Source: Octopus sinensis
Lineage: Eukaryota
Reading direction: 5' to 3'
Length of the DNA: 64,000 nt
Assembly: GCF_006345805.1 (NCBI RefSeq)
Contig: NC_043017.1
Coordinates: 30,318,001 to 30,382,000, forward strand
A program made the position numbers and the translations under genes. The notes below the pieces were generated by a model. The model saw only the letters and a list, made by a program, of their open reading frames with translations, did not search any database and was not told the origin of the DNA. Positions 1 through 64,000 of the stretch are shown here, one piece after another (position 1 is the first letter of the stretch; each line of letters opens with the position of its first letter).

Positions 1-300
1 TGGTGGTGGTGGTGCTGATGATGATTAAAAGGGAGGAGGCGAAGGAGGAGGAGGAGGCGGAAGTGGTGGAGAACAGGAAGAAAAAGAAATGGAAGTTGAA
101 GAGGAAAAGTAAGAGGAAAATATAATTAGAAAGCAATACGTAGAAAGAAAAGAGAACAGTGAGGAGGACGAGCAGGAGGAAGAGGAGGAGGACAATGATA
201 ATGATGAAGATGAAGAAGAATGAGAAGAAAACAAGATGAACGACAACAACACCAACAACTATGACAAAATAACAACAGCAATAACAAGCACAAGAAAACC
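1..300. repeat. Purine-rich low-complexity trinucleotide tract (GGA/GAA/GAT/AAC)
   Basis: Runs of ggt, gga, gag, gat and aac triplets; explains the Ser/Pro-rich ORF 25..258. Confidence 0.85.
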
Positions 301-309
301 AAGCAAATA

Positions 310-526
310 CTCTCTTACACTCTTTAACGTGTTTCAGTCATTTGACTGTGGCCATGCTGGAGCACCACCTTTAGTCAAGCAAACCGACCCAGGACATTCT
401 TTGGAAGACTAGTACTTATTATATCGGTTATTAGGCCGAACCGCTAAGTGACGGGGACATAAACACACAAGCATCGGTTGTCAAGCGATGTGGGGCGGGG
501 GGGCAAACACAGGCACACAAATATAT

Positions 527-559
<33 letters not shown>

Positions 560-720
560 ATATACGACGGTATTCTTTCTGTTTCCGTCTATCAAATCCA
601 CTCACAAGGCTTTGGTCCACCCGAGGCTATGGTAGAAGACACTTGCCCAAGGTGCTACGCAGTGGGACTGAACATGGAACCATGTGGTTGGTAAGGAAGC
701 TACTAACCACACACCCACTC
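310..720 (-). mobile_element. tRNA-headed SINE, family A, full length with internal (TA)n/(TG)n
   Basis: Minus strand has A/B-box head, CORE-like CCTTGGGCAAGTGTCTT, an internal microsatellite and tail GGTGCTCCAGCATGGCCACAGTCAAATGACTGAAAC; about 11 copies in the window. Confidence 0.9.
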
Positions 721-819
721 CATCTATCGATCTATACTATTTGAGGGCAATCCAGGCAAATATACGAACAGAATAAAGTGTATAACTAATGAACAGATTT
801 ATAGAAACGAAATACATAC

Positions 820-864
<45 letters not shown>

Positions 865-974
865 GTGTGTGTGTGTGTGTGTGTTTGTGTGTGTGTGTAT
901 ATACATACATACATATAAATAGGGGAGAATTCACAAAATGACAAAATACGAAGACATGTGGGAAGTGACAAAGT

Positions 975-1010
975 CTTTAACTTTTCGAACCAACACTCTT
1001 TCACAGAAAG
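975..1010 (-). ncRNA. Degenerate minimal hammerhead-like motif in a short PLE-like fragment
   Basis: Minus strand: cttt-CTGTGAA-a-gagt gttg gttc-GAAA-ag-TT-aaag. Stem I 4 bp, core mutated; related to motifs at 24847 and 27334. Confidence 0.35.
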
Positions 1011-1277
1011 GAGCACAAACACACACACATATATATTATATATATATATATATAATATATATTTCGTAAACTAGAAACAATAAAGAGTAGAAATCATAAA
1101 AGTCAACTTGTGTATTTCTGAAATCGAAGTATCTTTTCCCTCCTCCAAGTTGAAACCGAAAAAGCATCGAGAACATGGAAGCGAGACGAGGAGTGAAAAT
1201 AATATTCACCGCTATACCACTTGTTATATTCATTCTTGAGACTCTACATATATAAAGATTCACGAGACACGATCAGG

Positions 1278-1311
<34 letters not shown>

Positions 1312-1498
1312 GTGTGTGTATAGGGTTTTGGGCACGTGCGTATATGCAAGATAACGCACAATTCAGTGCAATAAAACGCATACGCATATTGGCTAAAAAA
1401 CACTGATTTCTTTAGAAAATGCTTGCATGCACAGCTATTCTTATTAAGGTTTTGATTTTTTGTTTATAGCCATGCTTACATTGTATGTTTGCTAATGC

Positions 1499-1532
<34 letters not shown>

Positions 1533-2082
1533 CTGTATCTATATATGTAGACCTATTTGTGTAAATATATATACATATTTATATATATCTAAATATGTGT
1601 GTGTGTTCGTATGTATGTATGTATGTATGTATGTATGTATGTATGTATGCCTCAATGGGTAAGATACCAAATCATGTGATACTCTGAAACAGAGAGCGAC
1701 AAAGATAGAAAAAATAGCGTAAATTCTAAAACATTTTTCTGATAATGGTAGATGAAACAAACGAGAGACGCTCAATCACTAGAAAATCGCAGACAATTGT
1801 TGAATAGAATTAGAAAAACGATAAAATTCTGAGAAATAGAAGAAAGTAAAGAATTCCTTTATATTTACTCGCTAATTAATCATCGCTCAGCGGAACGAAC
1901 GCGATACATCTATGAATCTATTTTTCCATAAGAATGCAAGTAGAGAAAAATAAACTTATTCTTTTGCTTTCCCTAAAAAAAAGGTTGTTTAAATGGAGTA
2001 TTAATTGTGTGAAATAATGAAGCAGATCAATGAAGTGGAGTGATTTTGTTTGTAACGTGACTGGGTGAAAACTAATATTTCC

Positions 2083-2135
<53 letters not shown>

Positions 2136-2498
2136 TATATATTTAAGACGTGCTAAATTTGCTATTTCGAAAGTAGATTAAATATTTGAATTCGGAAAGA
2201 CAATTTGGATGTTGATAAAATAGACTTTATTTATATTTTAACAATTGAATTCATCTGAGGTTAGTGAATGCAATTCGTAAAAATTTCCCCGCCAACATGG
2301 AATCTATACACCTATAAACGGATTCTTATACTAGTTTATATATACATAAATATACAAACACATATACTCACACACACACACACACACACACACACAATTC
2401 CATGTGATGAAGAATTTTGTTTCTGAACCTTATACGTGGCATTTTATGAAGGTTTCTTAGTGTAACATCGAGCATGTATGTGTTTTATATATATATAA

Positions 2499-2725
2499 GG
2501 CGGCGAGCTGGCAGACACGTTAGCGCGCCGGGCGGAATGCTTAGCGGTATTTCGTCTGTCGTTACGTTCTGAGTTCAAATTTCGCCAAGGTCGACTTTGC
2601 CTTTCATCCTTTCGGGGGTCGATAAATAAAAGTACCAGTTTCCCACTGGGGTCGATGTAATCGACTTAATCCCTTTGTCTGTCCTCTCTATGTTTAGCCC
2701 CTTGTGGGCAATAATGAAAGAGATA
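2499..2725 (+). mobile_element. tRNA-headed SINE, family B
   Basis: GGCGGCGAGCTGGCAGA..GAGTTCAAATTTCGCC..GCCTTTCATCCTTTCGGGG..CCCCTTGTGGGCAATAA; matches copies at 14450, 16565, 23563, 48670 and 58679. Confidence 0.9.
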
Positions 2726-3167
2726 TGTGTGTGTGTGTGTGTGTGTGGTGTCTGTGTGTGTGTGTAAGCGTGCGTACAATGCTGTGATAGGTAACATTTC
2801 TACTACATATAAGAGAACAGTTCCGGATTCGAAATCATTTTCTCTCACAATGTCTCCCGTACGCCTCTGGTCACAGGTATATAAAGAAATGTAAATGCAT
2901 ACACACCGAAATAAGCGAAACAGAGATTAAAGAGCGAGGTACATCTTAGCGAGTCACCTCACGGGGTACATCTGCACTGAATGATGCACCATATCCAGTG
3001 GTACAGAACCTCACCTGAGAGGGACCGAGTCAAAACGATCATAGTGGTTAATAAATGCCGGGAATTCCGTTTACTTGTTCTCTCATTATATCTATATACC
3101 TATCTATCTATTTAACTCTTTCTCTCTCTCTCTCTTCCACCATAGCCGCGCCTGCCCTTATATATAT

Positions 3168-3212
<45 letters not shown>

Positions 3213-3384
3213 TGTATATACACACACATATATATATGTATATACACACATATATATATACACATATACACACATATATGTATATACACACATATATATA
3301 TACACACATATACACACATATGTATATACACACATATATATACACATATATATGTGTGTGCGTGTTCATTTATATGTGTGCGCA

Positions 3385-3565
3385 TGTGTGTTCTTCACTC
3401 CATCATCTCCTGACTAGCAATATTGTTCTGTTTTACGTCTAAGTAAACTGCGGTTTGTCAAAGACACCAATAGAATAAGTACTAGTCTTACACAAAATAA
3501 GTCCTGGTGTCGATTTCTTCGTCTAACACACCTTCAGTTCGATGCTCCAGCATGGCCTGAGACAA
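3385..3565 (+). mobile_element. SINE family A, decayed 3' half
   Basis: atagaataagtactagtcttacacaaaataagtcctggtgtcgattt..gatgctccagcatggcc matches the family A tail. Confidence 0.7.
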
Positions 3566-4094
3566 ATGTGTCAATGTGTGTGTGTGTGTGTGTTTATATT
3601 TGTGCGTGTATGGTTATGCATGTGTTACCTTTTCTGTGATAGTGTGTCTTTATACCGGACTTGAAACACAATATCCTGTTGTCTGTATGTTCTATATAAA
3701 CTCCAAGATCTCCCCCCAGAACATCCGCAGTTCATTGACCGACAGAAATATAAAACATACGTCAACAGCAATAAAATGTTGAAAACGTACATAAACTGTA
3801 TTGATGTTACTAGATATGATCGGGCAGTATCCCTGGTTTCGTTTGCATATCTTTGATCTAACTAATCGATCAAATTTATGAGGAATGTTTCTTTTTTCAG
3901 AATAGTCTCCTCTGGACGGCAATGTAATATCTAACAGTAAAATCAATAAACTACATTGAAACTATTAAATAGTAATAACACTAACAGCTAGTATTCATTA
4001 TGAATAATATTACATAATGCTTATTTGTCACAATGAATAACATTATGATACACATAATAGCAATGTATAATATTGGTTTAAAATGTTGGCAAAG

Positions 4095-4290
4095 GGACAG
4101 CAAGCTAGCGGAAGGGAATACGTCAATTACATCGGCCCCAGTGTTCAAAGAGTACCTATTGTATGGACGTGATACTATGAAAAACAAAGTCTCTGTCAGC
4201 GGAATTACAAATGAGAACGAAAATACGGACGAAACGTCGCTAAGAATTTTGTCAGGCGTTCTAACAGTTCTGCCAGTACGCCGTCCTGCA
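4095..4290 (-). mobile_element. SINE family B-related, old diverged copy
   Basis: tcaattacatcggccccagtg..ggaatt..ctaacagttctgccag aligns to the reverse complement of family B. Confidence 0.55.
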
Positions 4291-4379
4291 GTGAGACATT
4301 ATAATGCAATGTCACTTTTTGATAGTAAAATTAAGTTTTAACAAAAGGAACAGAAAAGCTAATTATTTTTTTCCATAAA

Positions 4380-5782
4380 AGTGTGTGTGTGTGTTCATGT
4401 GAGTGTGGGTGTGTGTGTGTTCATGTGAGTGTGGGTGTGTGTGTGTTCATGTGAGTGTGGGTGTGTGTGTGTTCATGTGAGTGTGTGTGTGTGTGTGTTC
4501 ATGTGAGTGTGTGTGTGTGTGTGTGTCGTGTGAGTGGTGGTGTGTGTTTCATGTGATGTGGGGGTGTGTGTTTGTTCATGTGAGTGTGGGGTGGGTGTGT
4601 GTGTTCATGTGAGTGTGTGTGTGTGTTCATGTGAGTGTGTGTGTGTTGTTTCGTGTGAGTGTGTGTGTGTGTGTTAATGTTGAGTGGTGGTTGTTGTGTG
4701 TTCATGTGAGTGTGGGTGTGTGTGTTCATGTGAGTGTGTGTTGTGTGTGTGTTCATGTGTGAGTGGTGGTGTGTTCATGTGAGTGTGTGTGTGTGTGTTC
4801 ATGTGAGTGTGGTGGGTGTTGTTCATGTGAGTGTGGTGTGTGTGTGTTCGTGTGAGTGGTGTGTGTGTGTGTTCGTGTGTGTGTGTGTGTGTGTGTTCGT
4901 GTGTGTGTGTTCGTGTGTGTGTGTGTTCGTGTGTGTGTGTTCGTGTGTGTGTGTGTGTGTTCGTGTGTGTGTGTGTGTGTTCGTGTGTGTGTGTGTTCGT
5001 GTGTGTGTGTTCGTGTGTGTGTGTGTTCGTGTGTGTGTGTTCGTGTGTGTGTTTGTGTGTGTTCGTGTGTGTGTTTTTGTGTGTGTTCGTGTGTGTTCGT
5101 GTGTTCGTGTGGTTCGTGTGTGTGTGTGTGTTCGTGTGTGTTTGTGTTTCGTGTGTGGGTGTGTGTTCGTGTGGTGTTGTGTGTGTGTGTGGTGTGTGGT
5201 GTTCGTGTGTGTGTGTTTTCGTGTGTGTGTGTGTTGTTGTGTGTGTGTGTGTTCGTGTGTTCGTGTGTGTGTGTGTGTTCGTGTGTGTGTGTGTTCGTGT
5301 GTGTTTGTGTGTTCGTGTGTGTGTGTGTGTTCGTGTGTGTGTGTGTGTTCGTGTGTGTGTGTGTTGTTCGTGGTGTGTGTGTGTGTTATCGTGTGTGTGT
5401 GGTGTTCGTGTGTGTGTGTGTGTTCGTGTGTGTGTGTTCGTGGGTGTGTGTTCGTGGGTGTGTGTTCGTGGGTGTGTGTTCGTGGGTGTGTGTTCGTGGG
5501 TGTGTGTTCGTGGGTGTGTGTTCGTGGGTGTGTGTTCGTGGGTGTGCGCGCGAGTGTGTGCGCGCGAGTGTGTGTGCGCGAGTGTGTGTGCGCGAGTGTG
5601 TGTGCGCGAGTGTGTGTGCGCGAGTGTGTGCGCGCGAGTGTGTGCGCGCGAGTGTGTGTGCGCGAGTGTGTGTGTGTGTGCGTGGGTGTGTGTGCGTGGG
5701 TGTGTGTGCGTGGGTGTGTATGCGTGGGTGGGTGTTCGTGTGGGGGTGTGCGTTGGTGTGTGTTCGTGTCTGTGTGTGTGTG
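4380..5782. repeat. 1.4-kb compound (GT)n-based micro/minisatellite
   Basis: (GT)n interrupted successively by TTCATGTGA, TTCG, TTCGTGGG and GCGCGA motifs; source of the long Val/Cys ORFs at 4734-5862. Confidence 0.95.
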
Positions 5783-6294
5783 ATTTTATGCAATTAAATA
5801 GATCTTCAATTTTTGGATTAGATACATCAGGTTCACATTTTAGAGTCGAAATTGTTTCCTAACAAATACACTTACGATTCTGTAGACATTTTGTAATATG
5901 CACATTTGAGGAGGTAGACTACATATTTCATAATAACTATTTTCTGACAAATATGTACAAACACGCCTACACCATATCCTTGGCCACACCAATGCAATCC
6001 TATAAAAGCGTTCATTATACGACAAAAGCGGAATCACGCAATAAAAGCGAAAAACAAAAGTATATATTTGCAGAGGATGTAATGATATAAAATATATTAT
6101 TCTTCGGTTATGTTGTTGACATAATATATATATTAATATCTCGATGGTATTGTAGTTGTTAAGCCAAAACTGTTCCTTATATTGGAGATTCAGAGTACAA
6201 AGATGTCCATATGGAATCAAACTATAGCTATTTGCACACATATATTTTGTACAGAATTCTTCATTATATGTTAGAGTCAGCAGTATGGTTGCTT

Positions 6295-6640
6295 ATATAT
6301 ACATATGTATGTGTATGCATGTGTACGTATGTATATGTATGTTTGTCTATGTATGTATATGACTATGTATGTGTATGTCTGTGTATGTGTATGTCTGTGT
6401 ATGTTTATGTATGTGTATGTGTGTGTATGTGTGTGTATGTGTGTGTATGTGTGTGTATGTGTGTGTATGTGTGTGTATGTATGTGTATGTATGTGTATGT
6501 ATGTGTATGTGTGTGTATGTATGTGTGTGTATGTGTGTCACTATATGTATAAATATATGTGTATGTATGTATGTATGTATGTATATTTATATGTGTGTGT
6601 GTGTGTATATGTATGTCGATAGATAGATAGATATACATAA
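6295..6640. repeat. (TATG/TGTA) compound microsatellite
   Basis: Direct inspection. Confidence 0.9.
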
Positions 6641-6750
6641 ATGTCTAATGATGAAAATTAATGACCGACACTGCATTTGTTCATAAGATTTCTTTATTTT
6701 TGAATTGAGGCTTTCATTGCATTCGTGTTAAGAGAAGTACAAAACACGTT

Positions 6751-6803
<53 letters not shown>

Positions 6804-6839
6804 TATATATATGTATGTGTGTGTGTGTGTGTTTCTGTA

Positions 6840-7033
6840 TCTGTGTTTGTCTCCCTAGCATTGCTTGACAACCGATGCTGGTGTGTTTACTTCCCCGTCA
6901 ATTAGCGGTTCGGCAAAAAGAGACCGATAGAATAAGTACTGGGCTTACAAAGAATAAGTTCCGGGGTCGATTTGCTCGATTAAAGGAGGTGCTCCAGCAC
7001 GGCCGCAGTCAAATGACTGAAACAAGTAAAAGA
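6840..7033 (+). mobile_element. SINE family A, 3' half
   Basis: gcttgacaaccgatgctggtgtgtttac..gtgctccagcacggccgcagtcaaatgactgaaacaagtaaaagag. Confidence 0.85.
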
Positions 7034-7499
7034 GTATATATATATATATATATATATATAACTTAGAATAACTTAGAAAGGTAGTGGCCAGTATTGGCCC
7101 AGGCCATGTCTAACTTAATCGCACCACCTCTCGAAGTCTTTTAATACTTTGTTTTTTCTGTATTGTTGTTTTTTTTTCTGTATTGTTACGTTTAACCATG
7201 TTTTTTTCTTGTGCGTATATAGACGTATGTATGAACCGTTACGGTACGCGTGTGTGTATGAGTTTGTATATATATATTATGCGTATACATTTTTGTGAAA
7301 AATGCGAGTGAAGATGTGTACGTTTTCATAGTGACATATACTTACGCACGTGGACAGGCAAACGCACATGTGAGCGTATGATTAGCCATGCTTACGTGTT
7401 TACTATGAACTTTTAACCTTAATTTATATAAGTAGCGGAATTATACAGTAATTTCCCTTTGAATAACGGTATTTTTTCATAAAGTTTTTCAGATGGCCA

Positions 7500-7560
7500 G
7501 ATAACCGAAGAGATGGTGTTGTGGATTTCCACTTCGGCATCCGAAACTCAGAGTTTTATC
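7500..7560 (+). ncRNA. Type I hammerhead-like motif, CCGAAGA core variant
   Basis: gataa-CCGAAGA-gatg..gtgga ttt ccac..catcc-GAAA-ctcagag-TT-ttatc. Stem I gataa/ttatc; stem III near-palindromic. Lies near the end of a (TA)n-flanked segment (~7060-7597). Confidence 0.6.
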
Positions 7561-7594
7561 TTAGCTATTGAATAATGGCAACATATTAATTTAC

Positions 7595-7647
<53 letters not shown>

Positions 7648-8629
7648 GTCATATATTTACACATACCCCATACACGCACAAATATATTTACATGTTTGTT
7701 GTGTGTCCGGGTGCGCGCACGCCAGCGTAGGTGTGAATGTTTGCATGCATATAGAAAAATATATCTGTACGAACTTAATAACGTATTACGTATTCGTGTG
7801 ATGTTATTTAAAAATTGGCTCAGCTTTATTAACCGATATCGTGTGATTTGCAATAGTGCAGTAATTTTCGTCAATTTTAGTGGTCATTATGGAAGGCTAA
7901 CATGTCTCCTTGAATTACCTTTTGTAAGATTTGGTGATAGCTGAAGTGTCATTTCTGTTAGTTTTCAAATACCATATATGGCTTGATATTCATTCCGTTT
8001 TGTGAGTTGTTTCATCAATATTTATAATCATTCATGTGGTAAAGAAGATGTTATATAGCGCAAATATAAGACGTTTTATATTCATCTATGGAAAAATAAC
8101 TTTGAAATAATTCATTTGCAATGAATTATTTGCGAAAGCTGTCTACTTCACTGTCTAGAGAGTATATGAGATGTTTTGAAAATAAATGAATTACTGCTTT
8201 TCCAAATCAACAAATATCACAGTTGTAAGATGCAGAAAAAGTAAAAAAAAAATTGTTACGAATAAACTACATTAACGAAAATATGAAACGTACGTACATT
8301 TTGGTTAGGTATTAAAATTTTGGAAAATAATCTATGTGAGAACCAGAGTATTGATTATACTGATGAGGTGTAGAGGTGTAAAAACAGAAAATTTTATGTG
8401 ACTTCCATATATTTCAAACGTGATTTAATATAAAACTCTAAAATTATTGATTCCTAAAACAAATCGTACAAAACAGCATGGAAGTATATGGCATTAAGTT
8501 TTTGTATGTGTTATGAGGCTTGAAGTATAGACAAAACATATAGTAGGGGTCTTGTAGATTACTTTCCAGGATAACTTCTCCGAAGCATCCATCTCACAAC
8601 GGTGCCTCAGTTACTTCTTTGAGAAAGTA

Positions 8630-8970
8630 TCTACCTCTCTCACTCTCTCTCCATCCCTCTATCTATCTATCTATCCATCCATCCATCCACCTGTCTATCT
8701 ATCCATCCAACTGTCTATCTATCCATCCAACTGTCTGTCTACCTATCTATCCATCCATCCATCCATTCACCTGTCTATCCATCCATTCATCCTTCCATCA
8801 ACCTGTCTATCTATCTATCCATCCATCTACCTGTCTATCTATCCATCCATCTATCTACCTGTCTATCCGTCTATCTGTCTATCTATCCATCCATCGACCT
8901 GTCTATCCATCCATCTACCTGTCTATCCATCCATCTACCTGTCTATCCATCCATCCATCTATCTATCTAT
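8630..8970. repeat. (CCAT/CTAT/CTGT) tetranucleotide compound repeat
   Basis: Direct inspection. Confidence 0.9.
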
Positions 8971-9071
8971 ACACATATATATCACTCCATGATATATAAA
9001 AATTCTACTCTTTCACTACTTTCAGCTGAAAGCCTGTGGTTATACTGAATGCCGCCAACTCTGTGTGTGAT

Positions 9072-9123
<52 letters not shown>

Positions 9124-9670
9124 GGATGATGAAGTGAACGGAGATGTTACAGTTGTTACAAGCGAAAGAAAGAAAGGTTAAAAGTCATAGGATAACAAGT
9201 AGGGGTGAGGAGAAGAAAACGGGGAAAAGAAGAAAAAGAAATACAAGAAAAAGAAACAAAATTGAGAGAATGGGAAATACAGTTAGCGGTTGAGAGAGTC
9301 CATCCTCATCTATTTGTTTTCTCTGCCCCCTCTCTCTCTCCGTCTCTGGTATTCCTTAATCCTTTTCCCCCTCCCTCTTATCTCATTCTCTTTTGACTTC
9401 CTTCCTTAACTTGTTTCTCTCCCTCCTCTTTCCCTCTCTCACCATCGTTCCTCTGTCCCTATGATTTCATTTTCCCTCTCTCGTATTCCTTAATCCCTCC
9501 CTCTTATCTCTCATTCTCTTTTGACTTCCTTCATCACCCTGTTTCTCTCTCCTTTCTTCACATTCTGTGATCCCTCCCTTTCATTATTTGGTCCCTCTGG
9601 TTTCTTTCCTTAGTTCTTCTGCTTACTTCAACACCTCCCCTCTTCTGAAGAGGCGTGAGTAGGGAGTTAT

Positions 9671-10180
9671 TCTACCCTATCCTTAACTTTAAGATTGTTA
9701 ATTCTTCTTGCCTCCAAACTCACCTATTTATATAAATTTGTGTTATCTTTTTTGTAGGTGTCCTTAATGCTGTCCTTAAGTAGACGTTTATAAACATTTT
9801 TGTCAACTGCGTATAAGACTTTTGTCTTCTCGGAGTTTACAAAGATCTAATCCGAGTTCTTTATGTCAATTTTTTTTCCTTCACATCTCTTTGGAGTTGG
9901 TTGTTGAATTTGTGGAATTTAATTCTTCACATAAGCTCGAAAAGATTTTTTTCAAAGGTTTCCGATTCCGAAATACGAAGTGTATTTTTAGATTTAAGGT
10001 CACATTTGATTCCGTTAGATAGATTTCCGCTTTGTATCAAAGACGAAGGCTTTCCATATTATACTTCGGATAAAATTATCCGGTTTTTCGATAAGACTTT
10101 TGAGGTATCGCTTCTGTACCGAGATGGGTATATATTTTAGGGGAAAATCTAATAGGTAAAGTTCCAATTTTTCCAGCAGT
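9671..10180 (-). pseudogene. Penelope-like retroelement ORF, N-terminal region upstream of the RT core, disrupted
   Basis: Manual translation across frameshifts and stops: LDFPLKYIPISVQKRYLKSLIEKPDNFIRSIIWKAFVF..ETFEKNLFELM*RIKFHK..DIKNSD*IFVNSEKTKVLYAVDKNVYKRLLKDSIKDTYKK..EARRINNLKVKDRVE. Resembles the PLE N-terminal pattern KNIPIP..YLK.LIEK..FI.RMRWKA..ADKT.NLY..Y.KLL...I.KTYKK (recalled, not searched). An HHR-like motif lies just upstream on the same strand. Confidence 0.75.
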
Positions 10181-10334
10181 TTTTTTCTTCCTACTTGTGG
10201 TGAGTCGCTCAAACTTTCTAAAAAAAGGAGCGGTTTACAGGAGAGTAAGCACATAAATGCGAAAAAAGGTGGGAGAAAAAGGGTACTCCATATCAGTGGT
10301 AGAATAATATGCTGCATTAATCACAAATATCACA

Positions 10335-10378
10335 AAAACTTACTCAGAGTTTCACGATCCCGTTCGGCGGACAGTTTT
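10335..10378 (-). ncRNA. Hammerhead-like motif 5' of the PLE ORF remnant
   Basis: Minus strand: aaaact-gt-CCGCCGA-acg ggat cgt-GAAA-ctctgag-TA-agtttt. Stem I 6 bp, stem II 3 bp, near-palindromic stem III, GUA triplet, core mutated. Confidence 0.55.
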
Positions 10379-11059
10379 GTTCAGAACAGAGCAAGAGAAC
10401 GTTATATGCTCAAACAGAATTACTTTCATAGATATACATTTGAAAATGGCTTTTGCTTCCCTGGTCCTTTCAACTAACGGTCTTTTCAATAACAGGTAAC
10501 GAGAAATAACAAATTGCGGTTTTAAAAATCGAAGAAAACCTTAAATCGAAAATAGTTTATGAAAAAGTAAACATGCCCCAATACCTAGGGTAAATAATTA
10601 GCTATAAAAACAATAAATTAATAATTTAAAAGATGTATCCGTTAAAAAATTTTTCACCTTAAAATACATATACATTTAGCAATACATACACATACGAAAC
10701 AATCTATAATATACGTACATACATTAAACGTACAGACGTAGGTACATGATTACATACGTATACAGATATATATAGGCACAACATGCCTACATATGTATAC
10801 ACGCAGACACACTCATGCGCACAAACCCACCTGCTGTATGCTTATACAACTTAGTTGATACAGGTAAAAGAAAGAAAGAAAAGGAAGAAAAGAATCTGAG
10901 GAAAACAAGACGAAAGTATGAAGAAAGAAAAAGGGGGGGGGAGAAAATTAGAGAAAGAAAGGGGGGAAAAAGCAGATAGAGATAGTGAGGGTGAAATGAT
11001 TGGCATTCCTATAAATATTTAACGAAAGTACGTTCGGCCAGAGAGAGACACATAAAATT

Positions 11060-11302
11060 AATACAAACATACATACACATACACACACATTCAAATATAC
11101 AAATAAATATGTACGCAAAGACATGCCCATATATATATATACATACATATATATATACGCACACATATATATATACGCACACATATATATATATATACAT
11201 ATATATATACGCACACATATATATATATATACATATATATATACGCACATATATATATATATATACACATATATATATACGCACACACATACATATATAT
11301 AT
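11060..11302. repeat. (TA)n/(CA)n compound microsatellite with a recurring ATACGCAC unit
   Basis: Direct inspection. Confidence 0.85.
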
Positions 11303-11616
11303 AGCGAGAGTCATATCTTCACCTCAAGATAAATATAACATATATACGCAAGCACTTTTAAAAACAGTCTGGTATATATAATAGGAAAATGTTAAACGAA
11401 GGAAATTGCACAATAAATTAATATAGCATAATGAGTGAACAATAAGAATAAAAATAAAAGTTGGCGAAACTTAAGCTTAAATTTGTAAAACATGGGAAAA
11501 TTTTCTGCAAAGTGAAGTGGAAATATGCACTAACTTTGTTATAGAAAATAACTATAAGGTAAAATTCAAACACCACGTGTATGTATATATGTCTCCATGT
11601 GTGTGTGTACATGTAT

Positions 11617-11660
<44 letters not shown>

Positions 11661-11710
11661 ATGTATATATTCATATGTATATGTGTGAGTGTGTATGTGT
11701 TTATGTATGC

Positions 11711-11759
<49 letters not shown>

Positions 11760-11761
<2 letters not shown>

Positions 11762-11930
11762 ATATTGGTAAAAACGGTAAGATAACAAAAGAAAGATAGA
11801 GACCTCAATATTATGTAAATAGAGGAAATTTATATGTAAAATAACATGTTACAAATATTCAAAAGTCAAGATAAAACTCTGAGTTCCGGATGCTGAAGTG
11901 GAAATCCACAACACCATCTCTTTGGTTATC
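11760..11930 (-). mobile_element. PLE-like terminal-repeat fragment, second copy of the 7500 family, with decayed HHR (11870-11930)
   Basis: Reverse complement gataaccaaagagatggtgttgtggatttccacttcagcatccggaactcagagttttatc differs from 7500-7560 at 3 positions; flanked by (TA)n on both sides. Confidence 0.7.
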
Positions 11931-11946
11931 TATAATATATATATAT

Positions 11947-12483
11947 ACGAGCAAAATGCCCCCCGTCCAATGGACGGTGCTGGGTTGTCAAATATTTAAA
12001 CCAAATTTTCTCAACACAACTTGTCTACCGTCCCATAGGCATTCCCTTTGAGAAAAACTGATTTAACTTAAATTTAAGACACCAGCAAAACAAGAAATAA
12101 AGATTTTAGAAAACTATCTTATTCACACAAATATGCAGCCGAAGAGTTTAAAGTACCAGCAATGATAAGGCTCTTGACTGGGACACAGAGATGGTTTAAA
12201 CAGTAAGCTTGACTGGAAAGAAACGTGCCTTTAAACAGTACAAAAAGAACAAAAAAACGGAAGTCCATTTATGTACATGTTGATGGAAGAAAAAACAGGA
12301 CCAAAACGGCTTTCTCTATCGCATTCTTACCTGGAATCGATTTTTGTAATTATTTCAAGATATATACATGCAGATACCGTCGGTATCTACTAATCATATT
12401 TGAGCGCAATCGGATGGAGGATGCCTGAGATCCTAGAAGACACACACAGAGACAGACAGAACGCTGCAATTGTTTATATATAC
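11947..12483 (-). mobile_element. Non-autonomous Helitron-like element
   Basis: Minus-strand 3' end has hairpin CCGTCC-ATT-GGACGG followed by CTCG/T (decayed CTRR). The other end has aatcggatggagg..acagacag..tttatatata, typical of this class. Confidence 0.55.
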
Positions 12484-12515
12484 AAATATATATATATATA
12501 TATATGTATGTATAT

Positions 12516-13660
12516 ACTAGCATTATGACCCGGCGTTGCCGGGTAATAGTGCTAGTTTGGTATAAATTTGTTAAATTAAAAATTTGAGGTAATAAAACAT
12601 ACAATGACATATTAAAAAGACGAATTAAAATTCCAGAGAAAAATACAGAGAAGATGAATGTGCAAATTTACAAAAATACATAACAGTTCATCTTTCGGAG
12701 ATACGCCAATTAATATGAAACATATAATATATTTAAAATTGACACTCCCCTCGTCAGGGTGTTTTTTACACACTACACATAGTACACGGAAACAAATGCA
12801 CAATTACATACCTGCTACATGCGAAAGACCAGACATTACGTACACCCAAAAATTCTCATAGATACGGGATGCTACTTTATAAGCATATAATTCAATCTAG
12901 CAGCTACAGTAAATGGTATGCGCGCACAGCGCCATCTGGATTAATTCACTTCTGCACCCAATTAAATTTTTAATCTTTTAATTTCTCCCATTCATGCAAA
13001 GCCACATATTCGAGTTCAAGTCCTTGATACATTTTATACTAATTGCTATTTTTTAATTTTAATTGTTATATTACGATTTAATTACCACTTTAATAAAATA
13101 AAATATATTTAATTACTACTTACTATATTTACTATATTTAATTCAGTTGTTATTATTACCTCCAACATTTATTGCAATTTTTATTTCTAAATTTCTTATG
13201 GAACTTCGAGAGGATCTTATGCGTACAATATATTTTTATATGATGTTTATATATTTATATATTACTGTATATTTCTAAACGTCGGGCTGTGGATTCTGTA
13301 GTGTTCTTGTACTTGCTGCTCGCATTGCCTCTCCTCTGATTAAAAAGTGTATACAGCTCATTTGAGCATTACTATTCCAGTCTGTTATATATCTTGAGCG
13401 TTGTTGTCACTAACGATCTCAAGATATAACTTTATATTTTGTAATATATATATATACATCCATATACATACAATAGAGAGATGTTTTTGTTTCACTTTTA
13501 ACATGTAATACTGAAATAGTGGAGAATATATGATATTGCTGTGGGCTTGCCCTAGGCAAGGAGATAAAGATTTTTTTGCCCATGACGCTACATGGACCCT
13601 AAGTAAGGCATGTGTAAAATTTGAATAAAATTGTTTGTGTAGTTCTCAAGTTGACACTGA
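12516..13660 (-). mobile_element. Non-autonomous Helitron-like element, 5' end lost
   Basis: Terminal hairpin CCCGGC-AAC-GCCGGG plus CTAG/T at 12516-12544; distal gtgtaaaatttgaataaaattgtttgtgtagttctcaagtt motif near 13612-13652. Internal continuity uncertain. Confidence 0.55.
12685..12760 (-). ncRNA. Partial hammerhead motif with 54-nt stem II
   Basis: Minus strand: CTGACGA-ggggagtgtcaatt..aattggcgtatctcc-GAAA, but no valid stem III or NUH triplet follows. Confidence 0.4.
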
Positions 13661-13724
13661 ACATTACTTGACACAAGATTGGGGAGCATGGGGAAATTAA
13701 ATGCTTCAATAGACTTCATTACTA

Positions 13725-14420
13725 CTACGTTTCTGTCTCGTAGCAGAAGCACCAGCTTGCATCGCCAGTGATGAATCCCGTAAAAAGGTCTGAATCAAAT
13801 TCTAATTGTTCTTTCATTTCACGACAAGCATTTGATCGTGACTGCTTTTGATCTTCCGTGAGCAAGTGAGGCACAACTTTTGCTGCAACTCTTTTCATTC
13901 GCAATTCCTCTCTCAAAAGTCGTTTTCAGGAGCTCCAGGACACACTTGGCATATTAACAAGATCGTTAATTCTTCCGTGACTGTCCTCTAAGATCATTTC
14001 ATTACTTTTCGTGATGCTCTCGTCTGTTCAGGACGCCCTGAACGAGGTTAATCTTGAAGCGACAAGCGATAGTTCTTAAAGTGCGAAAACCACTCGTAAA
14101 CCTGTGATTTGCTCGTGGTAGCGCCCGTGTAAGCTGTTAGAGGCATGAAAAGTGTTTCGACCGCCGTTCTCCCAGGCGAAAATAGAATTTCACGGAGCAC
14201 GCTTTTCCTTCGTTTCAGCCATCGCAAAAATCTACAAATAGCAGAGAAGCACTACAAGTCAAAGACGCACCACATGGATGTACGGAATAAATAAATAACG
14301 CCAGTCGGGTGACTGAAGCCTGATGTTCCCATCAAGTGGCTTATAACGGCGGAAGTCTGAACTAGAATGGGCTTTTCCCATAGAAAAGGTTTGCGGTTAC
14401 TTTGGGGTACCCACTCATAT
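13725..14420 (-). mobile_element. Mariner DNA transposon remnant, 5' half
   Basis: VKFYFRLG..QVYEWFSHFK..PRSGRP; MKRVAAKVVPHLLTEDQK (WVPHEL-like); FITGDASWCFCYE (first catalytic Asp); TIR-like end tatatgagtgggtaccccaaagtaaccg at ~14395-14420. Confidence 0.9.
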
Positions 14421-14449
14421 AACCAAGGAGGCGTGTTATTTAAATTGTT

Positions 14450-15040
14450 TCGGCTAGCTGGCAGAAACGTTAGCGCGCCGGGCGAATTGCATGGCGGTAT
14501 TTCGTCTGCCGCTACATTCTGAGTTCGAATTCCGCCGTGGTCGACTTTGCCTTTCATCCTTTCGGGATGGATTAAATAAGTAACAGTTACACTTTGGGGT
14601 CGATGCAATCTACTTAATCCGTTTGTCTGTCCTTGTTTGTCTGTCCTTGTTTGTCTTGTCTCTGTTTAGCCCCTTGTGGGTAGTAAAGAAATAGGTATTT
14701 CGGCTGCCACTATGTTCTGAGTTCAAATTTCGCCGAGGTCGACTTTGCCTTTCATTCTTTCGGGGTTGATTAAATAAGTACGAGTTACGCCCTGGGGTCC
14801 ATATAATTGACTCAATCCTTTTGTCTGTCCTTGTTAGTCCCCTCTGTGTGTAGCTCCTTGTGGGCAATAAAGAAATAATTGTTTCCGCTTTGCGTTCTGC
14901 GTTAAGCAGCCGTTAAGGTAGATTTAGCTTTCTATCTTTTGGAGATCGGTAAAATGAGTACCTTTTAAATACTGGGATCGATGTAATCGAATGGCACTGC
15001 CTGCAAAAGTTCCAGGCTTGTATCGAAGGTAGAAAGGATT
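14450..15040 (+). mobile_element. Tandem run of SINE family B units (full, partial, diverged)
   Basis: Full copy 14450-14690, second unit restarting at ggtatttcg (14693-14878), third decayed unit to ~15040. Confidence 0.85.
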
Positions 15041-15682
15041 GTTGATATTTCTATGGGTCTGAAAATTATATTCTTTTACCCCCTATATCTCCTGTCACGG
15101 TGGATAACAGTCTCGTGAAGCATATTTAACAGGATAGTTACAAAACAACAAAACCCCAGTGAAAGGGATTCAAATTGGAATGAACATTTGATAATTCTGG
15201 CTTAGCGAAGCTCCATGATTGGTGAAAACGCCAAATGATATTTCCTGTATTATATAGATATTCAGTACGAAACATTTTGTGGTGTCAGACAGTAAGTAAC
15301 ATTTGAATATATAGAGAACTTATAAAGGATAATATGATATGATGTTATGTAATATAATATCACATATGATACAATGTGACATAATGTAATATAAGTTATA
15401 ATATATTACAGAATATATATATATTGGGAAGTCATATTTTGTATTTCATATAAAAATGGCTTCTATTAACTACTCTTGTGTTTAGCAGAGAAATTATGGA
15501 TATATATCTTCTGAAGAGAGGTCAACCAATCAGAAAACATGACATGAAACTTTGTGGACGAGAATATTATGAATTAATAGCATATATCTACTTTCCACCG
15601 ATAAGCAGAAAGCTTCCTCTTGTAAGTGTAGCATAGGTGTATAGATTTGTATAATTGTGATTTTCTTTATTCGGAGAGGAAG

Positions 15683-15738
15683 AAAACCTGACGAACATGT
15701 GGCTGGTATGCGTTTATTGGCTGTTGAAGTGTTGTTTT
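15683..15738 (+). ncRNA. Decayed hammerhead-like motif
   Basis: aaaac-CTGACGA-acat..ggctggta tgcgtt tattggct gtt-GAAG-tg-TT-gtttt. Stem I 5 bp; GAAGTGTT is two transitions from GAAACGTT. Confidence 0.3.
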
Positions 15739-15843
15739 GATTTTACACCGAACGGACTTATCGTTTGAAGTGAAGGAGCATCTTGTATGCTTGATTAAGT
15801 ACGTCTTTAATCATGATGGCGAGAAAAAGAGGTCTAGAAATGA

Positions 15844-15844
<1 letters not shown>

Positions 15845-15883
<39 letters not shown>

Positions 15884-17310
15884 AGAGAGAGAGAGATAGA
15901 TAGATAGATAGAGATAGGTAGATATAGATAGATAGAGATAGGTAGATATAGATAGATAGAGATAGGTAGATATAGATAGATAGAGATAGGTAGATATAGA
16001 TGGATAGAGATAGGTAGATATAGATAGATAGAGATAGGTAGATATAGATAGATAGAGATAGGTAGATATAGATAGATAGAGATAGGTAGATATAGATAGA
16101 TAGAGATAGGTAGATATAGATAGATAGAGATAGGTAGATATAGATAGATAGAGATAGTTAGATATAGATAGACAGATAGTTAGATATAGATAGACAGATA
16201 GTTAGATATAGATAGACAGATAGTTAGATATAGATAGACAGATAGTTAGATATAGATATAGAGATAGTTAGATATAGATATAGAGATAGTTAGATATAGA
16301 TAGAGATAGTCAGATATAGATAGAGAGATAGTTAGATATAGATAGAGAGATAGTTAGATATAGATAGAGAGATAGTTAGATATAGATAGAGAGATAGTTA
16401 GATATTGATAGAGAGATAGTTAGATATAGATAGAGAGATAGTTAGATATAGATAGAGAGATAGTTAGATATAGATAGAGAGATAGTTAGATATAGATAGA
16501 GAGATAGTTAGATATAGATAGAGAGATAGTTAGATATAGATAGACAGATATTTAGATATAGATATATTTCTTTACTACCCACAAGGGGCTAAACACAGAG
16601 AGGACAAACAAGGACAGACAAACGGATAAAGTCAATTACATCGACCCCAGTGCGTAAGTGGTACTTAATTTATCGACCCCGAATGGATGAAAGGCAAAGT
16701 CGACCTCGGCGGAATTTGAACTCAGAACGTAACGGCAGACGAAAAACGGCCACGCATTTCGCCCGGCGTGCTAACGTTTCTGCCAGCTTGCCGCCTTTAG
16801 ATATAGTTAGATATAGATAGACAGATAGATAGATAGATATAGATAGACAGATAGATAGATAGACAGATAGACAGACAGATAGATATGGATAAACAGATAG
16901 ATAGATATAGATAGACAGATAGATATAGATAGACAGATATATATATATATATAGATAGACAGATATATAGATATAGACAGACAGAGAGATATAGATAGAC
17001 AGACAGATAGATATAGATAGACAGACAGATAGATATAGATAGACAGACAGATAGATATAGATAGACAGACAGACAGATAGATATAGATAGACAGATAGTT
17101 AGATAGATATAGATAGACAGATAGTTAGATAGATATAGATAGACAGATAGTTAGATAGATATAGATAGATAGATATACATAGACAGACAGATATAATAGA
17201 CAGATAGATATAGATAGACAGACAGACTGATAGACAGATAAATAGATATATATAGAGAGATAAATAGATAGATCTTGATAGATATAGATAGATAAATAGA
17301 TAGATAGACA
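15845..17310. repeat. (TAGA/GATA)-derived compound satellite with ~22-24 bp higher-order unit
   Basis: Unit gatagatagagataggtagatata with serial variants; interrupted by SINE B at 16565-16797. Confidence 0.95.
16565..16797 (-). mobile_element. SINE family B
   Basis: tttctttactacccacaaggggc..ctgccagcttgccgcc is the reverse complement of family B. Confidence 0.92.
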
Positions 17311-17817
17311 GAGAGACAGGTATACATACAATATATTCACACACACACACGCCTGCGCGCGCAAATATAATATTTTTATTACTTTTCAACTATTGCAGTC
17401 AGTGATCTTTAAAAATGTTAAAATACAGTAAACTGAGCTGTCAGTAAGGTCTCAAGCAACTACAAGTCGTTAAAAGCAGAATTAAGCTATCCGCTGAAAT
17501 ATTACTTTAGCTTAGCTATAGCTGCAACGAACCACTTATCAGTCCTGTTAGCAAATGTCAGCTCGAAATGATTTATTCAGCTGGAGAAAAGCAAAATCGA
17601 TGTCATCCACAACTCTTTATTTCTTCAATAACTATGAATTCTAATTATTTTAGTCTACCAGTGACATAAAAATTGATGGTTATTTCCTTCAGTTTCTTTC
17701 GATTCAATTTCAATTTTATATTTCAGAGACGATGAGTACTAAGATTTAAACAAGTCTGTGTTTCCAAATTTTCTTTTTTTTCTGTTGGAATAACTCACTT
17801 GGTTAATGCCTTATGAA

Positions 17818-18421
<604 letters not shown>

Positions 18422-18949
18422 TACAATAAGTAAAATAATAATAATAATAATCGTCATTGTAATTATTTAGTTCTCTTATGCTCTAGGTGGTGGTATTTAA
18501 TTCCAGAAGAAGCTAATGTTAAACCGAAAATAAAAAATATGTGAAGTAAAACTCCATTGATGCTATGCCGTACGAATAACCATAGAAACACACTGACGTT
18601 CACCGTATCTTATTAGATTTACTGTAACAAGAGATAAGTAGACTCGCACAAAACATTTTTATTGAATATGAAAATGGAATTAAATAACAGTTCATATCTA
18701 GTGTTTAACCAAGGTAAAATTGCAAATGCAACAATGACTGTCAACGTTTCAGCATCGACTTTGCAATAAGACTGCAACTATCATGTCAAAATCGGCAACA
18801 ACGATACATATATGATGCAGTTAATACGAATAAAGTCGGCTAAAGTGTGCTTCAGATAATTTTACGACAGTACAGTTAAAATCATTTACATTATTGAGTT
18901 ACACATTCGTACCTAAACGCTGAGAGGAAACATTGCTCTTTTTTTATTC

Positions 18950-19013
<64 letters not shown>

Positions 19014-20239
19014 GTATATATTTATATATATATATAAAAGAAAAGCAAAGGAGTGGACAACTTCTGTAAAGAAAATAAAAAGTTGAATCGGAGAAAACAT
19101 GGAGAATATTCTGTATATTTTATTGTAACGCTGTGAAAGACTATTCAATCATTCTATACGTATATTTATGTATGGTTACATTTACATATACAGGATGGAA
19201 AAACTTACATTTAGTTTAACTATACACATGAGATAGTTACCTACATTCAGATTACAGGCACAAACAGAGAGGCACTGCTTATCAACGTATAATTATATAT
19301 ATATATATATATAATATATATATATATAATGAGAGAGAGAGTTCGCAGTGTAAAGAGAGGTTATTAAAGGAGAACAGATCTGAGAACATTATGCTAATTA
19401 ACTACAATTCTGAGATAGGGCTATGCAAATGAACTACAGTGACGCGTGTTATAATCTACATGACTTACGCAACGCTAAAACGTTCTAAGCTTCTATATCC
19501 TCCTATACTACAGAACAGCATATAAATTGTATGTATGTACATATAATGAATAGAAGCAAGATTAAAATTTCCTGCCTAGGTTTGTCAATTCTTTGATCAA
19601 CTGAAATACGAGGCTCATCATAACCAAAACTCTTGGGCAGTATAGTTATATCCCTAATATAATTCTTAGACGTTGTCGGCCTGACGCTATAAAACAGATA
19701 ACCATTTAAATTACTGCTACATTCAGACAAGCAGATTCCCCACATTCTATGTCCATCTAAAATCATTCACTAACCATCGTTTGAAGATAGGCATACCCTA
19801 GACAATTGGCAGTCAATGTTATCACACTCAATATCTTGTGATTGCGAAGCAGACTTCTAAAAATTCTGGTATGCTGTGTAGTCACACTCCCCCATACGAG
19901 CACACTCTTCGTTCTTTCGTTCCCCCTCTATCATATTTCCTTGCCTCCTCTTCATGCTAACTTTCCCTCCTCTTTTCACTTCACTGTGTCCCTGCCATTT
20001 TTCTAGCCCTCCTTATCTCTTCTGTCCTTCTACTTCTACCCCTCTTTCTTCTCTCCCCATGTGACAGGTGTTCGGCCAAACCTGGCCTTACTTTCTTTGA
20101 TCGGCTGCCGTCCCTGCAACACATATGTTTCTCCCTGTGCATGTGAAATCTCGTATCTCTGCCGTAAGGCTTCATTTCCACACAAGCCAGCTTAATTTAA
20201 TTCGTCCTTAGTCGAAAGACACCTATTGTTATGTCCAGT

Positions 20240-20520
20240 TATTTGTATTTGTGTAACATTCTCCGTTTTTTCTGCCTTGTTTTCGTATACATTCACCGCT
20301 TTCTTTCAAGGAATCTAATGTTCTTAGCTTTTCCTTGGAGCCGGCCAGATTGGAGCAATCTCGAGTATAACCAGCCGAAATTGCAAAGATAATCTGGAAC
20401 TCGACTGAGGAAAGGAAACTCCGAATGACTTGTCATTGTTTTTGCATCGTCTATCTGGATGTTTTGTTGTCTCATTTTGTTTCACCAAACTGTTTAGATA
20501 TTTTGTGTCCTTTCTGATTT
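20240..20520 (+). mobile_element. Unclassified interspersed repeat, possibly PLE-derived; second copy inverted at 33120-33350
   Basis: ggccagattggagcaatctcgagtataaccagccgaaattgc..tttttgcatcgtctatctggatgttttg matches the reverse complement of 33140-33270. Confidence 0.7.
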
Positions 20521-20681
20521 TGTATATTATATATATATGAGTCATTCTTGTTGCTTATTTTGATTATAATCACCCCACGGATTTGCATGGATAACACCAT
20601 ACAGAATTCTGGTGCATCTAAATTAAGTGCCATATTCATTTGAATCTAAATTGTTGCTGAACTTATATATATAATATATAC

Positions 20682-20714
<33 letters not shown>

Positions 20715-20923
20715 GTGGTCTTATACTGTCGACTCAATGTGACAGTCCCGTGACGGAATTACACCACCACCATTTAGCCATAGGAAACCTCGACGTCTCC
20801 TGTCGACTTTGACACATTTTGTGTCCTTATATTCGCAAAGTGGAGGCAATCACCCCCGCCAGCTGGGACTAGCAACTGAAGACATATGTTCTGTGTCTAT
20901 TGCTCATCGTCAGTTCAGGGTAG

Positions 20924-20980
<57 letters not shown>

Positions 20981-21700
20981 ATTATTGTCGGCTGTCTATC
21001 TACTCCACATATGTAATAATCATTGTCGGCTGTATATCTACTCCTCATATATATATATAGAAATATTAAAATTACTAAGTCTTTACATATATATATATAT
21101 ATATATGGACATGCGTATATATACATATCTATCGACATCATGTAATGGGACACTTAAAATGTTATAATACAATCAACATTTTTTAATGGGTCCTAATTGT
21201 AGGTGAGGTGTGCAGTTTTACAGTATATCAACTTTAAATACATGGTCTGATCAATAGGTATCAGGATTGCTGGCCGATTAACGAAGGTAACACACCCAGA
21301 GTGAAACCACTTGACACAGATTGAACTTGAACTCTGCTCTGTATGCGCACTATGTTTTAATGTTCTAGCTCACATCCGCTGTTTACAGCTGAGCTTGTAA
21401 GTAATGTGTGTAGCTTGTATTCGTCGCATTGATCATGATAGTGAATGTAGTGCAGAGAATATGCTCCAAGTTTTCCCTAAAGCTGGTGAGAACGGTTATG
21501 TGCTTTTTATTTCGATCCCTGGCTTAGAAGTAGATAATATCATGAGAGAACTGTTGTTCTCCCGTGCCTCAGACACAGACATGTCAGCTTGCTAGAAAAG
21601 CTTCGTTCAGGTATATATCACAAAGTTTGCTATTATATGCTTTATTTTTTCTTTCTTCCTTAGATTTACGCCAACACTTCTTGTTCGTCTGAAATGGGAA

Positions 21701-21941
21701 ATTGCATAGAACTGATTGCATAGAACTGATTGCATAGAACTGATTGCATAGAACTGATTGCATAGAACTGATTGCATAGAACTGATTGCATAGAACTGAT
21801 TGCATAGAACTGATTGCATAGAACTGATTGCATAGAACTGATTGCATAGAACTGATTGCATAGAACTGATTGCATAGAACTGATTGCATAGAACTGATTG
21901 CATAGAACTGATTGCATAGAACTGATTGCATAGAACTGATT
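21701..21941. repeat. Perfect 14-bp minisatellite (ATTGCATAGAACTG) x17
   Basis: 17 identical units with no spacers; produces the repetitive ORFs at 21584-21967. Confidence 0.97.
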
Positions 21942-23389
21942 TCATTCTGATTTACATATTTGTCCATATTCTCAACCCTGTCTTTTCTAATCTCTTACAA
22001 TTTGTAGACCTCGCTCTTAGCTCTTTTAGTCGTCACACTTTGACTCATGACACAATCTACAATTTCCATTAAATTCGTTGACAGAAAATCTTAAGCTAAA
22101 AATGAAAAAAATTTATACGTACATTTCTACACAACAAGAGAAAATAGAAGTGATATGAATGCTCTATTTTTCCTCTACCTTTCGCATATCTATGCCACAT
22201 GCTGTAAATTTGGGAAATGTATATAGGCATTATTATTCCATTCCAGCATTAAACTTATACAAATGTGCACGCGTGTTGAAGCTTGTGTATTCGTATGTGT
22301 GTATTTCTGAGTTCAACGAATTCACATGTTAAAGAACAAACAATGTTTATTGATTCTCTGACTAGGAAAGTTTTTGGAAAGTTACTTACGATAGTAACAT
22401 ATACTTTCATTGTTAAACTTTCCTTCAAGAAATAAAGAGACAGATTGGGAGAAGAAATACAAAAAAACTAAAGGAAATGCAAAAATGGGAGCAAAATTCA
22501 AATTAAATTTTAAAGCAAGAGAATAAAGCTGATTAATTTACAGAATAGAATTTTTTGAAAAAAAAAGAAAGTCAAACCATTTAGAAAATTTTTAAAAAAT
22601 TATATCTCGCACACATAATCAGCTACTTAAAAAACCTGGCTATACATATATCTATCACTGCTATAACCACCACACTCATCGATTCAATTTATCAATAGTA
22701 CCGCAAACAGCACCACTACTATTATGACTAACATCAGACTATTATCCGTGCTTAATATAAAAAGTGAAAATAAGAGAAAAACGTACAATCGAAGCAAAAG
22801 AGAAGTACGCGATGCCACCACAACCACAACAATTTGTACAAAAAATACCCCTTCTATTGTAGCCGTTACCACATTTACAACAGAGTTATCAACACTAGCT
22901 CTATTACCTTAGAATTACCACTAGTACAAATATGCTGTTACACAATAGCAGAATCTACTATATCTAAGGCAATCGTCAGTATGATAGATCCATAGTTAAC
23001 AGTAATTATGCTATCGATATCAGCCAAATAGTTTTAATTGGTTTTCGCTACAGGCTTCAGATAGAGCTGCTCAAAGCCTTACAAAATACGAACTGCTTGC
23101 AACAGAACTATGACTCAATAAAGAACCATAGCAATACATCAGCAAATTAACTTGCTTCCAATAATGTACTGCAAGGACCTGTTTATCCTTTTACCAACAC
23201 AATAGCTAAAATATTTTATCAAATGCACACAAATGGAAATAATTAAATAAATACAGATGTCTGCAGCTAGATCAGCTAAAAGCAGGTGGCTAATCCACAA
23301 TTTCTTATGATAATAGCGGCAACAAATGTTATCTATTTTCCGAAAGAAAACTCACAAGAACATAAACACATCACGTCGAAATTATGCAG

Positions 23390-24070
23390 AGTAATACAGT
23401 TTGGTTCTCAATCACATGGTTCCAGGTTCAATCCCACTACCAGTATTTTTTGCTATAGCTTCCTGCCGACCAAACCCTTGTGAATGGATATCTTAGACTG
23501 AGATGGAAAGAAGCCTGTCGTGTGTGTGTTTGTGCGTATAAAGATATATATATATATATATATATTTCTTTACTACCCACAAGGGGTCAAACACGGAGGA
23601 GACAAACAAGGACAGACAAACGGATAAAGTCGTTTATATTGACCCGAGTGCGTAACTAGTACTTAATTTATCGACCCCGAAAGGATGAAAGGCAAAGTCG
23701 ACCTCGGCGGAATTTGAACTCAGAACGTAACGGCAGACGAAATACAGCTACACATTTCGTCCGGCTTGCTAACGTTTCTGCCAGCTCACCGCCCTGTATA
23801 TATATATATATGGGGAGGGGTGCGTGTGTGTGTGTATTTATATACGTGTGCGTGTGAGCGTGTCTGTGTTTGTACAACCACCACTGCTTGATCCTCTATA
23901 TTGGTTTGTTTATATCCCCTGTCGTAGCTGTTCAGTAAAAAGTCACCCAATAGTATAAATTTAGGAAAATAGTAAAACAAGAAATGCTAGGGTTGATACA
24001 CTCGACTGAAAATTCTTCATATCTGTGCTGGAATTTGGCCGTAGTCTAATGACTGAAACAAGCTAAAAGA
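23390..24070 (+). mobile_element. Old SINE family A split by a younger SINE B insertion
   Basis: Head cacatggttccaggttcaatcccact..aagaagcctgtcg (to ~23521); tail gtctgtgtttgt..gtctaatgactgaaacaag (23860-24070). Confidence 0.75.
23563..23793 (-). mobile_element. SINE family B nested in SINE A
   Basis: Near-consensus reverse complement of family B within the internal (TA)n of SINE A. Confidence 0.92.
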
Positions 24071-24846
24071 TAGAATATAATATTTATTACATAAACAGAG
24101 GTCAGAGAGAGAGAAGTGAATGCAACAAATACATTCACACAGAGCATCCCCATATGTCATGCTTAGCGCAAAATAACGAATCCTTTATAATGCAAACAAT
24201 CCATTAGATCCATTTTAGATTGAATGGAACCGGCTTGACTCCCAAAACAATCCATTGATTAAATGAAACCGACGTTGCTCCCAACATCAATCATAACAAA
24301 CTAACAAGAATACACAAAAATATCGCATTTCGAATGCACACTTGTTGCACACAAACCTACCACGCAAATGAATAAAATAAAATAAATAGATTCCTATTAC
24401 ATTGCGGAGTGAACGGTTCCATATCAGAGAATTCTACCCTGACATAATCTATAACTTAATGTAAAATTGCTCACAAACGAATGCTTGCATCTTAAATACA
24501 CCAGAACAGTACTTTAGTGCAAAATTACATACACTTTTCATCTATATTTCAGCTAAGCACACACCACTTATACCGATGTAGCAGAATAAAAATCTCATTA
24601 AGTGGAGAAATGTTATACTGAAATGCACTGTTCTAATGATAAATGTCAACATGCAACCAACGTTACTCTGACAATAATTCTGACCTGCCTTCTTTCCAGC
24701 TGACTGCAGAAAAATATATGGTTGAATAAAATCAGGGAAAAAACGAAAAAGGGGCATGTAAATACTTTTATATTGCATAATATACAAGAAGATTCTCTTA
24801 CCATGTAAAACATAGTATTCTTTTTTTACCTTTCTCACTTATCTTT

Positions 24847-24885
24847 CCTTTCTCTCGAAAAGCGTAGGCTCGAAACGTCGAAGGT
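24847..24885 (+). ncRNA. Degenerate minimal hammerhead-like motif
   Basis: ccttt-CTCTCGA-aa-agc gtag gct-c-GAAA-cg-TC-gaagg. GUC triplet and stem I present, core mutated. Confidence 0.4.
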
Positions 24886-25496
24886 TTTTCCATTTTTCTT
24901 GAGCCTCAAACTAAAGCACATTGTCTATCGTTTCCTCATCTACCTCTCTGTTGTTTTTGGTACATTTGAATTATTAAAAACGTAATATTGGATCTATAGA
25001 TCGTTATATTACCAGTAACGTATTTTAACCCTAAACATAAAAATTAAGCACACTTTAAATCAAGAGAAAATCTCCAATAGATCTAGTAATAATATCAGCG
25101 CCAAAAACACGAATATCTAGGTATGATACAAAGACTAACAAGTGAAGAAATAACGTAGCGGTCTGGGGTAAAATCGCCCCCAAAATGTTACACTAAAATC
25201 ATTTCACTTATGCTGAAACTATGAAGAGAAATCGATTCTGAGAGAAAAGTGAGTTAATCGAAATACAAACAATGGTTCGCAAGTTTCAAGTAATATCATG
25301 CTTCATTCAAACTTTCAATTCGCAATTCCTACATTGCCGTTTTTTGCCAGAGTTGTTTTTATTTTTGCGTAATTTAGATGACAAAATATTCATCGCACCC
25401 TGTATATATATTCGCAATCACAACTGCCCAGGTTCGATCTCACAGCATAGCACCTTCGGAATATAGTATCTTCTATAACTGTGAATTGTTAAATAA

Positions 25497-25644
25497 GAGT
25501 GGCTGTGTGGTAAGTAGATTGCTTACCAACCACATGGTTCCGGGTTCAGTCCCACTGCGTGGCACCTTGGGGAAGTGTCTTCTACTATAGCCTCGGTCCG
25601 ATCAAAGTTTTGTGAGTGAATTTAGTAGACCGAAACAGAATGAA

Positions 25645-25682
<38 letters not shown>

Positions 25683-25975
25683 GGTGCCCCAGCATGGCCA
25701 CAGTTCGTGAGCTGAAACTAGAATCAATCAATCAATCATATATATATATATATATGTATTTATTTGTGTGTCTGTGTTGGTCCCCCAACATCGCTTGACA
25801 ACCAATGGTGGTGTGTTTACGTCCCCGTAACTTAGCGGTTCGGCATAGCAGACCGATAGAATAAGTACTAGGCTTCCAAAGAATAAGTTCTGGGGGTCGA
25901 TTTGCTCGACGAACGGCGGTCCTCCAGCATGGCCATAGCCAAATGACTGAAACAGGTCAAAGAGTAAAAGAGTGA
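25497..25975 (+). mobile_element. SINE family A with a nested 59-bp LINE 3' tail (25680-25738)
   Basis: gagtggctgtgtggtaag head to tgactgaaacagg tail; insert ggcggtgccccagcatggccacagttcgtgagctgaaactag(aatc)n. Confidence 0.9.
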
Positions 25976-26219
25976 AAAAGGCTTCGCAATTGAAAATGGG
26001 TATATGAAACTAGCATAGATGCCCAGTGTAGCGTACGAGTAATTGATTCTGCCTGTTAATTGCTTTATAAGCACATGAGTTTGTGCTATTGCTCCACTGT
26101 TTACGCGTTTATTCAGGGATGATATTTTCAAGGCACAGCTTGTTTCCCATCCGCATGGATGTACTTTAGTCACCGTTATCTGTGTGGCATCCACACTCTT
26201 CCAGGCATGTAACCAATAG

Positions 26220-26590
26220 CCCACTGCGTGGTACCTTGGGTGAGTGTCTTCTGCAATAGCGTCGGGTCGACCAAAACGTTGGTAGACGAAAACTGAAAGA
26301 AGCCCGTCGTATATATACACACACACATATAAATATAAATAACTGTATGTTTGTGTGTATGAGTGTGAGTCTGTCTGTCTATCTTTGTGCCTGTACTTGT
26401 CATTCCACCATCGCTTGACAACCGATGTTTCTTTGTTTATGCTTCCGTAACTTAGTTGTTCGGCAAAAGAATCGATAAAATATGTACTAGCTTTAAGCAG
26501 AATAAGTTTCGATTTCTTCAAATAAAATCGCTTGAGGCTGTGCTCCAGCATGGCCAGAGTGAAATGACTGAAACGCATAAAAAAAGTAAA
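26220..26590 (+). mobile_element. SINE family A, 5'-truncated and diverged
   Basis: cccactgcgtggtaccttgggtgagtgtcttc..gctccagcatggccagagtgaaatgactgaaac. Confidence 0.82.
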
Positions 26591-27333
26591 ACTATAAATA
26601 ATCAAACAGTAGATTCGCTACAAAACGGATTTGTACCAGCTTCTTTTATATATAAAACGATTCAATGACAATAGCGCCGACAACGCTGAAGTGTATAAAA
26701 CCCATCGTATCACTCTAAGCCTTCTAAATTTAAGCATTCAAGACACAACATAACGAATCTGCGTAGATTACGTATCAAAAACAAAAATATAAAAAATTAT
26801 TCATTTTACATTTCAAAGAACTATTGTCGCATTTCTCCCTTAACTATGAAACGTCGATGACACGATATGTTTTTTACGCCAAATACAAGAGTTCTCCATC
26901 ACAACTGCAACTAAAAGTTTTAAAAATTTCAGACTTCAGCTACTACAAGCAAAGTCAAACAGCTTAGGTGCCAACAAAATGGGCTATTGGTTGTATGTCT
27001 GGAAGAGTTTTGATGACACACAGATAACGGTTACTAAAGTACATCCAAAGAAAAGAAAACGCGATTGGTTACTGTAAATCAATCACAATTACATTTGTTC
27101 TTTGACGTAGAAGTAGTCTCTCTCTTCTCTTTTTTCTCTCTGCTAATCTATCTATCTACCTATTTATCTTTCTATATATGTCTATAAATAAATATATATA
27201 TTTCTCCCCCTCTCTCTCTCATGTATATATATATATATATATAGTTACTCCAAACGTGAAAGCACAAAAAAACAGAACAACGGGAGGACGTGGAAAAAAT
27301 ATAGTATTATTGGACGCTCAGGAAAGAAGGAGA

Positions 27334-27368
27334 GTTTAACGTTTCGAGTGAGGCTCTTCGTCGGAAAC
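27334..27368 (-). ncRNA. Minimal type I hammerhead motif, CCGACGA core variant
   Basis: Minus strand: gttt-CCGACGA-a-gag cctca ctc-GAAA-cg-TT-aaac, inside a ~200-bp segment (27245-27445) flanked by (TA)n. Confidence 0.6.
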
Positions 27369-27445
27369 ATAGAAGGAATGATCCAGAGAAGGGAAGACAG
27401 AGAAAAAAAATCGCCAACGATACACACGCGGTCTCATTTTCAATG

Positions 27446-27512
<67 letters not shown>

Positions 27513-27804
27513 TATATATATACCTGTTTAACTATCTTTCTATGTATCTATCTTTCAATCTACCTATCTATTTGCCTCGTCCGTTCTCCAGCCGCACAGT
27601 CCCCACCTGCACACTTTTCTTCTGTAGTTATTCATGCTGTGTCTAAATTCTCAGACACTCATAAACGTTTACATCGAGAACATTCTGTTTCCCGGAGTTT
27701 CAATTCTTTACGCAATTTCCTATCCGCTCCGGTTCTTCCTTTCCGACAATTTAGAGTATACTTTAACATCATACATCAAACATTTCTCCAACGGTATGCG
27801 GAAA

Positions 27805-28090
27805 CATCATCATCATTATCATCATTGTTCGACCGTGGTCGAGACAATGGAATTTACCATGCTACGCCAAACTTCACGGTTCACCATAGCATTACGGAGA
27901 TCCTGTTGCTGGATGCCTGTATCCCTGGAGATTACATCAGGGTAGGAGAGTTTGCGCCCTCTGGTATCGCGAGTAGATGGCATCCAGAGGAGAAGAGTAG
28001 AAATTGCCTCGTTTTCAACTCTACAACAATGTCCAGCAAACTGGACTCTCCTACCTTTGACCAGAGATGACACAGGTGGTAGTTTCATTC
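27805..28090 (-). mobile_element. RTE-like LINE 3' end with (TGA)n tail
   Basis: LPPVSSLVKGRRVQFAGHCCR..LLLW.P..RGRKLSYPDVISRDTG..AMVNREVWRSMV then stop, followed directly by a (TGA)n tail; typical RTE-group C-terminus. Confidence 0.8.
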
Positions 28091-29904
28091 TCCGGATAAT
28101 CTAATAACGATGCACTGCCTTCAGCAATAGTGAAAACAGAAACCGCTTTGACGACACCACTCTCGCGGAAGAACTAAAGACCATCGTATAGGACGGAGTC
28201 TAAATTATATAGCAACTAGATTTTCTTCATATCTAGTCGTACACTCAGAATCAAAGGACAAATGAGGCAATGAATTCCCTCATATAAAGAGAATACAGAA
28301 AACAGCCGTGATGGTCTCAGCTGGAAATATTTGAAAGCCCTACAATGTTAGGTGGAACAAATTCTTCCGTTTTCGCTTTTCATTATACTACGTTAAAATT
28401 TGAGAGAGATTTGGTTATTAGTTCTAAACTGGTTGAGTGACCGAATTAAGATGCTCAGGAGACGATAAATGTTATTGAGAGGTAATGCGGTATGAATTTA
28501 CGTTTTCTTGACTTCAGCCTCGACGGGAATTATCAGATATAAAAGAGTATTGCGTATACAGCATTGCTATTATCACTGATGTTGGCATTGTTAACGCTTA
28601 AATGCAAGAGAAGCATCCACAAAATGCTATTACATACAACTAATAGACATACTAAATCAACAACAACTGTCACCGCCATTAAAAGCTCCACCATTGAGAC
28701 TAAATGTACAACAATCGCTTAACCGCATCACAACCACGACCATCACCACTACTCAATTCAAAAACGATTTCGGAAAATATATAGACAAATACAAAGACAA
28801 CCACGCACAAATACAACCAGGATACTCCTCACCCTTACGTGCATACTTACGCACATACATACATATATACTTGCATACAAACACCCACGCTCATATACAT
28901 AAATACCCACATACACACATACATACAAACATAAATACAAATCTGTACAGCATTCACAAACCACAACTGTCTTCACATTCAATGAAATTTTACAGAACTT
29001 TTTTTGTATATCTATTTATTATTTATTTAGGTACCCTGAATTTTATTGTTGTTGCTCTTAATGGCGATTATGCTGATGATGATAATGATGATGGTGATGC
29101 TAATTTTGTTTCTTTCTCTTCAGCCCATTGTTTTCAGTACATAAAAATCTCTGCTTTATTCAATGGGAAAAATCTTTGCTATGCATACACTACATGTTCT
29201 ACTTCATCTTCTTACACGCTCCTATCGATAGTTATTTGTATGGTTTGATTTCGGTTTTGTTTGACGTGGAAATAAATATTTTATTCCAAACAAAAACAAA
29301 AAAAAAAACTATAAAAAGACAACAACTACAACAACAACAAAACAGACCCCTGAAACAAAAATAAACACAAACCTAGCAAAAGCTACAAAAAAAAAATATC
29401 AAAATGAAATGAGAATATTTTATTGATTTTTCTCAGATTGGCGAGAGCGGCAAAGACATTTGAGCTTCTGAATTAAAATAGATTACATTTATTTATTCAT
29501 GCTCTCTGTCAAGATAAAGTGAGTTCATATCACGTCAGCTCTATCTTTCATCGTCCCATGGGTGTCTGAATGCAGTTATTCGACCTGTTAGTAATAGTAA
29601 GAAAATTTGACAAGTTTTAAGGCAGTCTCTCGCAAAGCGCAGACACTAAGTCGTTGCGACCCAAGATACACTGTATTCTTGGAATGGTAGTGGCTGGAAT
29701 TTCTTTCGCCAGAGGCCTTCTCGATGTAGATTTGTCTGGTTCGTAACGATACGAACGTTACAGGTACAAAACTAGAGCAATCAACGTATCTATCTATCGA
29801 TCGATCTTTTTATTTCTCGCCCAAAAGAAAAGCTATACTTTGTAATTTGTCCCGTCTTTGGCTAATAAATAGCTAATAATGGCCCGGTGTGGTTAATTAA
29901 GAAA

Positions 29905-30210
29905 CATATATACCTATCTATCTATCTGCCTGCCTGCCTATCTATCTACCTGCCTGACTGTCTGTCTATCTGTCTGCCTATCTATCTATCTATATGTCTG
30001 TCTGTATCTATCTATCTATCTGTCTGCCTGTCTATCTATCTATCTATCTATCTATTTGTCTGCCTGTCTATCTATCTGTATGTCTATCTATCTATCTATC
30101 TGTCTGTCTGCCTGGCTATCTATCTATCTTTCTATCTATTTATCTGTCTGCCTGTCTATCTATCTATCTGTCTGTCTATCAATGTCTCTCTCTCTCTATC
30201 TATCTATATA
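29905..30210. repeat. (TCTA/TCTG) compound microsatellite
   Basis: Direct inspection. Confidence 0.9.
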
Positions 30211-30267
30211 ATGTCTGAACATTATGTGTGTGTGTGTTTCCTTGTGTCAAAAGACAAAAAACAAAAC

Positions 30268-30406
30268 CATTCCTATACATTGTATTGAAGTTTTTTTTTC
30301 TTTTCACATATTCAGGTGAGAAACCACCGGGTGATTGTAGAGTATCTTGCTTTCGCAACACCACATTCTGAATACCATTCCCTGCAGGTTGAACAGCTGC
30401 TTTCAT
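30268..30406 (-). CDS. Possible short first coding exon of an unknown host gene (MKAAVQPAGNGIQNVVLRKQDTLQSPGGFSPEYVKRKKNFNT..)
   Basis: The most protein-like non-TE ORF in a TE-poor stretch; preceded on the minus strand by a CT-rich tract. Donor sites are weak and no homology was recognised. Confidence 0.2.
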
Positions 30407-32142
30407 ATCTTTGGGGTCTTTTATCAAAAGAACGAATATTAGTCTGAGGTCGATCCAAGTGGTTTATCCATTTCCCTAGAGAAAACGTCCACGAGCCTAA
30501 GTGATCGATAATTATTATCGATCAGCGTATTTTTATTTATTTATTTATTTATTTAAGGTTATGATTTTCTGTGTGAAAACATTTGAATATTATAGAAACG
30601 ACCACAAAAGAAGCATCGATTGTTTCTTTGTCTTGTTTTGTTTTGTCTTCTGTTGTTTTTTTTATATTTTTCATGATAGAGATTTTTACAAGAAAGTGTT
30701 CGGAGAAAATGAGAGAATATGCAAAGTGTAGAGTGAGTCGCAGAGAAAGGGATTTAAAGAGAGAGGGAGAGGTGGTGAGAGATAGAGAGACACTGAGAGG
30801 GGGGAAGTGAGAGAAGAAAACATATTAAAGACAAAAGCAGACACAGTATCTTAAAGCTTTTTACTGCTGCTGATGATAGCGCTGCAGTTGTTTTAGCATT
30901 TATTATCCTGTTTTTTGCTTTGTTTTAGGTTTGTTATTAGCAACAAGGATAATTGTTTTATAGCGACATTAGCCATGAACAGGAAAAAAAAGTGATTACG
31001 TGAAGAGACTATTTATGACGTTGGTTAGCTACTGTCTTTACGAGCGTTTGACAATCGCTGCAACAACAAGAATAACAACAGCCAAACGTGAATAAATACA
31101 TAAAGATGAATAAATAAAATATTTTTTTCTTGAAAAAAAAAAAAAAATGGTGTGAAAATCTATATTAGATTGCAAAACAAAAATATATTTTCTTTAAAGA
31201 AAAAAAAAAACAAAAAATAAACGAAGAAAAAATTACTATCAAAAGATCGAAACCGCAACACATTAAATTATAAAGAAAACCCCCACAAAGATAAGAAACA
31301 AATTATAAATAAAACATTACAAAAATAATACAACAAGGAAAACTGGCCGGATTAAAGCTTGCTCGACTTATTTGTACATTCAGCTCATTATACTGAAGTT
31401 GGTCGACGCAGTAAAACGATTAATCAAATGATTTTATTGTTAGTATTTAGTAAACTAGAAGACACAGCTGAATTCATTGAGAAACAAATAAACAGATGAA
31501 TACATGTTTAGTAATGTATGATAGGTAAGAAGCTGGAGAAGGTTATATAACAAATGTTCTCAAAGAATTACAATATATTACAATTCTAAGTTTTAAGCGC
31601 ATTGCCTCTGCTGCAGAATTAGAGAGTTTCATTAATTTATTTGAAATATGGTCATTGTTTTATTCTGTCTTAGCAAATGTTTGAGTTACGTATATTCTTT
31701 CCTTTTATTGGTTTCAGTCTTTGAACCACTCTGAAGTTGGTGCATTGGGTTGAAGTGGTTTTAATTTTGCATATTCGTTTATAGCACTCCAAACTGTATG
31801 TGCGGTGTAATATCATCATTTTCAAAGGGCACGGGTGATAAATGAACTTGGGGAGATAATTGCGCAGAATTAAATACTGCTGTGCATTTCTATATGCGTA
31901 TACAGATCTCATCCAAGTCGAGTATATATATATATATATATATATATATACTACAAAATTAGAGAATGGAGAAACATACTTAAATCAATAAAACATCAAC
32001 TATCCGATGATACCCAATCAATACTTTAATACACCATTACATATGAGTAAAGGCATTATATAAAATGAGATATACAGTAATAGTAAAAAGATAAAGAGAT
32101 ATAAGTAAAAAATTTCAAATATAATATGCAATTAAATCAAAA

Positions 32143-32250
32143 CTGACAGCTGTTTCGGCAGTGAGGGCAGTCATACCTCATTTAACCTCTTAGCCATAAA
32201 GGCAGGTATAAATGAGGCATTAACAAGGATGCCCCACGGCCTCTTCAGAG
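32143..32250 (-). ncRNA. Type I hammerhead ribozyme motif, left arm
   Basis: Reverse complement of 32615-32722. Confidence 0.75.
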
Positions 32251-32614
32251 AATTAAATTAAATTTGTTATAATTGCGAAAAATATAATATAACCATATAC
32301 ATATAAATATAAAAATATAAAAATGTAAAATATAAAAATATAAAAACTTATACATCATAATGCTACACTTATATAATATAATACTTATTGGTACAATAAA
32401 GGAAGGTAAACAGAACAAAATAAAACAAAATATATATCAGTGTATTTTGTTCTGTTTACCTTCCTTTATTGTACCAATAAGTATTATATTATATAAGTGT
32501 AGCATTATGATGTATAAGTTTTTATATTTTTATATTTTACATTTTTATATTTTTATATTTATATGTATATGGTTATATTATATTTTTCACAATTATAACA
32601 AATTTAATTTAATT

Positions 32615-32722
32615 CTCTGAAGAGGCCGTGGGGCATCCTTGTTAATGCCTCATTTATACCTGCCTTTATGGCTAAGAGGTTAAATGAGGTATGACTGCCC
32701 TCACTGCCGAAACAGCTGTCAG
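32615..32722 (+). ncRNA. Type I hammerhead ribozyme motif with 85-nt stem II, right arm
   Basis: ct-CTGAAGA-ggccgtggggca..atgcctcattta..taaatgaggtat..tgccctcactgcc-GAAA-cagctg-TC-ag. Canonical core, GUC site at 32718-32720, palindromic ACAGCTGT; stem I only 2 bp. Confidence 0.75.
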
Positions 32723-33089
32723 TTTTGATTTAATTGCATATTATATTTGAAAATTTTTTACTTATATCTCTTTATCTTTTTACTATTACTGTATATCTCA
32801 TTTTATATAATGCCTTACTCATATGTAATGGTGTATTAAAGTATTGATTGGGTATCATCGGATAGTTGATGCTTTATTGATTTAAGTATGTTTCTCCATT
32901 CTCTAATTTTGTAGTATTAATTTACGGTAATATTATTACCTTTACCCATATAATACAATAGATGAACTGATTGTTTGACAATTTTTAACATCTATGTATT
33001 AATCTTGTTGGGTACCTATCTGGCAGTATATTGGATATATATTATCCCATGGTGGGTTGAATTTTCAACCCCTATCTCATTTTATAACC

Positions 33090-33119
<30 letters not shown>

Positions 33120-33123
<4 letters not shown>

Positions 33124-33350
33124 CAAAAATGGGACAAGAACGCAAAACATTCAAATAGACGATACAAAAAACACGGACGGGTCATTCGAAACCTCTAATC
33201 TTCAGTCAAGAACCGGATCATCCTCGCAATTTCGGCTGATTAATCTTGAGATTGCTCCGATCTGGCCAGCCCCAAAGAAATACTAAGCTACGAACATTAC
33301 ATTTCTTGGAAAAAGGATCGAATGTATACGAAACAAGGACATAAAAACGG
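33120..33350 (-). mobile_element. Second copy of the 20240-20520 repeat family
   Basis: Reverse-complement similarity over ~200 bp. Confidence 0.7.
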
Positions 33351-33887
33351 ACGATAGATAGGAGATGTGGTGAAAAGGTGATGTAAAAAGCTAATTCAAA
33401 AATATCTACTTTCCTTCTCACCTATTCCAGGACGGTCTTCAGACAAAGATAGTTATACTAGTACCGATAAGGTATAAATATGCCCTTTTATTTGTACATA
33501 TGATAATGTGTCGTTCTGATAATTAAATTGGAATTGTTTTGCAGGAAAAACTGAAGGACCTTTGTGTTGAGTCAATAATACTTTTCGCATTAATTCTTAT
33601 CTACTGTATCGAAAAGATTAACGTTTGCTAACCACATATTCGTTTATAGCTTTACGTGTTCACAGGAGAAAAACAGAAGTGTTTCGCGATTTATTTGAAC
33701 TCTTCATAAGTAATAACACACCTCCTCCTTTGTTTTTAGCTGTCAATTTATTTACGCGAAAATAAATTGTATTTGTGAATGAGTTTTATCACTTGGATAA
33801 ATCTTTTGGGTTCCTTGGCTTAAAAACGGATTTCGAGAGATCAGATACAGAAATATGTATTGAACACATTTCATGGAAAGCTGCTAT

Positions 33888-35090
33888 TACGAGTCAGCTG
33901 AAAAGTTCATATGCTAAGATAGGTTTATGGAAGGAGATTAAATGAAGTCTATTTTTCAATATATTCTCCCTTGCGGTTTATGCAATTCTTCCGTCGGTGT
34001 TGCAATGCTGAGATCTCTTTGGTAAAGAAGCTCATTCTAACTGCAACATTGGTTCCCCGCCTAGTAATATTATCAAGTTGAAGGACAGATGATTGTCAGT
34101 TGGGAACAAATCAGGACAATAGGAAGGGAGATCAAACAGTTCAGACCTCAATCACGCACAGAAGCCATTGAAACCAAGAACTTGTGTACTGGAGCATTGT
34201 CTTCTTGAAAGAAGAACATTTTCGCCAATTTTCTTGGGTGTTTGGGGGTCTTGATAGGCTTGCGTGATAGCTTCAGCAAATTGGCATAGTACTCTCCATT
34301 GATGGCGTGACCCTTTTCAAGAAAGTCAAATAAACAGAATACATCTTGCGTCTAAACAGGTCGCCCTCTGACCAGCAGATGTGGCAACATTGGCCTTATT
34401 TGGGGCGGGTGGGGGAGATGTTTCTACAGCATGGATTTGGATTGTTTTTGCTTCTGGCTCAGAGCGATGAAGCCAACGTCCTAAGTTGGGAAACGTACAA
34501 GGAAAGCAGCTAGTTATGCTTCTAACTTCTGTCAGATTTTCCCGCGATGTTATCAGCTTGTGGCGCTTTTGAGGAAGTATCAGAAGCATCAGAAGAGATG
34601 GCTACCACGGAGCAGAAACCTTCGTTATGCCAAGTTCATCGTGTAGAATATTCTCAACTCTCTCAAGGAATATGCTAACACCATTGGCTACCTGCCAACT
34701 ATAACCATGTCAACATCATCAATGTTCTCGGTGATGGCAGTTGCAGGACATGCAGACCTTCGATCATATTCAAAACTCCGCATTCGCCCTCTTACACTCA
34801 GCTGCTCGCTTTAGCACTGTTGATAAAGCTGGAGTATCATTCCTTAACGAAGCAACCATATCAGCATGAATCCCCTTTGGAATTAAGTCTTTTTTCTGCA
34901 GGTACCTGATAACACAACGATGTCAAATTGTGTCCATTTTCAAAAGAAACCACTAATAGTTACACCTGAAGTCTTCATTGATCCGTCAGACAGCGGTTTT
35001 CTTGAAAGGAAACGATGCAGTTATTAATAGGATGTGTTGATATTCATCCATGCACGATTTGACATTTCTAGCATCAATACCTGAAAGTCG
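33888..35090 (-). mobile_element. Near full-length decayed mariner transposon
   Basis: MDTI*HRCVIRYLQKK..; RWLHRSEPEAK..; FFQEDNAPVH; PSYCPDLFPTD (YSPDLAPSD-like); EISALQHRRKNCINRKGEYIEK*; TIR-like tacgagtcagctgaaaagttc at 33888. Right end approximate. Confidence 0.88.
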
Positions 35091-36267
35091 CCTCTTCTAG
35101 ATCTTGAGACAGCATTCACTCGAGGTGGGTTGACTGGTTTCAAACATTTGAATACGCTATCGTCTGTCCCAAGTAGAAATTTCTTTATTATACATAATAT
35201 TTCAACAATTACATTTAGATATCAATAGAAAGGAGGTTAATCTGGAAGACTTTATGCCTCGTTAAAATTATAACGGTTCATATAAATAACAGTATATCAT
35301 AAAATATTATGCAAATTATTGTCCAATATAAAGATGAAGTAAAGTTAATCTGTGACTGTATAGCTAGAGATTAAATTTATTTTGACCTGTATTTAGATTC
35401 AGTTAACCGGACAAAAATTAATATTAAAATCAGTTCTTTGTAGTTATGTGCAATTCAAAATGTTTAACTGTTACATATTGTATATTTCTCTATAACATGT
35501 GTATGGTAATCATGACATATGTCATTTTTCCACTGCTACAAATAGATATGTGGGAAGTCAGAGTGAAAACTTTCAGGTAAATTAAGCTGAAATTTTCTGT
35601 GTGATTACCCATAAGGAAGTCTTTCTACTTGTTTTTGAGATTACCGTCCTTGCTGTTTAAGGGATTTCTGTTCGTTAGCTCTAGGTGTGCTGAACCAAGA
35701 TGCATTCTAGTCTCAATATAAAATATGGAAATCGAATAACTGGCGAAGATATATATCTGCCGATACAATTATCAATCTACTTCGTATGGCCAAATTGTAA
35801 TGAAACAGTTCTAGCTTGCTGAAGTCGTGAATGAAGCAGATTTAGAGAAGACGAATTAGTTCGGTATTTCATTATACCTCAAACAGAAACCGTATGGAAA
35901 AGCTTTTTAATATCTCTACACAGTGAGAGCGGAACAATCAGTGGACCAATTCTGACGAGGCAATCAGATATCGTTTTACACAAGTGATCACGGAGGCATT
36001 CTAATTTCTCCTTAATTGCGCACTTCTCTTCGATTTCGAACAGAATTGCTTGGCTGTGATGTCATCCCATCGTCTTAAGGACTTCCGAGTAGTCTCTCTT
36101 GATTTCTTAGATACCATCCGCAACTGCATGATACAAATGCATTATCCTAAAGTTGTACGAGTTTTGCTATACCTTCAGCCCATAAGAAATTATACATTTT
36201 TTATGCTGAAATTACACCATTAATTTCTAACTCATAACTAATAGTATAATCTCTTGGAGTGAAGGCA

Positions 36268-36455
36268 GGGCGCCGAGCTGGCAGAATCTTTAGCACACCA
36301 GGCATTTTATCCGTTTTTACGTTCTGAGTTCTTATACTGCGGAGCTCGGCTTCGCCTTTTATCTTTTCGGGGTCGATAATTAAATACTGGGGTTGGTGTT
36401 ATCCACTTAGCCCCCTTCCGGAAATTTCTGGTCCTGTTCCTAAATTCGAAACCAA
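36268..36455 (+). mobile_element. SINE family B-related subfamily with a different tail
   Basis: gagctggcagaatc..cgttctgagttc..cttttcggggtcgataa..cctaaattcgaaacc; similar to 44110-44330. Confidence 0.7.
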
Positions 36456-37338
36456 TCATTTTGAATACAGGAAGAAAGATGTGTTTTAGACACCTGTAGA
36501 TTGAAAAATGAAATGGCAGTCCTGTACTGGAGTCGATAGTGTTGACTAATCCCCTCTCTTAAAGAATGATGGCCATGTATCTATATTAGAAATCATCTTG
36601 TCGGCGCCATCCGAATACATTCTACATAAATGACTATATCCAAAACGCTAGAAGGGCAAGAAAATCATATTTATACATTATATCTCCATGCAAGCTGAAT
36701 ACTGTTTGCGGGACTTGAACTGTTGGAAAACTACTAACTTAGCAATCTGTGAGATTACATAACTAAAAAAGTTACAATTAAATTAACTGCGTTCTAAATT
36801 ATATAAAATTAAGAAACTTTCAAGACCCAGCTGTGTTATCTATATTATTCGTTTAAATTTCTTCTTTGAAATAATTGCTATTACTAAATAAGGAATAAAA
36901 TATTTCCTCATACACCAAAATGACATTATTATGAGCATAGCAACAGCATCAAACACACGTTTCATTTGTTTCAGTTCTGTTTATTTTCCTATTCACATAG
37001 AAACACATATCACCTATATATCTAGTGACTACTATAGTAAGTGTTAGTCTATATATTTTCTCACATTTATAGATGTGCCGTTCCTACTTTCACAAATTTG
37101 CGAACGGTACGAGGTCAGCTTTATCAATTTATCGCATGATCGGACATACCAAACATTTTGTATCCATAAAGCGTGGAAGGCAATTGTCCGATGTTCGTTA
37201 ATGTATTATCTAGAAGATAATGCTATTTATACACACTCTAAGTTTGTAAATAGAAGTAATAATTCTCTTTCTCGCTGACATCTCTGACCGAATAAATTTA
37301 TAGTTCTCACCACACACACACACACACACACACATACA

Positions 37339-37402
<64 letters not shown>

Positions 37403-38554
37403 CATACATACATACACACATACTTATAAACTTTACGAGTATTGGAATATTCTGTCTCACAGCATCATATAGTTAACACTGGTAGGGGTGAGACTTGTCA
37501 CGCTAGTATTTGAAACTGCATGACACTAAGCGGTCCTGAACTTTCCAATGATGCCTTAAGCGAAATATATATTCAATAAAATAAAGTTATCGATTCTACC
37601 AATCTCAGGTTGGTACTGTACAACGCAAGGACTGCATTCCTTTCATCTACTTATCCATCTATTTATCTATCTATCTACCTCAGTTTATCTATTTATCTAT
37701 CTAACATTATATATGTAACGAATGTGTTTATATGTCTGCGTATGTGTTTCTATGTTTCTGTTTGTAATGTGTAGGTATTTATATATGATGATTGCAATTG
37801 GATTTTATGCCATGCCATCGATCGCTTGTTTATGAGCAGCTTGGTGTAGCAGTCAATCCTTTTAGGTATTTTACACTCTTTTGCACACATATCGTAATCA
37901 ATAACGGGCGCCTCTTGCAGTAGATATTACAATATCATTGTGTGATCTTTCCTATGACATTATATTCTGCTTCAAAATGCACATTTTTTTCCATACACCC
38001 TGCAAGTAGTGGCGCTGCATTACGTGTAGTAAACCACTTCATTTTGTGTGTCGCTTCTCTGATGAATTCTAAAGTCTACATCATCTACACATACATAAAT
38101 ACATACGTACATACATACATTTTGGAACAGAGAGTTCTATCTTTATCGTTGAGAACTAAGTGTTACACATACGACCAGTGTATTGCAACATTATGCTAAG
38201 TCTGAGATGAGTAAGTTTGGTTCGTCTGGAGTTCTCTACTGATCCCATTAAATATGGGAGCTGACTCCGTTAGCCTTCACCTCCTAAGGACCTGAATTGT
38301 CCTTTTGTGCAGCCTGCGTAAATTGTTGCTAGACGACGTGTAGAGAATACTGTCTCCACAGAGAGAAACGAATTTTAAAAAGTTCGTTGTGTCTCGTCCC
38401 AATTGTGCTTAAGTAGCCGATCTCTAACCTACAACTTGTAAGTTCTTGCGCAATTAAAAATCGTAGTTGACATTATATGATATGCAAACGTTCCGCTTGT
38501 TATCGTGATCATTTATTAGCAATCGTCCAATCATATATATATGTATATATAAGT

Positions 38555-38840
38555 AGTTGAATGAATTATCTTAGAATGGATAATTCGGTTAACCGATACC
38601 TGGGTAGCAAATTCACGTCAGAAAAACACGGTTGAAGCTACATGCCTAGGGCAGAGATCACGTGCTTTTGTGTGGAAATTTGTGTGTTTTTTTAATACAA
38701 ATAAATGAAAGAATGAAGTTGAACGACTATTTAACAAAATTCCTTTATTCTCGACATATGTTTCGAAGGCTGCATATTCCTAATTTCGAAGGAATAAGGG
38801 GTGCATTATGCCGCCTTCTCATCAGGAAAAACAAGGAACA
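38555..38840 (-). mobile_element. PLE-type terminal-repeat fragment related to the 41.7-kb family
   Basis: Shares ttaaccgatacc..gtagcaaa.tcac..cacggttg with the tails at 42225-42280 and 56848-56897; flanked by (TA)-rich tracts. Confidence 0.7.
38748..38830 (-). ncRNA. Canonical type I hammerhead ribozyme motif, 54-nt stem II
   Basis: Minus strand: ttttc-CTGATGA-gaaggc..gccttc-GAAA-catatg-TC-gagaa. Intact core, GUC site, palindromic ACATATGT, 5-bp stem I. Confidence 0.85.
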
Positions 38841-38852
38841 TATATGTGTATG

Positions 38853-38910
<58 letters not shown>

Positions 38911-40376
38911 TTTGGTGGACGAGTTAAAAATTATACGAGATTCAGTTGAATTAGGTACTTATGTTGAAGCACCATGCCAGTCCGTTATTATCCACACGTC
39001 CCGAAGTTCGGTGAATACAATCGAAATATGCAACAGGATATCAAGTAGTGATGCAATATGACCCTTTCAATGCAGGGCCATCTTCATCTGCACAAATAAA
39101 TGGAATTTTAACAAGTAGGATATTTTAATAGAATATTTCTTAAATATTTCAACAGAGCAAGATGGAAGAAATTCCTGTTGTCGCTATTGTAGCTAAGAAT
39201 AGAGTACTACTTCTAAGAATCGCATGGAGCACAGTGAAGTCATAGGTTTGTAAAGGATTATAATTTATTCCTAATTCATTTATCTCTTTATCAACTACTA
39301 AATCTAAGACTACAATACTCTTTCTATTTTGAATAAAGGACAAGAGTGAGTTGACAGATCATGCCTAGGTATGGTCATAAATAATATCATATGTATCTCT
39401 TTTCCCGAAGGAGGAAATAAAACACGAGGATTAGTCAGGTGGATATAAGTAATTGTCTATAAAATGAGGCAGGGTAGGGGTAGACTTTAAATTATGATTT
39501 TAATTACCAGTTAAAGGGGCCTAAGATTTTAATAATACGAAGCCTAAGATTTTAATACAGAGGAAATTTTCTTCAGGGGCACTATGGATGATTGTTTATA
39601 AACAATATTGTTATGTTGTACAAAAAGAAAATATAAGAATTTGAAACATGATTTCATAACCAAAATAAGTAAAAGTTGTGTATATGTCAATTATAAACAT
39701 TAAAAAGGAAGATTACGTGGAATCAGTGGAATATTCCAGCCAGTGATGTGATGCTTTGAATACATCTGGAAGTATAGCACACTGTGTTGCATATATAAGG
39801 GCAAATGTATGAATATCAGTCCTGCGAACGACCAAAGTCTTTGCTCTCTTGTCAGCAACCCATTCACAGATGACGTCTTCTAGCTTAGAGTAAAGTGGTT
39901 ACCGACCTGGTCCACACTTGCGTTTCTTTGCATTTCCCTCGTCCATTTGTTGACTGAGTTTATCGTAGTCTGCTCGCGCTTTTCGAACCATACAGAGATC
40001 CGAATGCTTTTCGTTGCAGAAAACATTAGGATTACTGCTCAGTAATTCCTCCACGATTCATTTCTTGTACTTCATGGAATAACTCTTCCTTCTTGCACTC
40101 ATCTTGTCGTGGGGGTGTAAATGAGCTGACAAATGACCTCCCATTCCATTTTCATCATATTTTCAGGGAAACTTTTTTTGCTTTGGAAGAAATTGTATAC
40201 TTTATAGTTTTTTGCATCTACTGAGTCCTACTGACCACTGATCAAAGTGTTACACGACACATTTGAAAGCTCCGACTTTTTGAATTCCTCTCGTATATAT
40301 CACTACCGTATAATTTTAAGCAGGTGCCTATTAGGAAAAATGCTAAGTAGCATGATGCCAGGTTTCTTATTCGACA

Positions 40377-40455
<79 letters not shown>

Positions 40456-40585
40456 CATATGTAAATATAGTTTTAGTAGTAAGATATTTATATCGATATT
40501 GATTTATGCATTTTATGTGCAAAGACCTACATATGCGTATGCACACACACACACGCACACACGCACCCACACACACACACGTGTG

Positions 40586-40616
<31 letters not shown>

Positions 40617-40687
40617 ATGTATAATGTGTTTGTGTGTTTATGTGTTTGTGTGTGTGATTATGTCTGTGTGTTTGTGTGTGTGAGTGA

Positions 40688-40965
40688 TGGTGCATGGCTT
40701 CGTGATTCGGATAATGGGCACCCGAATTGTAAGCCCCTGAGTTCGATTTCCGGCGACGACGTTGTATCTTTGAGCAAGATACTTTATTTCACATTGCCCC
40801 TCAGCTAACAAAAATAAGCTGTTCTTGTAATTGTGACATTCTATGCCATGCTGAATCTCCATGAGAACTACTTTAAAATTACGAGTGCCTGTGGAGTGCT
40901 CAGCCACATGCAGTTTAATATAACGAGCAGGCTGTTCCGTAAAACTGGATCCCGTGACGTCGTAT
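40688..40965 (+). mobile_element. tRNA-headed SINE, family C, diverged
   Basis: gagttcgatttccggc..gtatctttgagcaagatactttatttcac..ctgaatctccatgagaactac..gtggagtgctcagcc; matches 58199-58520. Confidence 0.8.
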
Positions 40966-41502
40966 GAGAGAGAGAGAGAGAGAGAAAAGGAAGGAGAAAA
41001 AGAAAGAAAGAAAACGCGTACGTAAAATATATGGTGACGAACACTCGGAAAGCTTTAATTAGATAGAAAGCGTAACGAAATATTCCTTATCTAAAACATG
41101 TGCCTAATTAAATTCTGATGATTTAAAACACTTCCTCGGAATATCGTGCAGCTGAAATACATTTAATTACTCGCTTTCCTGCTCAGAGTCGATCTTCAGT
41201 TAAAGTACAACATATGCGAAAGCTATGTTGAAAATATATCACATCTTAAAGACTTGAAGAAACAATTTCTCTTAGCGTCATTCATGCATGGTTCTTATTC
41301 ATATTTTACTTCATGAATGTCAGACAAGGAAATTCAAGAAATCTTAATCATCTTTCGTCATTTACACAGGACTTAGATGTAGTAAATTACCCACAAAAGG
41401 GAACGATGTGATTGTATAATATACAAAACAGGGTATTTAATCTCTTCACATACTAAAATCTGTGAACTCCAGGCAAAAGACAAAACTAGCTAACTATATA
41501 TC

Positions 41503-41669
41503 ATTTTATTATTTTATCTAGTTTCAGCTCACGAGCTGTGGCCATGCTGGGGCACCGCCATTCGGTGTTGCTACATGATTTTACTTCACGAATGCTTTTT
41601 AACAATTGACATTTGGTGCATGAGAGAGTTTGATGCAGCTGCCCTCAACTGCACCTCCTGTTGTGAAGT

Positions 41670-41671
<2 letters not shown>
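41503..41671 (-). mobile_element. LINE 3' end (CR1/L2-group-like), putative partner of SINE family A
   Basis: TSQQEVQLRAAASNSLMHQMSIVKKHS* then 3' UTR GGCGGTGCCCCAGCATGGCCACAGCTCGTGAGCTGAAACTAGA. Clade assignment tentative. Confidence 0.65.
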
Positions 41672-41735
<64 letters not shown>

Positions 41736-41788
41736 GTGAATTGAAGAATGGAGTTGAACGAAGATTGAACAGAAATCGTTTTATTGCA

Positions 41789-41867
41789 TTCTACACGTGT
41801 TTCGAAAGGCACAATTACCAAATTCCGATTGAATAATGAGACCATATTGTGTCTTTCTCTTCAGGAA
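41789..41867 (-). ncRNA. Type I hammerhead ribozyme motif, left arm
   Basis: Reverse complement of 42030-42109. Confidence 0.82.
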
Positions 41868-42029
41868 GAAATAGGAAATCCGTTGGAATAAACAAAAACA
41901 GAACAGAGGCGGAGTAAAACAAATCGAACGAGGCTCCTAAGAGCCCATGGCCAAACTTAGGAGCCTCGTTCGATTTGTTTTACTCCGCCTCTGTTCTGTT
42001 TTTGTGTATTCCAACGGATTTCCTATTTC

Positions 42030-42109
42030 TTCCTGAAGAGAAAGACACAATATGGTCTCATTATTCAATCGGAATTTGGTAAATTGTGCCTTTCGAAACA
42101 CGTGTAGAA
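42030..42109 (+). ncRNA. Type I hammerhead ribozyme motif with 55-nt stem II, right arm
   Basis: ttc-CTGAAGA-gaaagacacaat..attgtgcctttc-GAAA-cacgtg-TA-gaa. Intact core, GUA site at 42104-42106, palindromic ACACGTGT. Confidence 0.82.
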
Positions 42110-42319
42110 TGCAATAAAACGATTTCTGTTCAATCTTCGTTCAACTCCATTTCTTCAATTCACTAATAATATTAAAATTCAATTATCCGCACCAACGCAC
42201 GGTTGCAACACCATATGGTTGTACCTCCAACCGTGCTGTCTTCTGCTGTGATTTTTGCTACCAAGGTATCGGTTAAACTTTTGATTAATCTGCAACAAGA
42301 TTATTCATCTTTCTATTTC

Positions 42320-42363
<44 letters not shown>

Positions 42364-42537
42364 TTTAAAAAATCTCAAAGATTTTATTTCTGTATGTAAG
42401 CATTTAGATATGTAAATAACCAGATCAACATACAGACGGATAGGTACATAGGTTACAAGAACAGACACATAGGGAGACACGGATCCACACATAAAGATGC
42501 ACATCCATACATACAAACATGGTACATAGTTACATAA

Positions 42538-42570
<33 letters not shown>

Positions 42571-43479
42571 GGAGGCAGGTACATGCATATACAAACACAT
42601 GCTCACACACACACATACAGATGCACACACATACATACACACACACATATATACATACATACACATGCAAACACACACATACATACGTACGTACATGTAT
42701 AGGCAAACACACTGACACACACACATGCGCACAAACAAACAAAAGGGAACGCAGTGTAAATAACGGACAGAGTCAAAACTATTGAAAAGGTTGCAAGACG
42801 CAACGAAAATTTTAGAAGATAAAATAAGAAATAAGTGGAAATTTTAACGGTGTGTGTGTTATATAATAAGGCACTAAAAGAGAATGACTCTCCCCAGACA
42901 ACAGTATCTCAAAGAAACTTCCATATGTGTTCAATATGTTTTTTTTTTCTTGAATAGAATACATAGTGTATTCAATTCGATGAACGGCATATGTATTATA
43001 AATTAAATGAAATTGTTCTTGCTTATACATCGGATAGAAACAAGCTGTGCTCAAGGCTTGCGTAAGCGGATCCCTAAATTGCGAAATGATACATTTGAGA
43101 AATACATGTAAGTTGAAATATTTGGGGTTATAATACAGGCAGACTTGTAGTTCAAGTTGGTTGTGTTTCTATAGATGATAGATAGAAAATTTTATTTTGC
43201 CAGTCAGGCAGCTTCGGTAGCAAAAACTGATAAATCATTTGTCTGAATTCGGCTTTTCAGTGTAAAGAAATATGTGTAATGCTATTCAATGTGGAAAGTT
43301 CATATGAATAAAGAAACACTTCAAAGGCGCTAGAGAAACAGAATAGAGAACCCTGTATAATGATGGGCGAATCGGATATTGCGTTATCTGAGTACAATAT
43401 TGCATTTCAGGCGTAATACTAACTTTGTGATATCTTCTACGGTATAAAAGCAGGACCAATACATATATCACTGTCCTCT

Positions 43480-43866
43480 TTTACTCTTTGGCTCTTTTAC
43501 TTGTTTCAGTCATTTGACTGTGGCTATGCTGGAGTACAGCTTTAGTCGAGAAAATCGACTCCAAGAATTATTCTTTGTAAGCCTAGTACTTAGTCTATCT
43601 TTCTCTTTTTCCGAACCGCTAGGTAACGAAGACCTAAACACACCACCATCGAGTGTCAAGCGATTTTGGCGGGACAAACACAGACGCACAAGCATATACA
43701 CATACATACATACATAGATATACATACAGATATAGTTATACATACATATATAGTTATACATACATATATATATATATACACACATACATAGTTATACATA
43801 CATATATATATATACACACATACATATATGTATATACACATATATATATATATGTATGTATGTATG

Positions 43867-43906
<40 letters not shown>

Positions 43907-44066
43907 CGACGGGCTTCTTTCAGTTTCCGTCTAAGAAATCCACTAACAAGGCTTTGGTTGGCCCAAGGCCATAATAGAAGATACTTGACCAAGGTGCCAC
44001 GCAGTGGGACTCCGGAACCATGTGACTGGTTAGCAAGCTACTTACCACACAGTCACTCCTGCGCCT
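43480..44066 (-). mobile_element. SINE family A with an expanded internal microsatellite
   Basis: Both halves present around ~220 bp of (TA)/(CATA). Confidence 0.88.
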
Positions 44067-44109
44067 ATATATTCTTAGTGTACATTCTTTAATATTTGAG
44101 CAGGCATTC

Positions 44110-44330
44110 AAGGCAACGAGTTGGCAGAATAGTTACCACGCTCAGCAAGATGCTAAGTGACTTGTCATCCGGCTGTACGTTCTGATTTCAAATGATGCCA
44201 TCGAGATCGACTTTGTATTTCGTCGTTTCGAGGTCGATAACATAAGTAACATTTGAGCACTGGGGGTAGATGTAATAGACGGACCCATTCCTCCGAATAT
44301 GCTGACCTTGTGCCAATATTTGAAACTTAA
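44110..44330 (+). mobile_element. SINE family B-related subfamily, diverged
   Basis: gagttggcagaatagtta..cgttctgatttcaaat..gaggtcgataa..ccttgtgccaatatttgaaac. Confidence 0.7.
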
Positions 44331-44441
44331 TATTTGCGAATGTATGGCTGTGTGTTAAAAAGTTTATTATTCAAAGTTCTTCACATCTGTGATAGATCTA
44401 CAGCCAGATTATAACAAACGACGATGTTTCTGATAAATTAT

Positions 44442-44488
<47 letters not shown>

Positions 44489-45359
44489 ATATAATATAAA
44501 TAATAAAAATGGGTTTTTAGATCTATCGAGAGCAGAAATACACAAATTGCTGTATAACATATCCAATCTCTGTAGTTATCTAAATCAATATAGGGGTAAA
44601 ATTACTGATTTACTAATTTCAGATATTGAAGTATATAAAAAAAAGTATTGATTTTAGGCTGATAGTTTTAGGATGAACAAATAGAAATATGTGACATTTA
44701 TGCCTTTCCCATAGATTTAAGTGTTATAAAGCGCATTAAATAAGTACCACCAGAAACTATCGCAGCGTTGTTGACTGCCCTTCGGGAAATATATTCCTTG
44801 CTTTATAGCACTGGCCATAAGCTACAGATTATACTTGTACTCCACATTAAAATAGTGAAAACAATTTAATGTATCTTGTGGCTAATAACAGTTTTTTATT
44901 ATTTTATGTGAGAATGAAATATCCAGCCACACGGGAGATATTTTCTATTTTCGGTATAGAGGATAATGGTTTTAAGTTGGATTTATTTTAATGAAAACAC
45001 GGTCAATATTTTGTTGGAGAAACTATACAGATAATATAAATTGCAGCATATCATGTTTATGTATTTTATTAAATCTCAAACAGCGAAAGACATAAAAAAA
45101 TAAAATAAGATACGTAAATAAAATAAAAACACATAAATAATGGTGACCCAACGTAAACTAAGATGTCTATCATGCACCTGATCTATTTCGATTTATAGGA
45201 CCGAGTTTATCAGGCGTCAGTGTAAAACAAGGAAAGATAGCGTGTTTGAGATTTTCGATCTGACTATGTTTTTCAGAGATTGTATCAGCTGGGAAAAAAT
45301 AATTTGTGATCAATCCACACAGAAAATAATTTTATATACTTAACATCAGTAGATTTATC

Positions 45360-46181
45360 GACGACGTGGCATCAAACGGTTACTAGACTAGTTGTGTTTC
45401 ATAAAAGATAAGTTATTTACCTAAGATTTAGCATCATAGCCTTCGAAATAGTCACCTAGAGTAACAAAACACTGGTCCCAACGTTCATGCCACTTTTGGA
45501 ATCCGGGCGGGAAGTAGACTTTCGTAAGCTAGTCGAGGACCTTCTGCCATTCGCTCTGGTATTAAAACGGTGAAGTTTGAGCTGCATTTTTATCTTGGGA
45601 AAGAGATGGAAGTCCGCAATGGCAAAATCTGGAGAGTAGGGCGGGCGCGAAGCGACACTGTGTTGTTTTAGGGCAAGAAACTCACGTGAAAATAGTGCAA
45701 TGCCCTCGTTAAGATTCAAATAATTCGCGCTTCACATATCCGGTTGCTTTCGCTGACTGTCCACCCTCAAACGGTTCCATACATTGCAGTAGATCTTTCG
45801 ATTGACGGTCTGAACTAGGGGAGAAATCCACAATGGACGATATACATTCCCGATGTCTCAATATTGTCCAGAGACGTTCTTTCACATTTGAAATGCCCGT
45901 GCCACTCGAACCTTTGCATACAACCCATTGCCTCGTCGTAATAAGCTTGTCGAAGTATTCTCAATGTGTTTGTAGCAGACTTGCCACTTTTAACGCAATA
46001 TTTCACATTGCCTCTTAGTTCACAGACTTCAGAACTTGCGAAGTAAGTAAACCGGGAGCGTTGTGACTCAGAACACCGCCTCATAAATTCACTGCTTGCT
46101 CTCACAATGCACGCAACTGCATGCCACTATCTAGTGAGGCGCTACAGATCTAGTCCGAGGACGTTGTGATACGAAATCCTA
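45360..46181 (-). mobile_element. Internally deleted mariner transposon with both TIR remnants
   Basis: ELRGNVKYCVKSGKSATNTL..FEWHGHFK; PPYSPDFAIADFHLFPKIK; GFQKWHERWDQC..DYFEG; ends gcatcaaacggttactagactag and ctagtccgaggacgttgtgatac are degenerate inverted repeats. Confidence 0.88.
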
Positions 46182-46379
46182 TGTATGTATGTATGTAAGT
46201 ATCCATCTATGTATGTATGTATCCATCATTGTATGTATGTATGTATCTATCTATCTATCCACACACACTCACGCATATATCAATATCACTATATCAACCA
46301 GATTATCCGATTTTATATATCGTTGGTCACAGTGCACGTAAATTATTTATTGATTACATGATTATCTTCCATCCTGTCC

Positions 46380-46960
46380 CGAATCGCTTCAGTAAAAGTC
46401 GTCTTCCAATCGTCTACAAAGCCTTCCAAGTAGCCTTTTCCTATCTTTCCACTTGTTGTACATGAACCCTGCGACATATCCAGCCCAGAAAAAATTCTAC
46501 GTTCAGAATTCCGTGATCAATTTTTAGTGCCACTCATCGAATTTTATCAAATCGAATAAATTCTCGAAACGATATTCTTAACAGGCGTCATTCCATGGCC
46601 ATTTGCATCATAGCCGATCGATGTTCATCATTATTAGTTATAGCTCACGACGCACTTGCGAATAGGGGTTCTGATATGAGGACGTTTTGCAGAACCTGGC
46701 AGGTATAGTCTGATCCAGCTTGGCTTTCTGCACATCTCTTATTGCAGGATGTGCCTTGCATCCTACCCTTATTCTTTTTGAGATTTCGGCGTCCAAGTCT
46801 TGCATATTCACTTCATATCTCAAGTAGACGTACCTTCTTAACTCTTCGATTTCATAGCTTCGCATTAATATTCGGAAATTCACTAGGATTTTCAGACCGC
46901 ATGTATTTTGTTTTCATGCGGATTACCGTAAGGGATTATGAATTAATCTGTTGCAAAGAT
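46380..46960 (-). mobile_element. RTE-clade LINE remnant, post-RT region
   Basis: EIEELRRYVYLRYEVNMQDLDAEISKRIRVGCKA..IRDVQKAKL and WAGYVAG (WAGHVAR-like). Confidence 0.8.
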
Positions 46961-47614
46961 TAGGAGCAGGGAAACGTAAGTTTGCATTTCATTTACTGAA
47001 TTCAAATCAGAATAAAACGTGACATAAATATATATAATAATGATAATTGCTCAACACGGAAGCAGTATTCTTGTTCATGGCAAAACAAAATCAAGTTTTT
47101 GGGACAAAATATTTGAAAAAATATTTGAAGTTCTGTTTCAACATCTTCAGTAATTTTGAAACTATTTTATGAACAAAATACATGAATGACTAGAGTGAAT
47201 GTAAAACATATGGTGTTCGGTCGGCTTAGTACAGAGATTCCCATCTTCATGCATCCGTTTACCCTTGGGGTATCAGAGCTGAACGTGTCCTTCTATCTTG
47301 GGGAATAGTTAATGAAATACACACATCGCTTCCCTACACATATCTATAATATGCTTCAGATGATTTTGCACAGTGAAACGAAAGTTTATTAAGTCTCAGG
47401 TGTCCTTTTGTAGCACGATGCCAGGATGTTTACTTGAAGGACAAGCTTCCATTTCGTTACACATAAAATAATGTGCGTGCACGTGTGTAAGGATGTGTGT
47501 GCGCGTGTGGTTGCGCGCACACGTTGTGTCATCTAATTTGCTGCATTTGCACTCTAACGTTCCTACGCAATATAAGACGTTTGAAGTTACATTACAAATA
47601 GTTACTACGATATG

Positions 47615-48024
47615 GGATCTTTTCGGTTTGAACGGCAGTTTTTTCTAGCGGTGTCATATGAAATTGTCACCCATAATTATGACCCTAGTATCGATCTATT
47701 GCATTTCAATCTATTTTAGGGTTAGGGGTGGGGAAAAGGTATCCTTTTCTTCTTCACAAATGTAAATAAACCCAATCTGTTTCTTAAACGAGGGACATAT
47801 TCATACGGCACAGAATGTTGTTTACCTCAATGGGCGTCATTGATAAGTTGAAATTGCTGAAATTGAAGAATAAAACAACAAATATCTTACAAACTATAGA
47901 ATTTTCTCAATAGAGGCAAGAGGAAAATATATTTTATAAACACATTCTTCCAGTATACGAAGTTCAACATTTTTTAGTTACTTAGAAAATGTTTTAAAAA
48001 CTGCCGTTCAAACCAATAACATCC
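47615..48024. mobile_element. MITE, ~410 bp, ~29-bp TIRs, internal TTAGGG motif
   Basis: ggatcttttcggtttgaacggcagttttt .. aaaaactgccgttcaaaccaataacatcc; ATG on both flanks (possible 3-bp TSD); second copy inverted from 63632. Confidence 0.82.
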
Positions 48025-48104
48025 ATGATATGTGTATCTGCTTTCTCTGCAGCAGAAAGACAGAGCTACATTGTATTGTTAATAAGACAACTTATCGTTT
48101 ATCT

Positions 48105-48300
48105 TTAACTGTTTCAGTCATTACATTACGGCCATGCCGAGGCAGCGCCTTGGAACATTTCAGTCGAACGAATCTACCGATCGGACTTTTTTGAGGTGAC
48201 GTACGTATTCGAACGACCTCTCATGCTGAGAAACTAAGTTACGGGAACGTAAACACACTCACACCGGTTGTGAAGAGTTAATTGGGGAACAAAAAAAAAA
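48105..48300 (-). mobile_element. SINE family A, decayed 3' half
   Basis: tgtttcagtcatt..ggccatgcc..ctaagttacgggaacgtaaacac. Confidence 0.7.
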
Positions 48301-48340
48301 GATACACGCACACATACATAACGCACACAAATATATGTAA

Positions 48341-48421
<81 letters not shown>

Positions 48422-48669
48422 TATTGGTAAGCAGAGTTACTGGTTGTAGTAACGACTGAGGGATAAAAGTATGAGTATTTACTATTGGTATCAGTTACCT
48501 GTTCAAAACCCGGGGCATGCGTATGCAGGCACACTATGCTTATAGGGTACAGGTAACAACAGTATAAAAGTTTTTTATCAGGAATCAAATTTAAATAATC
48601 AGATGTGGCGTGCTTCAATTTGTTTGTGGATGAAAAGTGTTCTTCATTTTCTGATTATATATATATATC

Positions 48670-48880
48670 ATTACTACCCACAAGGGGCTAAACACAGAAG
48701 GGACAAACAAGGACAGACAAACGGATTAAGTCGACTACATCGACCCCAGTGCGTAACTGGTACTTAATTTATCGACCCAGAAAGGATGAAAGGCAAAGTC
48801 GACATCGGCGGAATTTGAACTCGGAACGTAACACGGCTACGAATTTCGCCCGGCGTGCTAACGTTTCTACCAGCTCGCCT
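48670..48880 (-). mobile_element. SINE family B with a small internal deletion
   Basis: ttactacccacaaggggc..ccagctcgcc. Confidence 0.9.
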
Positions 48881-49107
48881 TATATATAATATATATAGGT
48901 ATATATGAATATATATATATATATATATATACACCAAACGCACTTGTATATGTGTATAGATCTCTCAGCATATATATATATATATATATATATATTCATA
49001 TATACCTATATATATATACATATATTCATATATACCTATATATATATACATACATATATGTATATATATATGCACACAGACATACATGCAGACACATACA
49101 CACACAA

Positions 49108-49144
<37 letters not shown>

Positions 49145-50019
49145 GAGAGAGTGAAGGGAAGGAGAGAGTGGGGAGACACATGTGCATGCATTTTGGGTTT
49201 GTCCGTGTATCAGCCTCTGTGTCTATATAGGCCGAAGTGCGAATTTTACAACGATCTTTATCAGAGAAAACATAGAATCAATGCTGATAATCATAAAATC
49301 CGCTGATTACTCATTTATCCCCTTACGATGTTGGTTTCCCATTGAATAAGAGAACATTTTAATATCTAACACCGACATACACATAGTAAACCAGAGATTA
49401 GCCCATTAGAAACCTGTAATCGTCGAAAACTATTGTTGACTTATGCTGTTCTGAATTAAATAAATATATTAATATATAAATAAATAAATAGACGTACGCT
49501 AATCGTCTTTATTGTATCATGATGCAGAAAATCGATTTTATTTTCCGAAGGAATTATAAATGAGAAGCCAGAGAGATGAAGATAAATGTTTAAAGGTCTT
49601 CACCAGCGTACATGTAGTTTGGAAGGATATTTAATATTGAATACGAATCAGTGTAACAATTGTACTACAACGAGAGCTGAGAGTGGAGAGGGATGTGGAT
49701 AAATCAACTTCGAACATGATTATTTTATTTCGTTCATATCGTAAATTGTGAACAATAGCGTCGTTAGTTACAGGTTTTCAACGGGTCACATTCAGTTTCA
49801 TTGTGTTTCTGACAGCGAGGTCGATAATGGAGTGTTTGTCATGTAACGCAGAACAAACTCTCCTAACAGATATCAAAGATTGCTGATTTTTTCTGATTTC
49901 ACGCCGATGCTTAATTCTTTTGCAGTTAAAAATTGGTAAACGTTCCAAACACCGTCAATCACTTACAGTTAAAGCCATACAGAAGAACGAAGTAACCCCA
50001 CATATACACATAGATTATA

Positions 50020-50027
50020 TATAAGAG

Positions 50028-50094
<67 letters not shown>

Positions 50095-50410
50095 ATATAT
50101 GCATGCATGCATATATATATATATATCTATAATATATAAGAGTATGTAAATATTCATATATACATATATGTGCATATATATGTATATATATATGCATGCA
50201 TGCATATATATATATATATATATAAGAGTATGTAAATATATATGCATACATACTTATATGTGCATATATATATATATGTATATATAATATATAAGAGTAT
50301 GTAAATATATATGCATATATACTTATATGTGCATATATATATATGCATATATATATATATATGCATATATATATATATGCATATATATATGTGCATATAT
50401 ATATATATGT

Positions 50411-50444
<34 letters not shown>

Positions 50445-50500
50445 CTACGCATACCGATATATTTCTTCGTGTATATATGAACATGCCAGTATAGATGTTG

Positions 50501-50543
<43 letters not shown>

Positions 50544-50610
50544 CATCCATATATTTATACATATATACACACGCACGCACAAAAATATATATTACATACA
50601 CATATGCGTG
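50020..50610. repeat. (TA)n/(TGCA) compound microsatellite with a repeated AAGAGTATGTA unit
   Basis: Direct inspection; unit near 50023, 50138, 50224 and 50293. Confidence 0.9.
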
Positions 50611-51824
50611 CAATTTTCCATATACACGTCTAGCTTAGTATTTCAATCACCTCCGGATGAATGTGAGACAAGGTCAATCTTATCCGGATTGGAATATGCA
50701 ACGTAAAAAGCACCTAACGTCATACCACGAGGCATTCTATCTGACAGTCTACCCAATCCGTCATTCAACACTCTTGTCGGCTTTTTAATATTTATGGGAA
50801 AATATCTTCCAGCTTAAAAGCAAAGATTTACATGAATCTACGTTGGTTTTTCTATGGTGTTGATGATGTTCAGAGAAATGATACATTATCACTCGACACA
50901 GACACAAATAGATTTCAACAGCTTATTAATATTAATTCGCCTATATAGATCTGAGAATTGGTCCATTATAGAAACAAAATAACAAAAGTAAATATGAATA
51001 AAAAAATTAAACTATCAAATGGGATGCTAACCAAAAACAAGTAAAAGATTTTTAAATGCTATCTGCATTACAAAGGTAGTGTCTGTGAAGAGAGCTAAAG
51101 GCTTACTATTTGAATCGCTTAACACGCAGGCTGATACGTCAAAACAACTCATGTACGCTGCGAGGAGAGAGAAAATAAAGAAATAATTATGCAAAGACGG
51201 ATCACTCGCTACGTGTTCAGAAATAAATTACGATACAGAAGGAGAGTGAATGGTTTACATGGGTTCACATTAATATTGGAAACCAGTCGTTCTTCGAGTT
51301 CTTGTTGCCGCCGAATTTAGGATATGGTGGTGGCTAAACGGATGGGGAGGAGAAACGGATTAGCTATTCCATGATGTCATGTCGTTACGCCGCACTATTA
51401 TAGTTTAATATGCGACGACGAAAAAGGAAAAAAAAATATATATAGGAGCGAAATGACAAAAGGGTATGGCTATGATTTGATGTATTTGCAGGCATGCGGC
51501 AGACATGCTGTGAGCTTTTGTAATTCGGATAAAATGAAGATGCATATTTAGATGTCGAGAAACAAACGTATACATATACACAAGGCAGATATACAGAACA
51601 GAACATATATAATGAGAGAAGCAAAGACCTGTATTCTCGGCACTGAAGATTGGTGTGGATACTGAAACATGACTGAGAAGTTAAGATGCTCAGATCTCAA
51701 TAAACCCCGTCTTAGTTAAAACGCACAGCGAGATATAATTGAGAAATGTCTTCCAATATAAGTGATGTTTCGAAATCACTGCGCTTACAAACACCTTATA
51801 TATATAAGGTACACACGCGGTCAC

Positions 51825-51867
<43 letters not shown>

Positions 51868-51901
51868 TAACTTTCTGCGTACGTTCATGTGTATGTGTGT
51901 G

Positions 51902-51949
<48 letters not shown>

Positions 51950-52502
51950 TATGTGTGTGTGTGTGTGTGTTTATACACATGTTTATTTTTACCCATTACA
52001 CACACACACAGAAACAAAGAAACATATATACGAAGGCATGCACACTTGTTTCCACATGCATACACGCCAATATAAATACGGGCATATTTACCCTAACCGG
52101 CTTTCACGCTCCTAAATTACCCTAACAATTTATTTCCCAGACCGAGAACAGACTTCCTTTATTGAGATACATTGGGGGCAACGACATTCGCTGAAGTCTT
52201 TTTTTTATATGACTGCATATCCGGGAAAACGAAAGAGAAAAATTTTGCAGAGATCGTCTGGAAAGCGCATATCAATAAAACCGCAGTTTAGAGTTAATTC
52301 CTTTCCAATAGTTGCGTGGTTGGTTGTGCGAAGATGGTATTAAAAATGAATTTGCTGTCGGCTTGTTTCACATATTGCGCTCGATTTACATACAAATATC
52401 ATTCTGGAAATAACTTATGCAAATGAAAACCATCAGATAATTGTCCCTGTGTCCAGGTCATATGTTATAACTATCATGCAGAGAAATCTGTACACATGTA
52501 CA

Positions 52503-52832
52503 ATTATATTATCATTATTACTATTATTATTATTATGTTCATTATTACTATTATTATTATTATTACTATTATTATCATCATTATTACTATCATTATTACT
52601 ATTATTATTATTATTACTATTATTATCATTATTACTATTATTATTATTATTATAATTATCATTATTACTATTATTAGCATTATTATAATAATTATTATTA
52701 TAATTATCATTATTACTATTATTAGCATTATTATAATAATTATTATTATTATAATTATCATTATTACTATTATTATCATTATTACTATTACTATTATTAT
52801 TATAATAATAATAATAATAATTATTATTATTA
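52503..52832. repeat. (ATT)n-based trinucleotide tract
   Basis: ATT/ACT/ATC triplets; source of the poly-N/I/L ORFs. Confidence 0.95.
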
Positions 52833-54517
52833 TATGTTTGACTGTTGCTTTGAAATTCTACAAGTTGGCTCCAAGTTTCACCCAGAGACCTCAAGAGACA
52901 GCAAGTTCAATTTGATGTTATGACTAGAGTGTCATATATTTGGTTTTGTACATCGTATTGTTCTAGAGAATGTTTAAGTAAACATAAGATGTAAGTAAAC
53001 ATAAGAAGTAAGTAAATCTAAGAAGTTTATTTTGAAATTTGAGTTAACACAGACAGTATTTTACGTAGAATATGGACAGTTCCGATGAGCACTAAATTTT
53101 GAATTTCTGCCATTCTGGGGGTTCCTGGTATCTGAGCTAGGTAACAGTCAGTCTTTTTTGCTACCATTCCTTTATGACGTTCTGCTGGTCAGGTTTAACT
53201 TTGGAGAATTTTCCTAGCCTCCGACTCTGCCACTCTCTGCCGTTTGTTCCCGTACCGTCTTGCCTCTCGCTAACTCCCACTTTTCGCACAGCTTCCAATA
53301 TAACACTTTCATTACTTGGTCCTGTCACCACAACTTGAGCAAGTCTAGAGTATTCGTTTGTCATCTGGGCAATGGTTTCATCCACTTTGTTGCAGATGTG
53401 TCACAGCGGACACAATTGGTCATACCTCAGGTTGACCCTCCAATTCATGACCAGAGATTGGTCCTGCACTACCAGTATAGTGCTTTCGGTACCTTTTTTA
53501 AGGTCCCTTTCATCAGCCAATTCCACCTATTTATTACAGCAACTTCTCTTGTGGCTACATGAACTTTATTGTGTATTCCGTTCATGTGTAATTCTTCTTC
53601 AAGTACTTTTTGTATTCTTTTGTTTTCTTTGTTTTCTTTGCACTCAATGCTCCTTCGTTCCTAAATGTCTCTAACAAGGTTTCCTTACTTTGGGCTAGGG
53701 ATCTAATTAAACTCTCGAGTTCGATACGTACGCAGTCTCCCACATTTATCAATCCCCTTCCTACATTTGCTCTCTTCATGTACAGGGGATCAGTGTCTGC
53801 ACGTGGATGATGGGCTCCATGCATTCGTAGAATACTTTTTATCTTACTGTCCAGCCACTTTAGCTCCTCCTCTGTCCACTTGAGAATTCCAGAGCCATAC
53901 CGAATTACTGCGACTGCGCCTGACTTTAATGCCGAAATTTTTTTTCTGGCATTTAGCTTCGAAGCTAATATTTTTCTCAATCGCCGCAGGTAGAGTATTT
54001 TTCTTTTGTCTTTTCCTTCATGTCATGCCGTTTGATTCTATCTGTCTCAAGTATTCCCAGATATTCTTAGCTATCTGAACTCTCCTAATCATTTCACCAA
54101 TTGGTAGCCATGTAACTGATGTCCTGACAAACTATCCTCATCTCTTCGCCATCGCAGCACATTTTGGGAGTCCAAACTCCATCTTAATATAACTGGAGAA
54201 AATCCGCAGGCTGGACCTGGCTGCCCAGTTCTGCCTCAGTTTTTGTGAACAGTTGCAGGTCGTCCATGAATAGCAAGTAGTTTAGTTTTCCCTTATCTTT
54301 TCCTAGATCATACCCCAACTATGTCTTCTGTAGTATTTCACTCAACGGCGTTATTCCCAGCACGAATATGAATGGGGACACACTGTCCTTCTGGAAAATT
54401 CTTCTCTTGATTTCCACCTCAACTAGTCCGTGCTTTCCTGCTGTCAATTCCATTCTCCAGTATTTCATGCTATTCCATATAAAGTTTCGCATATTCTCTG
54501 CTACTCCATAAATATCT
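52833..54517 (-). mobile_element. 5'-truncated R4/Dong-like non-LTR retrotransposon, decayed
   Basis: IKRRIFQKDSVSPFIFVLGITPLS (QGD.LSP-like); KLNYLLFMDDLQLF (YMDD-like); RKILASKLN..AVAVIRYGSGILKW..HGAHHPRADTDPLYMKRANVGRGL; DETIAQMTNEYSRLAQ (decayed CCHC region); IQNLVLIGTVHILRK. (TAA)n at both ends. Confidence 0.9.
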
Positions 54518-54547
54518 GTTATTATTATTATCATTATTATTATTATT

Positions 54548-55133
54548 GAGTGACAGAGCAGTGCATGCCATCAAAGTAACACTGGGGTACAATATACGAA
54601 GCCCAATATACCCATCATGACTACCCGTCTGATAAGGGTACACTAGGCACTTGCATCACAAATATATATGCGCGACATGATGATCCCATATCAAGATAAA
54701 CAACACATGACCTTACAAGTAGGACCAGTTAGAATTTACTTCTGGTCGAGTAGCTCATCCCGCTAAAAAGGTCCATGAATACGAGTTGTTTAAGGATGTT
54801 GGACGAAACACCCATGTTTTCAGAGGCGAATTATTCAAAACCCAAAGAATCCCTCCCAACACATGGCTATGATGCCACCCCACTACTTCAGCTTGTGAAC
54901 AGAGATGCACATATCGCCAGCCACTAAGGGATATAGTCAACTGGTTAAGGTAAAAAAAAACCTGACAAGCTAATCTGTGGTATTGAGCAGAATATTTGCT
55001 GTAGCCTATCTTTTATACCAAGACAAAGCAATGTACATGATAACACTACCAATCAGTGAAGATCAGAAACTAGGAGAGCCACTGCCTGGAGCTGCACCAA
55101 GGCATAGCCACTGCCTGGAACTGTATCAGCGTA
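54548..55133 (-). mobile_element. Non-coding (TAA)n-tailed retroposon, family D
   Basis: gcagtgcatgccatcaaagtaacactgggg..gtctgataagggtacactaggcacttgcatcaca is repeated from 55167; both copies abut (ATT)n. Confidence 0.75.
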
Positions 55134-55166
55134 TTTATTATCATCATCATCATTATTATTATTATT

Positions 55167-55428
55167 GAGAGAAAGAGGGCAGTGCATGCCATCAAGGTGA
55201 CACTGGGGTAAAATAAACGAAGCCCAGTATACTCATTATGACTAACCGTCTGATAAGGGTACACTAGGCACTTGCATCACAAACTTATGTGCGTAACATG
55301 GTGATCTAATATCAAAATAAACAGCGCGAGAACGTAGAGATATAAACCTGTTAGTATTTTCTTCACGTCGAGTAGCCCTTCCCAATCAAAAGGCCCCTCA
55401 ATAAGGGTAGTATAAGGACGATGAACAA
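55167..55428 (-). mobile_element. Family D retroposon, truncated second copy
   Basis: Aligns to 54548-54805. Confidence 0.75.
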
Positions 55429-55446
55429 TATATATATATGTATACG

Positions 55447-55495
<49 letters not shown>

Positions 55496-55502
55496 TATAT
55501 AT

Positions 55503-55909
55503 ACTCTTTACTCTTTTACTTGTTTCAGTCATTTGACTGTGGCCATGCTGGAGCACCGCCTTTATTCGAGCAACTCGACCCCGGGACTTATTCTTTTGTA
55601 AGCCCAGTACTTATTCTATCGGTCTCTTTTGCCGAACCGCTAAGTGACGGGGACGTAAACACACCAGCATCGGTTGTCAAGCGATGGTGGGGAGACAAAC
55701 ATATACACACAAACATATACACACATACATATATATATATATACATATATACGACGGGCTTCTTTCAGTTTCCGTCTACCAAATCCACTCACAAGGCTTT
55801 GGTCGGCCCGAGGCTATATTAGAAGACACTTGCCCAAGGTTCCACACAGTGGGACTGAACCCGGAACCATGTGGTTGGTAAAGAAGCTACTTACCACACA
55901 GCCACTCCT
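55503..55909 (-). mobile_element. SINE family A, near consensus
   Basis: Complete head, internal microsatellite and tail. Confidence 0.93.
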
Positions 55910-56802
55910 GAACATATGCATGTATACGTAAGCACGAGAGCTATTGCTGACTTTTCGTCAATAAATTACCATTCCTACACTTCTTCCATGAGAAATTATA
56001 TCAGAATCGACTTGATCAAGGTGTTGTGCGATTGACCCATGAATCCTAAAGTAGCAAAACGAAAAACCTAATCACACGGCAGTGCTTGCACCATTTCGTC
56101 CGTTTAATAAATGTATACCGTATTGTATTTTTTTAAATTTCATATTTATGTACATCATGTGAAGCAGCGGCAATTCTTGTAGAAATCCTTTTCAAAGAGG
56201 TGAGAGAAATTCCTTTCTATAATTTATATTCAATAATTATAGAGTTAGGGGTCCACACTGCACTTAGAAAGAGGGTACTTAATAAGTGATGATGTTGATT
56301 ATATTCATCCCCATGTTAGCTTACAATCGATATTTTATGATAAAAGAAGTATGATCAAAAACCGCTGATCAAAGACTTTTGTTCAAAATGCTATGATGAA
56401 AGACTTATGATCAAAAATGTTCCTGCCATCATCACAGCGACTGGTTTCCAGGCAAAAGAGTCAAGGACAGCGTCATCCAATTTATGAAATAGGTTTAGTT
56501 GATACTGTACAGTATTATATATACAACGTTGGCATAGATACGCTCTAGTTATGGGGGTTTTGTAGACAAGAATACAGAGCTAGCGATTTCAAAGATCTGC
56601 AATGTGGGTTGTGTGATTTTATGTGCACTGAGAGAAAGAACTGAAATACTCAAGATATTATTTAAATAATTAAAAATGTATTCAAATAAATTGTTAATTA
56701 AATGCAAACAGGGGACACGTTTGCTTTGGGAGGTAATTCAGTTGCAGCAATTCACCAATAATGATGCAGACATATATATATTATATATATATATATATAT
56801 TA

Positions 56803-57104
56803 TGTGAAATAGAAAGATGAATAATCTTGTAGTAGATTAATCAAAAGTTTAACCGATACCTTAGTAGCAAAAATCACAGCAGTAAACAGCACGGTTGGAG
56901 GTACAACCATCTGGCGTTGCAACCGTGCGTTGGTGCGGATAATTGAAATTAAAACATTATTGGTGAATTGAAGAAAGACACAATATGGTCCCATTATTCA
57001 ATCGGATTTTGGTAATTTGTGCCTTTCGAAACACGTGTAGAATGAAATAAAACAATTTCTGTTCAATCTGCGTTCAGCTCCATTTCTTCAATTCACCAAT
57101 AATG
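56803..57104. mobile_element. Collapsed copy of the 41.7-kb palindromic HHR element
   Basis: 56803-56976 matches the reverse complement of ~42150-42322; 56970-57104 matches ~42034-42170 directly. Residual 22-bp inverted repeat at 56955-56976 and 57083-57104; (TA)n flanks. Confidence 0.85.
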
Positions 57105-57137
<33 letters not shown>

Positions 57138-58000
57138 ATATATATACGCATATACATATATACACACATATATATACACATAAACACATATACAGAAATA
57201 CAATTAGAGGCTTCCAAATAAGAAAGCCTTGTGCTAGAAAGAGCAGTAGAAAACTTAAAACCACCATAACGAGTGGGGACCCTCGTCGTTGCAAACGACA
57301 GAGTACTCGTTTTGAGCTTTCTACTGCTCTTTCCTATTTGGAATCCCCTTATTATATTTCTATGTGAATAATATATAGTCTAATGACTAATTCGTTTTGT
57401 GCTAGGCCACTAGTAATAATAATTTCTTATTACCTTATTGTTATATATATATATATATATATATATGTAATTGAATATAAAATCTTGAATTATTGTATAT
57501 GATAGAACGTGAAATCTTAAATTATTGAAATTATCTGCATCTGAAGAGAGGTTAATCGAATGCCTCAAGCCAAGTCAGTTCAAATAAACATGGAAAGCGA
57601 ACGTAATCTATACAGTGAAACATTCTTTAACATTGACACGGCGCTCAACAATACTGAGTGTGAAGATCTGAGGACAGGAGGAAATATGTAGTCACAAGTC
57701 ACTGCCTACAATTCAGCGAATAAGATACTTTAACATATTCATGTTTAGGAATCATTTCATGTAACATCTTCAAAGGTTTCTATTTTAAATCTTCGCACCA
57801 AAAATTTGTAGTAGTTTTACATACACCGTTGTCGTTAACACTATATACCCACACTCAAAAAACACATACACACATAGTGATTTCTACTATATATATGTAT
57901 ATATATATATATATATATATGCACATATATATATGTTTATATATGCACATATATATATATGTTTATATATGCACATATATATGTATAGATATGTACAAAC

Positions 58001-58033
<33 letters not shown>

Positions 58034-58145
58034 AATATATATATATGTACATATATATACATATTTACATAAGTATTTGTGTATATATATATGTGTGCAT
58101 ATGTGTTTATACATGTGTGTCAATGAGCGTGCGCGTCATTTGTCC

Positions 58146-58193
<48 letters not shown>

Positions 58194-58198
58194 TTGAA

Positions 58199-58520
58199 GC
58201 CGCGTGGCTTAGTGGTTAGGGGAATTCGGCTTATGATCGTAGGGTCGTGAGTTCAATTCCTGGCGGCGCGTTCTGTCCTTGAGCAAGACACTATTTCACG
58301 TTGCACCAGTCCACTCAGCTGGCCAAAAAAGAAAAGAGTAATACATGTATTTCACACGGTGAGCCTTGTCACACGCTGCGTCACGCTGAATCTCCCCGAG
58401 AACTACGTTAAGGGTTACACGTGTTTGTGGAGTGCTCAGCCGCTTGCAAGTTAATTTCACGAGCAAAGCTCCTCCGTTGATCGTATCGGCTGGGACCCTC
58501 GTCGTCGCAACCGACGAAGT
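58199..58520 (+). mobile_element. tRNA-headed SINE, family C
   Basis: A box TGGCTTAGTGG, B box GAGTTCAATTCC, then TGTCCTTGAGCAAGACAC core-like motif. Confidence 0.88.
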
Positions 58521-58523
58521 ACT

Positions 58524-58569
<46 letters not shown>

Positions 58570-58678
58570 ATGGTAATTTTGAGTGCCATTCCTTCGTTTA
58601 TCCACACACGCGTGTGTGTGTGTGTGTGTGTGTGTTGTGTGTGTGTGTGTGCATATATATATTATATATATAAATAAA

Positions 58679-58890
58679 GGCGGTGAGCTGGCAGAAACGT
58701 TAGCAAGCCGGGCGAAATGCGTAGCCGTATTTCGTCTGCCGTTACGTTCTGAGTTCAAATTCCGCCGAGGTCGACTTTGCCTTTCATCCTTTCGGTGTCG
58801 ATAAATTAAGTACCAGTTCACTGGAGTCGATATAATCGACTTAATCCGTTTGTCTGTCCTTGTTTGACGCCTTGTGGGTAGTAAAAAAAT
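58679..58890 (+). mobile_element. SINE family B
   Basis: Near consensus. Confidence 0.92.
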
Positions 58891-58902
58891 ATATATATAT
58901 TG

Positions 58903-59250
58903 GCTGTGTGATGAGTAGCTTGTTTACCAAGCACATGGTTCCGGGTTCTGTCCCACTGCATGGCACTTTGGGCAAGTGTCTTCTACTATAGCCTCGGGCC
59001 GACCAAAACCTGGTGAGTGGATTTGGAAGGCGGAAACTGAAAGAAACCCGTCGTATGTTTGTCCCCCCCCCCCAACATCGCTTGACGACCGATGCTGGTG
59101 TGTTTACGTCCCGTAACCTGGCAGTTCGGCAATAGAGACCGATAGAATAAGTATTAGGCTTACAAAGAATAAGTCCTGGGGTCGATTTGCTCGACTAAAG
59201 TTGGTGCTCCAGCATGGCCGCAGTCAAATGGCTGAAACAAGTAAAGAGAG
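58903..59250 (+). mobile_element. SINE family A lacking the internal microsatellite
   Basis: ..aagaaacccgtcgtatgtttgtcccc.. joins the two halves directly. Confidence 0.9.
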
Positions 59251-59260
59251 GAAAGAAAAG

Positions 59261-59298
<38 letters not shown>

Positions 59299-59689
59299 GT
59301 TTCAAGCAGGAATATTGAGGTTGGAGGGCGGATTTCTTCTCCACTCAGACATTAATGCGCCTTCGGTTCCTACACGCACATAAATGCATAAGATTTAAAG
59401 AAATATATCTTGTTCTCAAGTCGTTCTTTCGAAAATAAAAGAAAAAAAAAGTTGAATATTATTTTATAAAAATGTTTATTGTATATATAAACTATAACAC
59501 TTATGTAATAAATAACATGATTCTTTGCATCGGATGATCGTTCAACTGAAGTTTATGTTTATTGCTTCTAGAAAACTGTAAAATTCCATCATACACTTAT
59601 TTATCGTAAGCTATAAACATTTCAGCCAATATATATACTCATACGTATATACATAACCGATATATACCTATATCATTATAAGTATACAC

Positions 59690-59861
59690 AAACGTGAACA
59701 CACACACAGGCTTTCTCTCACTCTCTCATACACACGCAGACACACACACACACACACACATCTATCTTTCGAATATATCTCACACTATCTCTTTCTCTCT
59801 GTATGTATATATATATAAGTGTGTGTGTGTGTTTTATATATATTTATATAGATGTTTACAA

Positions 59862-59896
<35 letters not shown>

Positions 59897-60109
59897 ATAT
59901 ATATATTTATATATGCATATGTATGTATATATATATGTGCATGTCTGTATATATATATATATATGTATGTATATATATATATGTGCATGTCTGTATATAT
60001 ATATATATATATGTGTATATATCTATATATATTTATATAGATGTTTACAAATATATATATATATGTATATATATATGTATGTATATATATATATATGCAT
60101 ATATATATG

Positions 60110-60140
<31 letters not shown>

Positions 60141-60163
60141 GCATATGTATGTATATATATATG

Positions 60164-60207
<44 letters not shown>

Positions 60208-61480
60208 CATGTCTGTATATATATATATATATGCATATATATATGTATATATGTGTGTGTGTTTAAAGACATGTGTTCGTGTGTGTGGGCCAGCGGTTTC
60301 TCTCCATATGTTTTCCGTTCATCCATAGAAAAATTAAATTTGACGTTTTTATTATCATGATTGATAAATTTATTTGGTCCCTCATTGTTGATTTTAATTT
60401 TTATCTTAATAGCCAATACTTCTGTAACTCAGCTGCTGCACACAAACACAGACACTTCTGGGGAAACAATATACACACAGCAAATTCAGACATGCAAGCG
60501 CAATAATTGAAATTTCTTCGCTTCTGATATGTATATATATATAGAGTCTGAGAGAGAAATAGATAGATAAATGCCCATATACATGTGTCTGTGTGTGTAT
60601 AGATATGCATACACATATATAAACAGATAGATAGATAAATAGGTAGGTAGGTAGATAGATAGATAGATAGGTAGGTAGGTAGATAGATAGATAGGTAGGT
60701 AGGTAGATAGATAGGTAGGTAAATAGGTAGGTAGATAGATAGATAGGTAGATAGATAGATAGATAGGTAGATAGATAGATAGATAGATAGGTAGGTAGAT
60801 AGATAGATAGATAGATAGGTAGATAGATAGATAGATAGGTAGGTAGACAGATAGATAGATAGGTATGTTTATAGAAGAGCTATACCCCTAATGACTAAGT
60901 ATTTTCACTGAGCGTCATGCTAATACCTTTCTTGTGCACATCTGTATTGTTTGTTTATTCGTAAACTCACTCATATACATAAATAAATATATATATATAT
61001 ATATATATAAAAATGTACAAATATATATATATCTATATATGTGTATGTGTGTATATATATATATATGTGTATGTATGTATTTATATATATGTGTATGTAT
61101 GTATATATATGTGTATGCATGTATATATATGTGTATGCATGTATATATATGTGTATGCATGTATATATATGTGTATGCATGTATATATATAATATATATA
61201 TTATATATATATATGTGTGTGTGTGTATATATATAAAAATAAATATATATATACATATTTATGTACATAAAAATGTACAAATATATATATCTATCTATGT
61301 GTTTTTGTATATATGTATATAGTGTATATATATATGGTGTATGTATATATATATATGTGATATATATATGTATATATATATGTGATATATATATATATAT
61401 GTGATATTTATATATATGTGATATATATATGTGATATATATATGTATATATGTATGTATGTATGTATGTATATATATACA
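59690..61480. repeat. Cluster of (TA)n/(TATG)n and (TAGA/TAGG)n microsatellites
   Basis: Tracts at 59800-60262, 60620-60865 and 60970-61480. Confidence 0.9.
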
Positions 61481-61863
61481 TTTACTTCCTGTTAAAAAGA
61501 GGAAAGCAAAATCGAACTGAGGTGAGTTCAGAATGCAGCAACGGCATCCCATGAATCTCACAAAGTACGAGAGAGATATGCATACGGATCGAATCGTTCA
61601 CCACCTCTCTTTGAACAATCGTGGACTGGACATGAAATTCTTTCGGTATTATAACTTGTGTTACATAATTTCATCTTTCACTATTAATTCACTGATTGTG
61701 CAATTTCTGTTGTTGCTTTCAGAAGTTCGCCTCTTTTATATATAAGAATGTGCCTGATCGTATCAATAAATATATATATGTGCAAGTGTACAGATTAAAG
61801 AGAGCCCTTCAACCAGTTTATTGGGAATTACATGCATGAATCAAAGCAGTTTGATTCGAATTC

Positions 61864-61910
61864 AATGTTACCCTTGGGTTTCGAGCACGACGTGCTTGTC
61901 GTCAGCCATC
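61864..61910 (-). ncRNA. Type I hammerhead-like motif
   Basis: Minus strand: gatgg-CTGACGA-ca-agcac gtc gtgct-c-GAAA-ccc aa ggg-TA-acatt. Canonical core, GUA triplet, one mismatch each at the bases of stems I and II. Confidence 0.6.
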
Positions 61911-62239
61911 TTGAATTTGAATGGCAGAAGGTGAATAATATATGTGTAACTGTTAGTTACCCATATATAATGAGAAACATAGGAGGGCGCACACCCTTAG
62001 AAAAAGCGACAGATGCAATATAATGAGATTGGTAACACAATAAGTAGTATTATGACCATGATATCATCAAACTTGAAATGTCACGTTCAGGAATCATCCG
62101 GACAGTAAAAGAATGAAACTTTAAAATAATCAAACATCGCCGTTTGAAAGCTGCCATATTTAGTTGCTACAATTCGTTTTGTTTCTCTTACTTCTTAAGA
62201 GAAAGAAGGAACGATCGCACTCTTCGAAATAGTAGACCG

Positions 62240-62560
62240 GACAAGGTAGTGTATGGAAGATCTGTAGTAACCCATGCATTCCAGCTTCCCCTTTCTACAA
62301 CACCGATATTATCCAAGGGAAAGCTAAAATCCGATACAACTTGGCAATAGTGAAGTCACAAATCATATATACAGTTAAGTGAACTGGAGCAACATGAAAT
62401 AAAGTGTCTTGCTCAAGAAGACACTTCACAGCCATGACTTGAAACGTCACTTGTGTCGAGTTGAATCGGATTTTTTCTTACTCTTGGATAAAATCGATGC
62501 CTTGGAGAAGATAGGTTGGTATGCATGGGTGACAGCTGGCCTTCCATGAACCTTTTTCCA
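62240..62560. mobile_element. Two diverged, oppositely oriented fragments of a family C-related SINE
   Basis: gtgaactggagcaacatgaaataaagtgtcttgctcaag is the reverse complement of the family C core; 62445-62550 is an inverted relative of 62250-62358. Confidence 0.6.
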
Positions 62561-63631
62561 GACTTGTGCTTCAGAGGGTCGCATTCTAGGTTCAATCCCA
62601 TGGTCCATTCCTGACCAAAGGGCGATCTTTACATCGTAACATTCGATGAGCCACACATGAATGACCTCAATAAGTAAAGCTGATGCTTCAGTGCCAAAAC
62701 AAGGAAAATTTAAAGCTAACAAAATATTCCATATACAGAGCAAACCAAATTTTAAAGCAAGGATATATAAAATGAAACAACAAGAATACAGGCACAATGC
62801 GAGATTTCATATAATGATATTCTCCGGCAAAATAAAATTTTAAAAAATAAATGCTATCTCTGTATGATATCTATTCTTATAATTTATACTTATATATCAA
62901 ATTACTTAAGTATCCGCTTCTTGCCAACTTTATTACCTATTTTAGTATCTATTCCAATTTTAGTATCTGTTCCAACATTTTTTCCCACTCAGTATGTTCC
63001 ATTCATTTTAAACTATCGTATTCATTTAATCTCGTTCATTTTCGTTTATGCACATTTACAATTATTTATAGCCATTTATGTTACATGATTATATATACAG
63101 TATAAATTTATTTCTCGCATTCACAGTCTACATTGCTTGTTGCACATTAGTCATAAACATTGCGTATTTCTTACTAGTACGGATGCATCTACTTCACTAT
63201 TCACACAACATTCTACGCTGTGTATTCTATGAAATGGCCTAATGAAATCACACTAAAATTATATTGCACAGCTACATAATTTTCTGTGGATCATATGTTT
63301 GCTATACTTCGACCGTTCTCACACAAGCACCACACACTCTTTAATGACTTTTTCAGTAACCTTTACAGGAACTTTGATACTGGAAATGGAAATGAAGAAA
63401 ACAGCATTCAAGAGTTCTTCCTGAACAGCCGCTTCCGCCTTTATATACTAACAGACGGTTGTACTATACAATGAAGAGTGCAGCAGGAAATAATTACATA
63501 TGGTGTTATCTTCAAGTCGTGATCTCCACTCTGGCAACTAAGTGGTTAACTCTATAATTTCCCAAGGACTAAGCAGAGGTTGAAACCATGCGACATATGT
63601 GTGGTTCCCTCTGTTAGGAATATCGCAACTT

Positions 63632-64000
63632 GGATCTTTTCCTTTTGAATGGCAGATGTCAACAGAATTTCTAGTTGACTAAACACTTTTAAACTTCGTA
63701 TACTGGTAGAATGTGTTTATGAAACATCATTTTTTCTTGGCTTTATTGAGAAAATTCTATATGTTGTAACATATTTCCACTTTAAAATCGAGCATTTTGG
63801 CAATTTTAACCAATCGCTCACCTCCATTTGGGGTGAAACGATTCCGTGCTCTATGAATATGCCCCTCGTTTAAGAAACAGATTAGGTTTATTTACATTTG
63901 CGACGAAAAAAAATACCCTTAACCCACCCCTAACCCTAAAATAGATTGAAATTCAATAGATCGATACCAGGGCCATAATTATAGGTGACATTTTCATTTG
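63632..64000. mobile_element. MITE, second copy of the 47615 family, inverted, cut by the window edge
   Basis: TIR ggatcttttccttttgaatggcag; cccctaaccctaaaatagattgaaattcaatagatcgatac is the reverse complement of ~47688-47728. Confidence 0.85.

What the first reader, a model, noticed from the sequence alone, without database searches (positions are those of the whole stretch)
41734..42323. Second, unrelated palindromic ribozyme element with the same architecture
Seen: ~208-bp arms, 14-bp spacer, ~160-bp tail, (TA)n flanks, and an intact HHR (CTGAAGA, 55-nt stem II, GAAA-cacgtg-TA) on each arm facing outward. No sequence similarity to the 32-kb element is visible outside the ribozyme core. Inference: two independent families giving short arm + spacer + long arm with tail points to a shared fold-back or template-switch integration mechanism rather than an accident.
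Basis: partly seen in the sequence, partly recalled or inferred. Interest (0 to 1): 0.8.

Follow-up and report, generated by a model that had tools for sequence, protein, structure and literature searches.

The report
Palindromic stump of Hydra-clade Penelope retrotransposon
This 590-base palindrome is the cut-short end of a young Penelope-like jumping gene, with the hammerhead motif and mirror-image second arm already described for such elements, and its many sister copies suggest that both arms are likely copied from one RNA starting at two fixed sites.

Summary
Observation confirmed: arms of 208/210 nt, 14-nt centre, 158-nt tail, (TA)n flanks, an outward-facing minimal hammerhead motif on each arm. 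It is not a stand-alone ribozyme element. Longer copies in the genome run into an 899-codon RT + C-terminal GIY-YIG frame with Hydra-clade Penelope-like (PLE) motifs. The 32-kb element is a sister Hydra family (41% protein identity), so the two are related. An inverted 5'-truncated copy, a tail, a hammerhead and (TA)n targets are all published PLE/Hydra features. New detail: 70 of 88 distinct loci of the two families carry an inverted arm. Both outer ends are fixed and the centres vary. Arms of one insertion share variants, junctions show microhomology, and in 12 copies the inverted arm reaches far beyond the forward one. This favours two primings on one RNA over plain fold-back, which is not excluded. 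Tails are 150-170 nt (published 30-40). This family lacks the CxCX5C linker yet still sits in (TA)n. Ribozyme activity is untested; a read-through RNA folds into one long hairpin that buries it. The scan noted similar palindromic PLE stumps before in another genome.

The parts
41672..41735 (.). Left (TA)n target microsatellite
   Evidence: a TSD cannot be resolved inside the repeat
41734..41955 (-). Inverted, 5'-truncated copy of the PLE end (pseudo-LTR), outer end at internal site B about 153 nt from the tail end; includes the so-called 14-nt spacer 41942-41955
   Evidence: (I[385..153])
41792..41864 (-). Minimal type I hammerhead motif, left copy (C3 at 41864, predicted cleavage base at 41792)
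   Evidence: activity untested
41956..42165 (+). Forward, 5'-truncated copy of the PLE end (3' UTR / pseudo-LTR)
   Evidence: F[369..2]; continuous with the RT-EN frame in L031, L032, L109
42033..42106 (+). Minimal type I hammerhead motif, right copy: CTGAAGA 42033-42039, stem II 42040-42094, GAAA 42095-42098, palindromic stem III to 42105, predicted cleavage after A42106
   Evidence: core kept, with paired changes in stems II and III, in a 68%-identical relative
42166..42323 (+). Tail (158 nt) between the two fixed end sites B and A; in full-length tandem copies it continues about 50 nt to the ATG of the RT-EN frame
42323..42361 (.). Right (TA)n target microsatellite
   Evidence: 30 of 30 top family loci end in (TA)n
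31951..33090 (+). Comparison element: stump of a sister Hydra-clade PLE family (arms about 472 nt, tail about 170 nt)
56800..57103 (.). Third copy of the same family (about 93% identical): tail piece 0-175 inverted, internal piece 155-286 forward, the two overlapping by only about 20 nt, between (TA)n
38589..38838 (-). Older relative (68% identical) with the hammerhead core intact

Best explanation
The element is a heavily 5'-truncated insertion of a young Hydra-clade Penelope-like retrotransposon into a (TA)n repeat, and its mirror-image form was likely built during integration by two reverse-transcription starts on one RNA. Shown: the sequence is the end module of an RT + GIY-YIG element; both outer ends are fixed across copies (site A at the tail end, site B 151-153 nt inside); the centres vary; the two arms of one insertion carry the same variants. 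Inferred: the endonuclease cuts both strands of (TA)n; one 3' end primes cDNA at site A, the other at site B of the same RNA; both cDNAs stop early, often near the same point (a broken RNA 5' end, or one cDNA turning back on itself); their inner ends join through 2-10 nt of microhomology and each serves as template for the other's second strand. The tail is then simply the distance between the two start sites. The hammerhead is the ordinary pseudo-LTR motif carried along twice; in this stump it is probably inert, because the two copies lie on opposite strands and a read-through RNA is predicted to fold as one 200-bp hairpin.
For: Identity: longer copies run into RT and GIY-YIG frames; L074/L109 holds pLTR + 899-codon open frame + pLTR with an inverted copy upstream; the protein atlas places it next to clusters with GIY-YIG, RVT_1 and HTH_animal members (scores 0.95-0.98); DKT, RW(L/R), no CCHH, CxxC and CxH match the Hydra definition. 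Fixed ends: inverted outer end at 150-153 in 38 of 41 armed loci of this family (others 139, 175, and 258 in a copy with an internal deletion), and at 167-177 in all 24 armed loci of the first 30 of the sister family. One template: substitutions per site within an insertion 0.0049 against 0.0128 between insertions (22 copies), and 0.0025 against 0.0071 (20 copies); the three subfamily columns of this family agree between arms in 16 of 16 cases. Microhomology of 2 nt or more at 15 of 24 and 10 of 19 measurable junctions against 16% and 23% by chance. Inverted arm more than 30 nt longer than the forward arm in 12 of 69 measurable armed loci, by up to several kb; the window copy at 56800-57103 overlaps by only about 20 nt; in the sister family 6 of 30 tail-only hits have a forward piece ending at 156-183, next to site B. 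In vitro, a Poseidon PLE cuts and extends both target strands and starts RT at two internal sites whose spacing equals the tail (PMC11167929, parts 1-2 read).
Against: 34 of 69 measurable armed loci are near-symmetric (inner ends within 30 nt) at scattered positions from about 160 to 920, which plain fold-back predicts directly; two primings explain it only with the added assumption of a shared RNA 5' end. Shared variants could also come from fold-back or from gene conversion between arms after insertion. Long palindromes are prone to central deletions (own knowledge), which could produce the asymmetric copies. Overlaps were read from BLAST ends and may be slightly inflated. Loci are the top 30 hits of four searches out of 1188-2709 first-look candidates each, biased to young copies and (in two searches) to long forward arms. 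No phylogeny was run; Pfam finds nothing significant in the frame. No empty orthologous site was available.
Confidence: 0.6

Rival explanations
1. Same element, but the second arm is made by fold-back (self-priming): one cDNA turns back at a short internal inverted repeat and copies itself, the hairpin is resolved at site B by the endonuclease or by pairing with the other (TA)n end, and asymmetric copies arise by later deletion at the centre.
For: 34 of 69 armed loci near-symmetric; several centres sit on natural short inverted repeats of the element (L016, L024, L027, L053, L063); arms share variants; self-priming was proposed for PLEs in PMC3846280 (passages) and EN-mediated resolution for the tail in PMC8557442 (passage).
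Against: Among near-symmetric copies the tail-less inverted arm is the longer one in 19 of 25 unequal cases (p 0.015), the opposite of what fold-back from the tail-bearing cDNA gives; 12 copies have an inverted arm far longer than the forward arm; the copy at 56800-57103 has almost no overlap. A hybrid (site-B cDNA folds back and meets a site-A cDNA) needs two primings anyway.
Confidence: 0.3
2. The short palindrome is a non-autonomous unit (retrozyme- or MITE-like) that is copied as a whole from a master palindrome.
For: Inner ends pile up at 369-391 in about a third of the first 30 loci; L016, L024 and L027 have nearly the same centre; one palindromic unit is tandemly duplicated (L155/L156); short PLE-derived retrozymes exist (bioRxiv 10.64898/2026.07.22.740005, part 1 of 5 read).
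Against: Centres differ in most copies and lengths grade continuously into full-length elements; copies with the same centre differ in subfamily variants, each shared by its own two arms; no tandem array of hammerhead monomers and no terminal inverted repeat at both outer ends. The pile-up fits a preferred RNA 5' end or fold point.
Confidence: 0.06
3. Assembly artefact (fold-back chimera of long reads) or two chance insertions head to head.
For: Palindromes are a known long-read artefact (own knowledge); (TA)n repeats are insertion hotspots.
Against: Outer ends are fixed at two different element positions in dozens of loci of two families; host flanks are not mirrored; the arms share insertion-specific variants yet differ at a few sites.
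Confidence: 0.02

Closest known systems
Hydra clade of C-terminal EN+ Penelope-like elements (Craig et al. 2021, PMC8557442; e.g. Hydra-1_Obim, Penelope-13_HM)
   Same: Single RT + C-terminal GIY-YIG frame, DKT and RW motifs, no CCHH, CxxC and CxH around the EN, hammerhead in the end module, (TA)n targets; File S1 notes a 5'-truncated inverted copy on Penelope-13_HM and File S2 lists its hammerhead on both strands.
   Different: Unit about 3.6 kb against under 3 kb; Ser/Asn-rich inserts in the frame; CxCX5C linker absent in 39 of 39 translated pieces from this family's loci, several of them the same locus fetched twice, but present in the sister family; 55-nt stem II region, far longer than the Hydra entries of File S2; a different hammerhead sequence from Hydra-1_Obim.
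Canonical PLE insertion structure: pLTR, inverted 5'-truncated copy, optional tail (PMC8557442 Fig. 2 legend; PMC3846280)
   Same: Head-to-head inverted copy at the 5' end, tail on one end only (on either arm: L072, L087, L090 and L092 carry it on the inverted arm), palindromic junctions.
   Different: Tail of 150-170 nt against 30-40 nt; here the insert is so short that only the two end modules remain.
PAc (Poseidon, Anolis) in vitro mechanism (Frangieh et al. 2024, PMC11167929)
   Same: Two internal RT start sites whose spacing is the tail; both target strands cut and extended; AT-rich targets; hammerhead not needed for insertion in vitro.
   Different: PAc start sites lie inside the ORF and close together; here both sites lie upstream of the main ATG, 150-170 nt apart, and both abut AT-rich bases that could pair with (TA)n.
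Minimal type I hammerheads of metazoan PLEs (Cervera and de la Pena 2014, PMC4209133)
   Same: Short helix I, long helix II, G10.1-C11.1 pair, palindromic helix III expected to work as a dimer, low activity in vitro.
   Different: Very long helix II insert; two copies on opposite strands, so no dimer within one transcript.
L1 twin priming
   Same: Second target strand primes internally on the same RNA and gives a 5' inversion joined by microhomology.
   Different: In L1 the internal site is variable and the pieces barely overlap; here the internal site is fixed and the pieces usually overlap by hundreds of bases, giving a palindrome.

Membership tests
EN+ Penelope-like element | Single ORF with RT and C-terminal GIY-YIG endonuclease | tested here: met
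   899-codon open frame in L074/L109; RT motifs and VY..YVG endonuclease read from the sequence and matched to the Hydra alignment; atlas neighbours carry GIY-YIG and RVT_1 in part of their members; Pfam itself gave no significant hit
EN+ Penelope-like element | Partial tandem forming pLTRs, adjacent inverted truncated copy, tail on one end | tested here: met
   L109, L110, L112 show inverted copy + direct pLTR + ORF + pLTR; 41 of 47 loci armed
EN+ Penelope-like element | Hammerhead motif in the pLTR | tested here: met
   core intact in window copies, older subfamily and 68% relative with paired changes
Hydra clade | DKG changed to DKT; RWK motif | tested here: met
   SDKT in both families; RIRWL and RIRWR variants of RMRWK
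Hydra clade | CCHH absent; CxxC and CxH around conserved E and N | tested here: met
   one Cys only between the GIY and YIG positions; CNLC before E, CPH after N
Hydra clade | CxCX5C linker between RT and EN | tested here: not met
   absent in all 39 translated pieces of this family; present in the 41%-identical sister family, so read as a secondary loss
Hydra clade | Insertion into (TA)n | tested here: met
   30 of 30 and 29 of 30 tail ends
Hydra clade | Falls inside the clade in an RT phylogeny | not tested
   no tree built; reference proteins were seen only as supplement text
Self-cleaving hammerhead ribozyme | Self-cleavage at the predicted site | not testable with these tools
   no Rfam match; only contigs available for possible RNA runs
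Non-LTR retrozyme | Tandem array of hammerhead-bearing monomers | tested here: not met
   no tandem array at the locus; copies are dispersed truncations of a coding element
MITE | Terminal inverted repeats at both ends, uniform length | tested here: not met
   tail on one side only, lengths variable, RT-coding parent

The most novel reading that the evidence does not exclude
These two families record the Penelope integration mechanism at population scale: one RNA is primed twice, from both strands of a cut (TA)n repeat, at two fixed sites 150-170 nt apart, so that nearly every insertion is born as a perfect palindrome; and this family does it without the zinc-finger-like linker thought to guide (TA)n targeting. 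Its intact 895-residue protein makes the model directly testable, and the output is a large stock of ready-made double-stranded-RNA hairpins in the host genome.
Probability: 0.4. Interest if true: 0.6.

Novelty: new member of a known kind. Interest (0 to 1): 0.3.

Why it matters
As an object it is ordinary: a dead stump of a known class of retrotransposon. Its value is as data on an open question, how PLEs make their tandem/inverted structures and tails, which PMC8557442 names as the next task and PMC11167929 leaves unvalidated after first-strand synthesis. Young (98-99% identical) and abundant families with fixed outer ends, variable centres and arm-shared variants constrain the models. The linker loss tests the proposed link between that motif and (TA)n targeting. 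If transcribed, such palindromes would be strong ADAR or small-RNA substrates (inference; PMC5625713 reports a palindromic frog repeat and lizard Penelope as heavily edited, passages).

Tried and rejected
Rfam scans found no hammerhead family; the miRNA hits are far below their gathering scores and reflect the long hairpin. Pfam gave nothing significant. I first took the GLYRDD-type RT for the Nematis clade from memory; the Hydra definition and alignment fit instead. A shared sequence motif at the two end sites holds in this family (0 of 918 and 2 of 918 windows score as well) but not in the sister family (732 and 1024 of 2280), so it is not claimed as general. A possible intron linking an ATG in the tail to the main frame: no such joint in 4 runs laid as contigs; no listed holder is on record as RNA, so expression and cleavage remain open. 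No related genome was available for empty-site comparison. Search for 'Penelope' + 'twin priming' + 'inverted' returned 2 papers, neither about this by title or abstract start; searches showed no paper with a population analysis of PLE arm ends, but most subscription papers (e.g. Arkhipova 2006, Evgen'ev and Arkhipova 2005) are not in the library and were not read. In the locus union L018 and L156 were left out beforehand as repeats of L011 and L155; nine further duplicates (L139, L147, L166, L170, L176, L178, L179, L182, L191) were removed by hand from coordinates, and L047 was dropped from the symmetry count because both arms run past the reference. L149 and L175 are counted as without arm though their loci end before the question is settled; L186 is counted as armed though its inverted piece lies about 940 nt away.

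Full report
Observation. The palindrome is real: arms 41734-41941 and 41956-42165 differ by one substitution and two single-base gaps, with 14 nt between them, a 158-nt tail and (TA)n on both sides. Each arm has a hammerhead core facing outward; the predicted cleavage base on the right arm is A42106. No nucleotide similarity to the 32-kb element goes beyond 15 nt. Rfam does not recognise the motif. It is of the minimal kind: about 3 bp of stem I, a long stem II that appears in the predicted fold, and a palindromic stem III, as described for metazoan PLEs, which are thought to act as dimers and cleave poorly in vitro (PMC4209133, passages). An older relative at 38589-38838 (68% identical) keeps the core and changes stems II and III in paired fashion, so the motif was conserved in the lineage. 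In this copy the whole element folds into one hairpin of about -400 kcal/mol that pairs each motif with its own complement.

What it is. A search of the own genome (2.72 Gb) with the right half gave 1755 first-look candidates, not a copy number; the 30 best are 98-99% identical. All 30 end at the same tail base followed by (TA)n. Upstream they continue to different lengths, and the long ones enter a frame ending in a GIY-YIG-type endonuclease preceded by RT motifs. A second search reached full-length copies of a slightly older subfamily: L074/L109 has an inverted copy, a direct pLTR, an open frame of 899 codons and a second pLTR; the unit is about 3.6 kb. The protein has SDKT, RIRW, GLYRDD, no CCHH, and CxxC/CxH around the endonuclease E and N, the definition of the Hydra clade of Penelope-like elements (PMC8557442 section 11; alignment rows). 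The atlas agrees at the level of PLE-like proteins; Pfam is silent. No tree was built.

The 32-kb element. It behaves the same way (2709 candidates), leads to a 960-codon frame (L129) and that protein is 41% identical to the first. The two are sister families; their untranslated ends have diverged beyond recognition. The shared architecture is therefore inherited, not convergent.

What is known. PMC8557442 (Fig. 2 legend and text) describes an inverted 5'-truncated copy next to the pLTR and a 30-40-bp tail on one end; its File S1 lists (TA)n for almost all Hydra families and an attached inverted copy for Penelope-13_HM, whose hammerhead File S2 lists on both strands. PMC3846280 reports inverted pLTRs, tails and palindromic junctions and proposes self-priming (passages). 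PMC11167929 shows in vitro that a PLE protein cuts and extends both target strands and starts RT at two internal sites whose spacing is the tail (parts 1-2 of 4). A curation guide treats these forms as routine (PMC8969392, passages).

Mechanism. To remove the bias toward long forward arms I also searched with the tails alone. Over distinct loci, 41 of 47 of this family and 29 of 41 of the sister family have an inverted arm. Its outer end is fixed: 150-153 nt from the tail end in 38 of 41, and 167-177 in the sister family. The inner ends vary. Arms of one insertion are two to three times closer to each other than to arms of other insertions, and subfamily variants agree between arms, so both come from one template or were homogenised. 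Junctions overlap by 2 nt or more in 15 of 24 and 10 of 19 measurable cases against 16% and 23% expected. Of 69 measurable armed loci, 34 are near-symmetric, 23 have a much longer forward arm and 12 a much longer inverted arm. In the window itself the inverted arm runs about 16 nt further than the forward one, which is the '14-bp spacer'; among near-symmetric copies the inverted arm is the longer in 19 of 25 unequal cases (p 0.015). A third copy at 56800-57103 has pieces that overlap by only about 20 nt. Two fixed outer ends and inverted arms holding sequence absent from the forward arm point to two primings on one RNA; the many near-symmetric centres point to a shared stopping point or a fold-back step. 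I put two primings at 0.6 and plain fold-back with later deletion at 0.3. That the element is a PLE stump is close to certain.

What differs from print, as far as the searches reach: tails of 150-170 nt; both end sites upstream of the main ATG (49 nt after the tail end); and loss of the CxCX5C linker in this family (0 of 39 translated pieces) with (TA)n insertion retained, although mobilisation in trans by a linker-bearing relative is not excluded. The supplement of PMC8557442 is cut in the held copy and its figures are not visible, so Hydra tail lengths and linker variants described there may have been missed.

Verdict. Real, explained, a new family of a known clade; modest interest as mechanistic data.

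Noticed in passing
window 56800-57103: Third copy of the family (older subfamily) in which tail piece and internal piece overlap by only about 20 nt, resembling a twin-priming inversion rather than a palindrome.
   Followed up: yes
window 38589-38838 (-): 68%-identical relative with intact hammerhead core (CTGATGA, palindromic stem III, GUC triplet) and paired changes in stem II.
   Followed up: partly
L155/L156 (G000:C4:136243681-136244290): A whole palindromic unit (inverted arm + forward arm + tail) is duplicated in tandem with a short (TA)-sized gap.
   Followed up: no
L001-L030, positions 369-391 from the tail end: Inner ends pile up here in about a third of the first 30 loci, next to short inverted repeats; could be a preferred RNA 5' end or fold point.
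   Followed up: partly
L164, L167, L168, L171, L186, L187: Sister-family copies that consist of little more than the tail, ending at 156-183, right at the internal site B.
   Followed up: partly
L109:4325-7021 and L129:317-3196: Both proteins carry long Ser/Asn-rich inserts between RT thumb and endonuclease, recalling the N-rich inserts of Adineta PLEs (PMC3846280).
   Followed up: no
L094:1795-3018 and L106: Fragments of further, different Hydra-like families lie near these insertions, so the clade is diverse in this genome.
   Followed up: no
L031/L033 (L069-L071): The same insertion with the same junction occurs at three places, two with shared upstream flank: a segmental duplication or unmerged haplotype.
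   Followed up: partly
window 21701-21945: Near-perfect tandem array of a 14-nt unit, 17.5 copies, 99% matches.
   Followed up: no
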